Source: an uncultured Gemmatimonadota bacterium
GTDB taxonomy: Bacteria; GCA-2686955
Direction: 5' to 3'
DNA length: 64,000 bases
NCBI GenBank assembly: GCA_964490075.1
Contig: CAZBBK010000011.1
Location: forward strand, 1 to 64,000
Made by a program: the position numbers and the translations under genes. Within the stretch, counting starts at the first letter, position 1. The number at the start of each line of letters is the position of its first letter. Below are positions 1 to 64,000 of this stretch, one piece after another. The notes below the pieces were generated by a model, which was given only the letters and a program-made list of their open reading frames with translations, was not told the DNA's origin and did no database searches.

Positions 1-2
1 CA

Positions 3-293
3 CCATCCGGAGCGGCACAGGCGGAGTTTGTGCTCGGGGCGATCTGGTACTCGCTGTTTGACCATCCGATCAACTGGGATCCCAAGCAGGACATCAAGCC
101 GCGCACCAAGTCGACCACCCAGAACTTCGGCCTCCTGCAAGCCGCGGACGACACGCCGCAGCCGATCACGACTCTGGAAACGGTGGTCGATCAGTACCAA
201 CCGCTGCGTGGGACCATGGGTTGCACCAATCAACACCTGCTCAACCACTTCGATCCGACCCAGATGAACTGCGAACCGCCAGGAGGTGACTGA
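3..293 (+). CDS. C-terminal part of a gene truncated by the window edge; possibly a glycoside-hydrolase-like protein
   Basis: Frame is open from base 3. GAIWYSLFD...NFGLL...DTPQP resembles the end of GH TIM-barrel domains. Its stop overlaps the next ATG. Confidence 0.45.
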   Translation, partial: PSGAAQAEFVLGAIWYSLFDHPINWDPKQDIKPRTKSTTQNFGLLQAADDTPQPITTLETVVDQYQPLRGTMGCTNQHLLNHFDPTQMNCEPPGGD

Positions 294-1627
294 TGAGACC
301 CTACTTCCTCCTGCTTCCGCCGCTCATCGCATGCGCCACCGCCCAGGCCGACAACCAACGGGGACGCACCATCCACGTTCCGGGTGCGATCGCCACCATC
401 CAGGCGGCGATCGAACTGGCGGCCGAAGGCGACACCGTTCTGGTGGCGGCCGGTACCTACACCGAGAACCTGGTCTTCCAGGGCCGCGACATCGTGCTGC
501 GAGGAGCCGGCGTCGGCGCCACGGTGCTGGATGCCGACCGCAACGGCTCGGGCATCGTGATCGAGTCGGGCGAGAGCCGGGCTTGCGTCGTAGAGCGGAT
601 GTCGATCGTTCGTGGGACCGGGACGGTTCGGATCTTCCCGGACCGCTCAGGGTTCATGGGGGGCGGCGGTATCTTCGTCGAGGAGGCGTCGCCGACCCTG
701 CGCCAGCTACGGATAGAACGCTGCAAGCCGGATTGGGAGTATCGGATTGCCCACGGTGGAGGGATTCATCTGACGCACTCACAAGCCCGCATCGAGGCAG
801 TGGCGCTTCACGCGGACAGTGCCGGCGGGGGAGGAGGAATCGCCGCCACGATGTGCGAAGGGCTCGAGCTGGTCGGCCTGACCATTACCGATTGCGAAGG
901 AGGGGTGTACGGTGGCGGCGGTATCAACGCGGGGGCAGTGAGCGACGTCCTTCTCGATTCCATCAGCGTCAGGAACTGCGATGGAAGCAACGACGTAGTT
1001 TATCACGACGGCTCGGGAGGCGCCATCCACATCGGTGGCACCAACATCACGATCCGCAACTCCATCTTCACCGACAACGTATCCAATGAAGGCGGCGCCC
1101 TGGACTTCGTTATGGGCGGCCCCTTCTACGTAGAAAACTGCCTCTTCGTCCGCAACCGTGCCACATCCTCCGGCGACCGCTACCCCGGCCCGCGCTATGG
1201 CGGTGCGATCCTCGCCTGGCTCGTACCCGATGTGCACGTCACGAACTGTACCTTCGTCGACAACTTCGCCGTGGGCCGCATGGGGGTCGCCCCCGAAGGC
1301 CTCGCCGTGGCGATGTGGGGCGGCACCTTCGTCAACAACATGGTTACCGACCACAAGTGGTACAGCGCCGTCTTCGGTCCAGAACGCCGCGAGTACAACC
1401 TCTACTTTCACAACGATCTCGATTTCTACGGCGATCCCGCCGAAGGCGAGATCTTCGCCAACCCAAGCTACCTGCGCCCAGGAAAGGACGACTACCGCCT
1501 GCGCCCCAATTCACCCGCGATCGACGCCGGCGATCCCGCGCGCCTCGATCCGGACGGCTCGCGCTCCGATATCGGGGCCTCTCCGGTGTATCGGCCGCGC
1601 GATCTACTGCCGGTGACGCGGGAGTGA
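293..1627 (+). CDS. Secreted right-handed parallel beta-helix (pectin-lyase-like) protein
   Basis: Signal peptide; TIHVPG..TIQAAI..GDTVLVAAGTYTE; GGGI/GGAI..N repeats; C-terminal DYRLRPNSPAIDAGDP..DGSRSDIGA. Confidence 0.85.
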   Translation: MRPYFLLLPPLIACATAQADNQRGRTIHVPGAIATIQAAIELAAEGDTVLVAAGTYTENLVFQGRDIVLRGAGVGATVLDADRNGSGIVIESGESRACVVERMSIVRGTGTVRIFPDRSGFMGGGGIFVEEASPTLRQLRIERCKPDWEYRIAHGGGIHLTHSQARIEAVALHADSAGGGGGIAATMCEGLELVGLTITDCEGGVYGGGGINAGAVSDVLLDSISVRNCDGSNDVVYHDGSGGAIHIGGTNITIRNSIFTDNVSNEGGALDFVMGGPFYVENCLFVRNRATSSGDRYPGPRYGGAILAWLVPDVHVTNCTFVDNFAVGRMGVAPEGLAVAMWGGTFVNNMVTDHKWYSAVFGPERREYNLYFHNDLDFYGDPAEGEIFANPSYLRPGKDDYRLRPNSPAIDAGDPARLDPDGSRSDIGASPVYRPRDLLPVTRE

Positions 1628-1766
1628 TGGCGGGATGTCGGTGCGGTCCGGGCCGTGGGGGCGCCCGTGGCGAGAGCCGCGCGGGTTCCCCCCGGCCCCG
1701 CGCACCGGTCGGTCAAGGAGCAGACGGCGGTTGCGCGAAGAGGCCCCCTGTCCCTTTCTGGCCGCG

Positions 1767-2597
1767 ATGCCCTCCCCTCCCCTTCCCCGTCTGGTTCTGC
1801 TGCTCTCCCTTCTTCTCGCCCTGCCCGCGCGCGCGCCGGCCGCCGGGCCATGGCGCCACGCCCCGAGCGCCCTGCTCGGCCCCGGTGCGCTAGAGCTGCG
1901 AATCTGGGGCAATCTCTACACCCAGACCGCCTACTACGACGATTCCGGCGCGCGCATCGATTCCCAACCGCGCCAGACTTACGCCACCACGACCTTCACG
2001 GCTCTTTGGGGATGGCGTCCCGGAATCGAGCTCGGGATCGCGGCGAACCTGAAGGCGGTGCGCGACGCCACCTTCCCGGTCGGGCGGACGGACCGCTTGG
2101 CGCTCGCCTCGATCGTCCCCAGCGTCAAGCTGCAGCCCTGGGCCGCCCGCGAGCGCCTGGCGCTGCAGGTCGCGCTCTTCCTTCCCGCCGCGCGCGAGCT
2201 GGGCGGCGGGACCGAAAGCCCCTTCCTGGACTGGGGTGGGCCGCGCCTGGAAGTGTTGCTGCTCTACGATCGCCCCATGAGGGAGAGCCTCTGGCTCTAT
2301 CTCGAAGGCGGCCTGCACCTGCGCGGGGGTCGCGGGGCGGAGGCGCTGCTCGTTCCGATGCAGGTTGCGCTCAACTGGCGCCTCGACCCGCGCTGGATCC
2401 TCTACGCCCCCTTCGAGCTGACGCCCGAATTCGCCGGCGGCGGGCGCAGTGGCTACTTCTCGCAGCTCGGCCTCGGCTCCAAGCTGCGTCTGTTTCCCCG
2501 AATCGAGCTGGAGCTGCTGCTCACCACCTTTCCGGCGGGGCGTTCGGCGGGAGCGGGGCAGACCGCCAATCTGGGGCTGCGGATGTGGCGGCCCTGA
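1767..2597 (+). CDS. Hypothetical exported protein, probable outer-membrane beta-barrel
   Basis: Signal peptide after ATG 1767; amphipathic beta-strand pattern; ends ANLGLRMW. Confidence 0.6.
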
Positions 2598-2652
2598 AGC
2601 TCGCGGACCGACTACCCTGCGAGCCTGTCCAACGATCACCGAGGAGTCGCTC

Positions 2653-3072
2653 ATGAAATCCCACCGCCAGGAGCTCTGGTTCGAAGTCCCCCAACGGATG
2701 GGCTTCGTCAACATCACCCCCCAGGTCGAAGCGGCGCTCGCCGCCAGCGGCGTGCGCGAGGGACTGTGCCTGGTCAACGCCATGCACATTACCGCCAGCG
2801 TCTTCATCAACGACGACGAGAGGGGGCTGCACGCCGACTATCGCCGCTGGCTCGAAGAGCTGGCGCCGCACGAGCCGCTCGACCGCTATCGTCACAACCT
2901 CACCGGCGAGGACAACGGCGACGCGCACTGCAAACGCCAGCTCATGGGGCGCGAAGTCGTCGTGGCGATCACCGAGGGACGCCTCGACTTCGGCCCCTGG
3001 GAACAGATCTTCTACGGAGAGTTCGACGGCCGCCGGCGCAAACGTGTGCTGGTGAAAATCATCGGTGAATAG
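2653..3072 (+). CDS. yjbQ: YjbQ/UPF0047 family protein
   Basis: [28 protein letters not shown] and [16 protein letters not shown] motifs. Confidence 0.9.
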
Positions 3073-3082
3073 GAGACATGCC

Positions 3083-3601
3083 GTGACCGATCCCAAAGCT
3101 CCGAACGTCGTCAATATCGACGAGATCGAAGAGATCACCCACAGCCGCGGCGAGCACTGGGGAGCCAGCTACAAGCCGCTGACCCCGGTCCTGAGCGCCT
3201 ATCCCGACGGTCGCCTGGGCGTCAACATCACCCGCCTGCCCCAGGGGCGCACGGTCTGCCCCTTTCACAGCCACCAACGTTCCGACGAGGTCTTCTACAT
3301 CATCAGCGGCCGCGGCGTGTTGCGCTACGGCGACGAGCTCAGGGCGATTCGCGCCGGTGACTGCATCTCCTGCCCCGCCGGCACCGGCATCGCGCACCAG
3401 ATCGCCAATCCCCATGCCGAAGACCTGGTCTACCTCGCCATCGGCGCCAACGATCCCGACGAGGTCGCCGTCTATCCCGACAACGGCAAGGTCCTGGTGC
3501 GCAGCCTGAAGCGGATCGGCTGGCTGGCATCGGTCGACTACATGGAGGGAGAGCCCGAGCGCCCGAAGATTCTCGATCTGATCGATGGGTGGGGTGGATA
3601 G
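3083..3601 (+). CDS. Cupin domain protein
   Basis: PFHSHQRSDEVFYIISG...AHQIAN cupin metal motif; AGGAG RBS before GTG. Confidence 0.85.
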   Translation: MTDPKAPNVVNIDEIEEITHSRGEHWGASYKPLTPVLSAYPDGRLGVNITRLPQGRTVCPFHSHQRSDEVFYIISGRGVLRYGDELRAIRAGDCISCPAGTGIAHQIANPHAEDLVYLAIGANDPDEVAVYPDNGKVLVRSLKRIGWLASVDYMEGEPERPKILDLIDGWGG

Positions 3602-3621
3602 ATCTGGCACCAGAGCCGACC

Positions 3622-4896
3622 TCAGCCCGCCGGGGCCTCCTCCACCCCCCGAGTCTCCTCGAGGACGATCCCCACCAGTTCCTCGACGCTCGAGATCTGT
3701 GCCCGCTCGACGAGCCAACGCCTGCCGATGCGAATGGCCAGTCGTTCAGCCACGGCGCGCCGATCGAGATCCTCGATGCTGGTGAGATCCCAGATGCTCA
3801 CGATTCCCATCATGCGGCGCAGCATCTTGGCCCCGCCGTGTCCCGCCGTATCGTGGAGCAGATCGGCCATGTAGCGCCGCCGATACTCGGCGAAGGCCTG
3901 GTCGCCCCCGGGGAAGTCCCAGTACGCATCCGGGACCAGCTCGCCGCGGTTGTTCTCGATCCAGAGTGTCTCGAACTTGCGTGCGAACTCGGACCAGACT
4001 CCGCGCACCAGGTCGAGCAGGTAGGACTGGTACTCGCGACGCATACCCGGATCGGAAGTATGTGCGTAATGGGAGAGATGGTTGAGCACCAGGTTTTCGA
4101 GGATTGCGCCCAGATCGAATCCCATCGGACCGTAGAAGGCGAACTCCGGATCGATCACCCGAGTGTCGCCTTCATTCACCATGATGCTCCCGGTGTGGAG
4201 ATCGCTGTGAATCAGCGCCTGGGCATGGGTCATGTAGCCGGCCTTCATCTCGGCGAGGGCGAGTTTGAGCGCCGCGTCGGCGCGCACCTCGCGAACCTCG
4301 GCGTCGATGCGCGGATTCCACTGGTTCTCCGGGGACTCCATGTAGGGATTGGTGAAGACAAAATCCTCCTGGATCTTGCACAGGTGTGGATTGATGAACT
4401 CGCCCATCAGCGTCTTTTTCTCGAGTCCGGTCAGGTAGAGATCGGAAGTGAAGAAGAGCACGCGGGCCGCGAAGCTGGAGATATGGTCCACGAAGAGCGG
4501 GAAGGTCTTGCGCGCGACCAGCGGCTTGCGCATGATCTCGTGCATCCGCAGATGCTCCATGATGACCAGCGACATCTCCGCGTCGGAGTCGAAGACCTGA
4601 GGGACCAGACCGGGAGCCAGCTCGTTGTACTTCAGCAGGGCCTGGGTCTCGAAACGCATCCTCTCCCGAGTCAGCGGCCACGACTCGCCGGCCACGCGCA
4701 GGTAGGGCAGCGCCTGCTTCAGAACCGCGGACTGGCTCGGCTCGGCGGCATTCTCGACGATGAACACCAGGTTCAGGTTGCCGTCCCCCACTTCCCTCGC
4801 GCGGAGCTGCGCTCCCTTCTCGAATACCGCCTCCATCGCTGGACAGGATCGGACGTAATCCACGACACTTTTTTCGTCCAGTGCTCGATAGGCCAT
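3622..4896 (-). CDS. mtnK: S-methyl-5-thioribose kinase
   Basis: EVGDGNLNLVF, KQALPY, LIHSDLHTGS, VIDPEFAFYGPMGFD. Confidence 0.93.
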   Translation of the reverse strand: MAYRALDEKSVVDYVRSCPAMEAVFEKGAQLRAREVGDGNLNLVFIVENAAEPSQSAVLKQALPYLRVAGESWPLTRERMRFETQALLKYNELAPGLVPQVFDSDAEMSLVIMEHLRMHEIMRKPLVARKTFPLFVDHISSFAARVLFFTSDLYLTGLEKKTLMGEFINPHLCKIQEDFVFTNPYMESPENQWNPRIDAEVREVRADAALKLALAEMKAGYMTHAQALIHSDLHTGSIMVNEGDTRVIDPEFAFYGPMGFDLGAILENLVLNHLSHYAHTSDPGMRREYQSYLLDLVRGVWSEFARKFETLWIENNRGELVPDAYWDFPGGDQAFAEYRRRYMADLLHDTAGHGGAKMLRRMMGIVSIWDLTSIEDLDRRAVAERLAIRIGRRWLVERAQISSVEELVGIVLEETRGVEEAPAG

Positions 4897-4910
4897 CGCT
4901 TCTCTCCGGC

Positions 4911-6023
4911 TCAGCGCTGCTCGGGATAGAGGCCCAGGATCCCCTCTTCGGAGGCGTCACAGATACCACGCTCGGTGATCAGTCCCGTCACCAGGCGAGC
5001 CGGCGTCACATCGAAGGCGAAGTTCGCCGCCGGGCTCCCCGCCGGGGTCAAGCGGACGTCGAGGATCTGGCCCTCGTGGCAGCCGCGAATGTTGCTCACC
5101 TCGCCCCCCCCTCTCTGCTCGATCGGAATCTCGGCCACCCCGTCGCGCATGGTCCAGTCGAACGACGACGAGGGCAAAGCGACATAGAAGGGAACGCCGT
5201 TGTCGTGGGCCGCGAGGGCCTTCAGGTAGGTGCCGATCTTGTTGGCGACGTCACCGGTAAAAGTGGTGCGATCGGTTCCCGTGATGACCAGATCGACCTC
5301 TCCATGCTGCATCAGATGCCCTCCGACGTTGTCCGCCACCACCGTGTGCGGCACCCCCTCGTGACCGAGCTCCCAGGCGGTCAGCCGCGCGCCCTGGTTG
5401 CGCGGCCTCGTCTCGTCGACCCAGACATGCACCTCGATGCCGCGGTCGTGGGCGGCGTAGATCGGTGCGGTGGCGGTTCCGTAGTCGACGAAGGCAAGCC
5501 AGCCGGCGTTGCAGTGGGTGAGCACGTTGACCCTCTTCCCTCCCTTGCGGCGACTGATCGCTTCGATGAGGCCGACGCCGTGCTCGCCGATGCGCCGGCA
5601 ATACTCCGCGTCTTCGTCGGCGATCTCTTCGGCGGTGATCCGTGCCCTGCGCACCAGCGCCTCGACCTGGTCCGCCGCGCGCAGTCCTTCGAGCTGCCTT
5701 TCCACGCCCCACTCCAGGTTCACCGCGGTCGGCCGGGTCGCTCTGAGCTTCCGCCCGGCCGCCTCCAGGGCGTGCAAGAAGGGCTGGCGATCCAGGTCGG
5801 ATGCTTCGAGGGCGGCGATGTACATCCCGTAGCCGGCGGCGGCGCCGATCAGGCCGGCACCGCGCACGTGCATCTCGGCGATGGCGGTCGCGACCTCGTC
5901 GACCGTCCTCAAGTCCTCGACGACGAATTCGTGCGGCAGGTCGCGTTGATCGATGATCTGCACGACGCGCGGGTCGTCCTCTTTCAACCAGATCGTTCGG
6001 TAATGCCGGCCCGAAACCCTCAT
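4911..6023 (-). CDS. mtnA: S-methyl-5-thioribose-1-phosphate isomerase
   Basis: IDQRDLP, MHVRGAGLIG, RPTAVNL, THCNAG, DETRPRNQGARLT, NKIGTY; ATG overlaps the upstream stop (ATGA). Confidence 0.93.
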   Translation of the reverse strand: MRVSGRHYRTIWLKEDDPRVVQIIDQRDLPHEFVVEDLRTVDEVATAIAEMHVRGAGLIGAAAGYGMYIAALEASDLDRQPFLHALEAAGRKLRATRPTAVNLEWGVERQLEGLRAADQVEALVRRARITAEEIADEDAEYCRRIGEHGVGLIEAISRRKGGKRVNVLTHCNAGWLAFVDYGTATAPIYAAHDRGIEVHVWVDETRPRNQGARLTAWELGHEGVPHTVVADNVGGHLMQHGEVDLVITGTDRTTFTGDVANKIGTYLKALAAHDNGVPFYVALPSSSFDWTMRDGVAEIPIEQRGGGEVSNIRGCHEGQILDVRLTPAGSPAANFAFDVTPARLVTGLITERGICDASEEGILGLYPEQR

Positions 6024-7144
6024 TCGTCGCTTCCTTCCGATGGTGCCGCGTTCGGCTCCAGCAGTGCGTCCAGGAGCTCCAACTGGCCAGTCCGCCGCGT
6101 CCGTTCCTCGAGCAAAGAACCGAGAATACCCGCCGCCAGATCGTCGAGCCCGGGCTGGTCGGGGTTGGCTGCGCGAACCGATTCCACCCACTCCTCGGGC
6201 AGTGCTTCCAGACCGTGAAGCGCTCCCGCGACACTGCCCGCCATCGCCGCGATGGTGTCGCTGTCGCGCCGAAAATTGGCGCCCTCCACCACCGACTGCC
6301 GGTAGTCCCCCCGGGTGAAGGCGAGGATGCCGAAGGTGGCGGGGACCAGCTCCAAAGCGTCGGCCAGACCGAGCAGCATCTTGTCGTGAAAGCGTCGCTT
6401 GAAATCGGCCGCGTCCGCCGACTCGCGGGCCATCTCCAGCGCCGTCCGGATGCGCGCGGCGGTGCGCTCGTCGGAGTGTTGTGCTCCCGCCTCCAAGACC
6501 TCGTCGATGCCCGCACCGGGCACCATCGCGGCGGCGACGGCGGCGGCCAGGGCGCCGGGGGCCGTGGCCGAGACCCCGGACTGCAGCACCGAGCTCACCT
6601 CGACCGCGTCCATCGATGCCTGACGCGGGTCGCCGGCGTTGATCAACCCCACCGGCGGGATCATCATCGCCGCGTCGCAGGCCGGCAGATTGCCCTGTCC
6701 CATGTCGCGGGCGTCGGGCATCTCGCTCAGGAGCTGATCGTAGGGTTGGTTGGTGATATGGAAGTAGAGCTTGAACCAGACCACCGCTTCGCCCGGCCAG
6801 AGCTGCCCGGGCTCGCGCGTGAAGTACTCGCGGCGCATGTACTTGCAGTAGGCACGGGCGAACTCCCGCGCGCCGATCCGTCCTTTGCTGTCGACGATGG
6901 CCAGACAGACGATGTTCTTGAGAATCGTGTCGTCGGTATAGGTCCCCTTCGGGGATCCGCGGAAGTACCAGTGCGGTCCGTCGGGGAGATAGTCGACCAG
7001 GGTCTCGATGCGGCGCGTGCCGAAGCTCTTCTCGATCTGGTCGCCGTCGCCCGACCAGGGCTCGATCGGCCCGCCCAGCGCGTCGCCGATGGCGCCTCCG
7101 AATATGGAGCCCTTGATCTTGCTCGCGGCGAGAGAGGTGGACAT
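6020..7144 (-). CDS. ADP-ribosylglycohydrolase (ARH/DraG-like) family protein
   Basis: GGAIGDALG, YTDDT and RDSDTIAAMAGSVAGA metal-binding motifs. Confidence 0.88.
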   Translation of the reverse strand: MSTSLAASKIKGSIFGGAIGDALGGPIEPWSGDGDQIEKSFGTRRIETLVDYLPDGPHWYFRGSPKGTYTDDTILKNIVCLAIVDSKGRIGAREFARAYCKYMRREYFTREPGQLWPGEAVVWFKLYFHITNQPYDQLLSEMPDARDMGQGNLPACDAAMMIPPVGLINAGDPRQASMDAVEVSSVLQSGVSATAPGALAAAVAAAMVPGAGIDEVLEAGAQHSDERTAARIRTALEMARESADAADFKRRFHDKMLLGLADALELVPATFGILAFTRGDYRQSVVEGANFRRDSDTIAAMAGSVAGALHGLEALPEEWVESVRAANPDQPGLDDLAAGILGSLLEERTRRTGQLELLDALLEPNAAPSEGSDE

Positions 7145-7270
7145 ATCGATCTCCAGGGAAGGCAGCTGCAGGGTGCGCCAAAGCGCGAGTCTACTGCAGC
7201 CGCGGCAGGCTAAGCTTCAAGGTTGCGCTTCCGCACAGCGAAGCGCGCAGCCCCAGCCTCGGAGCACGCC

Positions 7271-8158
7271 ATGTCCGCCCGTCCCAAGACCACGCCCAAG
7301 CCCCCGTGGCTCAAGGTCCGCCCCCCCTCGGGAGCGCGCTACGGCGCGATGAAGGAGCGCGTGCGGCGGCTGGGTTTGCACACCGTCTGCGGCGAGGCGC
7401 GCTGCCCCAATCTCGCGGAATGCTGGGGCGAGGGCACCGCCACGCTGATGCTGCTGGGCGAGATCTGCACCCGCGGCTGTCGCTTCTGCGCCGTGAAGAC
7501 CGCCCGCCGGGGCGAGCCGCCCGATCCGGACGAGCCACGCAAGGTGGCGCAGGCGGTGGCCGAGATGGGGCTCGACCACGTGGTGCTGACCTCGGTCGAT
7601 CGAGACGACCTGGCCGATGGGGGCGCGGCCCATTTTGCGGCGACCGTGGCCGAGGTGCGCAGACTCTGTCCAGGGGTGGGCGTGGAGCTCTTGACTCCCG
7701 ATTTTCGCGGGTCGGAGAGCGCCCTGGGATCGGTGCTCGACGCCGCCCCCGAGGTGCTGGCCCACAACATCGAGGTGGTGCGCCGCCTGACTCCGGCGAT
7801 CCGCGACCAGCGCTGCGACTACGACCTTTCGCTCGAGCTGCTGCGCCGAGCCAGGGCCCTCGCGCCGAGAATCGAGACCAAGAGCTCGATCATGCTCGGC
7901 CTGGGCGAGAGCGACGCCGAGGTGCGCGAGGCGCTGAGCGATCTGCGTGCCGCGGGGGTCGGAACCGTGACCCTGGGGCAGTACTTGCGCCCCACCCCGA
8001 AGCACGCGCCGGTGGTCGAGTACTGCCCTCCGGAGCGCTTTCGGACGCTGGCGAAATGGGCGCGCGAGCTTGGTTTTCGTCGGGTCGCGTCCGATCCTCT
8101 TGTTCGGTCGTCTTATCGCGCCGGAGCGCTCTTCGAGGGCGCGGGAACGGACCGATAG
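7271..8158 (+). CDS. lipA: Lipoyl synthase
   Basis: CGEARCPNLAEC, CTRGCRFC and VRSSY motifs. Confidence 0.95.
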   Translation: MSARPKTTPKPPWLKVRPPSGARYGAMKERVRRLGLHTVCGEARCPNLAECWGEGTATLMLLGEICTRGCRFCAVKTARRGEPPDPDEPRKVAQAVAEMGLDHVVLTSVDRDDLADGGAAHFAATVAEVRRLCPGVGVELLTPDFRGSESALGSVLDAAPEVLAHNIEVVRRLTPAIRDQRCDYDLSLELLRRARALAPRIETKSSIMLGLGESDAEVREALSDLRAAGVGTVTLGQYLRPTPKHAPVVEYCPPERFRTLAKWARELGFRRVASDPLVRSSYRAGALFEGAGTDR

Positions 8159-8206
8159 CCCGCCGGCACTGCTCCCCATCCACCATCAGAAAAGCCCCTC
8201 TCCCCG

Positions 8207-9181
8207 ATGCCCGAGATGAATCTGATCGAGGCCGTGAGACGCGGTCTGGAGCTGGAGATGGAGCGCGACGAGCGGGTCGTCGTGCTGGGCGAGGACGTGG
8301 GGCGCTACGGCGGGGTGTTTCGCGCCACACTCGGGCTGCAGGAGCGTTTCGGCGAGCAGCGGGTGATCGACACGCCGCTCTCCGAGAGCGGCATCATCGG
8401 CACCGCGATCGGCATGGCGCTCTACGGCCAGCGACCGGTGCCCGAGATCCAGTTCGCCGACTTCATCTACCCGGCCTTCGACCAGATCGTCAGCGAGGCA
8501 GCCAAGTACCGCTATCGCAGCGGCGGCGAGTACACGGTGCCGATGACCATTCGCACTCCCTACGGGGGCGGAATCGGCGGCGGCCACTACCACTCGCAGT
8601 CTCCCGAGGCGCTCTTTTGCCAGGTGCCGGGACTGAAGATGGTGGTTCCCTCCGATCCCTTCACCGCCAAGGGTCTCCTGGCGGCGGCGGTTCGCGACCC
8701 CGATCCGGTGCTCTTTCTGGAGCCCAAGCGGCTCTACCGATCGGCCCGGGGCGAGGTGCCGGACGACGAGCATCTGCTGCCCCTGGGACGGGCCCGGATC
8801 GCCCGCGCGGGCGACGCCTGCACCCTGGTGGCATGGGGCGCGATGGTCGAGGTCGGACTGGGCGCGGCCGCGATGGTCGAAGCCCAGGGCGCGGCGGTCG
8901 AGGTCGTCGATCTCCTGACTCTCGCTCCGCTGGACCAGGAGACGGTGCTGGCCTCGGTGCGCAAGACCGGCCGCCTGGTGGTGGTGCAGGAGGCGCCCTC
9001 GTTTTGCGGCTACGCGGCCGAGCTGGCGGCGCTGGCGGCCGATGCGGCGGTGCTCAGCCTGGAGGCGCCGGTGCGACGCGTCTCGGGCCTGGACACGCCC
9101 TTCCCCTACACTCTCGAGCAGGCCTACCTGCCGAGCCCGCGGCGGCTCGCAAAGGTGCTGATCGAGACCATCCGGTTCTGA
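8207..9181 (+). CDS. 2-oxoacid dehydrogenase E1 beta subunit (pyruvate or branched-chain)
   Basis: GEDVGRYGGVFR, DTPLSE, EIQFADF, HYHSQSPE. Confidence 0.93.
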   Translation: MPEMNLIEAVRRGLELEMERDERVVVLGEDVGRYGGVFRATLGLQERFGEQRVIDTPLSESGIIGTAIGMALYGQRPVPEIQFADFIYPAFDQIVSEAAKYRYRSGGEYTVPMTIRTPYGGGIGGGHYHSQSPEALFCQVPGLKMVVPSDPFTAKGLLAAAVRDPDPVLFLEPKRLYRSARGEVPDDEHLLPLGRARIARAGDACTLVAWGAMVEVGLGAAAMVEAQGAAVEVVDLLTLAPLDQETVLASVRKTGRLVVVQEAPSFCGYAAELAALAADAAVLSLEAPVRRVSGLDTPFPYTLEQAYLPSPRRLAKVLIETIRF

Positions 9182-9212
9182 AGGACCTGGAACACCCCGA
9201 GCGGAGCATTCG

Positions 9213-10559
9213 ATGCGCTTCGAGTTCAAGCTGCCGGACATCGGCGAAGGAGTCGTGGAGGGCGAGATCGTCCAGTGGTTGGTAGCGGAAGGCGACGCCG
9301 TGCAGGAGGACCAACCCCTGGTCGAGGTCATGACCGACAAGGCCACGGTCGAGATCCCGGCGCCGCAGAGCGGGACGATCATCGAGACGCAGGGCGAGAT
9401 CGGCGAGACGGTCGCGGTCGGCTCCGTGCTGCTGGTGATCGACACCGACGCCGTGAGCACGCCGGATCAACCGCCGGCGGCCGCGATGGCCCCCACCGTG
9501 GAGGCCGAGGGTCCGGTTCAGCCGGTGGAGGCGCCCCAACCCCACCCGCTGGCCGGGGCCCAGGCCCTGGCCGGCCCGCGCAAAGTGCTGGCCGCCCCGG
9601 CGACCCGCCGCCTGGCCCGCGAGCTCGGCATCGACGTCGCGGCGGTGGCTGGCACCGGCGCCCGCGGCCGGGTGACCCAGGCCGACGTGGTGGCGGCTTC
9701 CTGCCGCGAATGCGGCGCCGCGGCCACCCCGCGTCGAGGAGACGCCCGCGCGGTCGATGCGCCGCCCGCGCAGCCCGTCGCCGCAAAGCCCGAGGAATCG
9801 CTTGCCGGCAGCCCTCCCCCTGCAGCCGGGATTCCCATGCCGGTCGACGGCGCCCCGCTCGAGCAACGAACGCCCTTCGTCGGCCTGCGCAAGCGCATCG
9901 CCATGAAGATGGCCGAGTCGACCCGCACAGCGGCGCACTTCACCTACGTCGACGAGGTCGACATGAGCGAGCTGGTGGCGCTGCGCATGCGCTTGAAGGC
10001 GGCGGCCGAGGCGCGCGACGCGAAGCTGAGCTATCTGCCCTTCGTCGTCAAGGCGCTGGAACGCGCCTTCGCGCTCTTCCCGACCATGAACTCGACGCTG
10101 GACGAGGCGCGCAACGAGCTGGTGGTGAAGCGCAGCTACCACATCGGCATCGCGGTCGACACCGCGAAGGGGCTCTTCGTGCCGGTGGTCAAGGGGGTCG
10201 AGCGCAAGAGCCTGTTGCAGATCGCGGCGGAGATCGCGCAGCTGGCCCAGCTCTGTCGCGAGGGCAAGGCGACGCGCGAGCAGCTCACCGGCTCGACCTT
10301 CACCATCACTTCGGTCGGCAACATCGGTGGCATGTTCGCCACGCCGATCATCAACTTCCCAGAGGTGGCGATTCTCGGCATCAATCGAATCCACGATCGG
10401 CCGGTGGTCCGTGACGGCGAAATCGTCATCCGCAAAATGATGTATCTTGCCCTGTCCTTCGATCACCGGATCATCGACGGCGCGGTGGGCGCGGGCTTCT
10501 GCAACGAGATCAAGCGCTATCTCGAGTCCCCTGGGTTGTTGATGCTGGACATGGCCTGA
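9213..10559 (+). CDS. 2-oxoacid dehydrogenase E2 dihydrolipoamide acyltransferase
   Basis: Lipoyl domain (MTDKA), E3-binding ATRRLARELG, catalytic DHRIIDG. Confidence 0.93.
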   Translation: MRFEFKLPDIGEGVVEGEIVQWLVAEGDAVQEDQPLVEVMTDKATVEIPAPQSGTIIETQGEIGETVAVGSVLLVIDTDAVSTPDQPPAAAMAPTVEAEGPVQPVEAPQPHPLAGAQALAGPRKVLAAPATRRLARELGIDVAAVAGTGARGRVTQADVVAASCRECGAAATPRRGDARAVDAPPAQPVAAKPEESLAGSPPPAAGIPMPVDGAPLEQRTPFVGLRKRIAMKMAESTRTAAHFTYVDEVDMSELVALRMRLKAAAEARDAKLSYLPFVVKALERAFALFPTMNSTLDEARNELVVKRSYHIGIAVDTAKGLFVPVVKGVERKSLLQIAAEIAQLAQLCREGKATREQLTGSTFTITSVGNIGGMFATPIINFPEVAILGINRIHDRPVVRDGEIVIRKMMYLALSFDHRIIDGAVGAGFCNEIKRYLESPGLLMLDMA

Positions 10560-11635
10560 TGCTCGAGCTCGACAACGACGCCACCACGATCCTGCGCCCC
10601 GACGGCACCCTCGCCGGAGAGTGCCCGGTCGACGATGCCGAGCTGCTCTCGCTCTACCGCGACATGCTCAAGCTGCGCACCATCGACAACCGCATGGTGA
10701 CCTTGCAGCGTCAGGGACGGATCGGTTTCTACGGTCCGGCCACCGGTCACGAGGCGGCGGTGGTCGGCGCCTGTCGGGCGCTGGAGGAGCGCGACTGGAT
10801 CTTCCCGGCGCTGCGCGAGAGCGCCATGACCTGGCTGCGCGGCATGCCGCTGCAGTCGTTCGTGGACCAGCTCTTCGGCAACCGCCGCGATGCCGCGCAC
10901 GGCCGTCAGATGCCCTGCCACCACACTTTTCGAGAGGGCAACTACGTCAGTCTCTCGGCGGTGATCGGCACCCAGCTTCCGCAGGCGGTCGGAGCGGCGC
11001 TGGCGGCGCGCGCGCGGGGCGACGACGTGGTGGTGGTCGGATTCCTGGGAGACGGCGCCAGCAGCTCCGGCGACTTCCACGCCGCCGCCAACTTCGCCGG
11101 GGTGTTTCGTCCACCCCTGGTGCTCTTCTGCCAGAACAACCAGTGGGCGATCTCCGTCCCCTTCGAACGCCAGACCGCTTCCGATGGCGTGGCGGTGAAG
11201 GCGTCGGCCTATGGGATCGACGGAGTGCGCGTCGACGGCAACGACATATTGGGAGTGCTGGGGGCCACCCGCGCCGCGCTGGGGCGCGCCCGGTCGGGCG
11301 CCGGGCCGACGTTAATCGAAGCACTCACCTATCGCGTGGGACCTCACACCACTTCGGATGATCCCCGGCGCTATCGCGACGAGACGGTCACGGAGCAGTG
11401 GAAAGAAGAGCGCGATCCTCTGCGCCGCCTGGAGGTGTTGCTCGAGGCCAAGGAGCTGTTGCGAGAGGCCGATCGTTCGACCTGGGTTGGCGAGCTCGAA
11501 GGAGAACTGCGAGAATGTATCGCCTCCGCCGAGGCCGCGGGGCCGCCCGCCCTCTCCTCGATGGTCGATGACGTCTACGCGGAGCCGACGGCTCTACTGG
11601 AAAAGCAGCGCAAGATGCTGCTCGAAAGAGGATAA
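10559..11635 (+). CDS. 2-oxoacid dehydrogenase E1 alpha subunit
   Basis: RQGRIGFY, GRQMPCH, TPP motif GDG...NN, HTTSDD. Confidence 0.92.
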   Translation: MLELDNDATTILRPDGTLAGECPVDDAELLSLYRDMLKLRTIDNRMVTLQRQGRIGFYGPATGHEAAVVGACRALEERDWIFPALRESAMTWLRGMPLQSFVDQLFGNRRDAAHGRQMPCHHTFREGNYVSLSAVIGTQLPQAVGAALAARARGDDVVVVGFLGDGASSSGDFHAAANFAGVFRPPLVLFCQNNQWAISVPFERQTASDGVAVKASAYGIDGVRVDGNDILGVLGATRAALGRARSGAGPTLIEALTYRVGPHTTSDDPRRYRDETVTEQWKEERDPLRRLEVLLEAKELLREADRSTWVGELEGELRECIASAEAAGPPALSSMVDDVYAEPTALLEKQRKMLLERG

Positions 11636-11641
11636 GGATCG

Positions 11642-13060
<1,419 letters not shown>

Positions 13061-13101
13061 CGGGCTCGAGCTCAGCACGGAGCACGCGATGCGCCAGCTT
13101 T

Positions 13102-13929
13102 CTAGTTCAGCCTGAGAGCCAAGTCGAATGCCTGCGCCAGCGCCACCTGCACCGTGTCGCTGTCCTCGGCATCGGTGGAAGACGAGAGATAACGCGACAG
13201 ATCGTCCACCGCTCGCCACCAGTTGCCGAGGTCGTGGTGCAGCATGCCCCGGTCCCGGATCTCCGGCAGCAGCCCGGGAGAAGCCTGCAACAGGCGAATC
13301 ACCACCGCCAGCGCGTGGTCGGTATGGCCGTTCAATCGAAACGCCTTTTTCAGTGTGTGCAAGATCCGCACCGTCAGATCTCGATTCGAGAGCGGTGCGA
13401 GCTCGTGCGGCGCCACCATGTGCTGGCCGCGGGCCTGACGCGCCTTGCGCAACGCTTCGGCCGCATTGAAAATCCGTCCCCGGTCGAAGAGATCGACGAA
13501 CAGATCCTCACCGATCCGCACCACCAGCTGGCCAGGCAACATCACGGGTGCACAGCTCAGCCCCCTACGTCGCAACGCACCCAGGTAGGGAATCGCCAGC
13601 GTGCCCGCAGTCCCCAAACCACGTTCGAGCACCTCGCTCAAGAAGCAGTTGCGCGGATCGAAGTAGTCTTCGCTGTTGCCGCGCATCTTGCGTTCGCCGA
13701 AGAAATAGCGATTCAGCGCGGCCACCGCGTCGCCCACCACCGCACCCTCGACGATGTGCCCCGCGGCCTCCCGCTCGAACTCCCGGTAGCGCTCCAGGGC
13801 GCGGTCCACGTCGATCTGACGGCCGTGATCGGCCTGGATCGTGAGCGCCGCCAGGGGCAGATCGAGATCGTGCTCCCCGGCGCGCAGCATGAGACTCAGA
13901 CGGTCGTTCGCCGACGGCAGCCGCGTCAT
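13102..13929 (-). CDS. SirB1/transglutaminase-like protein with C-terminal TPR
   Basis: GNSEDYFDPRNCFLSEVLERGLG, PGQLVVR, EIRDRG..DLSRYL. Confidence 0.8.
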   Translation of the reverse strand: MTRLPSANDRLSLMLRAGEHDLDLPLAALTIQADHGRQIDVDRALERYREFEREAAGHIVEGAVVGDAVAALNRYFFGERKMRGNSEDYFDPRNCFLSEVLERGLGTAGTLAIPYLGALRRRGLSCAPVMLPGQLVVRIGEDLFVDLFDRGRIFNAAEALRKARQARGQHMVAPHELAPLSNRDLTVRILHTLKKAFRLNGHTDHALAVVIRLLQASPGLLPEIRDRGMLHHDLGNWWRAVDDLSRYLSSSTDAEDSDTVQVALAQAFDLALRLN

Positions 13930-14951
13930 GGTGTCCACCGCCAGGCGAGCACGATTCGATCGGTGATGGCGCGCGACTCCGCGAGAGGAGACGCCACCGG
14001 TCGCACCTGGTCGAGCTCGGCGATGAGGACCGAGTCCTTCCAGATCGTGACGCCGACGAAAGGAGTCCACTCCCATACGGCGTCGTAGAGCAGATCACGG
14101 TCGGGATCGATGCGCGAGACGCGCAGTCCGGGGACGAATCGGCCCCACTCGGCGCTCCCTTCCACGGTCGAGCCGGTCATCTCGACCCCGGCCGCACGGT
14201 TGTCTCCCGCCAGCCACTCTCCCCACAGCGACAACCCCTTCCAGCGCAACGAGCCGTCCACCGCCCAGGCACGACCCCGCTCCAGCGCCGTCGAGCGCGC
14301 CCAGTTGGCGCCGGCACCGAGCTCGACCTGGTCGCAGAGCCGGACCGATGCGCGGGCGATCCACTGCTTTTCGCTGTCCTGATCTTCGTTCTTGGGTCCC
14401 ACCCCATTCATGCAACCGAGCCGGGCGGATACGCTCCTCCGCTCCTCGTCGCGCCACCGCCAGCCGATCGATACCCCCTCGTCCCGCCCCACGAAGCCGG
14501 ACTCGCCCGCGTTCGCACCAAAGTCGGCATCGTTGTCGCCGAAGAGGTCGTAGACGATGTCCCGGTCGGTGGTGCGCAGATCGCGGGCGGAGATCAATGC
14601 GCCCCGGGAGAAAGGCCGCTTGAAACGCCCGACCTGGATCTCGAATCCCGCTCCGATCCCCGCCTCGATGTAGCCGTCCAGGAGCTCGACCTCGTCGGGG
14701 CGGGCCCGCACCTCGATGACCAGGGAGCGTTGCTTCCCCAAGTCCTCTTCGATCTGGAAGCGGCTGCGCCGAAAGCCGAAGGAGACCGGATCGCCGCTCC
14801 GTGTCCGCTCCAGCTGAAACTGCAGCATGGGGTCGATCTTGGTGGCCGGGGCGCCGCTTCCGACCGCCGCCAGGGCGGGCGCCAGGACAAGGCGCAGCCC
14901 CATCCGACAGCTGCGCATCCACCGCCCACCGCAAGCACCAGGGCGGCTCAC
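13926..14951 (-). CDS. OprO/OprP-like (phosphate-selective) porin; start uncertain (14951, 14918 or 14903)
   Basis: FRRSR, LLDGYI, VGRFKRPFSR, GRDEG, MNGVG; C-terminal aromatic strand; 4-nt overlaps with both neighbours. Confidence 0.7.
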   Translation of the reverse strand: MSRPGACGGRWMRSCRMGLRLVLAPALAAVGSGAPATKIDPMLQFQLERTRSGDPVSFGFRRSRFQIEEDLGKQRSLVIEVRARPDEVELLDGYIEAGIGAGFEIQVGRFKRPFSRGALISARDLRTTDRDIVYDLFGDNDADFGANAGESGFVGRDEGVSIGWRWRDEERRSVSARLGCMNGVGPKNEDQDSEKQWIARASVRLCDQVELGAGANWARSTALERGRAWAVDGSLRWKGLSLWGEWLAGDNRAAGVEMTGSTVEGSAEWGRFVPGLRVSRIDPDRDLLYDAVWEWTPFVGVTIWKDSVLIAELDQVRPVASPLAESRAITDRIVLAWRWTP

Positions 14952-15808
14952 GTCTCGCCCTCGTCCACACCCCACTGGATATCGGTGACCAGAGGGTCCA
15001 TGCGCGCGCGCAAATCCTTCACCCAGCGCTCGACCGCCTCGCCGGCGCCGATGCGCACGCGGGCCTGCACACGGCCGTCGTCGCGCCGCTCCCGCAGCGA
15101 GAGCAGACTCGCGCCGGCCGACTCCTCCACCGCCTCCTCGATGCAGGCGGCGAGCGCCTGCGCGTCCTGCCCCTTGGCCTTGACCACGATCGCCGCATGC
15201 CGCGGCCCCTCTTCGATCTCTCCCGAATCGGGCTCGTCTTTGCCCCAAAGTAGGATCGGAATCAGCAGCCCCCAGAAGGCCAGAGCGCTCACTCCGCCGA
15301 GCCAGAACTGGCCCAGGCCGCAGGTCATGCCGAGGCCGATGTGGACGAAAATCAGCGCGGTTTCGACCGGGTTGCTCACCACGTTGCGAAAGCGGATGAA
15401 GCTGCCCAGCCCCACCAGTCCCATCGCGCGCTCGAAGCTGTCGTTGATCACCAGCACCATGAGCGCCGCGGCGATCGTCAGGATCACCTGGGTCTGCGCC
15501 ATCCGCCGGGCGCGCCTCCCATCCCCGCTGGCTCGCCGGCGCAGAGGATGGAGCGCCAGGAAAGCACCGATGAGGGCGGCGATGGCCAGGCGCGCCACCA
15601 GCTGCCCCAGCTCGTAGGAGGAGAAGGCGGCCCCTCCCAGGGGCGGCAGCTCCAGAGTCGCCGTCGTGTCCTCGAGCCCGGCGCCCGCGGCCCACGCGGT
15701 GCCAGCGGCCAGCGCCGAGAAGAGGGCCGGCAGGAGGGCATGGAAAGGGCGCCGCAGGGCTCCCTGTGTGGCGGAGGCTGCGCATCCCGTGGCTGACGTT
15801 GCTGACAT
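14948..15808 (-). CDS. DUF4956 / MgtC-like membrane protein with C-terminal ACT-like domain
   Basis: AMGLVGLGSFIRFRNVVSNP..LIF..IGLGMTCGLG is characteristic of DUF4956. Confidence 0.75.
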   Translation of the reverse strand: MSATSATGCAASATQGALRRPFHALLPALFSALAAGTAWAAGAGLEDTTATLELPPLGGAAFSSYELGQLVARLAIAALIGAFLALHPLRRRASGDGRRARRMAQTQVILTIAAALMVLVINDSFERAMGLVGLGSFIRFRNVVSNPVETALIFVHIGLGMTCGLGQFWLGGVSALAFWGLLIPILLWGKDEPDSGEIEEGPRHAAIVVKAKGQDAQALAACIEEAVEESAGASLLSLRERRDDGRVQARVRIGAGEAVERWVKDLRARMDPLVTDIQWGVDEGET

Positions 15809-15935
15809 GGGCCAAGGATATCGACTGCACCGGCGCAGGGGAACTCTCTCTCGATTTCCCATAATTCGCTGGCCCACGTCCTCGATCGGGCCTAACCTCC
15901 GTCGATCTTCGCAGCGGGAGCGCCGCCGACCCATC

Positions 15936-16448
15936 ATGCATCGCTTGTTCGGAATCGTCCTGATCGCGTTCTCCTCGGGGTGTGCCGAGAAGGGCATCGC
16001 GCCGCCCCTGGAGCAGGTGCCCCGGGTCGTGCTGAACGAGCTGATGGCGCGCAACGAAACGACGCTCACCGACGACGAAGGCGATTTCGACGACTGGATC
16101 GAGCTGGTCAATCTCGGCGGCGACGCGGTCCCCTTCGAGGAGCTTCGGCTCTCGGATCGGATCGACGACCCCACCCCCTGGACCCCGCTCCGCGCCGCTC
16201 CACTCGACCCGGGAGAGCGGGTGCTGATCTGGGCCGACGACGAGACCGACGAAGGGCCTCTGCACGCCGACTTCAAACTGAGCGCCGCGGGCGATACCCT
16301 GGTGCTGCGCTGGGCCCACGACGGCGCGATCATCGACTCGGTCAGCTTCGGTCCTCTCGCACCCGACCAGGCCTACGCCCGGATGCCCGACGGCGAAGGT
16401 GCCTGGACGCCCACCGACTCCCCGACCCCCGGAGAAAGCAACCAGTGA
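15936..16448 (+). CDS. Lamin-tail domain (LTD) lipoprotein
   Basis: Lipobox-like FSSGC; VVLNELMARN...DWIELVN; FKLS; AYARMPDG..W...PTPG. Confidence 0.85.
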   Translation: MHRLFGIVLIAFSSGCAEKGIAPPLEQVPRVVLNELMARNETTLTDDEGDFDDWIELVNLGGDAVPFEELRLSDRIDDPTPWTPLRAAPLDPGERVLIWADDETDEGPLHADFKLSAAGDTLVLRWAHDGAIIDSVSFGPLAPDQAYARMPDGEGAWTPTDSPTPGESNQ

Positions 16449-17233
16449 ACTCGAGCATTGTGATTCGGATGGTCCTGCTGATGGCGGCAGTTCGCCCTCT
16501 GGGCGCCTCGGCCGATGTGCATCTGAACGAGCTCATGGCGGTGAATGACAGCACAATCGCCGACGAAGCACAGGAATACGACGATTGGTTCGAGCTTTAC
16601 AATAGCTCAGTCCTGCCACTCTCCCTGCTGGGCTACTCGGTCAGCGACGATCTCGAGGACACGCTCGGCTGGGCCTTCCCGGACACCACGATTCCCGGTG
16701 AGAGCTTCCTCTTGGTGTGGGCCGACGACGATGAGGAGCAGGGCCCCTTGCACACCACCTTCAAGCTCAGCGGTTCGGGCGAGGGTCTCTACCTGCGCCA
16801 CGCGGGAGCGATCGTCGACTCGGTCAGCTTCGGGGCTTCCGGGGCCGATACATCGTACGCACGTCTTCCCGATGGTGGCGGTGATTGGCAGTGGACGGCC
16901 GAGCCGACGCCGGGCGCCTCCAACGCCTCGTCCGATCTGCTGCACCCAGCCCCGCCATCCGGCCGCGCCCTGCTGGCGCTGGGTGCGGCGCAACCCAACC
17001 CCTTCAATCCCCGCACCATGGTGCCGGTCACACTTGCGGAAGACGTTTCGCGACTGCGAGTTGTCGCGTACGATGTCGCGGGACGGGCGGTTGCTCTGCT
17101 GCACGACGCTCCCGCCGCGAGCGGCACACTGCGTCTTTCCTGGGACGCGCAGGGGCTGGCCAGCGGTATCTATGTCATCCGCGCGCAAGCGGACCGGCGG
17201 ATACTGATCCGCAAAGTGGTGTTGCTGAAGTAG
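16445..17233 (+). CDS. Secreted lamin-tail domain protein with FlgD/T9SS-like C-terminal sorting domain
   Basis: LNELMAVN..DWFELYN; PNPFNP..YDVAGR..LASGIY..KVVLLK. Confidence 0.85.
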   Translation: MNSSIVIRMVLLMAAVRPLGASADVHLNELMAVNDSTIADEAQEYDDWFELYNSSVLPLSLLGYSVSDDLEDTLGWAFPDTTIPGESFLLVWADDDEEQGPLHTTFKLSGSGEGLYLRHAGAIVDSVSFGASGADTSYARLPDGGGDWQWTAEPTPGASNASSDLLHPAPPSGRALLALGAAQPNPFNPRTMVPVTLAEDVSRLRVVAYDVAGRAVALLHDAPAASGTLRLSWDAQGLASGIYVIRAQADRRILIRKVVLLK

Positions 17234-17275
17234 ACCAGACCGCGTGTCGAAATCGAACCTGTTAGAGGCGGCGCG

Positions 17276-17941
17276 ATGACTTCACCCAAACGAATCTTCT
17301 GGTTGCTGGCGACGATCGGTGTCGTCTCGGGGTGCGACGATCGCAGCGCCGAGCCGGAACCGGAGCTCCCTGCGCCAGCTACGGAACAAGCGCCCACCCG
17401 TGTCGAGGAAAAGACGCCGAGGGTGTTGCAGGACAGCGACCGGGTGGAGATCTACGCCGAAGTGTTGCGCCAGGTGCTGCGCAAGGAGCAGACGCCGCGC
17501 AGTGGGGCGCTGGTCGATGCCTCGGGACTGCTCGGCCTCGATGACCAACAGCGTCACGAAGTGCTCGTTGCTCTGGAGCCGATCGAGCCGCGCGCTTTTT
17601 TTGGCACTCGCGATGATGTGCTCCGCAAGGCGAAGGAAAGCGAGGAGGAGCGGGACCGCGACGAGACGGCGCGCAAGAACAAGGCGGCGGCCGCCCGCGA
17701 ACGCAGTGGATCGTCGACCGCCGCAACGCCGGTGGAGTTCACGCCCGTGGCCGGCGACGAGGCACCGATGTTGGTGCTGACGATCGAGGTCCGCAGCTTC
17801 ACCGCGCAGCGCGCCTCGATCGTCGGCTCCTCGTGGCATCTCGAGGCCGGCGACAAGCGCACCCACTATGCCGCGGCCTGGAGCGACGGCCGATGGCGAG
17901 TGAGAGAGGATCGCTCGGGCGGGATCGAAGAGGCTGGGTGA
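17276..17941 (+). CDS. Hypothetical lipoprotein
   Basis: Signal peptide ending VSGC; RBS-like GAGG. Confidence 0.6.
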   Translation: MTSPKRIFWLLATIGVVSGCDDRSAEPEPELPAPATEQAPTRVEEKTPRVLQDSDRVEIYAEVLRQVLRKEQTPRSGALVDASGLLGLDDQQRHEVLVALEPIEPRAFFGTRDDVLRKAKESEEERDRDETARKNKAAAARERSGSSTAATPVEFTPVAGDEAPMLVLTIEVRSFTAQRASIVGSSWHLEAGDKRTHYAAAWSDGRWRVREDRSGGIEEAG

Positions 17942-17957
17942 GCCTGCAATTTTGTCC

Positions 17958-17986
17958 TTGACGCTGTCAGATGGCTGGACTATTTA
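17958..17986 (+). promoter_or_regulatory. Possible sigma70 promoter TTGACG-N17-TATTTA
   Basis: Good -35, weak -10, in an AT-richer intergenic stretch upstream of the porin gene. Confidence 0.4.
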
Positions 17987-18234
17987 TCGCCTAATTCATC
18001 GGGCGAATCGATCTTGGAGTCGGGGGCTTCACGCGATGCTTTCTAGACGGCCTGCGAGTGTGGCGGCAATCGTCGATGCGTGGCAAAAGCGAGCTCGGGG
18101 TCAGAGCCGTCGCCATCCGCTCCCGGGCCGATCGGGACAAACGATTGTTGCGAGGATGTTGGTGGACGCCGACCGGCGTCTCACCAGCGTTCTCGCTCGA
18201 CTGTGATCAACACCGAACCTCGAGAGGAGCTCCA

Positions 18235-19212
18235 ATGAGGTTTATTGCTAAAGGACTGATCTCCGGCGTCGGACTGACGATGATCTTCGCCGGAAGCGCT
18301 TTCGCGAACGGCAGCCGGGTCAACGCCATGGGCGGTGACGATCGTCTGCTGCTCGACGACAACACGATCCGCTATCGTTTCCCCCACTACCTGATCAAGT
18401 TCCACGACGTGAACGTCGAGGACGGCGCCAGCTTCTCGATCGTGCATGACTACGGCGATGCATCCGTCGGCGCCATGCACGACGCGACTCCGGGATCGAC
18501 CAACTGGCTCGACCTGATGTATGCTCGCGACAACTGGGGCGTCATCATCGAGCTCGATCACTGGTCCGCGGGCGAGGACCTGGCCGGCTACTCCGGCGCC
18601 TGGGCCACCTTCGGCACCGAGGCATTCGGCGGCGACTTCGCGGTCGGCGGCGGCTTCGCCTCCAGCGATCCCGTTGGCGGTGGTGACACCAGCAGCGAGT
18701 TCGAAGGACACCTGAACTACCGCGGCCTCGACGGCGTCAGCTCCTGGTTCAATCTCGGTCCGATGGCCGAGGTCACGTTCTGGAAGCTCTCCGACGTCAT
18801 GAGCACCATGTGGGCGGAGCTGGGTATCGGTGCCAACCACACCTTCGGAACCAGCGGCACGGTGGTGTGCGGAGTCTTCTTCGGCTACAGCAACACCAGC
18901 TACGACGAAGAGAACGTGGACAGCGTCAGCATGATCGTGCTGCCCGACGTGCGCGTGGGCGTGGAATACGATCTCGCCAACTGGTTCGGCCACGACGTGA
19001 CCCTGCGCGCCGGCGCCGACCGCATGACCTCGTTCTCCGACGGAGCGATCTCGCACAGCTTCTCGCAGAACTACGGCATGGGCGTGGGCAACGACCGCGT
19101 CTCGATCGACGGCGTTCTGGCGAGCGGCGTGCTGCAAAACGGTCCCTACATCGTCGGCGGAGTCGCCACCGGGCTCTTCAGTCAGCTTTCTGTGACTGTC
19201 GGCCTCGACTAG
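18235..19212 (+). CDS. Outer-membrane beta-barrel (porin-like) protein
   Basis: GAGGAG RBS; signal peptide (SAFA); SRVNAMGG N-terminus; alternating beta strands. Confidence 0.7.
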   Translation: MRFIAKGLISGVGLTMIFAGSAFANGSRVNAMGGDDRLLLDDNTIRYRFPHYLIKFHDVNVEDGASFSIVHDYGDASVGAMHDATPGSTNWLDLMYARDNWGVIIELDHWSAGEDLAGYSGAWATFGTEAFGGDFAVGGGFASSDPVGGGDTSSEFEGHLNYRGLDGVSSWFNLGPMAEVTFWKLSDVMSTMWAELGIGANHTFGTSGTVVCGVFFGYSNTSYDEENVDSVSMIVLPDVRVGVEYDLANWFGHDVTLRAGADRMTSFSDGAISHSFSQNYGMGVGNDRVSIDGVLASGVLQNGPYIVGGVATGLFSQLSVTVGLD

Positions 19213-19236
19213 ACCGTCTACTTCGCCTTCCAGGCG

Positions 19237-19275
19237 CTCGACCCCCATCCTCCCCCTGGGCGGCTGGGGGTCGAG
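19237..19275 (+). terminator. Stem-loop after the porin gene
   Basis: CTCGACCCCCA...TGGGGGTCGAG 11-bp stem with a weak U tail. Confidence 0.5.
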
Positions 19276-19320
19276 TCTGTACAGTTCCCGGAATCGACCT
19301 CTCCTTTCAAGGACCAGCGC

Positions 19321-21330
19321 TTGACTCGCAGATCGATCCTGGTGATCGTCGCCGCTCTGATCGCCTTCTTCGCGGCCGGGCCCTTGCTGCGCCCCGATGG
19401 GAGCTACCTTGCACGGGTGGCGGTCTGTGCGCGCCTTCCCGAGCTGGTCGCCGAGCTCTCTCCGATCGCGGACCGTGGAGCCATCGCGTTGCGCGTCCGC
19501 GGACCGCAGGCGCAGGAGATCGAGCGCGCCCTCGCCGAGGCGATCGAGTCGGGGGGTGACCTGCGCGTCGACCCGAGCGCCGCAACGATCCTGGAGGCAG
19601 AGCTCTCGCCGAATGCGGGGGCTCCGCTGCTGCGGCTGCGCGCCGGTGTGAGCTGGCAACACGAGCTCCACGGGCGCGCGATCGGCTGGCTCTCGCTGCT
19701 GCCCCCTTTCGTCGCCATCTTGCTGGCCCTGACCCTGCGCAAAACCATTCCCTCGCTCTTGCTCGGAGTCTGGTTCGGTGCCGTGCTGATGGCCGACGGG
19801 GGGCTGCCGGGCTCGTTGATCGCGGGCTCGATCAGCCTGGTCGCCGATTACATCATTCGGGTTTCGTTCTTCGACTATGAAAATCTGTTGCGTCCTGCCA
19901 CCTGGACACCGGCCAGCTTCCAGCTCGAGATCATCCTCTTCGTGCTGGGCCTGGTCGGCACCGTGGGCATCGCCAGCCGGGCGGGCGGGATTCAGGGTGT
20001 GATGAACCTGGTCCTGAAAGCAGCCACCGGAGTGCGCTCGGCGCTCCTGGCGACCTATGCGATGGGGTTGGCGATCTTCTTCGACGACTACTCAAACACT
20101 CTGATCGTTGGCAACACGATGCGCCCGCTCACCGACCGCCTGCGAGTGTCGCGTGAGAAGCTGGCCTATATCGTCGATTCGACGGCGGCACCGGTGGCGG
20201 GGATCAGCGCGCTCTCCACCTGGGTCGCCTACGAGGTTTCGATGTTCGCGGAGCCGGTGGCGGCGCTCGGAATGAGCGACAATCCGTACTCGGTGTTCCT
20301 GCAGACCATCCCCTACCGTTTCTACTGCCTCTTGACCTTGCTGATGGTCGCGCTGGTGGTGGTCAGCGGCCGCGACTTCGGGCCCATGCTAGGGGCCGAG
20401 CGGCGCGCCCGCAAGAGCGGGGCGGTGGTCCGCGAAGGCGCCTCTCCCACCCTCTCTTCGGCGCTCGATGCCGCCGAGCCGAAGCCGGGTGTGCCGGCGC
20501 GCTGGTTCAATGCCGTCGCGCCCATCGCGCTGGTGCTGGGGGCGACGATCGCGCTGATCTGGTCGACCGGCCACGCATCCCTGGAGGGCGCGTCCGGCTT
20601 CGACCCCTTCGACGGGGCCTACCTGCGCGCGGTGCTGGGTGGCGCCGATTCCGCCTACGCCCTCTTCATCGCGTCGTGGCTGGGATTCGCCCTGGCCTTC
20701 TCGATGGCGGTGTGGCAGAGGATCTTGCGGCCGGGGGAGGCTCTGCGGGCCGGCTTCGCGTCGTTCGGGGCGGTTACCGGCGCCATCGCCATCCTGCTCC
20801 TGGCCTGGGCGATCGGCAAGGTCTGCGCCGATCTGGGGACGGCTCACTATCTGATCGCGTTGCTCTCCGGACGGATCCCGCCCCTGGTGTTTCCCGCCGG
20901 TCTCTTCCTGGTCTCCTGCCTGGTGAGCTTCTCCACCGGCTCCTCGTGGTCGACGATGAGCATCGTGCTGCCGAACACGGTGTTTCTGGCACATGCCGTC
21001 GGCGCCGAATCGGCGATCGGAGCCGAGGCGATGACGGTGATGAGCATCGGCGCCGTGCTCGAGGGCTCGATCTTCGGCGACCACTGCTCGCCGATCTCCG
21101 ACACCACCATCCTCTCGTCGACCGCCAGCGGGGCGGATCACGTCGATCACGTACGGACCCAGATCCCCTACGCCTGCGCGACCATGATCCTGGCCCTGGC
21201 GCTCGGCTACCTGCCGGTGGCCGCGGGAGTTCCGGTCGTCTTCGCATTGCCGGTGGCGGCGGCCGCAGTGGTGGCGTGCGTGTTCGGGTTGGGGCGACCG
21301 GTGCGGGCGTCCGACAGCGATCAGAGATAG
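19321..21330 (+). CDS. Na+/H+ antiporter NhaC family protein
   Basis: IFFDDYSN, REKLAYIVDSTAAP, TGSSWST, GDHCSPISDTT. Confidence 0.9.
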   Translation: MTRRSILVIVAALIAFFAAGPLLRPDGSYLARVAVCARLPELVAELSPIADRGAIALRVRGPQAQEIERALAEAIESGGDLRVDPSAATILEAELSPNAGAPLLRLRAGVSWQHELHGRAIGWLSLLPPFVAILLALTLRKTIPSLLLGVWFGAVLMADGGLPGSLIAGSISLVADYIIRVSFFDYENLLRPATWTPASFQLEIILFVLGLVGTVGIASRAGGIQGVMNLVLKAATGVRSALLATYAMGLAIFFDDYSNTLIVGNTMRPLTDRLRVSREKLAYIVDSTAAPVAGISALSTWVAYEVSMFAEPVAALGMSDNPYSVFLQTIPYRFYCLLTLLMVALVVVSGRDFGPMLGAERRARKSGAVVREGASPTLSSALDAAEPKPGVPARWFNAVAPIALVLGATIALIWSTGHASLEGASGFDPFDGAYLRAVLGGADSAYALFIASWLGFALAFSMAVWQRILRPGEALRAGFASFGAVTGAIAILLLAWAIGKVCADLGTAHYLIALLSGRIPPLVFPAGLFLVSCLVSFSTGSSWSTMSIVLPNTVFLAHAVGAESAIGAEAMTVMSIGAVLEGSIFGDHCSPISDTTILSSTASGADHVDHVRTQIPYACATMILALALGYLPVAAGVPVVFALPVAAAAVVACVFGLGRPVRASDSDQR

Positions 21331-22766
21331 GGCAAGGCGAGGCGCGCCACCCCATCGCGCAGCCGTACGGCGAATGGCCGTCCGTCCACATCCTCGAGCG
21401 AGATGCGCCGCGCCCGCGCCATTCGCGCATCGATCAGGCCGCCCGCGACGGCCGCCAGCTCGGCGTCGTAGCACTCCACGTCCAACTCGAAGTTGAGCCG
21501 GAGCGAGCGGGCATCCCAGTTGGCGGAGCCGAGCAGGGTCCAGATCTCGTCGACCACCACGAGCTTGGTGTGATCGAAAGGCGGCGGCGTGAGATAGACG
21601 CGGCAACCGCTCTGCAACACCTGCCAGAGCTGCGCGGCCATCGCCCAGCGCACCAGCGCCAGGTTGCCCATCTCCGGCAGCACGATGTCGACCTCGACGC
21701 CGCGCAGCGCGGCGACCTGCAGGGCGGCGAGCAGCACCGGGTCCGGCACGAAGTACGGGGTCACGATTCGGATGCGATGCCGGGCACTGGCGATGGCGCA
21801 TTGCAGGGTCAGAGAGAGCGCGCGCTGGGGGCCGTCCGGACCGTCCGGGATGCCGCGTGCGATCACCTCTCCGCGGGGCGGAAGCGCCGGGAAATAGTCG
21901 TCGCCGGTCAGCTCCTCGCCGGTGCAGAAGGCCCAATCGTCGGCGAAGGTGGCCTGCAGATGGGCCACCACGGGACCCTGCAGACGGGCCTGCAGATCGT
22001 GGATCGCCGCCGCGCGCTCGGTCGCGGCCACCTCGTGCCCGGCGCGAATGTTCATGCCACCGGTGAAGCCGACCTCACCGTCCACCACCAGGAGCTTGCG
22101 ATGGTTGCGCAGGTTGACATAGGGCCAGCGCGAGGGGATCAGGGTCGGCAGGAAGAAGGCCACGGGGACTTCGCGCTCCCGCAGCTCGGTCTCGATGGTC
22201 GGATAGGAGTAGTGACGTCCGACTCCGTCGATCAGCACTCGAACCGCCACCCCCCGCATGCGGGCGCGCTCGAAAGCCCGCGCGAAGCGGATCCCGACTC
22301 GATCCCGGTCGAAGATGTAGCTGGCGCAGGTGACGCTGCGGCGCGCACCTTCGATGGCCTCGAGCATCGCCGGATAGGCGGCCTCACCATCGGCCAGCAG
22401 CTCGCAGCGGTTGCCCGATTCCAGACCGAAGGGGCTGATGCGATCGACCAGTCGGCGCAGCGGCCAGAGGTGCGCCGGGGCCCAGGACGATCCGGCCAGC
22501 GCCGCGCTCAGCGAGAGCCGCGCCGCCCCTTCGGGTGCGCTCGGTGCCCGCAGCCCACGCGCCCGGCGCGCGATCCGGTTGACACCGAAGAGCCAGTAGA
22601 AAACCGAGCCGAGCAAGGGCACGAACCAGATGAAGCCGACCCAGGCGATGGCGGCCCGCGGATCCCGCTTGTAGAGCAGCGCGCGGATGCTGGTGTAGAC
22701 CGCCACGGCGACCACCATCGCGCTGAAGAGCAACGTCTCACCAACCGATGCCAGCCCCTCGATCAT
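21321..22766 (-). CDS. cls: Cardiolipin synthase (phospholipase D family)
   Basis: N-terminal TM hairpin; two HKD motifs (NHRKLLVVD, DHTKLVVVD). Confidence 0.9.
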   Translation of the reverse strand: MIEGLASVGETLLFSAMVVAVAVYTSIRALLYKRDPRAAIAWVGFIWFVPLLGSVFYWLFGVNRIARRARGLRAPSAPEGAARLSLSAALAGSSWAPAHLWPLRRLVDRISPFGLESGNRCELLADGEAAYPAMLEAIEGARRSVTCASYIFDRDRVGIRFARAFERARMRGVAVRVLIDGVGRHYSYPTIETELREREVPVAFFLPTLIPSRWPYVNLRNHRKLLVVDGEVGFTGGMNIRAGHEVAATERAAAIHDLQARLQGPVVAHLQATFADDWAFCTGEELTGDDYFPALPPRGEVIARGIPDGPDGPQRALSLTLQCAIASARHRIRIVTPYFVPDPVLLAALQVAALRGVEVDIVLPEMGNLALVRWAMAAQLWQVLQSGCRVYLTPPPFDHTKLVVVDEIWTLLGSANWDARSLRLNFELDVECYDAELAAVAGGLIDARMARARRISLEDVDGRPFAVRLRDGVARLALPYL

Positions 22767-23572
22767 CGGCGCCCGCCCGGCGTCAAGAAACGCCGCACCA
22801 GGTCGGCCATCGCCCGCGGCGCCTGGGCGGTGAGATCGTGGCCCACGCCGGGCAGCACCTCCAGGCGGGCTCCCGGGATGCGCCCGGCGAGGATCAGCGA
22901 GTTCTGGTGCGGAATCAGCGCGTCGGCGTCCCCGGTCACCACCAGCGCCGGCAGGTCGAGGCGCTCCATCTCCTCCCCCATCTCATGCCGCCAGGCCGCC
23001 CACGCCTGGCGCGCGATCACCAGCAACGAGGGCGGATCGAGCGCCGCGTTGTGCCGCCACAGCTCGACCACCTCGGCGCTCTCCCGGGCGAACTCCGGCG
23101 TACAGATCGCGCTCGCCATGCTGCGGGCCGCCGGCGTCCCCCGCAAGAACGCACCCGCCGCGGCGATGCGGGCCATGGTACCGATCCGCGGCCGCAGGCC
23201 CCAGCGCGGACCGCACCAGGTCGCGCCGAGGATCAGACGGTCGACCCGTCCGACGTGCTCGTGGGCCAGGCGCTGCGCCACCATCCCCCCGAGCGAGAGC
23301 CCGAACACGTGGGCGCGCTCCGCGAACACCGACTTCATCAGATCGGCCAGGTCCCGGGCCAGCTCGGCGATGCCGAACGCCCCCGCCGCCGCGGACGAGC
23401 GCCCGATCCCCCGGTGGTCATAGGCCAGGATCCGAAAATGCGGGCGCAGGTAGTCGGCGAAGGGTTCCCAGTAGCGCAGCGACCGCGCCAGGCCCCGGAT
23501 CAGCACCAAGGGCGGCCCCCTGCCGCTGATCTCGTAGTAGATCCGGTGTCCGTCGATCCGCGCGTGTGGCAT
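22763..23572 (-). CDS. Alpha/beta hydrolase
   Basis: YDHRGIG, GLSLGG nucleophile elbow, GDAD, VGH. Confidence 0.88.
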   Translation of the reverse strand: MPHARIDGHRIYYEISGRGPPLVLIRGLARSLRYWEPFADYLRPHFRILAYDHRGIGRSSAAAGAFGIAELARDLADLMKSVFAERAHVFGLSLGGMVAQRLAHEHVGRVDRLILGATWCGPRWGLRPRIGTMARIAAAGAFLRGTPAARSMASAICTPEFARESAEVVELWRHNAALDPPSLLVIARQAWAAWRHEMGEEMERLDLPALVVTGDADALIPHQNSLILAGRIPGARLEVLPGVGHDLTAQAPRAMADLVRRFLTPGGRR

Positions 23573-23581
23573 GGGCGGATC

Positions 23582-23681
23582 NNNNNNNNNNNNNNNNNNN
23601 NNNNNNNNNNNNNNNNNNNNNNNNNNNNNNNNNNNNNNNNNNNNNNNNNNNNNNNNNNNNNNNNNNNNNNNNNNNNNNNNN
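23582..23681. other. Assembly gap (100 N)
   Basis: Run of N with TGGGCGGATC on both sides. Confidence 0.99.
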
Positions 23682-23700
23682 TGGGCGGATCGCTACGCCC

Positions 23701-24873
23701 CTAGGGCGCGTGCACCTCGAAGAGCCCGGCGCCGCCCATGCCGCCGCCGATGCACATCGTGACGATGCCGAGCCCGCCGCCGCGCCGCCTGAGCTCGTGG
23801 ATCAGGGTGGTCGAGAGCTTGGCTCCGGTGCAGCCGAGCGGATGGCCGAGGGCGATCGCGCCGCCGTTGACATTCACCTTGGCCGGGTCGAGTCCCAGCT
23901 CGCGCAGCACGTAGACCGACTGCGCGGCGAACGCCTCGTTGACCTCCAAGAGGTCGATCTGATCCAGCGACATCCCCTTGCGCTCCAGCAGCTTGCGCAC
24001 CGCCGGCACGGGGCCGATCCCCATGATATCGGGGTCGACTCCGGCCGCCACGAAGCCGCGGAAGGTGGCCAGCGGCGCCAGGCCTCGTGCCTTCGCCTCC
24101 TCCGCCGCCATCACCACGGTGCAGGCCGCCCCGTCGGAGATCGGAGAGGAGTTGCCGGCGGTCACGGTGCCCTTCAGCATGAAGGCCGAACGCAGCTTGG
24201 CCAGGCCTTCGACCGTGGTCTCGGCGCGCGGGCACTCGTCCTGCTCGAGCGTGACCTCGGTCCAGACTCCGGCCTCGCTCTGCATTCGAGTCGCCACGGG
24301 CACCAGCTCGTCGTTGAAGCGTCCGGCCGCTTGTGCCGCCGCCGCCCGCGCCTGACTCTCGGCCGCGAACTCGTCCTGCGCCTCGCGGCTCACTTCGAAG
24401 CGCTTTGCCACCTCCTCCGCGGTATGACCCATCGCCGAGTACGACTCCGGGAAGCTCGCCGCGAGCTCGGGGTTGGGACAGGGTTTGAGGCCGGTCATCG
24501 GCACGATCGACATGCTCTCGACCCCGCCGGCCAGCACGATATCGGCATCGTCGACCGCGACCGACTGGGCCGCCAGCGCGATCGCTTGCAGCCCGGAGGA
24601 GCAGAAGCGGTTGATGGTCATGGCCGGAACCGAGGTCGGCAGGCCGGCGATCAACGAAGCGATGCGGGCGATGTTCATGCCCTGCTCCGACTCGGGAATC
24701 GCACAGCCCATGATCAGGTCGTCGATCTGGGCCGCCTCCAGGCCCGCGGTGCGCTCACAAGCGGCGCCGACCGCGATGGCCGCGAGATCATCGGGCCGAG
24801 TGTCTTTGAGCAGGCCCTTCTTGCCCCGGCCGACCGGGGTGCGGATGGTGGTGACGATCACAGCGTCGCGCAT
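23701..24873 (-). CDS. fadA: Acetyl-CoA C-acyltransferase (thiolase)
   Basis: NRFCSSG, NEAFA, GHPLG, CIGGG. Confidence 0.93.
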
Positions 24874-24966
24874 ATCCGTGTTTCCTCGCTTGCGCGGGGC
24901 TCGTCACCCCGCGCGATCTTGGGATCCCGCCGCGCCGCGCGGCGCGGCGAGGCGGGCGTCGTCGTG

Positions 24967-27381
24967 CTAGTTACGCAGCGGCTTGCCGGTCGAGAGAAGA
25001 TGTTGGATCCGATCCATCGTCTTCGGCTCGCCACACAGCGACAAGAAAGCCTCCCGCTCCAGGTCGAGAATGTGCTGCTCGTCGACCAGGCTGCCTTCGG
25101 CCACGTCGCCACCGGTCAGGATGCGTGCCACGTGACGTCCCAGCACTGCGTCGAACTCGGAGATGTAGCCGCCGGTCTGGAAGCCGTTCACGCCCACCAA
25201 CAGCGCGCCGTAGCCGGTGCGCCCCGCGACCCTCACCTTCTTCGGCGGCGGCGGTTTCCAGCCGCTCTCGGCCATGTGGATCACCATCGCCTTGGCGTCG
25301 CCGGTGAGGTGCGCCCGATTGGCGGTGATCCGATCGGCCGGAGCCAGGAAGCCGCGCTCTCGCGCCTCGGTCGCAGACAGGCAGACTTGCGCCTGCCCAA
25401 TCAGCTCGAACACCCGTTGTGTCAGGTGGAAGGGCTCGGCCGGGGTCTTCTCCGGCAGGGCGCCCAGGTAGCGGAAGAGAAGCTCCTTGCAGCCGCCGCC
25501 CGCCGGCACCAGCCCGACTCCGAGCTCGACCAGCCCGACGTAGAGCTCGGCGTGCGCCTGGATCCGCGAGGCCGCCATCATCACCTCGGCACCGCCGCCC
25601 AGGGTCAGTCCGAAGGGGGCCGCCACCACCGGCTTGGGCGAGTGCTTCATGCGCAGCGTGAGTTGCTGCAAACCCTGCACCAGCTGCTCGATGGCGTCGA
25701 AGTTCTGGGCCATCGCCAGCATCGCCACCGCCATCACGTTGGCGCCGGCGCTGAAGGCGTCGCCTTCGTTGGTGATCACCACTCCGCGCCAGTCGTCGCC
25801 ATCCTCGAGCAGCTCGACCGCCTGCGCGGCCATCTTGAGGATGTCGTCGTCGAGCGAGTTCATCTTGGTGTGGAACTCGAGCCCCAGCACGCCGTCGCCC
25901 AGATCGAGCAGATCGGCGCCCGGGTTGCGCTTCAGCACGCCGCCCTGGGCCTTCACCCGTGCCAGTGGGATCTCGTTCGGCGCCAGCTCGATCGGTCGGT
26001 ACTCGAGCCCCTCGATGCACCAGTAATGGCGTACCCCGTCGACATCCTTGTAGAACGACTTCTCGCCCTTCTCCAGCAGCTGTGTCACCACCGCCGGCAC
26101 TTCGCGCCCCTCGGCGCGCAGCCGCTCGGCGGTCTCCGCGACCCCGTTGGCATCCCAGCTCTCGAAGGGGCCAAGCTCCCAGTTGAATCCCCAGCGCATG
26201 GCGCGGTCGACATTGTTGATGTCGTCGGAGATCTCGCCGGCGATGTTGGCCGCGTAGACCATCATGCCGCTCATAGCCTTCCAAGCCAGCTCGCCGGCGC
26301 GGTCGCTGTGGTTCAGCATCGCCTTGAAGCGCGCCGTCACATCGCCGATTCCCTTGGCCGCGCCCAGCGAGGCGAACTTCGGCTTCACGACCTCGCGATA
26401 CTCCAGAGTGTCGATGTCGAGCACCATGCGCTTCGACTTGCCGTCCGGGCCCTTCTCGCGCTTGTAGAAACCCTGTTTCGTCTTGTTGCCGAGCAGCCCC
26501 TTGTCGACCATCTTCTGCAAGAAGCCTGGGATCTCCAGCGAGCTCAACTCCGGATCGTGGGTGCACGAGGCGACGACATGTTTCGATACCAGTAGCAAGG
26601 TGTCGATGCCGACCAGGTCACCGGTCTTGAAGGCGGCGGTCTTGGGACGCGCACAGGCCGGGCCGAAGATCGCGTCGATCTCTTCGATCGTGAAGCCGCC
26701 CTCTTTCATGTGCTGGAACGAAGCCAACGTGGAGTGGATGCCGATGCGGTTGGCGATGAAGTTCGGCGTATCCTTGGCGTAGACGACGCCCTTGCCGAGG
26801 GTCTGCTCGCCGAACTCGGCCAGATCGGCCATCACCTTGGGATCGGTCTTCGGCAACGCCACCAGCTCCAGCAGGCGCATGTGGCGCACCGGATTGAAGA
26901 AGTGGGTCACCATGAAATGACGCTTGAACTCGTCGTCCAGGTCCTCGGTCATGTCTTTCAGCGACAATCCAGAAGTGTTGCTGGTGACGATGGTGCCGGG
27001 TTTGCGCACCTGGGCGATGCGCTGGAAGAGGCTCTGCTTGATGTCGAGGCGCTCGACCACCACCTCGATGATCCAGTCGACCTCCGCCAGGAGTTCGAAA
27101 TCGTCTTCGAAGTTCCCGGCGCTCACCAGTGATGCAACCGATTCGTGGTAGTAGGCAGGAGTCGGCTTGCCCTTCTTGCAAGCCTCGATCGCACCCAGCG
27201 CCAGCTTGCTGCGGAACTCGGGCGAGCTCTCGTCCACTCCCTTCTCGCGGTCTGAGTCGCCGTACTTGGGAACGATATCGAGAAGCAGAACGGGGATGCC
27301 GCAGCCGGCCAGGTGGGCGGCGATGCCACTTCCCATGACTCCGGCGCCGAGAACGGCGGCCTTCCGGATGGTTCGGGCCAT
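24967..27381 (-). CDS. fadN: 3-hydroxyacyl-CoA dehydrogenase / enoyl-CoA hydratase (FadN-type)
   Basis: GAGVMG, SNTSG, HFFNP, ANRIG; C-terminal crotonase (FSAGAN, GGGAE), ends GKPLRN. Confidence 0.9.
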   Translation of the reverse strand: MARTIRKAAVLGAGVMGSGIAAHLAGCGIPVLLLDIVPKYGDSDREKGVDESSPEFRSKLALGAIEACKKGKPTPAYYHESVASLVSAGNFEDDFELLAEVDWIIEVVVERLDIKQSLFQRIAQVRKPGTIVTSNTSGLSLKDMTEDLDDEFKRHFMVTHFFNPVRHMRLLELVALPKTDPKVMADLAEFGEQTLGKGVVYAKDTPNFIANRIGIHSTLASFQHMKEGGFTIEEIDAIFGPACARPKTAAFKTGDLVGIDTLLLVSKHVVASCTHDPELSSLEIPGFLQKMVDKGLLGNKTKQGFYKREKGPDGKSKRMVLDIDTLEYREVVKPKFASLGAAKGIGDVTARFKAMLNHSDRAGELAWKAMSGMMVYAANIAGEISDDINNVDRAMRWGFNWELGPFESWDANGVAETAERLRAEGREVPAVVTQLLEKGEKSFYKDVDGVRHYWCIEGLEYRPIELAPNEIPLARVKAQGGVLKRNPGADLLDLGDGVLGLEFHTKMNSLDDDILKMAAQAVELLEDGDDWRGVVITNEGDAFSAGANVMAVAMLAMAQNFDAIEQLVQGLQQLTLRMKHSPKPVVAAPFGLTLGGGAEVMMAASRIQAHAELYVGLVELGVGLVPAGGGCKELLFRYLGALPEKTPAEPFHLTQRVFELIGQAQVCLSATEARERGFLAPADRITANRAHLTGDAKAMVIHMAESGWKPPPPKKVRVAGRTGYGALLVGVNGFQTGGYISEFDAVLGRHVARILTGGDVAEGSLVDEQHILDLEREAFLSLCGEPKTMDRIQHLLSTGKPLRN

Positions 27382-27545
27382 CGTGGGGAACCTCCAAGGG
27401 TTCGCAGCTCCCGAGCGGCCCGAATCGAGGCGCAGCCTGCGGTGCGGGCGGAGGGGCTGCATGGGCTCTTGGTCATCAGCGCGGCCGCTTCGGGCCGCGT
27501 TCCAGAGGGGCGGCGGAGCTTCCGCCTGCCCTCGGGTCTGCCCCA

Positions 27546-27574
27546 AGGGTAGTGGCTATGGCGCAGTGCGTCAA
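27546..27574 (-). promoter_or_regulatory. Putative sigma70 promoter of the fadN operon, TTGACG-N17-TACCCT
   Basis: Canonical spacing with a TAnnnT -10. Confidence 0.55.
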
Positions 27575-27588
27575 TTGGCGTCGGGGAA

Positions 27589-27994
27589 TCTGGGTTTCGA
27601 CGTAGCGCTTCTAGAGCGACGCACTTCGCGAAGAACCGCGGGCCCAGCGGGAGTCCGCCGGCCTCCGGGGATCCATCCGCGGTTGGGGGGGCGGTCTCGA
27701 CGGGACTTTTTCGCGTGCCCTTGCCCCTGCCCGACTCCGTTGCCCGAATCGGGCAGGGGCGCGGGCAGGTTCTGTTCCGTACCGGCCGCTCCCTGCGTAG
27801 AGGCTCGCTAGTTCCCGTCCACGAATGCAGGTCTGCGGCTGCCGGAGCGCGACGGGCCCAGCTGCAAGGCGGCGAAGCCGAAGGAATAGCAGGGCTATTT
27901 CGAGGTTTCGCCAACGCAGCAGATGGGTCCGTCCCGCCCGGCAGGCGCGGGGCTGCATTCGTGGATGGGGACTCGCTATATCGAAACGCCAGAA
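27589..27994. repeat. MITE/REP-like region bounded by inverted copies of the motif CGCTA(T/C)(A/G)TCGAAAC(N)CCAGA; contains a palindromic repeat unit (27628-27812)
   Basis: Motif at 27589-27607 and, inverted, at 27974-27994; internal TGCCCC/GGGGCA hairpin; the unit recurs at 30886-30986 plus 31802-31899. Confidence 0.75.
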
Positions 27995-28120
27995 CCACCG
28001 CCCCACCCATTGACACCCCCACCCCAACGCCGCGCAGCGGAGGCGCCGGCGACGAAGCGGCCAACGGGGCCAACGTGCGGCCGCAGCGACGCGATCCGTC
28101 AACGCCATGATGACCGCGAC

Positions 28121-29875
28121 CTACTCGGCGATCGGAAAGCCCGCTCGGGTGGTGAACAGGCAGCGATCCAGGAGCAGCGGCGCCGCGGGCAGCTCGATGC
28201 CCCACTCGTTGATCCCCTCCGGCAGCCGGATCCGTCCCAGACTCACCCACCACCAACCGGCCGGCGCGGGGATCGGGGGGTCGGCGTGGGGCACCAGGCC
28301 GTTCAGCGACACCAGAGGCGCTGCTGCCCCTGTGTCGCCTTGGCGACGCAATCGGAGCCAGAGCGCGTAGTCGTCCCATTCCGGCATTTCGGCGCGCAGG
28401 AAGACCCGGCCGGGTCCCTCGGCGAGGCTGAGCGCCCGGCCACCCCAAGCCGTGGAATCGGCGACCACCTGGAAGGGCCCCGTGTCGTTGAAGGACTCGA
28501 TCTCGCGGTAGAGATCTTTGTGGTAGGAGCCGGTCTTCCAGCGATCGTACATCCAGCGGGGGCAGGGGATACGCTCCGGGGTGTGGAGGCCCGGGGTATC
28601 GAAGGCGTGAATCTCACCGGAGGTGTCCTGGAAGATCACCTCGGTGTCGCCGTCGCGGTCCAGGTCGGTGATCACGCCGTGCGTGAATTGGTTTCCGTTC
28701 AGCTCGTGCGGCCATCCCTCCACCGTGCTGGCATCCAGCTCCAGCGCCCACAAGCCCGGCTGGCTGCCACCCACGAAGATCTCCGGCGCGGGATCCCCAT
28801 CGAGATCGGCGATCACCGCCTGGGATTGAATGATGCCGGGACCGTACCAGGGCCAATGGCGGTGGGTTTCGCCGTCGGGCCTCAGCAGGGTGAAGATCCC
28901 CGAGTAGGAGGGACAAGCCACCGCCTCGATCGGCCCGTCCGCGCGACCGAAGGGGATCGGCATGGTCTCCAGAGGGCCAATATCCGCCGGCGGCCAGCCC
29001 GGGATGGGAGCCCCGGTGTGGTCCAGGGCGTGCAAGTGGTGGTTCGCGCAGCCCGCGATCAGCTCGGGACGGGGGTCCCCGTGCAGATCGGCCAGCGGGA
29101 TCGGCACCCAGATCACCCCGTCGTCGAGCTCGGCGAAGACGCTGTCGGGGCCCACCGGAGTGCCGTCGTGGTGGTAGGCGAAGACCCAGCCGGGGGGAAT
29201 GAAGGCGGAGCCGATGTTGCCGGCGAAGACCAGCTCCATGTCGCCGTCCAGGTCCAGATCGCCGACGCTGATGTCGTCTTCGAGCAGCATGCCGGCGAAC
29301 TTCTTGGGCCAGGGCGGCACGGAGGTCCCGCGGCAGTCGCGCACGTGGACCCAGCTCGTGTCGTGGTGGGTGCCGCCCAGGCGCGCCTCGGCGAAGATCA
29401 CCTCCAGCTTGCCGTCGGCGTCGAGATCGAAGAGGGTGGCGCCCTGAGCGATGTACCAGGGCACCTCCACCGGCCAACCGGCGGGCTCTTGCCCATCGTA
29501 CTGAAAGGCGTGGATGATGCCGCGGTCGAGTGGGACGGAGGTATTGACGACCAGCTCCGGCACGCCATCGTTGTCCAGGTCGGCCGAAGAGGGGCCACGC
29601 CACATGGGATACTCGATGGTCCGCGGCCACCCCGGCAGGGGAGCTCCCGTCCAGTCCCAGCCGCCGAGCTGGTACGGCTGCTGGGCGAATGACCCAGCGT
29701 AAACCTCCGGATACCGATCCCGATTCAGATCGCTCACGGCGGGCGCCGCGCTGAGCCCCCAGCTCACCGGCCAGCCGGCGTTCTCCTCGATCGCCTGGAG
29801 CGGCGAAGAGGAGAGTGTCGCCAGCACGGCCGAGCTTCCCACGACGCGTGCCCGAAGAGGAGCGGCGCGCCTCAT
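28121..29875 (-). CDS. Secreted FG-GAP/VCBS-repeat beta-propeller protein with C-terminal beta-sandwich
   Basis: Repeated GWP...DLDxDG motifs; signal peptide; ATGA overlap with the upstream gene. Confidence 0.85.
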   Translation of the reverse strand: MRRAAPLRARVVGSSAVLATLSSSPLQAIEENAGWPVSWGLSAAPAVSDLNRDRYPEVYAGSFAQQPYQLGGWDWTGAPLPGWPRTIEYPMWRGPSSADLDNDGVPELVVNTSVPLDRGIIHAFQYDGQEPAGWPVEVPWYIAQGATLFDLDADGKLEVIFAEARLGGTHHDTSWVHVRDCRGTSVPPWPKKFAGMLLEDDISVGDLDLDGDMELVFAGNIGSAFIPPGWVFAYHHDGTPVGPDSVFAELDDGVIWVPIPLADLHGDPRPELIAGCANHHLHALDHTGAPIPGWPPADIGPLETMPIPFGRADGPIEAVACPSYSGIFTLLRPDGETHRHWPWYGPGIIQSQAVIADLDGDPAPEIFVGGSQPGLWALELDASTVEGWPHELNGNQFTHGVITDLDRDGDTEVIFQDTSGEIHAFDTPGLHTPERIPCPRWMYDRWKTGSYHKDLYREIESFNDTGPFQVVADSTAWGGRALSLAEGPGRVFLRAEMPEWDDYALWLRLRRQGDTGAAAPLVSLNGLVPHADPPIPAPAGWWWVSLGRIRLPEGINEWGIELPAAPLLLDRCLFTTRAGFPIAE

Positions 29876-30823
29876 GGGCTGCCGCACTCGCCCACCCCTT
29901 CCACGTACTCCACGCAGGGGAGGGTGCCGTTGGGATCCCACATGTTGAAGGGGCCGCCGTAGGCGCCGATGTCGCATGTGGGGAGACCGAGCCCCGGGCC
30001 GCCAGCGAGGTCGTAGCGGTTGATACCCGGAAACCCCACATCGATCGCATCCGACTGCAGGCCCGGCGTCACCGGGTAGCAGGGCGAGGGCTGCCCATCG
30101 GTCTTCAGCATGAAGCTGACCGCGCTGTTCGAACCGCTGATGAGCCCTTGAAACCGGGGGTTGTTGTTGGCGATCGTGCCGACGAAATGATAAGCGCTCA
30201 AGGCGTCCACGCCGGCGCCCGAGCCGGTGGCGATGACCTCGTTGTTGAGGATGTGGCCCCACTTGAGCGGCTGAAAGTACAGGCCGTTCGCCCGGTAGCT
30301 CTTGTTACCGATGTCCAACACGCCCTCCACCCGAGTGGCGGACTCGAAGAAGTTGTCCTCCAAGAAGAGCCCGGTGAGATAGTCCTGGTTGGGGGCGGAC
30401 TCTCGATGGAAGATCTTGAGCGCGCGGGCGTCCCCCAGTCCGCGGACCTCGAAACCACGAACGGTCACTCGCATATCGTTGGAGCGGGTTTGGGGGCGAC
30501 CGATCCCATCGGCGTCGTTGTAGATCTCGATCGTCGCCCGTCCTCGCGCCGAGCTCGTGTGCTCCACGACGACGGAAGCTCCGTTCTCGATGTCCGCCAA
30601 GAGGAAGATCTCGTAGGCGGGCGGGTTGGTCGCGGGTGGAGTGATGAGCAGTTGCTCCACGTAGGTGCCGGCCAGGACCAGAACGGTGTCCCCATCCGCG
30701 GCTGCTTCCAGCGCGGCCTGAATGGTCAGGTAATCACCGGCCCCATTTTGTCCACAACGAGCGTAACCGCGGTCGCGGGACCATTCGAGAAGATCGCCAA
30801 CGCGCCGCCGAGTAGCTCGTCAT
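29872..30823 (-). pseudogene. Frameshifted beta-helix (pectin-lyase-like) secreted protein gene
   Basis: GGAGG RBS and ATG at 30823; the signal peptide and GDYLTIQAALEAAADGDTVLVLAGTYVE lie in different frames; C-terminal SDAIDVG..DIGAYGG. Confidence 0.7.
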
Positions 30824-30885
30824 CGTCCTCCTTTTTGGTTGGGCGTGATCATGGCACATTCCCGGCGCGCGGGACGAGATCGTCG

Positions 30886-30986
30886 GCGAAGAAGCGCGGA
30901 CCCAGCGGGAGTCCGCCGGCCTCCGGGGATCGATCCGCGGTGGGGGGGGCGGTCTCGACTGGACTTCTTCGCGTGCCCCTGCCCTG
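30886..30986. repeat. Left half of the second copy of the palindromic repeat
   Basis: Near-identical to 27628-27729. Confidence 0.85.
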
Positions 30987-31140
30987 TACCGTTTCTCCCA
31001 GCCTGGCTGGAGCCCCTGATCAGGGATGATCCAGTCAGGCCGGGCCAATCCTCCGGGAGCCACCTTTCTTGCCCGGCGCTTCGAGCGCCAGTACAGGGGT
31101 GACCCGACCATCGCGGCGGTCTTATCTATCCTTTGTAGCA
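30987..31140 (+). ncRNA. Candidate IS110 bridge/seek RNA (structured left end)
   Basis: Two stem-loops with internal loops; segments match the predicted circle junction; lies 5' of the recombinase gene. Confidence 0.5.
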
Positions 31141-31151
31141 AGGAGTTGGCT

Positions 31152-31385
31152 GTGGAAGAGGCGAGCGTACTGGTGTTCGTAGGAGTGGATTGGGCGACGC
31201 CTGAGCATCAGGTTTGTGCGATCGATCCCTCGGGCGAGCTGCTTGGAGAGGGCGTTGTCCCCCTCACCGCCCGGGAGCTCGAGAGGCTGTGCAAGTGACT
31301 CTTGGAGCTTTGCCACGGCGATCCGGGGCGAGTCTGGGTGGGCATCGAGATTCCGACCGGCAGGGTGGTCGAGATCCCACCGTAG
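31152..31385 (+). pseudogene. Truncated IS110 recombinase (DEDD/RuvC N-terminus)
   Basis: AGGAG RBS; VFVGVDWATPEHQVCAIDPSG...LCK*LLELCHGDPGRVWVGIEIPTGRVVE; in-frame TGA at 31296; no C-terminal domain. Confidence 0.8.
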
Positions 31386-31801
31386 CGAGCTCCAGGGATT
31401 CCGTCCGGTGTGCGGATCCGGAGTCGTAACGGAGCTCACTCCGGTGCGTGAGTGGATCGTTTCAACAGCCGTAGGGGCCGTCGAGCCTCTCGGGTGATTT
31501 GGTGGAGGGAGGCGTTTGTCCGCTGCCGATGGGGGCCCTGGCCGTCCCATCCGGCGGGAGGTCCGCGGCCCGGCGCAGGGTGGGTCGTGGAAGCGGAGGC
31601 CCTTTCGGCGACGGCACTTGGGGAGCTGCAGCCCATGCGGCGACTCCCCGCGGAAGCAGCGACGCTCTCGAGTCCTACATCTTCCGAGCCGCCGATGGCG
31701 TCCCCACCGGTCCACGACCGTCGATCGGCCGAAAACGATGCTCCCCAAGTGGCGTCCAGGGTCACAGCCCCGGAGTTTTTCGTTGCCTAATGGTGAGGAG
31801 T

Positions 31802-31899
31802 CCCTGCCCCTGCCCGACTTCGTTGCCCGAATCGGACAGGGGCAGGGGCAAGGGCAGGTTCTGTCCCGTACCGGCCGCTCCCTGCGTAGAGGTTCGCTA
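31802..31899. repeat. Right half of the second copy of the palindromic repeat
   Basis: Near-identical to 27718-27810. Confidence 0.85.
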
Positions 31900-32078
31900 T
31901 AGTGCACCATCGCCACCAACGCCCGATCGCCCTCGGCGGCGGCGTCGAGCGCCTCCTGGATGGTGGCGTGGTCGCCCGGAACCTCGATCGTCGCTGAGCG
32001 AACCGGAATCACCGACCAGATCGCCAGAACCGGTCCCCAAGCCGCGTCCTACCTGACACCTCGTGCTAGGTTGCGCAT
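31898..32078 (-). pseudogene. 5' remnant of another beta-helix secreted protein gene
   Basis: ATIEVPGDHATIQEALDAAAEGD matches the N-terminus of 293..1627; in-frame TAG at 32049; cut off by the repeat. Confidence 0.7.
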
Positions 32079-32104
32079 CGTCGCCCCCACGACCCACCCC
32101 CGCC

Positions 32105-32914
32105 ATGCCCCTCGCCCCCACCGCCCCGCGCCTCTCCTACGCCCTCGCCGGCCCCACCGGCGCGCCGGCCGTGGTCTTCGTCAACGGCCTCGGCGGCCTG
32201 CGGCAGAGCTGGTTCTCCCAGGTGCGGGCGCTCGCCGGCAGCCACCAGGTGCTGACCTACGATGGCCGCGGCATCGGCGGCTCCGAATGCGGCGGGGTGC
32301 CCTTCCACATCCCCGATCTAGCCGCCGACCTGCTGGCGCTGCTCGATCACCTGGCGCTGGAGCGAGCGCTCCTGGTCGGCATCTCCATGGGAGGACGGGT
32401 GGTCCAGAGCCTGGCCCTGCGGCGGCCGGAGCGGGTCTCCGGCCTGGTGCTGGTCGCCACCTCCTGCGGCGGACCCTCCGAGACGGCCGCCGCTCCCGGC
32501 GCGCTCGCCGCGCTGCGCGACTCGGCCGCCCTCGACGCTGGTGCCTGGCTGCAGCGAACCGCGCGCGTGATCTTCGGCGCCCGTTTCGTGGAGGAAAACC
32601 AGCGCTACCTGGCGGCCTTCGCGCAGGGGAGAGCGGCGCGCCCGATCGACCACGAGCTACTGGAGCGCTACTGGAACGCCAACGAGGGTTTCGATGTGGA
32701 GGATCGCCTCCCGGACCTGGCCTGTCCTACCCTGGTGATCCACGGCGCGGACGATCGGCTGAACCCGGTCCAGAACTCAGAATTGATCGCCCGCCTGATC
32801 CCGCACGCGCGGCTGGAGATTCTCGATCATCTGGGTCATTCTCCTCATATCGAAGATCCCGGGGTCTTCAACGCCCTCCTGGTCGAGTTCGTGACCCAGA
32901 CCCTGCGCGGCTGA
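32105..32914 (+). CDS. Alpha/beta hydrolase
   Basis: YDGRGIG, GISMGG, HGADD, LGH. Confidence 0.88.
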   Translation: MPLAPTAPRLSYALAGPTGAPAVVFVNGLGGLRQSWFSQVRALAGSHQVLTYDGRGIGGSECGGVPFHIPDLAADLLALLDHLALERALLVGISMGGRVVQSLALRRPERVSGLVLVATSCGGPSETAAAPGALAALRDSAALDAGAWLQRTARVIFGARFVEENQRYLAAFAQGRAARPIDHELLERYWNANEGFDVEDRLPDLACPTLVIHGADDRLNPVQNSELIARLIPHARLEILDHLGHSPHIEDPGVFNALLVEFVTQTLRG

Positions 32915-32939
32915 GACGCCGCCGATCCGGAGCTCCCCC

Positions 32940-34133
32940 GTGCACCATCCGAGCCTACCCCGTACCGCAACCGTCCTCCTGGCGCTGGCCTGGTTGGCCG
33001 GATCGGCCCCCGCGGCCAGCGTCCCCCGCGATTCCGATCCCCCACGGCCGACCGAGGGCGACGCGCCGCGTTACCGCGACTGGGAACGCCTGGCCACCGA
33101 CGGCTTCGATCACCACGGCAACGACTACGCCTGGTCCTCCGAGGTCTATCGCGGACGCCTCTACATCGGCACCCTGAACCTCCTCACCGGGGGCCAGATC
33201 TGGCGCAGCGACGAGGGCGAGAGCTGGGAGATGGTCGAGGGATTGGGCTTCGACAACGTCTTCAACGAAGGGATCCGCACCCTGATCGAGTTCGGCGGCG
33301 TGCTCTACGCCGGCACCAACAACCCGACCACCGGCCCCGAGATCTGGCGCACCCTGAACGGCCGCGACTGGCAGCAGACCGCGTTCCCCTCACGCTTCGG
33401 CGATCTCTCGGTGCGCAGCGCGGTGGTGTTTCAGGAGCGGCTCTACGTCGGCGTGTGGAACCAGCTCAGCGGCGGATCGATCTGGCGCTCAGACGACGGC
33501 GACCGCTGGGAGCGAGTGGCGCGCAACGGACTGGGCCGGATCACCAACCAGGACTTCTCGCAGCTCGCGGTGTTCCGTGGCGACGACGGTTTCGAGAATC
33601 TCTACGCCGGCACCCTCAACGTGCTGCGCGGCGCGGCGCTCTACCGCTCCGACAACGGCGACGACTTCGAGCTGGTGATGGAAGGAGGCTTCGGCGACAT
33701 CCTGAACCAGGGAATCTGGTCGGCGGCGGTCCACGACGACTGGCTCTGGCTCGGCACCATGAACGCGCTCTTCGAGTACGAGGTGCATCGCAGCCGCGAC
33801 GGGCTGCTCTGGGAAGAGCTGCCGCGCCCCGACCCGGGCAGCGCCCAGAACCACTATGCGTGGTCGATGACGGTGTTTCGAGACCGCATCTACCTCGGCA
33901 CGCTGAACGTCCTGGGCGGTGCCCAGCTCTACAGCTACGACAAAGTGACGGGAGCGAGCGAGCTGGTGATGCGCGGCGGCTTCGGCCGGGTCACCAACTA
34001 CGGCGTCCGCTCGCTGGAGGTGTTCGGCGACGAGCTCTACGCCGGCACCGCCAATCCCCACGACGGATTGGAGATGTGGCGCAGCCCGACCGCCTATCCG
34101 ATCCGCCCGCAACGCCGCGCACGCCTCGATTGA
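32940..34133 (+). CDS. Secreted beta-propeller repeat protein (BNR/Asp-box-like)
   Basis: About seven repeats of F.g.LY.GT.N...G.qIWRS.DG..W. Confidence 0.75.
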   Translation: MHHPSLPRTATVLLALAWLAGSAPAASVPRDSDPPRPTEGDAPRYRDWERLATDGFDHHGNDYAWSSEVYRGRLYIGTLNLLTGGQIWRSDEGESWEMVEGLGFDNVFNEGIRTLIEFGGVLYAGTNNPTTGPEIWRTLNGRDWQQTAFPSRFGDLSVRSAVVFQERLYVGVWNQLSGGSIWRSDDGDRWERVARNGLGRITNQDFSQLAVFRGDDGFENLYAGTLNVLRGAALYRSDNGDDFELVMEGGFGDILNQGIWSAAVHDDWLWLGTMNALFEYEVHRSRDGLLWEELPRPDPGSAQNHYAWSMTVFRDRIYLGTLNVLGGAQLYSYDKVTGASELVMRGGFGRVTNYGVRSLEVFGDELYAGTANPHDGLEMWRSPTAYPIRPQRRARLD

Positions 34134-34148
34134 CGCCCGCGACGACCC

Positions 34149-34607
34149 TCACTCCCCGGCGAAGCTGAAGCTGGTGACCGACCACTGCTCGCCTTCGCGC
34201 CCCAGGTGCAGCACGATGCGGCCGCTGCTCTCGCCCGCGGCATCGATCTGGTAGAGCATGCGCCGCGAATCGGGCGCCTCGCGCAGGCTCTCGATCAGGA
34301 GGAAGCTCGGTCGGTCCTCTTCGGGTCGCTCGGTCGATGCTCCCGCCGCGCGCAGCTCGCGCACCTCGCGCAGCTCCTCTTCCAGCAGCGTCCGGGCGTG
34401 CTGGTCGGCGAGCTCCAGGGCCGCGGCCTGGTCGGAGCGCACCACGTAGCGGGTCAGAAACTCCTCGGCCAGCACGCTCGGGTCGGCGCGATCGACCGCG
34501 CAACCGGCCAGGGGTCCGGCGGCACCCAGGAAGGTGGCCAGGAGCTTGCGGCGAGAGCTCGATCGAGAAGAGGCGGGCATCTCGTGGTCCAATCGCGGAG
34601 CGCTCAT
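34149..34607 (-). CDS. Hypothetical Tat-type lipoprotein
   Basis: SRRKLL..LAGC; ATGA overlap with the upstream gene. Confidence 0.6.
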   Translation of the reverse strand: MSAPRLDHEMPASSRSSSRRKLLATFLGAAGPLAGCAVDRADPSVLAEEFLTRYVVRSDQAAALELADQHARTLLEEELREVRELRAAGASTERPEEDRPSFLLIESLREAPDSRRMLYQIDAAGESSGRIVLHLGREGEQWSVTSFSFAGE

Positions 34608-35383
34608 CGGCTCGCTTCGAAGAGTAGCAGCGCGGCGCATACCGAGACGTTGAGAGAATCGGCCCGGCCGAGCATGGGGATCCGCAGCGCACGATCGGCC
34701 CGGTCGCGCCAGTACGACGAGACGCCGAGGTGCTCGCTGCCGACCACCACGGCGAGCGGTGGGCGAAGATCCGCCTCTCGGAAGTCGAGCGCCGCATCCG
34801 GAGTGGCGACCACGATCGGCAGCTCGGCCAGAGCGGCGGCCGCCTCCTCCGGGGTTGGGGCGGCGACCGGCAGCGTAAACACCGCCCCTCTGCTGGCGCG
34901 GACGGTGTTGGGGTTGTAGAGGTCGGTGCAAGCTCCGCAGGCCAGCACCGCGGCCGCCCCGACGGCGTCGGCGCTGCGCAGCGCGGCCCCCAGGTTGCCC
35001 GGCTTCTCGACGCCATCGAGAACCAGCACCAGGTCGGAATCGCCGAAGCGGGGCAAGGGCAGCGCCGGCGGGCGCCGCGCGCACGCCACCAGGGAACTGA
35101 TCCGCTCTCCGTAGGAGAGCCGCTCGGCAACCGCGCGGGTGACGGTCGCGCCGGCGGCGGCGGCAGCGAGAGCCCGCTCGCCGCGCTCGACGTCGGGGCC
35201 CTGAAGCCCCTCCGGCCAACAGAAGACCTCCGCCAGCTCGATTCCCGCCTCGAGCGCCAGCTCGATCTCGCGCGCGCCGTCGATCGGAAAGAGCCCGGAC
35301 TCGCGGCGTGCTCGAGCGCTCGAGCGCAGCCGCAGCGCCGCCCGCACGCGGCGATTGGAGGTGCTGGAGATGGTTGGGCTCAC
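34604..35383 (-). CDS. TrmH/SpoU family RNA methyltransferase
   Basis: LDGVEKPGNLGAALRSA, VGSEHLG, IPMLGRADSLNVS. Confidence 0.9.
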   Translation of the reverse strand: MSPTISSTSNRRVRAALRLRSSARARRESGLFPIDGAREIELALEAGIELAEVFCWPEGLQGPDVERGERALAAAAAGATVTRAVAERLSYGERISSLVACARRPPALPLPRFGDSDLVLVLDGVEKPGNLGAALRSADAVGAAAVLACGACTDLYNPNTVRASRGAVFTLPVAAPTPEEAAAALAELPIVVATPDAALDFREADLRPPLAVVVGSEHLGVSSYWRDRADRALRIPMLGRADSLNVSVCAALLLFEASR

Positions 35384-36243
35384 GGCTCCGCCCGCCAGAT
35401 CGCCCGCGCGCCGGAGGGACAGGAGCGGCCGCCGCCGGGAGCCGCTTCGAGCACCATCTCCTCCGCCTCGATCGATCCGCGCCGCGCGCCGCGCACCTCG
35501 TCGACCAGTGCGGCCAGCACCCGCGGGCTGAAGCCGGGCGAGTGGGCCGAGAGCAAGAGCGCCCGCGCCCGTTCGCCGAGCAGCCCCGCGCAAGCCTCGA
35601 GCAACGGTGGCAGATGCTCCTCGATCTTGAAAAGCTCGCCCTTCGGACCGCGTCCGAAGGAGGGCGGATCGAGCACGATCAGATCGTAGCGCCGCCCGCG
35701 GCGCAGCTCGCGGCGACAGAACTTGGTCGCCTCGTCGCAGATCCAGCGGATCGGCGCATCCGCCAGAGCGTTGGCGGCGGCGTTCTCGCGCGCCCACTTG
35801 ACCACGCCGGCGGCGGCGTCGACGTGGCAGACCCGCGCGCCCGCGCCGGCGGCGGCGAGGGTCGCGGCGCCGGTGTAGGCGAATAGGTTCAGAACCTCGA
35901 GGGGGCGTTCGGATGCACCGCAGATCGCCGCGATCCAGGACCACGACCGGGCCTGCTCGCCGAAGATCCCCAGGTGGCCGAAGCCGGTCGGCCGGGCCAG
36001 CAAGGTCACACCCAGGCAATCGACCGGCCACTGCTCGGGCAGGCGCCCGCGCCACTCTCCCCCCTCCGACGCGCTGCGCACGAACTCGGCGCCGGCGTGC
36101 CAGGCGTCGCGATCCAGGCCCGGCCGCCACAACGCCTGCGGCGCCGGCCGGATCAAGAGATGCTCGCCACAACTCTCCAGCCGGCGGCGATGGCCGCAAT
36201 CCAGGTGCCGATAGGGAGCTGCCGGGGCGCCGCTCGTGCTCAT
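35380..36243 (-). CDS. Class I SAM-dependent (RlmI/RlmK-like) methyltransferase
   Basis: VLNLFAYTG, LDPPSFGRGP. Confidence 0.85.
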   Translation of the reverse strand: MSTSGAPAAPYRHLDCGHRRRLESCGEHLLIRPAPQALWRPGLDRDAWHAGAEFVRSASEGGEWRGRLPEQWPVDCLGVTLLARPTGFGHLGIFGEQARSWSWIAAICGASERPLEVLNLFAYTGAATLAAAGAGARVCHVDAAAGVVKWARENAAANALADAPIRWICDEATKFCRRELRRGRRYDLIVLDPPSFGRGPKGELFKIEEHLPPLLEACAGLLGERARALLLSAHSPGFSPRVLAALVDEVRGARRGSIEAEEMVLEAAPGGGRSCPSGARAIWRAEP

Positions 36244-36345
36244 GCGAAAGGTCGGATCGGGCGGTTCATGATTGGTAGACGCTACCACCAAAACGAAGCG
36301 CTACGATCCCCACACCCAATCCCCCCTCTTCCCTCGGAACCGCCC

Positions 36346-39300
36346 ATGACCCTCGTCCCGCGCACCGTCCTGCCGCTGCTCCTCGCCTGCCACGCCTTCG
36401 CCGCCGAGCCGCCGGGCCGCCACGCCCTGGTCGGCGCTTGCGTGGTGGCGGCGCCGGGCGACACCCTGCGCGACGCCGTGGTGCTGATCGAGGACGGCCT
36501 GATCCGCGCGCTCGATCGGCGGGTCGAGATTCCCGCCGGCACCCGGGTCTGGGACCAGCAGGGCCGCTGGATCTACGCCGGGCTGATCGACGCTCGCGCA
36601 GAGTCCGCGCTGCCCGAGGCGGCCGACCGCACCCCCCGCGGCGCCCAGCATCCCCACCCGGAGATGCGCGCGGAGCTCGCGGCCGGGAACGCCTTCTTGC
36701 TCGATGACGAGACCGCGGACTCCTATCGCGAGCTCGGCTTCACCGCTCTCTGCCTGACCCCCGCGCGCGGCATCTTTCGGGGCTCCGCCGCGCTGGTCGC
36801 GCTCGGCGAGGGCGGCGGGCCGCGCAACCTGGTGCGGGAGCGGATCCACCAGGTGGTCGCGCTGCAGCGTGGTCTGCCCGGTGACGATAGCTACCCCTCT
36901 TCCTTGATGGGCGCGATCGCGTTCGTGCGCCAGACCTGGCTCGATGCCGACCACCACCGGCGCGCCTGGAGCGCCTGGGAGCGCAACCAAGAACGCTTCC
37001 CGCGTCCCGAGCGCAACGTGGGGCTGAAGGCGCTGACCCCCTGCCTGGAGCGCAAGCTGCCGGTGGCGGCAGAGGCGACGAACGCGCTCAACGCGCTGCG
37101 CGCGGCGCGCCTGGCGGTCGAGGCCGGGCTCGACTTTCGGCTGCTGGGCAGCGGGCTCGAGCACGAGCACCTGGCGGAGATCGCGGCGCTCGGCGTGCCG
37201 GTGGTGGTGCCGCTCGACTTCCCGCCGCGTCTGCGGGTCGAGGAGATGGATGCCGACGAGCGGCTCGCGGTCTCGCTGCGGAGCCTGCGCCGCTGGCAAC
37301 GGGCACCCGGCAACGCCGCGGCGCTGGTCGCGGCCGGAGTCCCGATCGCCCTCACCACTCACGGACTCGATGCGCCCGCCGACCTCTTTCCCGCGCTGCG
37401 TCGAGCGCTCGACGCCGGTCTCTCCGACGAGGCGGCGCTGGCCGCGCTGACCACGGTGCCGGCCGAGCTCTGCGGCGTCGCCGACCGGCTCGGGACGCTG
37501 CGCGCCGGGGCGAACGCGCACCTGATCGTCACCGACGCTCCGCTCTTCGACGAAGGGAGCCGGGTGGAAGAGCTGTGGATCGACGGCCGCCACCACTGGG
37601 GACCCGGCTCGCTGGAGGAGAGCGAAGACGAGCCGGTGGCGGAGGGCGAGGAGGAGTCGACCGAGCCGGAAGCGGCGCGGGCGGAGGCCGCCCCACCCTT
37701 CCGCTCCCGCCCGCCAGGCCCGATCGACACGCCGCGCCGCGCGCTCTTCCGCGACGCATGCGTCTGGACCCAGGGCCCGCGCGGCATCCTGGAGCACTGC
37801 GACGTGCTGATCGAAAAGGGCCGCATCCGGCGCGTGGGTCCAGCCCTCGAGGCACCCAAGGGGACGCGCGTCATCGACGCCACCGGCAAGCACTTGACGC
37901 CGGGACTGATCGACGCCCACGCCCACATCGCCGTCGAGGGCGGAGTGAACGAGGGCACGCGCTCGTGCTCGGCCGAGGTGCGGATCGGCGACGTGCTCAA
38001 CCCCGATGCGCCGGCGATCTACCGCCAGCTGGCCGGCGGCCTGACCACCAGCCACCTGATGCACGGCTCGGCCAACGCCATGGGAGGACAGAACGTCACC
38101 ATCAAGCTGCGCTGGGGCGCCGACGCCGAAGGGCTGAAGTTCGCCGCTGTGCCGCCGACCATCAAGTTCGCCCTCGGCGAAAACGTCAAGCAGTCGAACT
38201 GGGGCGAGCAGTACACCACCCGCTTCCCGCAGTCGCGCAACGGCGTCGAAGCCTTCATGCGCGAGCGCTTCAGCGCCGCCCGCGACTACCGCGCGCTGGC
38301 CGCGGAGCGGAAAGGTCCCGGCCCGCCGCCACGCATCGATCTGCAGCTCGAGACCCTGGACGAGATCCTGCGCGGGAAGCGTTTGGTCCACTGCCACTCC
38401 TACCGCCAGGACGAGATCTTGATGCTGCTGCGTCTGGCCGAGGAGTTCGGCTTCCAGGTCGGCTGCTTCCAGCACGTTCTGGAGGGCTACAAGGTGGCCG
38501 ACGAGATCGCCGCCGCCGGAGTCGGGGCCTCCACCTTCAGCGACTGGTGGGCCTACAAGTTCGAGGTCAAGGACGCGATCCCCTGGAACGGTGCGCTGAT
38601 GGCCCGCCGTGGAGTGACCGTCTCGTTCAACTCCGACAGCGGCGAGATGGGGCGGCGGATGAACCTCGAGGCGGCCAAGGCGGTGAAGTACGGGGGACTG
38701 AGCGAAGAGCAGGCGCTGGCCTTCGTCACCATCAATCCCGCCCGGCAGATGCGGGTGGCGGATCGGGTCGGCTCGATCGAGGCCGGCAAGGATGCCGACC
38801 TGGCGCTCTGGTCCGGCTCCCCCCTGTCGACGCTCTCGGTCTGCGAGCAGACCTGGGTCGACGGCAAGCTCTACTTCGACGCCGGCGTCGACCGGGAGAT
38901 CCAGGCCGAGCTCGCGCGCGAGCACGGCGAGCTCCTGGCGCTCGCCGAAGCCGCCGCGGAGGACGAGGAGAGCGAAGAGGGCGAAGAGGACGGAGAGGAC
39001 GGAGAGGACGAGGAGTCGGTTCCGGAAGCCGAACAGGTGACGCCGGTGCCGCGCCTGGTGCGGCCACGACGGGACGACACGCTCCCTCGGCTCCCAACGG
39101 ACGCACCGCGCGAGTCGCTGGCCCTGGTCGGCGCCACGGTGCACACCCTGAGCGGAGCGCCGCTGCGAGGCGCCACGCTGCTGATCCACGGCTCCGAAAT
39201 CGCGGCCGTGGGCCACGACTTCCCGATCCCTCCCAGGGCGCGGGTCATCGACCTGGACGGCCGGCACATCTACCCCGGCCTCTTCGACGCCAAGACCCAT

Positions 39301-40344
39301 CTCGGGTTGGTCGAGATCGGCGCGGTGCGCGCCAGCAACGATGTCGCCGAGGTGGGGAAGATCCGCCCGCAGATTCGCGCCGAGGTCGGCCTGCATCCCG
39401 ATTCCGAGCTGCTGCCGGTGGCGCGGCTGAACGGCATCACCCACGCCCTGACGCGGCCCAAGGGGGGGCTGATCTCGGGCACCTCGGCCGTGATCCAGCT
39501 CGAGGGCTGGACCTGGGAAGAGATGACCCTGCGGGCGCCGGCGGCGCTGCACATCGCCTTCCCCTCGGTCGCAATCGACTACTCCCAAGAGGCCGAGACC
39601 CCGCTCGACGAACAGCGCGGCGCCGTGCGCGCCGCGGTGCGCGAGCTCTCCGATGCCTTCGACCAGGCGCGTGCCTACCTCGAGGCCCGCGCCGCGGCTG
39701 CCACCGGCAACGCCCCCCTGGTGGAGCAGGATCGCCGCTGGGAGGCACTGCGCGACGCGCTGGAACGGCGCATTCCGGTTCTGATCGAGGCCGACGATGT
39801 GCCACGGATCAAGGCCGCGGTGCGTTGGGCCACCGAGCAAGAGCTGGCCCCGGTGATTCTCGGCGGGCGCGAGACCTGGCGCTGCGCCGACTGGCTGGCG
39901 GCGCGCCGGGTGCCGGTGCTGCTCGACGGCGCCTTCCGTCTGCCCGCCTTCGACTGGGACGGTCACGACGCGGTCTACCGTTCCGCGGCTCTCCTGCACC
40001 AGGCCGGGGTCCCTTTCGCAGTCACCTACGCCTGGGACTCCAACGCCCGCAACCTGCCCTACGCGGCCGCCGCCTACGCCGCCCACGGCCTGCCGCACGA
40101 CGAGGCGCTGCGCGCCATCACCCGCTACCCGGCCCAGATCCTCGGCGTCGGCGAGCGCATCGGCTCGCTGGCCGCCGGCAACGACGCCAGCCTGATCGTC
40201 ACCGACGGCGATCCTCTCGACATCCGCACCCGCGTCGAACGGGTCTTCATCTCCGGCCGCGAGGTCGAGATGGAGAGCAAGCAGACCCGGCTTTGGGAGC
40301 GCTACCGCAATCGCCCGGGCGGACGCCGGTCAATCGATCCGTAG
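36346..40344 (+). CDS. Secreted protein with three tandem amidohydrolase domains
   Basis: Three PGLxD-type starts (GLIDARAE, GLIDAHAH, GLFDAKTH), each followed by PA...G.l..GxxA ends; acidic linkers. Confidence 0.85.
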   Translation: MTLVPRTVLPLLLACHAFAAEPPGRHALVGACVVAAPGDTLRDAVVLIEDGLIRALDRRVEIPAGTRVWDQQGRWIYAGLIDARAESALPEAADRTPRGAQHPHPEMRAELAAGNAFLLDDETADSYRELGFTALCLTPARGIFRGSAALVALGEGGGPRNLVRERIHQVVALQRGLPGDDSYPSSLMGAIAFVRQTWLDADHHRRAWSAWERNQERFPRPERNVGLKALTPCLERKLPVAAEATNALNALRAARLAVEAGLDFRLLGSGLEHEHLAEIAALGVPVVVPLDFPPRLRVEEMDADERLAVSLRSLRRWQRAPGNAAALVAAGVPIALTTHGLDAPADLFPALRRALDAGLSDEAALAALTTVPAELCGVADRLGTLRAGANAHLIVTDAPLFDEGSRVEELWIDGRHHWGPGSLEESEDEPVAEGEEESTEPEAARAEAAPPFRSRPPGPIDTPRRALFRDACVWTQGPRGILEHCDVLIEKGRIRRVGPALEAPKGTRVIDATGKHLTPGLIDAHAHIAVEGGVNEGTRSCSAEVRIGDVLNPDAPAIYRQLAGGLTTSHLMHGSANAMGGQNVTIKLRWGADAEGLKFAAVPPTIKFALGENVKQSNWGEQYTTRFPQSRNGVEAFMRERFSAARDYRALAAERKGPGPPPRIDLQLETLDEILRGKRLVHCHSYRQDEILMLLRLAEEFGFQVGCFQHVLEGYKVADEIAAAGVGASTFSDWWAYKFEVKDAIPWNGALMARRGVTVSFNSDSGEMGRRMNLEAAKAVKYGGLSEEQALAFVTINPARQMRVADRVGSIEAGKDADLALWSGSPLSTLSVCEQTWVDGKLYFDAGVDREIQAELAREHGELLALAEAAAEDEESEEGEEDGEDGEDEESVPEAEQVTPVPRLVRPRRDDTLPRLPTDAPRESLALVGATVHTLSGAPLRGATLLIHGSEIAAVGHDFPIPPRARVIDLDGRHIYPGLFDAKTHLGLVEIGAVRASNDVAEVGKIRPQIRAEVGLHPDSELLPVARLNGITHALTRPKGGLISGTSAVIQLEGWTWEEMTLRAPAALHIAFPSVAIDYSQEAETPLDEQRGAVRAAVRELSDAFDQARAYLEARAAAATGNAPLVEQDRRWEALRDALERRIPVLIEADDVPRIKAAVRWATEQELAPVILGGRETWRCADWLAARRVPVLLDGAFRLPAFDWDGHDAVYRSAALLHQAGVPFAVTYAWDSNARNLPYAAAAYAAHGLPHDEALRAITRYPAQILGVGERIGSLAAGNDASLIVTDGDPLDIRTRVERVFISGREVEMESKQTRLWERYRNRPGGRRSIDP

Positions 40345-42141
40345 TCCTCGCCGCAGCATCGCCGGCCCGGCGCCGTCCAGACGCGCCAGGTAGATCGGAT
40401 TGCTGAACGCCACCGGCTCGTCGTCACTGTTCCAGATCTCGATCCGCACGAAGCCCGAGCTCGCGGTGTCGATCGGGATCGGCTCGCTTGGATCGACCGG
40501 CTCGTGATCGCGCAGGTAGTCGATGTCGTCCCCGGCCTTGCCCTGGACCAGTAGGAAGGTCCAGCTCGGGTCGGGATCCTCGACGTGGATCAAGAGGTTG
40601 AGCGAGGGCAGGTTGTAGTACTCCAGGGTCTCGCCCATGCGGGTGCCGGCGATCTCGATGTCGAGCTGGCCGTCGAAGAGGAAGGGGTCGCCGAACGCCA
40701 CCCGACCGCGCGACAGGGCCCGCAGCATGTTGCCCGCCTGGCGGTCGATCGCCCATATCCAGGAGACGAAGGCGTTGGGGAACATGTCGCGCGAGTAGCT
40801 GCCGCCGTGGTTGTCGCTGACTCCGACCCCGGTGATCACGTCGCCGGCGCTGCTGAGCAGGTCCCAGAGAAAGAGGTGGTAATCGAGGTTGACCTGTCCA
40901 CGGCGGATGTAGCCGACTTCCAGGAGATCGCCGTGGCACAGATCGGAGTAGGTCAAGAGGTTGTGGGCGAAGGCCCGGGCCCGCTCCTCCTGGACCTTCG
41001 GCGGCTGCTCGTACTGGATCAGGGGATTGGTACCGAAGGGGTGGTTGACCGACACCAACCCACCCAGGTCGTGCACGTAGCCGCAGAATTCATCGGCGCG
41101 GAACTCGGTCGGCGCGAAAGGCGGCGGGCCGGTGGCGTAGCGCGGAAGGAAGGCGTTCATGTGCTCCGGCTGCTCGCCGCGCCCGTACTTCAAAGTGTAC
41201 TCATAGCCGACCAGCTGGGGAACTTCGTAGCTGGTCGCATAGCGGTCGGCGAGCCCCTGCACGGCGCCGAAATTATGACTCTTGCTGCCGTAGCGGCTCG
41301 ACAGGATCACGTCGCCCGAGACGATCACCGCAGGCTCCGCCGCCGCGGGGCCCAAAACCCCGAAGCCGACCTGGCGAATGGTGTTGTCGTCGCCCTGCGG
41401 CAGCAGCAGGGCCGGCTCCAGTAGATCGAGCACCAGGTGATGCGGTCCCGGCGTGATCTCCTCGATGATCAACACCTGGCCGCCCTCGACCGTGGTATCG
41501 GGGAGCGCGTCGCCCGGAGGAACGAACTGGTAGAGGATCTGGTGCCCGATGCGTCCGTCGACGGGATCGGGATGGAAGGCCAGATCGACGACCAGAACCA
41601 GCGACATTCCCGAGGGCAGCGATTGCACATCGACGTCCCAGCTGACCTCCGCCCCGCTGGCGACGTGGCGACAGAAATACTCGGTTTGGATCTTCTTGAA
41701 GTTGTCGCCGGTCAGGTAGTAGAGAAAGCGACCGCGCTCGCCGCCGGTGGTGTCGAGCGTGATCGTCAGCGCGCCGCCGGCCAACTCCGCCTCGCGCTCC
41801 CCCATGCCGACCGGCGCCAAGGTGAAGATCGGATGGCGCATCCCCTTCACGGTGAGCGTCGCCGGGTTGAGCACTCCATCGATCAACCAGGTGCGGGCGA
41901 TCGGCCGCATGTCGAAAATCGTGGTGTGATCGGTCCACCACAAGAGATCCATGCCGATGCGTTGCGACTCCGAGGAATGCCACTCCATCGACGAGGGGTA
42001 GTCGGTCTGATTGTGGTTGGAGAGGCCGTGCATGTGCAGCTGCACGCTCCAGGGCACGGGCTCGGGCGGGGCCACCGAGGAAGCGAAGGCGGCGCCGCCG
42101 ACCCCGATCACGGCGAGTGCCGCGGCGATGCTCTTGGTCAT
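40330..42141 (-). CDS. Secreted PHP-fold (CehA/McbA-like) metallohydrolase
   Basis: LHMH, WTDH, NHP, SDNH; signal peptide. Confidence 0.7.
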   Translation of the reverse strand: MTKSIAAALAVIGVGGAAFASSVAPPEPVPWSVQLHMHGLSNHNQTDYPSSMEWHSSESQRIGMDLLWWTDHTTIFDMRPIARTWLIDGVLNPATLTVKGMRHPIFTLAPVGMGEREAELAGGALTITLDTTGGERGRFLYYLTGDNFKKIQTEYFCRHVASGAEVSWDVDVQSLPSGMSLVLVVDLAFHPDPVDGRIGHQILYQFVPPGDALPDTTVEGGQVLIIEEITPGPHHLVLDLLEPALLLPQGDDNTIRQVGFGVLGPAAAEPAVIVSGDVILSSRYGSKSHNFGAVQGLADRYATSYEVPQLVGYEYTLKYGRGEQPEHMNAFLPRYATGPPPFAPTEFRADEFCGYVHDLGGLVSVNHPFGTNPLIQYEQPPKVQEERARAFAHNLLTYSDLCHGDLLEVGYIRRGQVNLDYHLFLWDLLSSAGDVITGVGVSDNHGGSYSRDMFPNAFVSWIWAIDRQAGNMLRALSRGRVAFGDPFLFDGQLDIEIAGTRMGETLEYYNLPSLNLLIHVEDPDPSWTFLLVQGKAGDDIDYLRDHEPVDPSEPIPIDTASSGFVRIEIWNSDDEPVAFSNPIYLARLDGAGPAMLRRGLRID

Positions 42142-42196
42142 GACGATCCTCCGGACGTGCGGGCCATCCCTCTCGAACATATACGATGGATCGGGC

Positions 42197-43126
42197 TCAG
42201 GCGAGCAGCCTCCGGCAATGCTCTCGGTCCTGCTCGAGCTGGGCGCGCAGCTCGTCGGCGCCGGCGAAGCGGATCTCATCGCGGATCCGGTGCCGAAAAC
42301 GCATCGTCAAATGCTCGCCGTAGAGATTGCCTTCGAAGCCGATCAGGTGCACCTCGAAATGGGGCTCCGAATCCTCGCCGAAGGTCGGTCGCAGCCCGAA
42401 GTTGAGCATTCCGATCCAGGTCTCGCTGGATGGGGTGCGCGCCTCGACCGCGTAGACCCCGGTCTTGGGCTGCACCTTGAGCCGCTCCGCCGCGGTCAGG
42501 CTGACGTTGGCGGTCGGGAAGCCGAGCTCCCCGCCCCGGCCGTCGCCCCGATCGACCACGCCGGACAGCGTGAAAGGCTTCTCCAGCATCGCGGCGGCCT
42601 GGTCGACGTCGCCCGCGGCGATGGCGCCGCGGATGCGGGTGCAGGAGACCACCGCGTCGCTGAGCCGCACCGGCGGGATCACCTCGACACCGAACCCGCG
42701 CTCCTCGCCGAGCTCGGTCAGCGAGCGCGCACTGCCGGCGCGGCCGCGTCCGAAGTGGTGGTCGTAGCCGATGATGATCTCGCGGATGCCGAGATGAGCT
42801 AGCAGCATCTTGTGCACGAACTCGCGCGGCGAGAGCAGCGAGATATCGCGGTTGAAACCGATCTCGTAGACGTCGTCCAACCCCAGGGATTCGAGCCGTT
42901 GCAGCTTCTCGCGCCGGTTCAGCAGCAGCCGCGGCGCGCGCGCCGGGTCGACCACCGCCAGGGGGTGGGGCTCGAAGGTCACCAGCATCGAGCGCCCGTC
43001 GAAGGCGCGAGCCCGTTGCATCACCCGCTCGATCACGCGCCGGTGCCCGATGTGCAGCCCGTCGAAGCTGCCCAGCGTGAGGATCACGCCCTCGCCCGGC
43101 TCCGGTGGCTCTGGGAAGACCCGCAT
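42197..43126 (-). CDS. ribF: Bifunctional riboflavin kinase/FAD synthetase
   Basis: GSFDGLHIGH, GFPTAN, LYG..IRDE. Confidence 0.95.
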   Translation of the reverse strand: MRVFPEPPEPGEGVILTLGSFDGLHIGHRRVIERVMQRARAFDGRSMLVTFEPHPLAVVDPARAPRLLLNRREKLQRLESLGLDDVYEIGFNRDISLLSPREFVHKMLLAHLGIREIIIGYDHHFGRGRAGSARSLTELGEERGFGVEVIPPVRLSDAVVSCTRIRGAIAAGDVDQAAAMLEKPFTLSGVVDRGDGRGGELGFPTANVSLTAAERLKVQPKTGVYAVEARTPSSETWIGMLNFGLRPTFGEDSEPHFEVHLIGFEGNLYGEHLTMRFRHRIRDEIRFAGADELRAQLEQDREHCRRLLA

Positions 43127-44046
43127 CAGTCCCTCCGCTCCGCGCCGGGCAGCACGACTCTCGGCTGCAAGAGCGCGGCGCCGTCCTCGCGGCGCAGCTC
43201 CGCCATCGCCACCAGCTCTCCGTCCTCATCGACCAGCCGGACCCCGCCGTCGCCGCGATCGATCTCGAAGGGGCGCAGCTCGCTCGTGGCCAGGCGATGG
43301 CCCTGGCGCACCCGCCGCACCTGATCCCGGTCGAGGCGCGCGGCGGGCAGAAACCCGAGCGCCCGGGCCGGCGCGCGCAGTGCTGCATCCAGCGCCTCGC
43401 GCGACTCGGGCACGGCGATCGCCCCCTCGAGATCGAAGGGGCCCAGCGCCCATCTCTCGAGCGCCACCAGGTGCGCCGGCAGGCCCAAATGCGCCCCGAT
43501 GTCGCGCGCCAGAGAGCGCACATAGGTGCCCGAAGAGACATGCGTGCTGAAATGCACCAGGGGCAGCTCCACCGCCTCGATCGAGAGCGCGTGAACCCTC
43601 ACCCGGCGGCTCGGCACAGCGACCTCTTCGCCGCGCCGGGCTCGCTCGTAGAGCCGCTGCCCCTCGACCCGAATGGCCGAGTAGGCCGGCGGCACCTGGT
43701 CGATCTCGCCGACCAGAGTCGCGGCGGCCGTGGCCACGTCGGCGGCGCTCAGGTCGCTCGGGATCTCGGCCTCTTCAGTGATTCGGCCTTCGGCGTCGAG
43801 GGTGTCGGTCGCCGCCCCCAGGCGCAGCACCGCGCGGTACTCCTTGTCGAGTCCGACCAGATAACGGCTCAGCCGGGTCGCCGCCCCGATCGCGACCAGC
43901 AAGAGTCCGGTCGCCACCGGATCCAGGGTGCCGCAATGCCCCACGCGCGCGCCGCGGCCCAAGAGCCTGCGCACCCTCTGAACGATGGTGTGCGAGGTGG
44001 GGCCGGCGGGCTTGTCAATCGTCAGAAATCCCGCCTGGGTCGCCAT
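43126..44046 (-). CDS. truB: tRNA pseudouridine(55) synthase
   Basis: DKPAG, GHCGTLDP, GTYVRSL. Confidence 0.95.
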   Translation of the reverse strand: MATQAGFLTIDKPAGPTSHTIVQRVRRLLGRGARVGHCGTLDPVATGLLLVAIGAATRLSRYLVGLDKEYRAVLRLGAATDTLDAEGRITEEAEIPSDLSAADVATAAATLVGEIDQVPPAYSAIRVEGQRLYERARRGEEVAVPSRRVRVHALSIEAVELPLVHFSTHVSSGTYVRSLARDIGAHLGLPAHLVALERWALGPFDLEGAIAVPESREALDAALRAPARALGFLPAARLDRDQVRRVRQGHRLATSELRPFEIDRGDGGVRLVDEDGELVAMAELRREDGAALLQPRVVLPGAERRD

Positions 44047-44407
44047 CGCTCGCTTCCGCGTCGCGCTCCTGCGCCAGCTCCGCCAGGAGCCCGCCGATGC
44101 GCATGCTGTGATCGACGCTGTCGTCGTAGACGAAGTCGAGCTCCGGGATCCGCCGCAAGTGCATGCGCCGCCCCAGCTCCATGCGCACCGAGTGGGCGGC
44201 GTGGCGCAGCACCATCATGACTTCGTGCACCGTCGCCGTGTCGCCGACCACGCTCACCCGCACCTTGGCATGACGCAGATCGCGGCTCACCCGCACCCCG
44301 GTCACGGTCGCGAAGGTGACCCGAGGGTCCTTCAGGTAGCCGTTGAAGATCAAGGAGATCTCGCGGCGAAGCTCCGACTCGACCCGGGGTATGCGGTGGC
44401 TGCTCAT
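44015..44407 (-). CDS. rbfA: Ribosome-binding factor A
   Basis: KDPR, SRDLRHAKV, RRIPELDF; position after infB. Confidence 0.92.
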   Translation of the reverse strand: MSSHRIPRVESELRREISLIFNGYLKDPRVTFATVTGVRVSRDLRHAKVRVSVVGDTATVHEVMMVLRHAAHSVRMELGRRMHLRRIPELDFVYDDSVDHSMRIGGLLAELAQERDAEASDGDPGGISDD

Positions 44408-44423
44408 GATGCCGGGCGCGACC

Positions 44424-47326
<2,903 letters not shown>

Positions 47327-47327
<1 letters not shown>

Positions 47328-47959
47328 CAAGAAAACTCCGATTCCTGTGGGGAACCGCGAACCTCGGAACCGCTCGATTCGAGCCGCAATTGGATAGCCC
47401 GGGCCAGGCCGGCGTCAGTCACGACCAGCACCGCGACCGGACGGCGACCGAGCGCCCGCCCGATCTCGTCCTTTTTCGGTCCTCGAACCATCGCCAGCCC
47501 CTGTATACCACGGAGCGTGATCTCCACAGCTCCGCGGAGGTTCTCTCCAGCGTCTTCGGCCAGGACCACCAGCGCGGCATCGCCGCGGTGGATGGCCCCG
47601 ATCGATTCATCTTTGCCGACGCGCAGCCGATTGGCCCTCCTGGCCAGCCCCAGCAGGCCGAGCAGCCGCGCGGCGTGTGCTTCGCGGATCCTCGCGGAAT
47701 CCGCGCGCCGCTCGAGCTCCGACGCGATCCTCTCGATCGTTTCGGCCCTCAGAGCGGGCTTTCTCCTGGGCAGCCCTCGGGATCGGGCCCGCCGCAGGCA
47801 TTCTTCGCAGAGATACTCGCCTCTTCCTGGGTGGTAGTCCGTGCCCCGCGTGAGCAGGATCGTCTCTTCTCGATCGCCCCGCGCGAGCCGCAGGAGCGCT
47901 GTCTTGGGCCGCCGTCGGCGGCAGTCGATGCACTGCCGCACCGGCACCGATCGCGTCAC
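47327..47959 (-). CDS. YlxR (DUF448) - L7Ae/YlxQ fusion protein
   Basis: PVRQCIDC..PGRGEYLCEEC followed by LLGLARRA..LAEDA..IGRALG; lies between nusA and infB. Confidence 0.85.
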
Positions 47960-49320
47960 TCCGTGGGCGCCTCCGGGGCCGCGGGCGCGGCATCTTCCGC
48001 ACCCTCTCCTTGATCGTCCTCGACTCGGGCGGCCGGTTCCTCCTCGTCCTCCTCGAAGCGCACGAAGGCCTTCTGAATCACGCCGACGAGCTGATTCGCG
48101 CGCTCGGCGTCGATTCCCTCGATCTTGAGCAGCCTCTCTTGCGTCACGCCGGCGAGGCCTCTGAGACTCTGGAAGCCGGCGGCGCGAAGCCGCTCAGCCT
48201 CTTCCGCCGCGATCTCGGGGATCTCGGCGATATCGATGTCGCGGCGACCGATCTCTTCGAGGATCTCTCGATACTCGGTCTGACTGATGATGTCGATCCG
48301 GTAGCCGGTGAGGCGCGCCGCCAGGCGGGCGTTCTGCCCGGAGCGGCCGATCGCCAGCGAGAGCTGGTCGTCGCGCACCACCACCGTGACCTTGGGCTCC
48401 TCGGATGCCTCGTCGATCATCACCTCGGAGACCCGCGCCGGGGACAATGCCTTGGTCAGGAACGCGGTGGTGTCGTCGTCCCATTGCACGACGTCGATCT
48501 TCTCGCCGTTGAACTCCTGGGCCACCGAGAGCACGCGCGAGCCCTTGATGCCGACGCAAGCCCCGACCGGATCGATGGCCGGGTTGGTGGACTGCACCGC
48601 GATCTTGGCCCGATCGCCGGCCTCGCGCGCCACCGCCTTGATCTCGACGATTCCTTCGCCGATCTCGGGCACTTCGGCCTCGAAGAGCCGCGCCAGCATG
48701 GCCGGGTGATTGCGGGAGAGCTCGATCATCGGATCGCGCTTGGCGTCGCTCTGCACCGCCAGCACCATGCAGCGGATCCGGTCGCCCTGCCGGTAGCGCT
48801 CGCGGCGAATCTGCTGGCGCCCGCGGATGATTCCCTCGGTCTTGCCGAGGCTGACGATGAGGTTGCCGCGCGAGACCTGCTGCACCGTTCCGGTGACGAT
48901 CTCGCCGAGCTTGGCGCTGTACTCGGTGTAGATCCGGTCCCGCTCCGCCTCGCGGATCTTCTGGGTGATGACCTGTTTGGCGGTCTGGATGGCGTTGCGC
49001 CCAAAGGTCTCGTAGGGGATGCGGATGGTGACCTCGCCGCCGATCTTGGCATCCGGCTCGATCTCGCGCGCCTCCTCGATGAGGATCTCTTCGTACTCGT
49101 CCTCTTCGATCTCGTCGACCACCTTCTTGACCATCACGATCGAGATCTGGCCGCGCTTCTGGTCGATCTCGACGTCGACATTGTCGAGGTTGCGGCGCGC
49201 CCGCATCTTGCGCTTCACCGCGGAGACCAGCCCCTCCTTCACTGTCTCCAGGAGGAACTCCTTGTCGATCTGCTTGTCCCGGACGATCGCGCCGAGCGCC
49301 TCGACGATCTGGTAGTTCAT
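47956..49320 (-). CDS. nusA: Transcription termination/antitermination factor NusA
   Basis: S1 and KH domains (AREAGDRAK, DPVGACVG, AIGRSGQN). Confidence 0.96.
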   Translation of the reverse strand: MNYQIVEALGAIVRDKQIDKEFLLETVKEGLVSAVKRKMRARRNLDNVDVEIDQKRGQISIVMVKKVVDEIEEDEYEEILIEEAREIEPDAKIGGEVTIRIPYETFGRNAIQTAKQVITQKIREAERDRIYTEYSAKLGEIVTGTVQQVSRGNLIVSLGKTEGIIRGRQQIRRERYRQGDRIRCMVLAVQSDAKRDPMIELSRNHPAMLARLFEAEVPEIGEGIVEIKAVAREAGDRAKIAVQSTNPAIDPVGACVGIKGSRVLSVAQEFNGEKIDVVQWDDDTTAFLTKALSPARVSEVMIDEASEEPKVTVVVRDDQLSLAIGRSGQNARLAARLTGYRIDIISQTEYREILEEIGRRDIDIAEIPEIAAEEAERLRAAGFQSLRGLAGVTQERLLKIEGIDAERANQLVGVIQKAFVRFEEDEEEPAARVEDDQGEGAEDAAPAAPEAPTE

Positions 49321-49335
49321 GGCTCTCGATTCCGT

Positions 49336-49800
49336 TCAGTGAGGTCGTTTCGCGCTCGGTTTGGCCAGGTCCGGTACGGCGACCGCCTTCAGGATCGCGG
49401 CGCGCTCGATCGATCGCGCCTCGCTCCTGCCCTGGTCGAGAACCACCATCTCATCGTCGAACTCGGCCAGCACCCCCTGGTGCTCTCCGCCCTCTACCCG
49501 AACCGCGATTCTGCGTCCGAGGTTGCGGCGGAAGTCGAGGTCGTCTCTCAGCGGCCGATCGAGGCCGGGGGAAGAGACCTCGAGCCGGTATCGTCCGGGA
49601 ATCTCCTCGTCTAGCAGAGCAGTCGCCAGACCGTCGGCGGTTTTCAGAAAATCGAAGTCCACGGCACCGTCGGGATTGTCGACGAAGAGCGTGATCCGCG
49701 GCCCGCCCCGGCGCTCGGTCCAGAGCAGCTCGACGAACTCGATGCCCCGAGGCTCGAGCTCGTCACGGATCTTCGTCTCCAGCGATTCGACAGTGTCCAC
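49336..49800 (-). CDS. rimP: Ribosome maturation factor RimP (start uncertain)
   Basis: YRLEVSSPGLDRPL; first gene of the nusA operon. Confidence 0.9.
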   Translation of the reverse strand: MDTVESLETKIRDELEPRGIEFVELLWTERRGGPRITLFVDNPDGAVDFDFLKTADGLATALLDEEIPGRYRLEVSSPGLDRPLRDDLDFRRNLGRRIAVRVEGGEHQGVLAEFDDEMVVLDQGRSEARSIERAAILKAVAVPDLAKPSAKRPH

Positions 49801-49859
49801 GGTCTCTCCGCAAGCCAACAAAATCAAAGAGTGGACCATTGGCCCACTCCAGAAGGGGG

Positions 49860-49889
49860 AGGCTAGCACGCTTCGTGGAGTTGGAACAA
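49860..49889 (-). promoter_or_regulatory. Putative rimP operon promoter, TTGTTC-N18-TAGCCT with extended -10 (TGn)
   Basis: TG-C-TAGCCT upstream of rimP. Confidence 0.45.
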
Positions 49890-49903
49890 GGTGCTGCGGG
49901 CGC

Positions 49904-50200
49904 TTCTGGAGTTTCGATATAGCGGCGCTTTGCGCGATGAGCGCCCGGCTCATGACGAATGGTGCCCGTGCCCATGTCCCAGCCCGATCCCACGAGACTG
50001 GTCGCTGGTTCTTCGACCCCGACCCCGCGCCCGACCCCGACCGGCACCCGATCCTCGGAAGATCTCCGAGCAGAAGCCCGGCGGTCATCCCAAGCGACTG
50101 AGCCCCCTCAGAAGGCGATTTGGACCTCTCAGCGGTCGGCTCAGGGGCCTGACCCGCTTCAGTCGGCGGTTCTGGTCGCTATTTGGCCATCTTCGGCCCC
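49904..50200. repeat. Third copy of the conserved motif, followed by low-complexity GCCC/CGACCC repeats
   Basis: TTCTGGAGTTTCGATATAGCG at 49904-49924 matches the reverse complement of 27974-27994 at 20 of 21 positions. Confidence 0.65.
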
Positions 50201-50229
50201 TGCGTCGGTTCAAGAGCCGATCCGCGCCT

Positions 50230-51320
50230 TCACCACCCGTGCGGCCGCTCCTCCAAGAGCGGAAATCGCTCGCGGGTGATCAGGAGCCAGCGATCGATCT
50301 CCAGCGCCGGTGCGGCCGCGATGCGCAGCTCGTGGATCCCGGCCTCGAGGGGGCGCCGGCCGACTCGGTACCAGATCCACTCGCCCGGGGAAGGGGCGGT
50401 GCCGCCCTTTCCGTTCAGCGGACGGTCGTCGATGGTGACGCGCGGCCAGGGGTTGGGACTGAATCTGAAACGAGCAGGCCCAGGGCCAGCCAGCGAGCAG
50501 GTCGCCGCTGGCGTCGCGCATGTAGACCTGATCGGCGAGTGTCGATGCCCAGAGGCCCGTCGCCTTGCCGCTCTGGATGCCGAAGGCGACAGGGATGGAA
50601 TCGATGGCGCCAAAGGGGGCGCGAGGCCAACCGGGCACGCGCGTTCCTTCGGCGTCCCAGACCTGGATGCGCCCCAGGTAATCAGCGGCGATCACCTCGG
50701 GCCGGGAATCGCCCGCCAGATCGACCAACGAGATCGCCGGTATGACTGCGCTCCCGATCTCGGCGAATACACCATCGTCGCCGATCACCGGTCTGCCATC
50801 GTGGTGGTACCCGTACACCCAGCCGATCGGCTCGAAAGGGTCGCGATAGGCGCCGAAGAAAAACTCCATATCGCCGTCAAGGTCGACATCACAGACCGCG
50901 GCGCTGGACCAGAGGGTCTCTCCGATCTGCAGTGGAGAGCCGGGGGCGTCGCGACCGTTGGAGCGCAGGATGTCTACCTCACCGTCGTCCATATCGACCA
51001 TCACCGGTTGGATCGTCTCGATCTGGCCATCGGCGTCGAGGTCGAAACACGTGTGGTCGGCGAGCGCGCCCTTATTGAGCAGGATCGGCCAGCCGTGCGG
51101 CTCCGAACCGTTCCGACTGATAGCATGAATTCGCGCGCTGGCGGAGTTGCCTGATATTTCCGCCACGGTTACTTCGATCACGCCGTCGTTGTCGATATCG
51201 CTGGCGCCCAGTGCGCCGGTGGTCCCCCAACGCAACGGAATTGGCCAGCCGTCGAGCAGCAGGCCGTACGCATTCCAGGCGCGCAGCTCCAGCGGTCGCC
51301 GAGGCCGGATCGTAGCCGCT
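50230..51320 (-). pseudogene. Truncated, internally deleted paralog of the FG-GAP protein at 28121-29875
   Basis: GWP..DLDxDG repeats; homology jumps frame near 50450 from QIQSQ to the C-terminal domain (IDRWLLITRERFP vs LDRCLFTTRAGFP). Confidence 0.8.
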
Positions 51321-51409
51321 GGCGCCCGGCCCCAGGGACACCTGGTCCGATGCCGTGACCACGCAGCGCACCTTCAGATGCCCGCCCAGCCCCCGGGCCA
51401 GCACCGGCG

Positions 51410-52074
51410 GGTCGATCGAGGCGAGATCGGTGAGCCGGGTATCTATGTCCCAGCCGGGCGCGGTCGCGGCCGCGCCCAGAGTGGCGACGATCGGATCACC
51501 GAGGCCGCCGGGCGAGTCGGCACGGGTCACCCGGATGCGAATGCTGCTCAGAGGACGGCCGGCGACGCCGCTTTCGTCCGGTACGAAGTAGTCGAGCCAG
51601 ACCGCGTACCAGCTCGTGCCTCCGTCCCGCTCCACCGGCAGAATGTTGCCCACTTCGTGACCGGTGAAGCCGATCTGGCGGTCGCCCTCCACGTCGTGGT
51701 CGCGGTAGGAATCGATCAGGCTGCGCTGCAGGCGCCAGGTTGCGCCTTCGTCGTCGCTGCGAGCGAGATGGATGTCGACGCTGGGAACGAAATAACGGTT
51801 TCCGGGGGAACGACGACATGGACGTTGGGCCAGGAGTAGCCCATCCACAGCGTGCCGGTGGCCGGATCCTGGCGCATGCAGGGGTCGGCGAAACCGCGGA
51901 AGTTGGTCGGCATGCCGTTCGGGAACTTCGCCGGCGCGTGCCCTCGATCGAGAGCGGCGAACAGTCGAGGCTGCCGGCGACACAGTCGAGCTCGACGAAA
52001 GCGCCGGCCGGGGGCGCGAAAGGAGAGATCTGCTCGCTGCAGAGAAGAAGCGCGAGAGGGGAGAGAGGACGCAT
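51410..52074 (-). pseudogene. Frameshifted secreted sialidase/BNR-like gene
   Basis: Signal peptide, FRGFADPC and the Asp-box HLARSDDEGATW lie in three different frames. Confidence 0.65.
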
Positions 52075-52139
52075 CGCCGACTCCTACGAGATCGCCTTGG
52101 GTGCGGACCGCCGAATCAAAACGGGCCACTCACTCGCTC

Positions 52140-54005
52140 TCAGGCCTCCTCGATCCAGATCGGGCTGCTCCATGCCATGGCGCCGTCGCGCTGGGACACG
52201 CGAAGGTAGAGGTAGTCGCCCGGCTGGACTTCTAGCAGCAGTCGGAAGCGGCGCTCGAGCGGCCCCGGCTCGGGCTCCAGGTTTGCACGGGCCTCGCCCA
52301 TCTGCACGATCTCGATCCGCTCGATGGGGGCGGTGGCCAGCACCTCGCCGATCGCCACCAGCGGCGCCGGCTCGGCCGCGTCGATCCGCACCACGCCGCC
52401 CATCGGCACACCCTCGAGCGCGAAGCGCACCACGATGCGCGGCCCGGTGGTGGCGAAGACCGAGCGTCGCTTGAGCGCGCGGAAGATCCCCTCGCGGCTG
52501 AGCTCATCCACCCAGAGCCCCGCCATGCCCCAGGGAAAGGGCTCGAGGCGGCGGCCGGGGTGGCCGACGTGGCCGTCACCCGAGCCGATGAAGGCCAATC
52601 GGTAACCCCGGTTCAGGGCATCGATCACGGTATGTCCCGCCTTCGCCCCGCGCACCGCGCCGGGCGCGCCGACCCGCTCCGAGACTCCGTGCACCGAGCT
52701 GATCTCGACCACCGGCTCCAGCGCCGGATCGTGGTGTGCCCAGTCGATCGGGATCGGCTGCCCGGCGGTGTGGTGAGGCACGGTCAGGGCGCGGCTGGAA
52801 TCGAGCGCGGCGAAGAGCTCCGACGGAGTGTCGTAGAGCGAGTCGGTCCACGCCCGCACCGGCCCCCCTTCGTCGCGGAAGTAGACGTTGCGGTGGCCGG
52901 TGACCCAGTTGGTGTACTCGTAGCCCATCACGGCTACATAGACCCCCGGCTCGTGGTAGCGCCGGGCCACCGCCTGCTGCTCGGCCCAGGCCGCGGCGCT
53001 GAGCGGGAAGAGGCCGTGCTGATCGTGGTCGGTGAGCGCCGCGGCATCGAGACCGGCGACGTGGCGGGCGTAGAAATGGTAATCGTCGGCCGCCCCGGTG
53101 CCGTCCGAGAGGGCGCTGTGGCCGTGCAGGTCGGCCCAGACCAGACGCCGGCTGCCGGGGTTGCTGCGCACCGTGGTCGGGTTGCTCTGCGCTTCGCCCA
53201 GGTCGGCGTGGCGGGCCAGCGCCCGGTAGCGTCCCGGCCGCTCCGGTGCGCGGCCGGTCCAGAGCATGGTGCCGCGCGCCCGCGGCCGCAGAGTGGCGAT
53301 TCCGAGGCTGTCGACGAGCTCGCCCTCCCGCACCCAGAAGAGCTCCACCTCTCCCGCGAAGCTCTCGTCGAGGTTGTCCGAGCCGTCCAGGGGCGCCACG
53401 GTCACGCGCACCGGGGCGCCGGGCGCGATCAGGCTGGGCCCGAGCGTGGTCCAGAGGCGCAGCGCCGGCCCCGCCACCAGTCGCAGCGAGGGCGGATCGG
53501 CGATGTCGGCGAAGACCCCGTCCCCATCTCCGTCGACCGCCACCTTGAACACCTGGGCGTCCTCGGCGAAAGGGTCGGCCCGCACCGGCGAGGGTCGCTC
53601 GGGATCGTCGCGACCGTAGTGCAGGGTCAGAATCTCTCCCGGATCGAGTCCACCCCTGCCCGGAGCGACCATCACGTACATGTTGGCCGCGCTGACGCCG
53701 ACCTCGCCGACCTCGAGCCCGCTGGAGCGCTCCACCCGGACGTGGCCGGGCTGCTGCGGATGGGTGTTCTGTGGCCGGGTCCAATGCCAGTAGAGCGGCA
53801 GGTGAAAGACCACCCGCCCTTGTAGTGGCAGCCCCTGAGGCCCGGCGGCGTAGTGGATCTTCCAGGCGCCGATCGAGCCGACCGGAACCTCGGTCCGCGG
53901 CTCGATGGTCGCGCTTCCCGAGCCGTCGGGGACGCCCTCGGAGCTTGGCGCGCAGCCACAGGCCAAGCCGCCCAGGAGCACGATCCACGTCGGCCGGCCC
54001 GGCAC
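52140..54005 (-). CDS. DUF3604 / PHP-fold metallohydrolase lipoprotein
   Basis: LACGC lipobox; WADLHGHSALSDG, TDHD, PHH, SGDGH; ends AWSSPIW. Confidence 0.8.
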   Translation of the reverse strand: MPGRPTWIVLLGGLACGCAPSSEGVPDGSGSATIEPRTEVPVGSIGAWKIHYAAGPQGLPLQGRVVFHLPLYWHWTRPQNTHPQQPGHVRVERSSGLEVGEVGVSAANMYVMVAPGRGGLDPGEILTLHYGRDDPERPSPVRADPFAEDAQVFKVAVDGDGDGVFADIADPPSLRLVAGPALRLWTTLGPSLIAPGAPVRVTVAPLDGSDNLDESFAGEVELFWVREGELVDSLGIATLRPRARGTMLWTGRAPERPGRYRALARHADLGEAQSNPTTVRSNPGSRRLVWADLHGHSALSDGTGAADDYHFYARHVAGLDAAALTDHDQHGLFPLSAAAWAEQQAVARRYHEPGVYVAVMGYEYTNWVTGHRNVYFRDEGGPVRAWTDSLYDTPSELFAALDSSRALTVPHHTAGQPIPIDWAHHDPALEPVVEISSVHGVSERVGAPGAVRGAKAGHTVIDALNRGYRLAFIGSGDGHVGHPGRRLEPFPWGMAGLWVDELSREGIFRALKRRSVFATTGPRIVVRFALEGVPMGGVVRIDAAEPAPLVAIGEVLATAPIERIEIVQMGEARANLEPEPGPLERRFRLLLEVQPGDYLYLRVSQRDGAMAWSSPIWIEEA

Positions 54006-54011
54006 CGCCGC

Positions 54012-54392
54012 CTACTCCTCGTCGTCTTGCAAGGGCCCGAGCACCTGCGTGAGCAACTCCTCGACCTGCGTGAAATGGAAGGGCTTGGCCAGAAAGCCGG
54101 CGGGCTTTTCGTCGCCCAGGTCGACGCTCGATTTCAGGTTCTCGAAGGCCGCGATCAGGACCACCGGCAGCTCCGGTCGGGTGCTGCGCAGCTCGTGCAG
54201 CAGCTCCAGCCCGCTCGGACCGGGCATGACGATGTCGGAGATCACCAGGTCGAAGGGCGCCCGCGCGAGCTCTTGCCGCGCCTCGTCGACGCCGCTCACG
54301 GCGACCGGCTCCAGTCCCAGGATCTCCAGCATGTCGGTGAGCATGCGCAGGATCGACTCCTCGTCGTCGACCACCAGCACTCGCTTCCTCAC
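54012..54392 (-). CDS. Single-domain response regulator
   Basis: LVVDDE, SDIVMP, KPF. Confidence 0.88.
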   Translation of the reverse strand: MRKRVLVVDDEESILRMLTDMLEILGLEPVAVSGVDEARQELARAPFDLVISDIVMPGPSGLELLHELRSTRPELPVVLIAAFENLKSSVDLGDEKPAGFLAKPFHFTQVEELLTQVLGPLQDDEE

Positions 54393-54817
54393 TTCCCTTC
54401 CTCCTGATCTCGTTGGATCGGCAAACGCGCCACGATCCGGGTTCCGCCGGACGCCAGAGGCGTGACCTCGACCTCGGTGGCGATCTGGCGCACGATGAAC
54501 ATGCCGCGCCCGGTGGTGGCGTCGCTCTCGACCGGCAGCTCGCGCCCGGGGTCGTCGTCGAGCCCGCTCCCTTCGTCCTCCACCGCCACCGAAACGCGGT
54601 CGGCGCCGATGGTGATCTCGAGCCGGATCGGTCCGCCCGTGGCGCCCTGATAGCCGTGCAGAACGGCGTTGGTGACCAGCTCGGAGACCACGAGCTGCAC
54701 TCGGTAGGCGCAATCGGGAGGAAGATCGACGGTGTCGAGCAACTCCTGAATGCGATCGTCGGCCGCCCGTGCCGCATCTCGTTCGGCGCGCAGCACGGCG
54801 GTCCAGCGACGGCTCAT
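54389..54817 (-). CDS. RsbW-like anti-sigma factor / HATPase_c kinase (start 54817 or 54847)
   Basis: SELVTNAVLHG, EDEGSG, GRGMFIV. Confidence 0.85.
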   Translation of the reverse strand: MSRRWTAVLRAERDAARAADDRIQELLDTVDLPPDCAYRVQLVVSELVTNAVLHGYQGATGGPIRLEITIGADRVSVAVEDEGSGLDDDPGRELPVESDATTGRGMFIVRQIATEVEVTPLASGGTRIVARLPIQRDQEEGK

Positions 54818-54913
54818 CCGGGACGCTCTCGGTTCGCGCCGCCACATCCTACGATCCGGCGCGAGGCGCGACCGGTCGCGGCCCGGGGCCGTGGCAACGC
54901 GGGCCAGATCGAA

Positions 54914-55801
54914 TCAGAAGGTAACACGCAGGCCCAGGCTCAATGTGATGCCGGAAAGCTCGATGGCGACCGGGTCGCCGGTGGGAGAGATCACCCGCAG
55001 GTCGTCTTGGGCCAGCAGGTAGGCGAAGGAACCGAAGGGCACCTCGCTGAGGTCGCCCTCGTAGAGCTCGTAGTGGGTGAAGCTCTCTTCCAGCGCATCC
55101 TCGATCTCCGGAACGCTGATGCTGCGATAGGTCGCCTCGCCGGCCAGCGAGAGGTGGGAGGTGAAGGAGTACTCGCCGCCGAGCGCCACCTGGTAGCCGA
55201 CCTCGGTGCCGGTCCAGCGCCGATTGCCGGACTGGAAAGGATCGAGCGCGAACTCGATCCCTTGATAAAAGCGATCCTCCTCTTCGACGAAATCGTGGAA
55301 GCTCTCGGAGCGGAGCTCGGTCCCGAAGAAGCCGATGCCGGCGCCTCCATACACGTTCAGATCGACCATGACCGGCAGGTAGTAGTAGCCCGAGACCATG
55401 ATCGGGGCGCTGCGGACCCGCATGGTGCGCTCCAGCGTCATCCCGATGTAGTCGATGGTCTCGCCGAGGCTCACGGGCACGGAGATGTTCTCGTTGACGT
55501 CGAAGGAGAACTCGCTGTAGCCGAGGCTGAGTCCGACCACTAGGTTGTCGGTGAAGCCATAGCGCACGTCGCCCATGTAGGTGACACCGCTCTCGAGCGG
55601 CCCGTACTCCTGGTCGCCCCGCAGATCGACTCCGGAGTGCTCGTTGTAGAAGCTGAAGAAGCTGTTGAGCTCCGAGAAGTCACCCTGCGCTCCACCGCCG
55701 TAAAAGCCGACGCTGTAGCGCCCCCCTACGGACTCCGCGCTGGCGGCTCCTCCGATCAACGCGGCGGCGGTGAGGGCACTGGCGATTCGCCTGGAAAACA
55801 T
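54914..55801 (-). CDS. Outer-membrane beta-barrel protein
   Basis: Signal peptide; YGGAGIG; ends LGLRVTF. Confidence 0.75.
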   Translation of the reverse strand: MFSRRIASALTAAALIGGAASAESVGGRYSVGFYGGGAQGDFSELNSFFSFYNEHSGVDLRGDQEYGPLESGVTYMGDVRYGFTDNLVVGLSLGYSEFSFDVNENISVPVSLGETIDYIGMTLERTMRVRSAPIMVSGYYYLPVMVDLNVYGGAGIGFFGTELRSESFHDFVEEEDRFYQGIEFALDPFQSGNRRWTGTEVGYQVALGGEYSFTSHLSLAGEATYRSISVPEIEDALEESFTHYELYEGDLSEVPFGSFAYLLAQDDLRVISPTGDPVAIELSGITLSLGLRVTF

Positions 55802-55860
55802 GAGGCTCCGCTCCTCTGGACTGGGATGGCGTCGGCTTGGCTGCTCCGGAGACTTGACTC

Positions 55861-55937
55861 TGGTGCCCCTGGGAGGACTCGAACCCCCGGCACAAGGTTT
55901 AGGAAACCTCTGCTCTATCCACCTGAGCTACAGGGGC
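55861..55937 (-). tRNA. tRNA-Arg(CCT)
   Basis: GCCCCTGTAGCTCAG..., anticodon loop TTCCTAA, GTTCGAG, encoded CCA. Confidence 0.95.
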
Positions 55938-56047
55938 GATCAGCGCATGGTTGGTCGGCGGACTATAACGAAGACGCGCGCGCGTTCGCAAGCGGCGTCG
56001 GGCGGGTCCGTCTGATCGGCTCATGCAAGGCCTTGCAGGGCCCTGCC

Positions 56048-56587
56048 CTACTCCCCCGCGTAGCTGACCAGGCTGTCGGCGGGGTGGGCGCCGAGCTTCT
56101 CTCGCCCGGCCAGGAAGGCCAGCTCGATCACGAAGAAGAGCCCGACCAGGTCGGCGCCCATCTCGGTCAAGAGCGACGCGGCGGCGGCGGCGGTGCCTCC
56201 GGTGGCCAGGAGATCGTCGACCAGCGCCACCCGCTCGCCCGCGGCCAGTGCATCGGTGTGGATCTCCAGCGCGTCGCTCCCATACTCCAGCATGTACTCC
56301 GCCCGGCGCGTCTTCCAGGGCAGCTTGCCGGGCTTGCGCAGCGGGATGAAGCCGACGCCCATGCGGTCGGCCAGGGCGGCGCCGAAGATGAAACCGCGCG
56401 ACTCGATGGCCGCGATGTGGTCGATGCCACGCTCCCCGGCCGCCTGCTCGATGCGCGCGCGCAGCGCGCTCAGGGTCGCGGCGAAGGTCTCGGGGTCGGC
56501 GAGGATCGGCGTGATGTCCTTGAAGACGATGCCCGGCTTGGGGAAGTCCGGAACGTCACGGATTCGACTCTGCAGACGCTCGCGCAT
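56048..56587 (-). CDS. apt: Adenine phosphoribosyltransferase
   Basis: PDFPKPGIVFKDIT, ESRGF, VDDLLATGGT. Confidence 0.95.
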   Translation of the reverse strand: MRERLQSRIRDVPDFPKPGIVFKDITPILADPETFAATLSALRARIEQAAGERGIDHIAAIESRGFIFGAALADRMGVGFIPLRKPGKLPWKTRRAEYMLEYGSDALEIHTDALAAGERVALVDDLLATGGTAAAAASLLTEMGADLVGLFFVIELAFLAGREKLGAHPADSLVSYAGE

Positions 56588-56662
56588 CTCATGTCTCCCG
56601 CTCTCGGCACACGGAGGGTGAAAAACGAAACGGTGCGGAACTGCCGCACCGTCTCGGTCGAA

Positions 56663-56739
<77 letters not shown>

Positions 56740-56798
56740 ATGAAACGCGCAGCATAGGTGGCTTCGTTCTCGGGATTCAATGAGAGAATCGCTACCCC

Positions 56799-57416
56799 TC
56801 AATGCGCCAGGGTCTTGAGCACCAAGAAGCCGCCGAAGAGCAGCACCAGGAAGACGATCGAGAGCAGATTGAAGTAGCGGTCGATGAAGGCCCGGATCGG
56901 CTCCCCGAACTTGCGCAAGAGCGCCGCCACCAGGAAGAAGCGCGCCGATCGCGAGAGGGCCGACGCCAGCACGAAGATCGGGAAGTTGATCTGCGCCACG
57001 CCGGCGGTGATGGTGATCACCTTGTAGGGCAGGGGGGTGAATCCGGCCGCGAACACCAGCTTGAAGTTCCAGGCGTCGTAGAGCTCGCTGACGCGGGCGA
57101 AGACCTCCGGGGTGAAGCCCGGCACGTGGGCGAAAAAGAACTGGTCGACCGCCTGCCAGAAGCCGAAGCCGATGCCGTAGCCGACGATCCCCCCCACCAC
57201 CGAGGCCACGCTGCAGACGACGGCGATGCGGATCCATTTGCGGGTCGCGCCCAGCACCAGGGCGATCAGGAGCACATCGGGCGGTATCGGAAAGAAGGAA
57301 GACTCGGCGAACGAGAGCGCCGCCAGCGCGGGCAGCCCGTAGGGGGTCTCCGCCCAGTGCAGCACCCAGTCGTAGAGCCTGCGAGTCAGGCCGCGCTTCT
57401 CGGTGGCTATTTCCAT
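56799..57416 (-). CDS. YqaA/DedA family membrane protein
   Basis: FAESSFFPIPPD, FTPLPYKV. Confidence 0.88.
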   Translation of the reverse strand: MEIATEKRGLTRRLYDWVLHWAETPYGLPALAALSFAESSFFPIPPDVLLIALVLGATRKWIRIAVVCSVASVVGGIVGYGIGFGFWQAVDQFFFAHVPGFTPEVFARVSELYDAWNFKLVFAAGFTPLPYKVITITAGVAQINFPIFVLASALSRSARFFLVAALLRKFGEPIRAFIDRYFNLLSIVFLVLLFGGFLVLKTLAH

Positions 57417-58102
57417 CCATCGGCTCCGATCAGAGGTACGAAACGGCAGGGTTCGTGGATCCTGCTCAGAAGCTCTTCGCCGCGCCGCTCGACCAGCACC
57501 AGCTCCTGGCAGTCGGCCGGCCCGACCGGGCAGACCAACCGTCCGCCTTCGGCCAGTTGCGAGAGCAGGCCCGGCGGCACCTTCGGCGCCCCGGCGGTGA
57601 CCAGAATGCGCTCGAAAGGCGCCGCCTCGCGCCAGCCCACCGCGCCGTCGCCGATCCGAAAGAGCACATTCGAGTAGCCGAGCGACTCCAGCTGCGAGCG
57701 GGCCTGGAGCGCCAGCGACTCCACCATCTCGATGGTGAGCACCCAGGCGGCCAGCTCCGCGCAGATCGCGGTCTGGTAGCCGGAACCGGTTCCGACCTCG
57801 AGCACGCGCGTGCGCGGCCCGGGATCGAGCAGCTCGGTCATGCGTGCCTGCGTGGCCGGACTGGAAATCGTCTGCCCCGACCCGATCGGCAGCGAGCGCA
57901 GATCGTAGGCGGCGTCGGCGAGGCCGGGATCGACGAAGCGATGGCGCGGGACGCGACCGAAGACCTCACGCAAGCGCGGCGTGCGCAACACCTCGCCCTC
58001 GAGCCGAGAGACCATGCGAAGGCGCCGTCCCTCCCAGCCATCGCGTGTTCGTGTGGGCAAAGATCCTCCGTCGGGCCTTGTTGGACTCGGGAAACGTGCC
58101 AC
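57407..58102 (-). CDS. pcm: Protein-L-isoaspartate O-methyltransferase (start uncertain)
   Basis: VPRHRF, GQTIS, LEVGTGSGY, FVPL. Confidence 0.92.
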   Translation of the reverse strand: MARFPSPTRPDGGSLPTRTRDGWEGRRLRMVSRLEGEVLRTPRLREVFGRVPRHRFVDPGLADAAYDLRSLPIGSGQTISSPATQARMTELLDPGPRTRVLEVGTGSGYQTAICAELAAWVLTIEMVESLALQARSQLESLGYSNVLFRIGDGAVGWREAAPFERILVTAGAPKVPPGLLSQLAEGGRLVCPVGPADCQELVLVERRGEELLSRIHEPCRFVPLIGADGWK

Positions 58103-58103
58103 G

Positions 58104-58757
58104 CTACCAGCGCAGGCTTCGCGTCACAAGACGCACGAAGTTCCAGGTATCGCGCAGGTGGCGGATGTGGCTGTGCTGCCCGCGGTAGATGGTCGCGATC
58201 GGCACCGAAGCGATGCGGAAGCCGGCCCGCGCGGCGCGGATCAACAGCTCCGACTCGGTCTGAAAGGCTTCGGTCTCGAGCTCGATCGCGGCCAGCACCT
58301 CGGCACGGATGAAGCGAAACCCGCACTGGCTGTCGGGGATCGGCTGGCCGGTGCGCCAGCTCAAGATGGCCGAGGTCAGGGTGTTGCTGCAGCGCCGATC
58401 GAAGGGCATGGAGCGCCGATTCCGCGTCCCGATCAGCAGCTCGCAGTCGCCGGCTGCCGCGGATTCGAGAAATCGCGGGATCTCGGCCGGATCGTGCTGG
58501 CCGTCGGCGTCGAGTGTGACCACTGCGTCGACCCCGGCCGCGAGAGCCGCCTGGAAAGCGCTGCGCAGCGCCGCCCCCTTGCCGCGATTGACGCCATGGC
58601 GCAGCACCTCGCAGCCGGCCGCGCGGGCGATCTCGGCGCTGCCGTCGGTCGATCCGTCGTCGACCACCAGCACCGGATCGGGGCAGCCGCGCACCACCGA
58701 CGCCAGCGTCGCCGCCGCATCGAAGACGGGGATGATCGTCAACAGACGCACGCGCAC
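58104..58757 (-). CDS. Glycosyltransferase family 2 (DPM-synthase-like)
   Basis: VDDGSTD, NRGKG, DADGQH, DSQCGFR. Confidence 0.9.
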   Translation of the reverse strand: MRVRLLTIIPVFDAAATLASVVRGCPDPVLVVDDGSTDGSAEIARAAGCEVLRHGVNRGKGAALRSAFQAALAAGVDAVVTLDADGQHDPAEIPRFLESAAAGDCELLIGTRNRRSMPFDRRCSNTLTSAILSWRTGQPIPDSQCGFRFIRAEVLAAIELETEAFQTESELLIRAARAGFRIASVPIATIYRGQHSHIRHLRDTWNFVRLVTRSLRW

Positions 58758-58812
58758 GGGCTCCCAGAAAAGAGCCGCCCGACGGACCCTCGGGCCCGCC
58801 GGGCGGCGGAGG

Positions 58813-58889
58813 TGGTCGGGGCGACTGGATTTGAACCAGCGACCACCCGCCCCCCAGACGGGTGCGCTACCGGGCTGCGCTACGCCCCG
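58813..58889 (-). tRNA. tRNA-Pro(GGG)
   Basis: CGGGGCGTAGCGCAG..., loop CTGGGGG, GTTCAAAT, CCA. Confidence 0.95.
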
Positions 58890-58991
58890 AAAGCGGGGAG
58901 GCTAGCGAGCACGGAAGAGCGGCGTCAACGGAAAGCTCGCTCCCTCGCGAGGTCCCGGCGACTTCGCCGGAGCCTTGCGCGCGCCCGCCCC

Positions 58992-59363
58992 CTACTCCGC
59001 CCCCCGCTCCAGCACCCGCGCCAGCCCCGCCACATCCTCTCGGATCGAGTCGAGCACCGCGCGCGCGCTCATCGCTTCGGCCCAGCCCTCGATCTCTTCG
59101 GAGTCGCCGATCTTGGACAGGCGGCGCTTGGCGCCGGCGATGGTGAAGCCTTCCTGGTGCAGCAGGTGGTGGATCAGCATCACCCGCTTCAGGTCGGCGG
59201 GACGGTAGACGCGATTCCCCGAACGGTTCTTGCGCGGGCGCAGGTCCGTGAACTCGGTCTCCCAGAAGCGCAGCACCGAGGGCTTGACGCCGATCATCTT
59301 CGCGGCTTCGCCGATGGTGTAGTACATGCGCTTCTCGGCCCGGGTCGCCTTGGTCGTCTTCAC
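58992..59363 (-). CDS. MerR family transcriptional regulator
   Basis: YYTIGEAA..VLRFWETEF..GNRVY; usual position before tRNA-Pro(GGG). Confidence 0.9.
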   Translation of the reverse strand: MKTTKATRAEKRMYYTIGEAAKMIGVKPSVLRFWETEFTDLRPRKNRSGNRVYRPADLKRVMLIHHLLHQEGFTIAGAKRRLSKIGDSEEIEGWAEAMSARAVLDSIREDVAGLARVLERGAE

Positions 59364-59387
59364 GTCGGATCTCCCCCGTGCATCGAA

Positions 59388-60065
59388 TCAGAGCTCCGTC
59401 GAATCCGCCGGCGGCTGATCCTCGCCGCGGGTGGCGGGCGGTGTTCGTTCGTGGGCCGAACCCGGCTTGTAGCCGAGATCTCGCAGCTCACCCACCAGCG
59501 CGTCGATCGATCCGCCGATCGGCGGCTCCACGCGCAGCACCAGAATGCGTGCCGCCCGATCCGGGCTGGGGACCGTGACCAGGCTCACGATATTGGCGCC
59601 GTGCGAGCGGATCACGCCGGTCAGATCGTGGAGCTGGCCCGGCTCGTCGTCCAGCTCGACGCTGATCCGCACCGCGTGCTCGGCGATTCCCATCATCTGC
59701 AAGAAGACCTTGAAGATGTCGGACTCGGTGATGATCCCGACGATACGCCCGCGCGCCACCACCGGCAGCGCCCGCAGCCGGTCGATGTAGAGGTGGCGCG
59801 CCGCGTCCTCCAGGGCGTCGTCGGGCGCCACGGTGACGACCTCCTGCACCATCACCTCGCGCACCCGGCGCCGCGAAGCGCTCTCGGCCCCGCGGGCCAG
59901 GAAGCGCAGATCCCCTTCGGTGACAATGCCGACCAGCGTCTCGTCGGGTCCGATCACCGGCAGACGCCGCACCCGCTTGCGGTGCATCAGATCGAGGGCG
60001 TGGAGGCACAACGCGTCGGCCTCGATGCACACGGGGTCGGCGGTCATCCGATCGTGCACGCGCAT
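59388..60065 (-). CDS. CBS-CBS-ACT (AcuB-like) protein
   Basis: Two CBS repeats (LPV..GIVTEGD, LPV..GIITESD) plus ACT (DEPGQL..GANI). Confidence 0.85.
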   Translation of the reverse strand: MRVHDRMTADPVCIEADALCLHALDLMHRKRVRRLPVIGPDETLVGIVTEGDLRFLARGAESASRRRVREVMVQEVVTVAPDDALEDAARHLYIDRLRALPVVARGRIVGIITESDIFKVFLQMMGIAEHAVRISVELDDEPGQLHDLTGVIRSHGANIVSLVTVPSPDRAARILVLRVEPPIGGSIDALVGELRDLGYKPGSAHERTPPATRGEDQPPADSTEL

Positions 60066-60281
60066 GGCTGCTTTCCGGCGGTCGTGTGGAGAAGTTCGTG
60101 CCCTGAAGCGGTTTATGCACCCTACCTTTGCGCTCCGCGACTGTCAACGGAGGGCCGGAGCGCGAATCGCTTGACATCGCCGGCCCGGCGCTTTGACTAT
60201 TTCGCGGGCGCGGCCAAGAGTGGTCGCGCGGATTACGGCCGACGGCCGGCCGTGGCACAAGGGCCAGACCGAGGGACTCGC

Positions 60282-60812
60282 ATGGCAACCCCACCAGCCA
60301 CCAAAGGCGCCACCACACCCAAGGCGACGCTCTGGGGGCGACGCGATTTCCTGAGCTTCGCCGGCTGGGGCGCGGTGCTCGGAAGCATCGGCGTCTCCCT
60401 GGCGGCGTTCGGGCGTTTCATGTTCCCGCGGGTGCTCTTCGAGCCCTCGCAGGTGTTCAAGGCCGGCTCGCCCGACGAATACCCGATCGACGAGGTCGGC
60501 ACCGGCTGGGTCGATACCCAGCGGGTCTGGATCGTTCGCGAGGCGAAGGGCTTCTACGCGCTCTTCGCGAAGTGCACCCATCTCGGCTGCACCCCGCGCT
60601 GGCTGGCACCCGAGAACAAGTTCAAATGCCCCTGCCACGGCAGCGGATTCCGCCGCAGCGGGGTCAACTTCGAGGGTCCCGCGCCGCGCCCCCTGGATCG
60701 AATCAAGATCACCCTCTCCGACGACGGTCTCTTGGTCGTCGACAAGTCGGTGAGCTTCCGCTTCGAAAAGGGCGATTGGGACAAACCGGGAGCGTTCCTC
60801 TACTACAGCTGA
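60282..60812 (+). CDS. Rieske iron-sulfur subunit of a Rieske/cytochrome b complex
   Basis: Tat motif RRDFL; CTHLGC and CPCHGS; GPAPRPL. Confidence 0.92.
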
Positions 60813-60873
60813 GCCAGCGCGCCAATCCGGAACCGTCACCGGTCCCGGCCCTCGACGAGACGGAGAGCCACCC

Positions 60874-61701
60874 ATGACGCCCCAAACCAAGAAGAAATCG
60901 CCGATCGACTCCTTCGTCGGCTCGCAGCTCTGGCGCTCGATCTTCCGCCACGGCTACACCGACAATACCCGCAACCGCGCACTGGCGGTGCTGAGCAACG
61001 TCTGGCTGCACCTGCATCCGGTGCGCCTGCCCTTGCACGCCGTGCGGGTGCGCTACACCTGGTGCATGGGCGGCATCACCTTCCTGATGTTCCTGATCAC
61101 CGTCGTCACCGGCGTGGTGCTGATGTTCTACTACCGGCCGGTCGGCGAGTACGCCTACGCCGACATCAAGTATCTGCAGCACGACGTGCCCTTCGGCATG
61201 ATCATGCGCAACATGCACCGCTGGGCCGCCCACGCCATGGTGATCGCCGTGTGGCTGCACATGTTCCGGGTCTTTCTCACCGGATCGTACAAGCCTCCGC
61301 GCGAGTTCAACTGGGTGGTCGGCGTGCTGCTCTTGACCTTCACCCTCTTGCTCTCCTTCACCGGCTACCTGTTGCCCTGGGACCAGCTGGCGGTGTGGGC
61401 GGTGACGGTCGGCACCAACATGGCCCGCGCCACGCCGATGCTCGGCCACGAGGGGCCCTTCGCCGAGCTGGTGGGGGCAACCTCGCGCTACGACGCTCGC
61501 GCGGCGCTGATCGGCGGCTCGCTGGTCGGACCTTCCGCCTTGCTGCGCTTCTACGTTCTGCACTGCATCTTCATCCCGATCGTCGCATCCATGCTGATGA
61601 TCCTCCACTTCTGGCGCATCCGCAAAGACGGGGGAATCTCCGGACCGGCGTCGCTGGCAGCGTTGCAGGGCAGTCCGTTGCAGAACAAGAGTCGATCCTG
61701 A
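60874..61701 (+). CDS. Cytochrome b N-terminal (b6-type) subunit
   Basis: WCMGG heme ci motif; [15 protein letters not shown]-x14-H in helix D. Confidence 0.92.
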
Positions 61702-61741
61702 CGAGACCCTGGCCGCCGCACCGGCGCGCGGGAGAACGACG

Positions 61742-62569
61742 ATGGCCGCCGACGAGACGATTCAGGAGCCGAAGGCCGCACCTGCCTCCACCAACGGCGC
61801 CTCCGAGGCGGCGCAGCCCGAGGAGCCGCGCCGCAAGGTGCGCGACATTCCGCGCGTTCACACCTGGCCGCATCTGTTGCGCATGGAGCTGCTCTGTGCG
61901 CTGGTGATCATGGTCCTGATGGTGGTCTGGTCGATCGCCATCGACGCGCCGCTCGAGGAGCCGGCCAATCCGACCCTGACTCCCAATCCCTCGAAGGCTC
62001 CCTGGTACTTCCTCGGCCTGCAGGAGATGCTGGTCTACTTCGACCCCTGGATGGCGGGCGTGGTGCTGCCCTCCTTGATCATCGTCGGCCTGATGGCGAT
62101 CCCCTACATCGACGTCAATCCGCGCGGCAACGGCTACTACACCTGGCGCGAGCGCCCCTTCGCCATGGTCAACTTCTTCGTCGGGTTCTGGATCCTGTGG
62201 ATCATGCTGATCATCGAAGGGGTGTTCTTGCGCGGACCCGGATGGAACTTCTTCCTGCCCTGGCAGGAATGGGATCCGCGCAAGGTGGTCGCCCTGACCA
62301 ACGTCGACTTCCACGAGTTCTTCGGACTTCGCAATCCGGTGGTAATCGGCTTGGTGGGCGCCATCCCGATCGCCCTCTACTACGGCCTGGGAGTGCTCTA
62401 CTGGCGGCTCAAGAAGGACAAGAGCCCGGCCCTGAAAGAGCTGGGGTTGCCGCGTTACGCGCTCACCGCCTTCCTCTTCCTGACCATGTGGCTCTTGCCG
62501 ATCAAGATGGTCCTGCGCTACACGCTGAACCTGAAGTACCTCTGGGTCACACCCTGGTTCAACATCTAG
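61742..62569 (+). CDS. Cytochrome b C-terminal (subunit IV-like) membrane protein
   Basis: LEEPANP..TPNPSKAPWYF (PEWY equivalent), PYID. Confidence 0.85.
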   Translation: MAADETIQEPKAAPASTNGASEAAQPEEPRRKVRDIPRVHTWPHLLRMELLCALVIMVLMVVWSIAIDAPLEEPANPTLTPNPSKAPWYFLGLQEMLVYFDPWMAGVVLPSLIIVGLMAIPYIDVNPRGNGYYTWRERPFAMVNFFVGFWILWIMLIIEGVFLRGPGWNFFLPWQEWDPRKVVALTNVDFHEFFGLRNPVVIGLVGAIPIALYYGLGVLYWRLKKDKSPALKELGLPRYALTAFLFLTMWLLPIKMVLRYTLNLKYLWVTPWFNI

Positions 62570-62704
62570 GCCCGCGCTCCCCCTCCGCGGCCCCCACGGC
62601 CCGTCCCGCAACCCTCGGCGCGCCCCCTTCGGGCCTTGAAACGCGGCTTTTCCGGCTCCGCCCCCCCGCTCGCGCCACCGACTCGCGGCTTTCGGCTCTT
62701 TTGT

Positions 62705-62733
62705 TTGACGCGGGCGAGCCGAATCCCTAAAAT
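62705..62733 (+). promoter_or_regulatory. Sigma70 promoter TTGACG-N17-TAAAAT
   Basis: Near-consensus hexamers about 60 bp upstream of ATG 62795. Confidence 0.75.
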
Positions 62734-62794
62734 ACCGGCAGGCGGTCGCCGGGCTGTGCAGCTCGGGCCATAAAACCCAGACAGCACCCACAAG

Positions 62795-63664
62795 ATGGCT
62801 CGAAAAGAGCGAGAGTGGCTGAGCACGGGGCAAGCAGCCGAGCTTTGCTCCGTGACCTCGGACACCGTCCTGAAGTGGATCCGCAAGGGCCACATCTCGG
62901 GGATCCGCACCGCCGGCGGGCATCACCGAATTGCGCGCGCCGAAATCGAGGGACTGCTGCGCTCGCGCTCGGCCGCCGCCAGCACGCCGCAGCCGCCTCC
63001 CGTCGCCGGCCCTTCCTCCCCCCTGCGTTGCTGGGAGTATCTCGGCGGCACCAACGGCGTCCGCGAGGAGTGCACGCACTGCTCGATCTATCACGTGCGC
63101 GCCGGATGGTGCTTCGCGATGGCCGGGATGGGCCTCGACATCGACCATTCCCGCCAACTCTGTGCCAGCTCCTGCCAGGACTGCGTCTACTACCGGCGGG
63201 TCATGAACCTGCCGACCCAGGTGCTGCTGGTCTCACGCGACGACCAGCTCACCCAGTCGCTCTCCGAGGCCACGGTCGAGGGCCTCAGCCTGCGCGTGGC
63301 CGCCAGCGGCTACCAAGCATCCACCACGATTCAGAGCTTTCGTCCGGCGTTCGCGATCGTCGACGAAGCGCTGATCAGGTCCGGGGAAACCGACTTGCTG
63401 CGCCACCTGGCGCGCGACCCACGGCTGTCCGGCCTGAAGATCATCCTCGCGGTTCCGAAGGGACGGACGGAACGGAAGAGGGACCAGACGAGGCCGGAGT
63501 TCCTCGTCAGCAGCATCGAGAAGCCGTTCGAGCTCCGAGAGGTCCAGGAGATCATCGAACGCTTCCCGGTCGAGTCCTTGCAGGCGCCGGACGCCGAGAC
63601 GCCGGTCGCCCTGCATCCAGGAGGCAGTGCCGATGCCGAACCTACCCTCCGAGCCTCTGAATGA
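62795..63664 (+). CDS. Excisionase-type HTH + Cys-rich domain + degenerate receiver-like domain regulator
   Basis: LSTGQAAELCSV..TVLKWI..RTAGGHHRI; CWEY..CTHC..WCF..C..SCQDCVYY; C-terminal VLLVS..IVD..EKPF. Confidence 0.8.
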   Translation: MARKEREWLSTGQAAELCSVTSDTVLKWIRKGHISGIRTAGGHHRIARAEIEGLLRSRSAAASTPQPPPVAGPSSPLRCWEYLGGTNGVREECTHCSIYHVRAGWCFAMAGMGLDIDHSRQLCASSCQDCVYYRRVMNLPTQVLLVSRDDQLTQSLSEATVEGLSLRVAASGYQASTTIQSFRPAFAIVDEALIRSGETDLLRHLARDPRLSGLKIILAVPKGRTERKRDQTRPEFLVSSIEKPFELREVQEIIERFPVESLQAPDAETPVALHPGGSADAEPTLRASE

Positions 63665-63950
63665 GGATCTGGACGCCGAAGGTTACTTGAAGGAGATGGC
63701 GAGCTGGACCCGCGCGCGGGCCGAGGAACTCGCCGAGGCCAACGATATCGGTCCCCTGACCGACCAGCACTGGCAAGTGATCGAGTTCGTCAAGGACTAC
63801 TACCAGACCTACGGCCGGGGCCCCGCCGTGGTCAGAATCGGCAAGGAGACCGGCCTCAGGGCCACCACGATCTGCGATCTCTTTCCCTGCGGCGTCGTGA
63901 AGGGCGCCTACCGTCTCGCGGGGCTGCCGCGCCCCCCGGGATGTGTCTGA
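63633..63950 (+). CDS. TusE/DsrC/DsvC family sulfur-relay protein (single C-terminal Cys type)
   Basis: DAEGYL..W, LTDQHWQVI, LFP.G...AGLPRPPGCV. Confidence 0.9.
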   Translation: MPNLPSEPLNEDLDAEGYLKEMASWTRARAEELAEANDIGPLTDQHWQVIEFVKDYYQTYGRGPAVVRIGKETGLRATTICDLFPCGVVKGAYRLAGLPRPPGCV

Positions 63951-64000
63951 GCCGGAGACGACTGTCGCAAGCGCGGCCAACTCGCATGCAGTGAACAAAG

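Follow-up and report, generated by a model that had tools for sequence, protein, structure and literature searches.

The window analysed here, a 64,000-nucleotide stretch of DNA (contig C11; the assembly has 136 contigs and is 95% complete), contains an insert that is very probably a dead IS110-group element, of the kind in which a bridge RNA guides a DEDD/serine recombinase, inserted at a CC core and carrying deletions both in its recombinase gene and, over 70 nt, in its bridge RNA. The evidence consists of homology, termini, deletions, complementarity between guides and flanks, and covariation of RNA stems. In the history proposed, the active element would have entered its site by RNA-guided recombination, with CC as the core; its donor would have been a circle junction (...GGTGAGGAGT-CC-TGTACCG...), and its target the sequence c(c/t)tgc-CC-ctgccc, which lies within the hexamer tract next to the palindrome of a dispersed host repeat. 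In its intact form the bridge RNA has a 5' stem-loop and two further loops, one binding the target and the other the donor, and the -35 box of the right end would have met the -10 box of the left end, 17 nt apart, only in the circle. The window copy has lost about 300 recombinase codons together with more of the 3' region and, independently, 70 nt of the bridge RNA gene between its identical 13-nt distal hairpins; the remainder is one chimeric loop, with neither enzyme nor working guide producible. We infer both the circle and this order of decay.

Both flanks of the insert align with an unbroken copy of the host repeat at 27628-27812, so the window holds a filled site and an empty paralogue of it, as the earlier note had proposed on the grounds of a split repeat with CCCTG at both junctions. 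Those letters stand at 30982-86 and 31802-06: the left junction (30973-30991) reads ...gtgcccctg CCCTG TACCG..., and the right junction (31797-31818) reads ...GGAGT CCCTG cccctgcccgac.... The identification of the insert as an IS110-family relic inside a palindromic repeat, which comes from the same source, is borne out by a profile match, by the termini of relatives and by the alignment of the flanks. The tract of the host repeat usually reads ...ctgcccctgcccgac, with a six-base periodicity (25 repeat copies), and because this hexamer tract flanks both arms of the palindrome, the element is found in either orientation relative to the palindrome in the genome. The two repeat copies and the outer parts of the insert are arranged as follows:

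27628..27812, + strand: uninterrupted paralogue of the host repeat, with a conserved left module, hexamer tract (cccNtg)n, palindrome core and right module
27721-27733, + strand: perfect target-like site in the empty repeat (motif match), with left target (LT) cttgc, core CC at 27726-27 and right target (RT) ctgccc
30885..30982, + strand: left part of the interrupted host repeat, ending in the left target half-site ...gcccctgc, of which 30982 is the last base
30983..30984, + strand: probable left copy of the CC core, placed by the termini of relatives and the overlap of guides
30985..31801, + strand: decayed IS110-family element proper, 817 bp, from TGTACCG... to ...GGTGAGGAGT
31792..31801, + strand: right terminus GGTGAGGAGT, the left donor half-site, which would be matched by the left donor guide that is deleted here
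31802..31803, + strand: probable right copy of the CC core, placed likewise by the termini of relatives and the overlap of guides
31804..31900, + strand: remainder of the interrupted host repeat on the right side, which opens with ctgccc, the right target half-site, and goes on with one further hexamer unit and the palindrome core

The crossover is not placeable from this locus alone, because target and donor are alike around the core (CCCTG on both sides). Termini were taken from relatives, by comparing copies within nine other genomes that each hold several copies of full-length relatives. In eight of these nine genomes the elements start (C)C-TGTACC... and end ...GGTGGGGAGT-CC, with flanks that vary between copies; in the ninth (L070/L084) the element is not cleanly bounded. 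The two donor guides, left (...GAGTCC) and right (GTACAGG, the complement of CCTGTAC), overlap by exactly CC, and in the alignment of left-end RNAs all four guide positions hold CC or its complement GG beside the variable part. Because of the relatives' termini and of the overlap of the donor guides in CC, the core is placed at 30983-84 and 31802-03, the same dinucleotide being present on both sides of the element, and CC would be the crossover core dinucleotide. When the flanks are joined through one CC, they read ...ctgc-CC-ctgccc..., which is the normal six-base periodicity of the host tract. The element would have the same dinucleotide at both ends without a true target duplication, one CC being enough to restore the host tract. 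The donor circle junction would read GGAGT-CC-TGTACC, and the version given in the earlier note has one C too many, since the termini of the relatives and all four guides favour the shorter form.

Of the left flanks that a motif scan located in this genome, 14 of 15 end gc-CC, and of the right flanks, 8 of 12 read CC-ctgccc; the other four right flanks, and one variable position of the left flank, deviate from the consensus. Target-like sites of the form [CT]TGCCCCTGCC occur 49 times in the genome, once at 27721 in the empty repeat. Two different placements of the core were rejected. A five-base target duplication of CCCTG, with the previously proposed junction GGAGTCCCTGTACC, requires a target built of 5-nt units and an 18-nt spacer, whereas the relatives and the guide overlap favour CC; the 5-nt-unit target CTGCCCTGCCCGA is found 2 times in the genome, compared with 11 times for the 6-nt form. 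A CT core, with an 8-nt shared sequence (CCCTGCCC) and the junction GGAGTCCCTGCCCTGTACC, leaves 23 nt between the promoter boxes and conflicts with the termini of the relatives. The predicted circle junction has one CC, unlike junctions that contain CCCTG once or that read CCCTGCCCTG.

The recombinase gene is represented in the window copy by two remnants:

31140..31385, + strand: remnant of the recombinase gene behind its ribosome-binding site AAGGAG (31140-45), with about 70 N-terminal residues of the DEDD domain recognisable
31386..31782, + strand: 3' remnant, consisting of an extreme C-terminal bit of coding sequence and the non-coding right end, homologous to the 3' parts of sister copies

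The open reading frame starts with GTG at 31152 behind AAGGAG, is interrupted by an in-frame TGA at 31296-98 and ends with TAG at 31383-85, in agreement with a previous description of the recombinase as dead, with TGA at 31296 and truncation at about 31385. In the profile search that had been proposed for the peptide, the translation of 31152-31382 (P0001, with X at the TGA) matched positions 1-55 of the 155 in PF01548 (DEDD_Tnp_IS110) with 29.2 bits (E 9.2e-7), a score that barely reaches the cut-off of 29 bits and covers a third of the domain; the same peptide scored lower, 26.1 bits, in a genome-wide scan with PF01548. It also matched positions 1-55 of the NCBIfam model NF033542 ("IS110 family RNA-guided transposase") with 17.8 bits. 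The closest full-length protein in the protein collection, P0002, has 424 aa and both IS110 domains, and is 57% identical over the window fragment. Past about residue 70 of the window ORF the recombinase is unrecognisable, protein similarity between 31386..31782 and the full-length relative is not significant, and the C-terminal Tnp domain with the catalytic serine (PF02371) gave no match in the window copy. A fragment of PF02371 persists in the sister copy C18 (39.6 bits, cut-off 21.3). The missing Tnp domain of the window copy is a deletion, not the sign of a gene of another kind.

BLAST searches with the ends of the element, which the earlier note had advised together with a tabulation of flanks, found 16 left ends and 12 right ends with the same termini in the genome, and a motif scan added a 17th left end on C74. 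A complete recombinase gene is present in no copy: tblastn with P0002 and searches with two Pfam models gave only pieces, which differ between copies. Seven contig ends lie inside copies of the element (C26, C119, the start of C24, C63, C46, the start of C21 and the end of C80), and therefore an intact copy may be unassembled. Because this is a metagenome assembly whose contigs are broken by the repeat family, the internal structure of the window copy could be a chimera of paralogues. The closest full-length relative among 80 loci kept from metagenome contigs is 62% identical, and a search with the left end in 60 related genomes returned two marginal matches only (E 7.6e-4 and 7.8e-4).

The left ends of the family encode a putative bridge RNA. 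An alignment of 28 left-end RNAs (26 from relatives and two from this genome) folds as two units, each consisting of a closing stem, an internal loop and a hairpin, and 22 of the 37 predicted pairs are preserved despite changes on both sides. In the left-end alignment of this genome, C14, C18 and C5 carry the full two-loop RNA. From start to end it consists of CGGGAGCCACC, the left target guide (TTCTGCCC in C14), the hairpin GCGCTTCGAGCGC, the right target guide TGGCAGGG with AC behind it, the closing stems, the left donor guide GTGAGGAGTCC, a second identical hairpin and the right donor guide GTACAGG; both target guides belong to the target loop and both donor guides to the donor loop. The left target guide is of the (T)TCTGCCC type in this family, TGGCAGGG complements CC-CTGCCA where the observed right flank is CC-ctgccc, and the AC after the right target guide is complementary to the two bases that close the right end, which is what handshake guides (PMC11208158) are expected to show. 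In C14, C18 and C5 the right target guides agree with the right flanks, and the left donor guides with the right end. Against a covariance model derived solely from the 26 relatives, C14 scored 134.5 bits, C18 121.5 bits and C5 73.4 bits over model positions 1-169. The region matched no Rfam family, the best hits being palindrome artefacts with E 0.6 or worse, and the pattern of target hairpin plus right target guide had 0 matches in metagenome contigs.

The guide rule published for the bridge RNA of IS621 (PMC11208160) was applied to the 20 of the 28 aligned RNAs, C18 included, that have both flanks readable, with permuted pairings as the control. Left target guides matched left flanks at 69 of 120 non-core positions, against 47.9 for permuted pairings, and 69 was reached in 1 of 10000 permutations; for right target guides and right flanks the count was 103 of 120 against 58.0, which was reached in 0 of 10000. 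At these 20 loci the flanks follow the guides above permuted pairings, which validates the rule for the subfamily. Matches of the left guide in the relatives are imperfect (0 to 6 of 6), and one-base shifts of the alignment register explain some of this. L029 is a clear case, with the guides ACAAAACC and AAGATTGG and the target ACAAAA-CC-AATCTT.

In the window copy, the following parts of this RNA were recognised:

31001..31039, + strand: 5' stem-loop of the bridge RNA (stem 31002-11/31030-39), upstream of both guide loops, from folding; shared by every sister left end long enough to include it
31054..31074, + strand: 5' strand of the target-binding loop, consisting of the conserved CGGGAGCCACC and the left target guide TCTTGCCC (31067-74); aligns with the 5' strand of the target loop of relatives
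31075..31089, + strand: single hairpin GGCGC-TTCGA-GCGCC, in which the distal hairpin of the target loop and that of the donor loop, identical to each other, have fused; it marks the deletion site
31090..31120, + strand: 3' strand of the donor-binding loop, with the right donor guide GTACAGG at 31091-97, handshake at 31098-99 and the partnerless 3' half of the closing stem

The guide TCTTGCCC, which is LT plus the core, matches the left flank of the window copy at 8 of 8 positions if G-U pairs are allowed. GTACAGG at 31091-97 is the reverse complement of CC plus TGTAC, and 31076-31102 is identical (27/27) to the Myxococcota relatives L054, L055 and L058. The bridge RNA region is 163 nt long in C14 and C18, compared with 93 nt in the window copy: C14, C18 and C5 have two identical 13-nt hairpins 57 nt apart, whereas the window copy has one, without the 57 nt. 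By comparison with these sister copies, the loss of 70 nt is a deletion between 13-nt direct repeats that removed the right target guide and the left donor guide. The window copy scores 18 bits against the covariance model, over positions 12-67 only and with a single loop. The left end had been described as still structured and retained; it does derive from a bridge RNA, but with these 70 nt and two of the guides gone.

Particular structures and segments of the left end had been proposed as well. The minimum-free-energy fold includes the stem 31002-11/31030-39 and the hairpin GGCGC-TTCGA-GCGCC at 31075-89, both as described previously (z -2.15, with 6 of 200 shuffled sequences folding equally well). 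A third proposed stem, 31041-47/31100-06, does not occur in that fold and does not correspond to the closing stem of the homologues; in the covariance model, 31054-57 pair with 31103-06. The three segments put forward as guides are all present, GTACAGGG at 31091-98, GGAGCCCCTG at 31009-18 and CTTGCCC at 31068-74. CTTGCCC is the left target guide and GTACAGG(G) the right donor guide, but GGAGCCCCTG is no guide: it lies in the 5' stem-loop and was rejected as the left donor guide, the real guide being GTGAGGAGTCC, which is found in sister copies and deleted here. The 9/10 likeness of GGAGCCCCTG to the right junction may be chance. An arrangement of "swapped left guides", with the loops set for excision, was likewise rejected; the sister copies show the canonical two-loop RNA and the 70-nt deletion.

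The same 70-nt deletion is found in C60, C17, C24, C8 and C13, and with the window copy it is carried by six of the nine copies that retain the region. The five-copy group has 10-14 differences per 190 positions from the intact C14 and 21-26 per 190 from the window copy. Because the group is nearer to C14 than to the window copy, the deletion would have arisen at least twice, and that of the window copy is probably independent of that of the other five. A pattern for the fused loop had 0 matches in the collection of genome contigs. This recurrence, with at least two origins, might be taken to mean that the chimeric one-loop RNA, in which the left target guide is joined to the right donor guide, is a selected product that guides or blocks recombination at left junctions. 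Every inserted copy has a left junction (LT-CC-RD) that this RNA matches, the covariance model still accommodates the fused RNA in a fold like that of the target loop, and binding of excision substrates across both loops is known (PMC13626964); however, five of the six carriers stem from one event, and a pair of identical 13-nt direct repeats with 57 nt between them is enough to cause the deletion repeatedly without selection. The right junction, moreover, has no partner loop, and no recombinase gene is left. Selection for the chimeric RNA is very improbable. It is also very unlikely that the half bridge RNA acts in trans on resident copies, by loading recombinase at left junctions and so favouring or blocking excision, and is kept for this reason, with the duplicated hairpin as a switch between two RNA forms. 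Deletion between direct repeats in a decaying element is the reading preferred here.

The insert had also been taken for a mini-element mobilised in trans. Both termini and both core copies of the window copy are intact, and a 22-bp donor with a bridge RNA in trans suffices for IS621 (PMC11208160), as would be expected of a non-autonomous mini-element with a functional bridge-RNA-like left end that was, or could be, mobilised in trans. Its left end is, however, without the right target guide and the left donor guide, and the assembled genome has no intact recombinase gene to act in trans. Its pattern of internal deletion is unique in the genome: 31260-31385 (query 279-404) matches nowhere else in the genome, and query positions 184-279 match C18 only. 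The proposal is unsupported for the window copy, and we consider it unlikely; the window copy is better read as a decayed relic.

Other deletion derivatives share breakpoints at five or six unrelated loci, a point that speaks for mobilisation in trans within the family. C60, C17, C24, C8 and C13 have in common a recombinase junction from about codon 8 to about residue 131, in addition to the 70-nt deletion, and C74, with the same junction, is a further-deleted member of this group. The flanks of C60, C17, C24, C8 and C13, the five that were compared (C74 being left out), are unrelated past a host repeat of about 140 bp. C84, C80 and C61 have a common junction at left-end position 51. Trans-mobilisation of these other derivatives in this genome is well supported; because they have neither enzyme nor working guide, both must have been supplied in trans. 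In Pseudomonas putida, the REP-inserted IS110-family element ISPpu9 is accompanied by a MITE-like derivative, MITEPpu9, which is thought to be moved in trans by the transposase (PMC12288879). MITEPpu9 is described there as having an sRNA gene and end boxes of its own, whereas the copies found here are plain internal-deletion derivatives of an element whose autonomous copy was not assembled.

The two ends of the element also hold the halves of a candidate promoter:

30987..30992, + strand: -10-like hexamer TACCGT, which would meet the -35-like hexamer only in a circular or tandem form
31783..31788, + strand: -35-like hexamer TTGCCT, putative in function, followed by 13 nt of the right end

Joined at one CC, the ends give TTGCCT-N17-TACCGT. 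For the putative circle-junction promoter of the earlier note, the split boxes are conserved, with the -35 in the right end and the -10 in the left end, but the spacer is 17 nt rather than 18. The left-end hexamer TACCNT (TACCCT, TACCTT, TACCGT or TACCAT) is present in 35 of 36 distinct starts of relatives, and TTGCCT in 8 of 11 right ends of this genome. At the same offset in the right ends of relatives, TTGCTA, TTGATA or TTGACA makes up 28 of 57 motif matches, about 20 of the remaining matches being the site of the left donor guide within the left end and not right ends. The integrated element has CTTCTT at the -35 position. A promoter split across the ends of an IS110 element has been published (PMC11208160), and a split promoter in the window element would fit it.

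The element resembles IS621 of E. coli, as described in PMC11208160 and PMC11208158, in several respects: a recombinase with DEDD and Tnp domains; a left end that encodes a bridge RNA, in which a 5' stem-loop is accompanied by two internal loops; 3'-side guides that complement the core and the right half-site; handshake positions, here the AC after the right target guide against the final GT of the left donor; the same core dinucleotide on both sides; a putative promoter split by the junction; and a target in a palindromic repeat. It differs from IS621 in having CC as the core where IS621 has CT, a recombinase that is no more than a distant relative, and two distal hairpins that are identical; unlike IS621, the window copy is dead and two of its four guides are missing. 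The P0002-like subfamily (L026-L105, from Alphaproteobacteria, Acidobacteriota, Myxococcota and other MAGs) has 57% identity over the N-terminal fragment and the same termini (TGTACC... and ...G(G/A)GGAGT) with a CC core, and shares the donor loop (27/27 bases with L054), the RNA architecture and the putative split promoter. Most of these relatives are guided to C-runs (left guide GCCCCC, right guide TGGGGGGG) and a few target AT-rich sites (L029), whereas the element of this genome is retargeted to ctgc-CC-ctgcc. The hairpins of the target loop and the donor loop differ in the relatives and are identical here. What the earlier note called a new bridge-RNA/target pair is not of a new kind: it obeys the rules reported for IS621 (PMC11208160), and its CC core is common to a widespread subfamily. 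CC-core elements may already stand among the published natural cores and guides.

The locus provides a natural and internally consistent case of the bridge-RNA rules outside the IS621 clade, with a CC core and a conserved donor, in which the target loop has switched from C-runs to a hexamer tract that belongs to a palindromic host repeat. It illustrates a route of decay as well: duplicated hairpins let the RNA gene delete both inner guides, and deletion derivatives that lack enzyme and guide went on multiplying, presumably with the help of both in trans. The locus is of use for catalogues of natural guides and targets and for the annotation of IS110 relics; the relic itself is instructive but ordinary, and raises no new question alone.

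Parts of the insert are also covered by public contigs. Those assembled from four DNA runs of one study have joints across the insert with short sides or extra letters, which are compatible with paralogous repeats. The public contigs that span the fused hairpin each have 7-10 differences from the window and are therefore paralogues. One public contig over 31173-31409 has G instead of the A of the window's TGA at 31298, so the sample contains a paralogue or allele that is less decayed.

The host repeat into which the decayed IS110-family element is inserted is built of modules, as seen in its uninterrupted copy (window 27628-27812), its interrupted copy (30885-31900) and 25 palindrome cores found genome-wide. 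BLAST recovered 73 pieces of the repeat, 8 of them near full length.

Modules of the host repeat, in order
Left module: ..ggcggtctcgac..ttcgcgtg
Variable hexamer tract, after the left module: (cccNtg)n
Palindrome core, after the hexamer tract: cccgactccgTTGCCCGAATCGGGc
Mirrored tract, after the palindrome core: (atgggc)n
Right module, after the mirrored tract: at least two alternatives, one per copy

On contig C5 of the same genome, outside the window, a copy of this repeat at ~77300-77360 reads ...ctgcc-CTGTACCG-TTGCCCGAATCGGG, whereas the canonical repeat at the matching position reads ...ctgcc-CGACTCCG-TTGCCCG; from this difference it follows that 9 nt of the element are present in the C5 copy, the first 9 nt of the left end only. 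The C5 site resembles the scar of a lost element, and the loss would have occurred by deletion between the CCGTT of the left end and the ccgtt of the right flank.

Among P0002-like IS110 relatives in other phyla (loci L026-L105), both termini and the donor loop are almost unchanged across Alphaproteobacteria, Acidobacteriota and Myxococcota. In most members of this subfamily, the target guides (GCCCCC on the left and TGGGGGGG on the right) are for a homopolymer C run, and the insertion sites of most members are C runs. At one of these loci (L088, in a Paludibaculum MAG), TGTACC directly follows the ...GGGGAGTCC of one relative copy at 4441-4460, matching the predicted donor junction; the sequence past this TGTACC is not a left end, because no bridge-RNA motif was found within 330 nt of it.

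One of the three guide segments proposed in the earlier note, GGAGCCCCTG in the 5' stem-loop (window 31009-31018), is identical to the right junction, GGAGTCCCTG, at 9 of 10 positions, and to the right end of the sister copy on contig C18 at all 10. Judged by homology, this segment is not a guide.

A 250-letter contig from public DNA sequencing runs (X1-X3) spans window 31173-31409 with 9 differences altogether, among them G at 31298, where the window's TGA stop has its A, and one additional C after position 31375. The sample holds a paralogue or allele in which this part has decayed less. Elsewhere in the window, N, standing for withheld or unassembled bases, fill a stretch at ~23581-23682, as shown by an ORF translation with 34 consecutive X.
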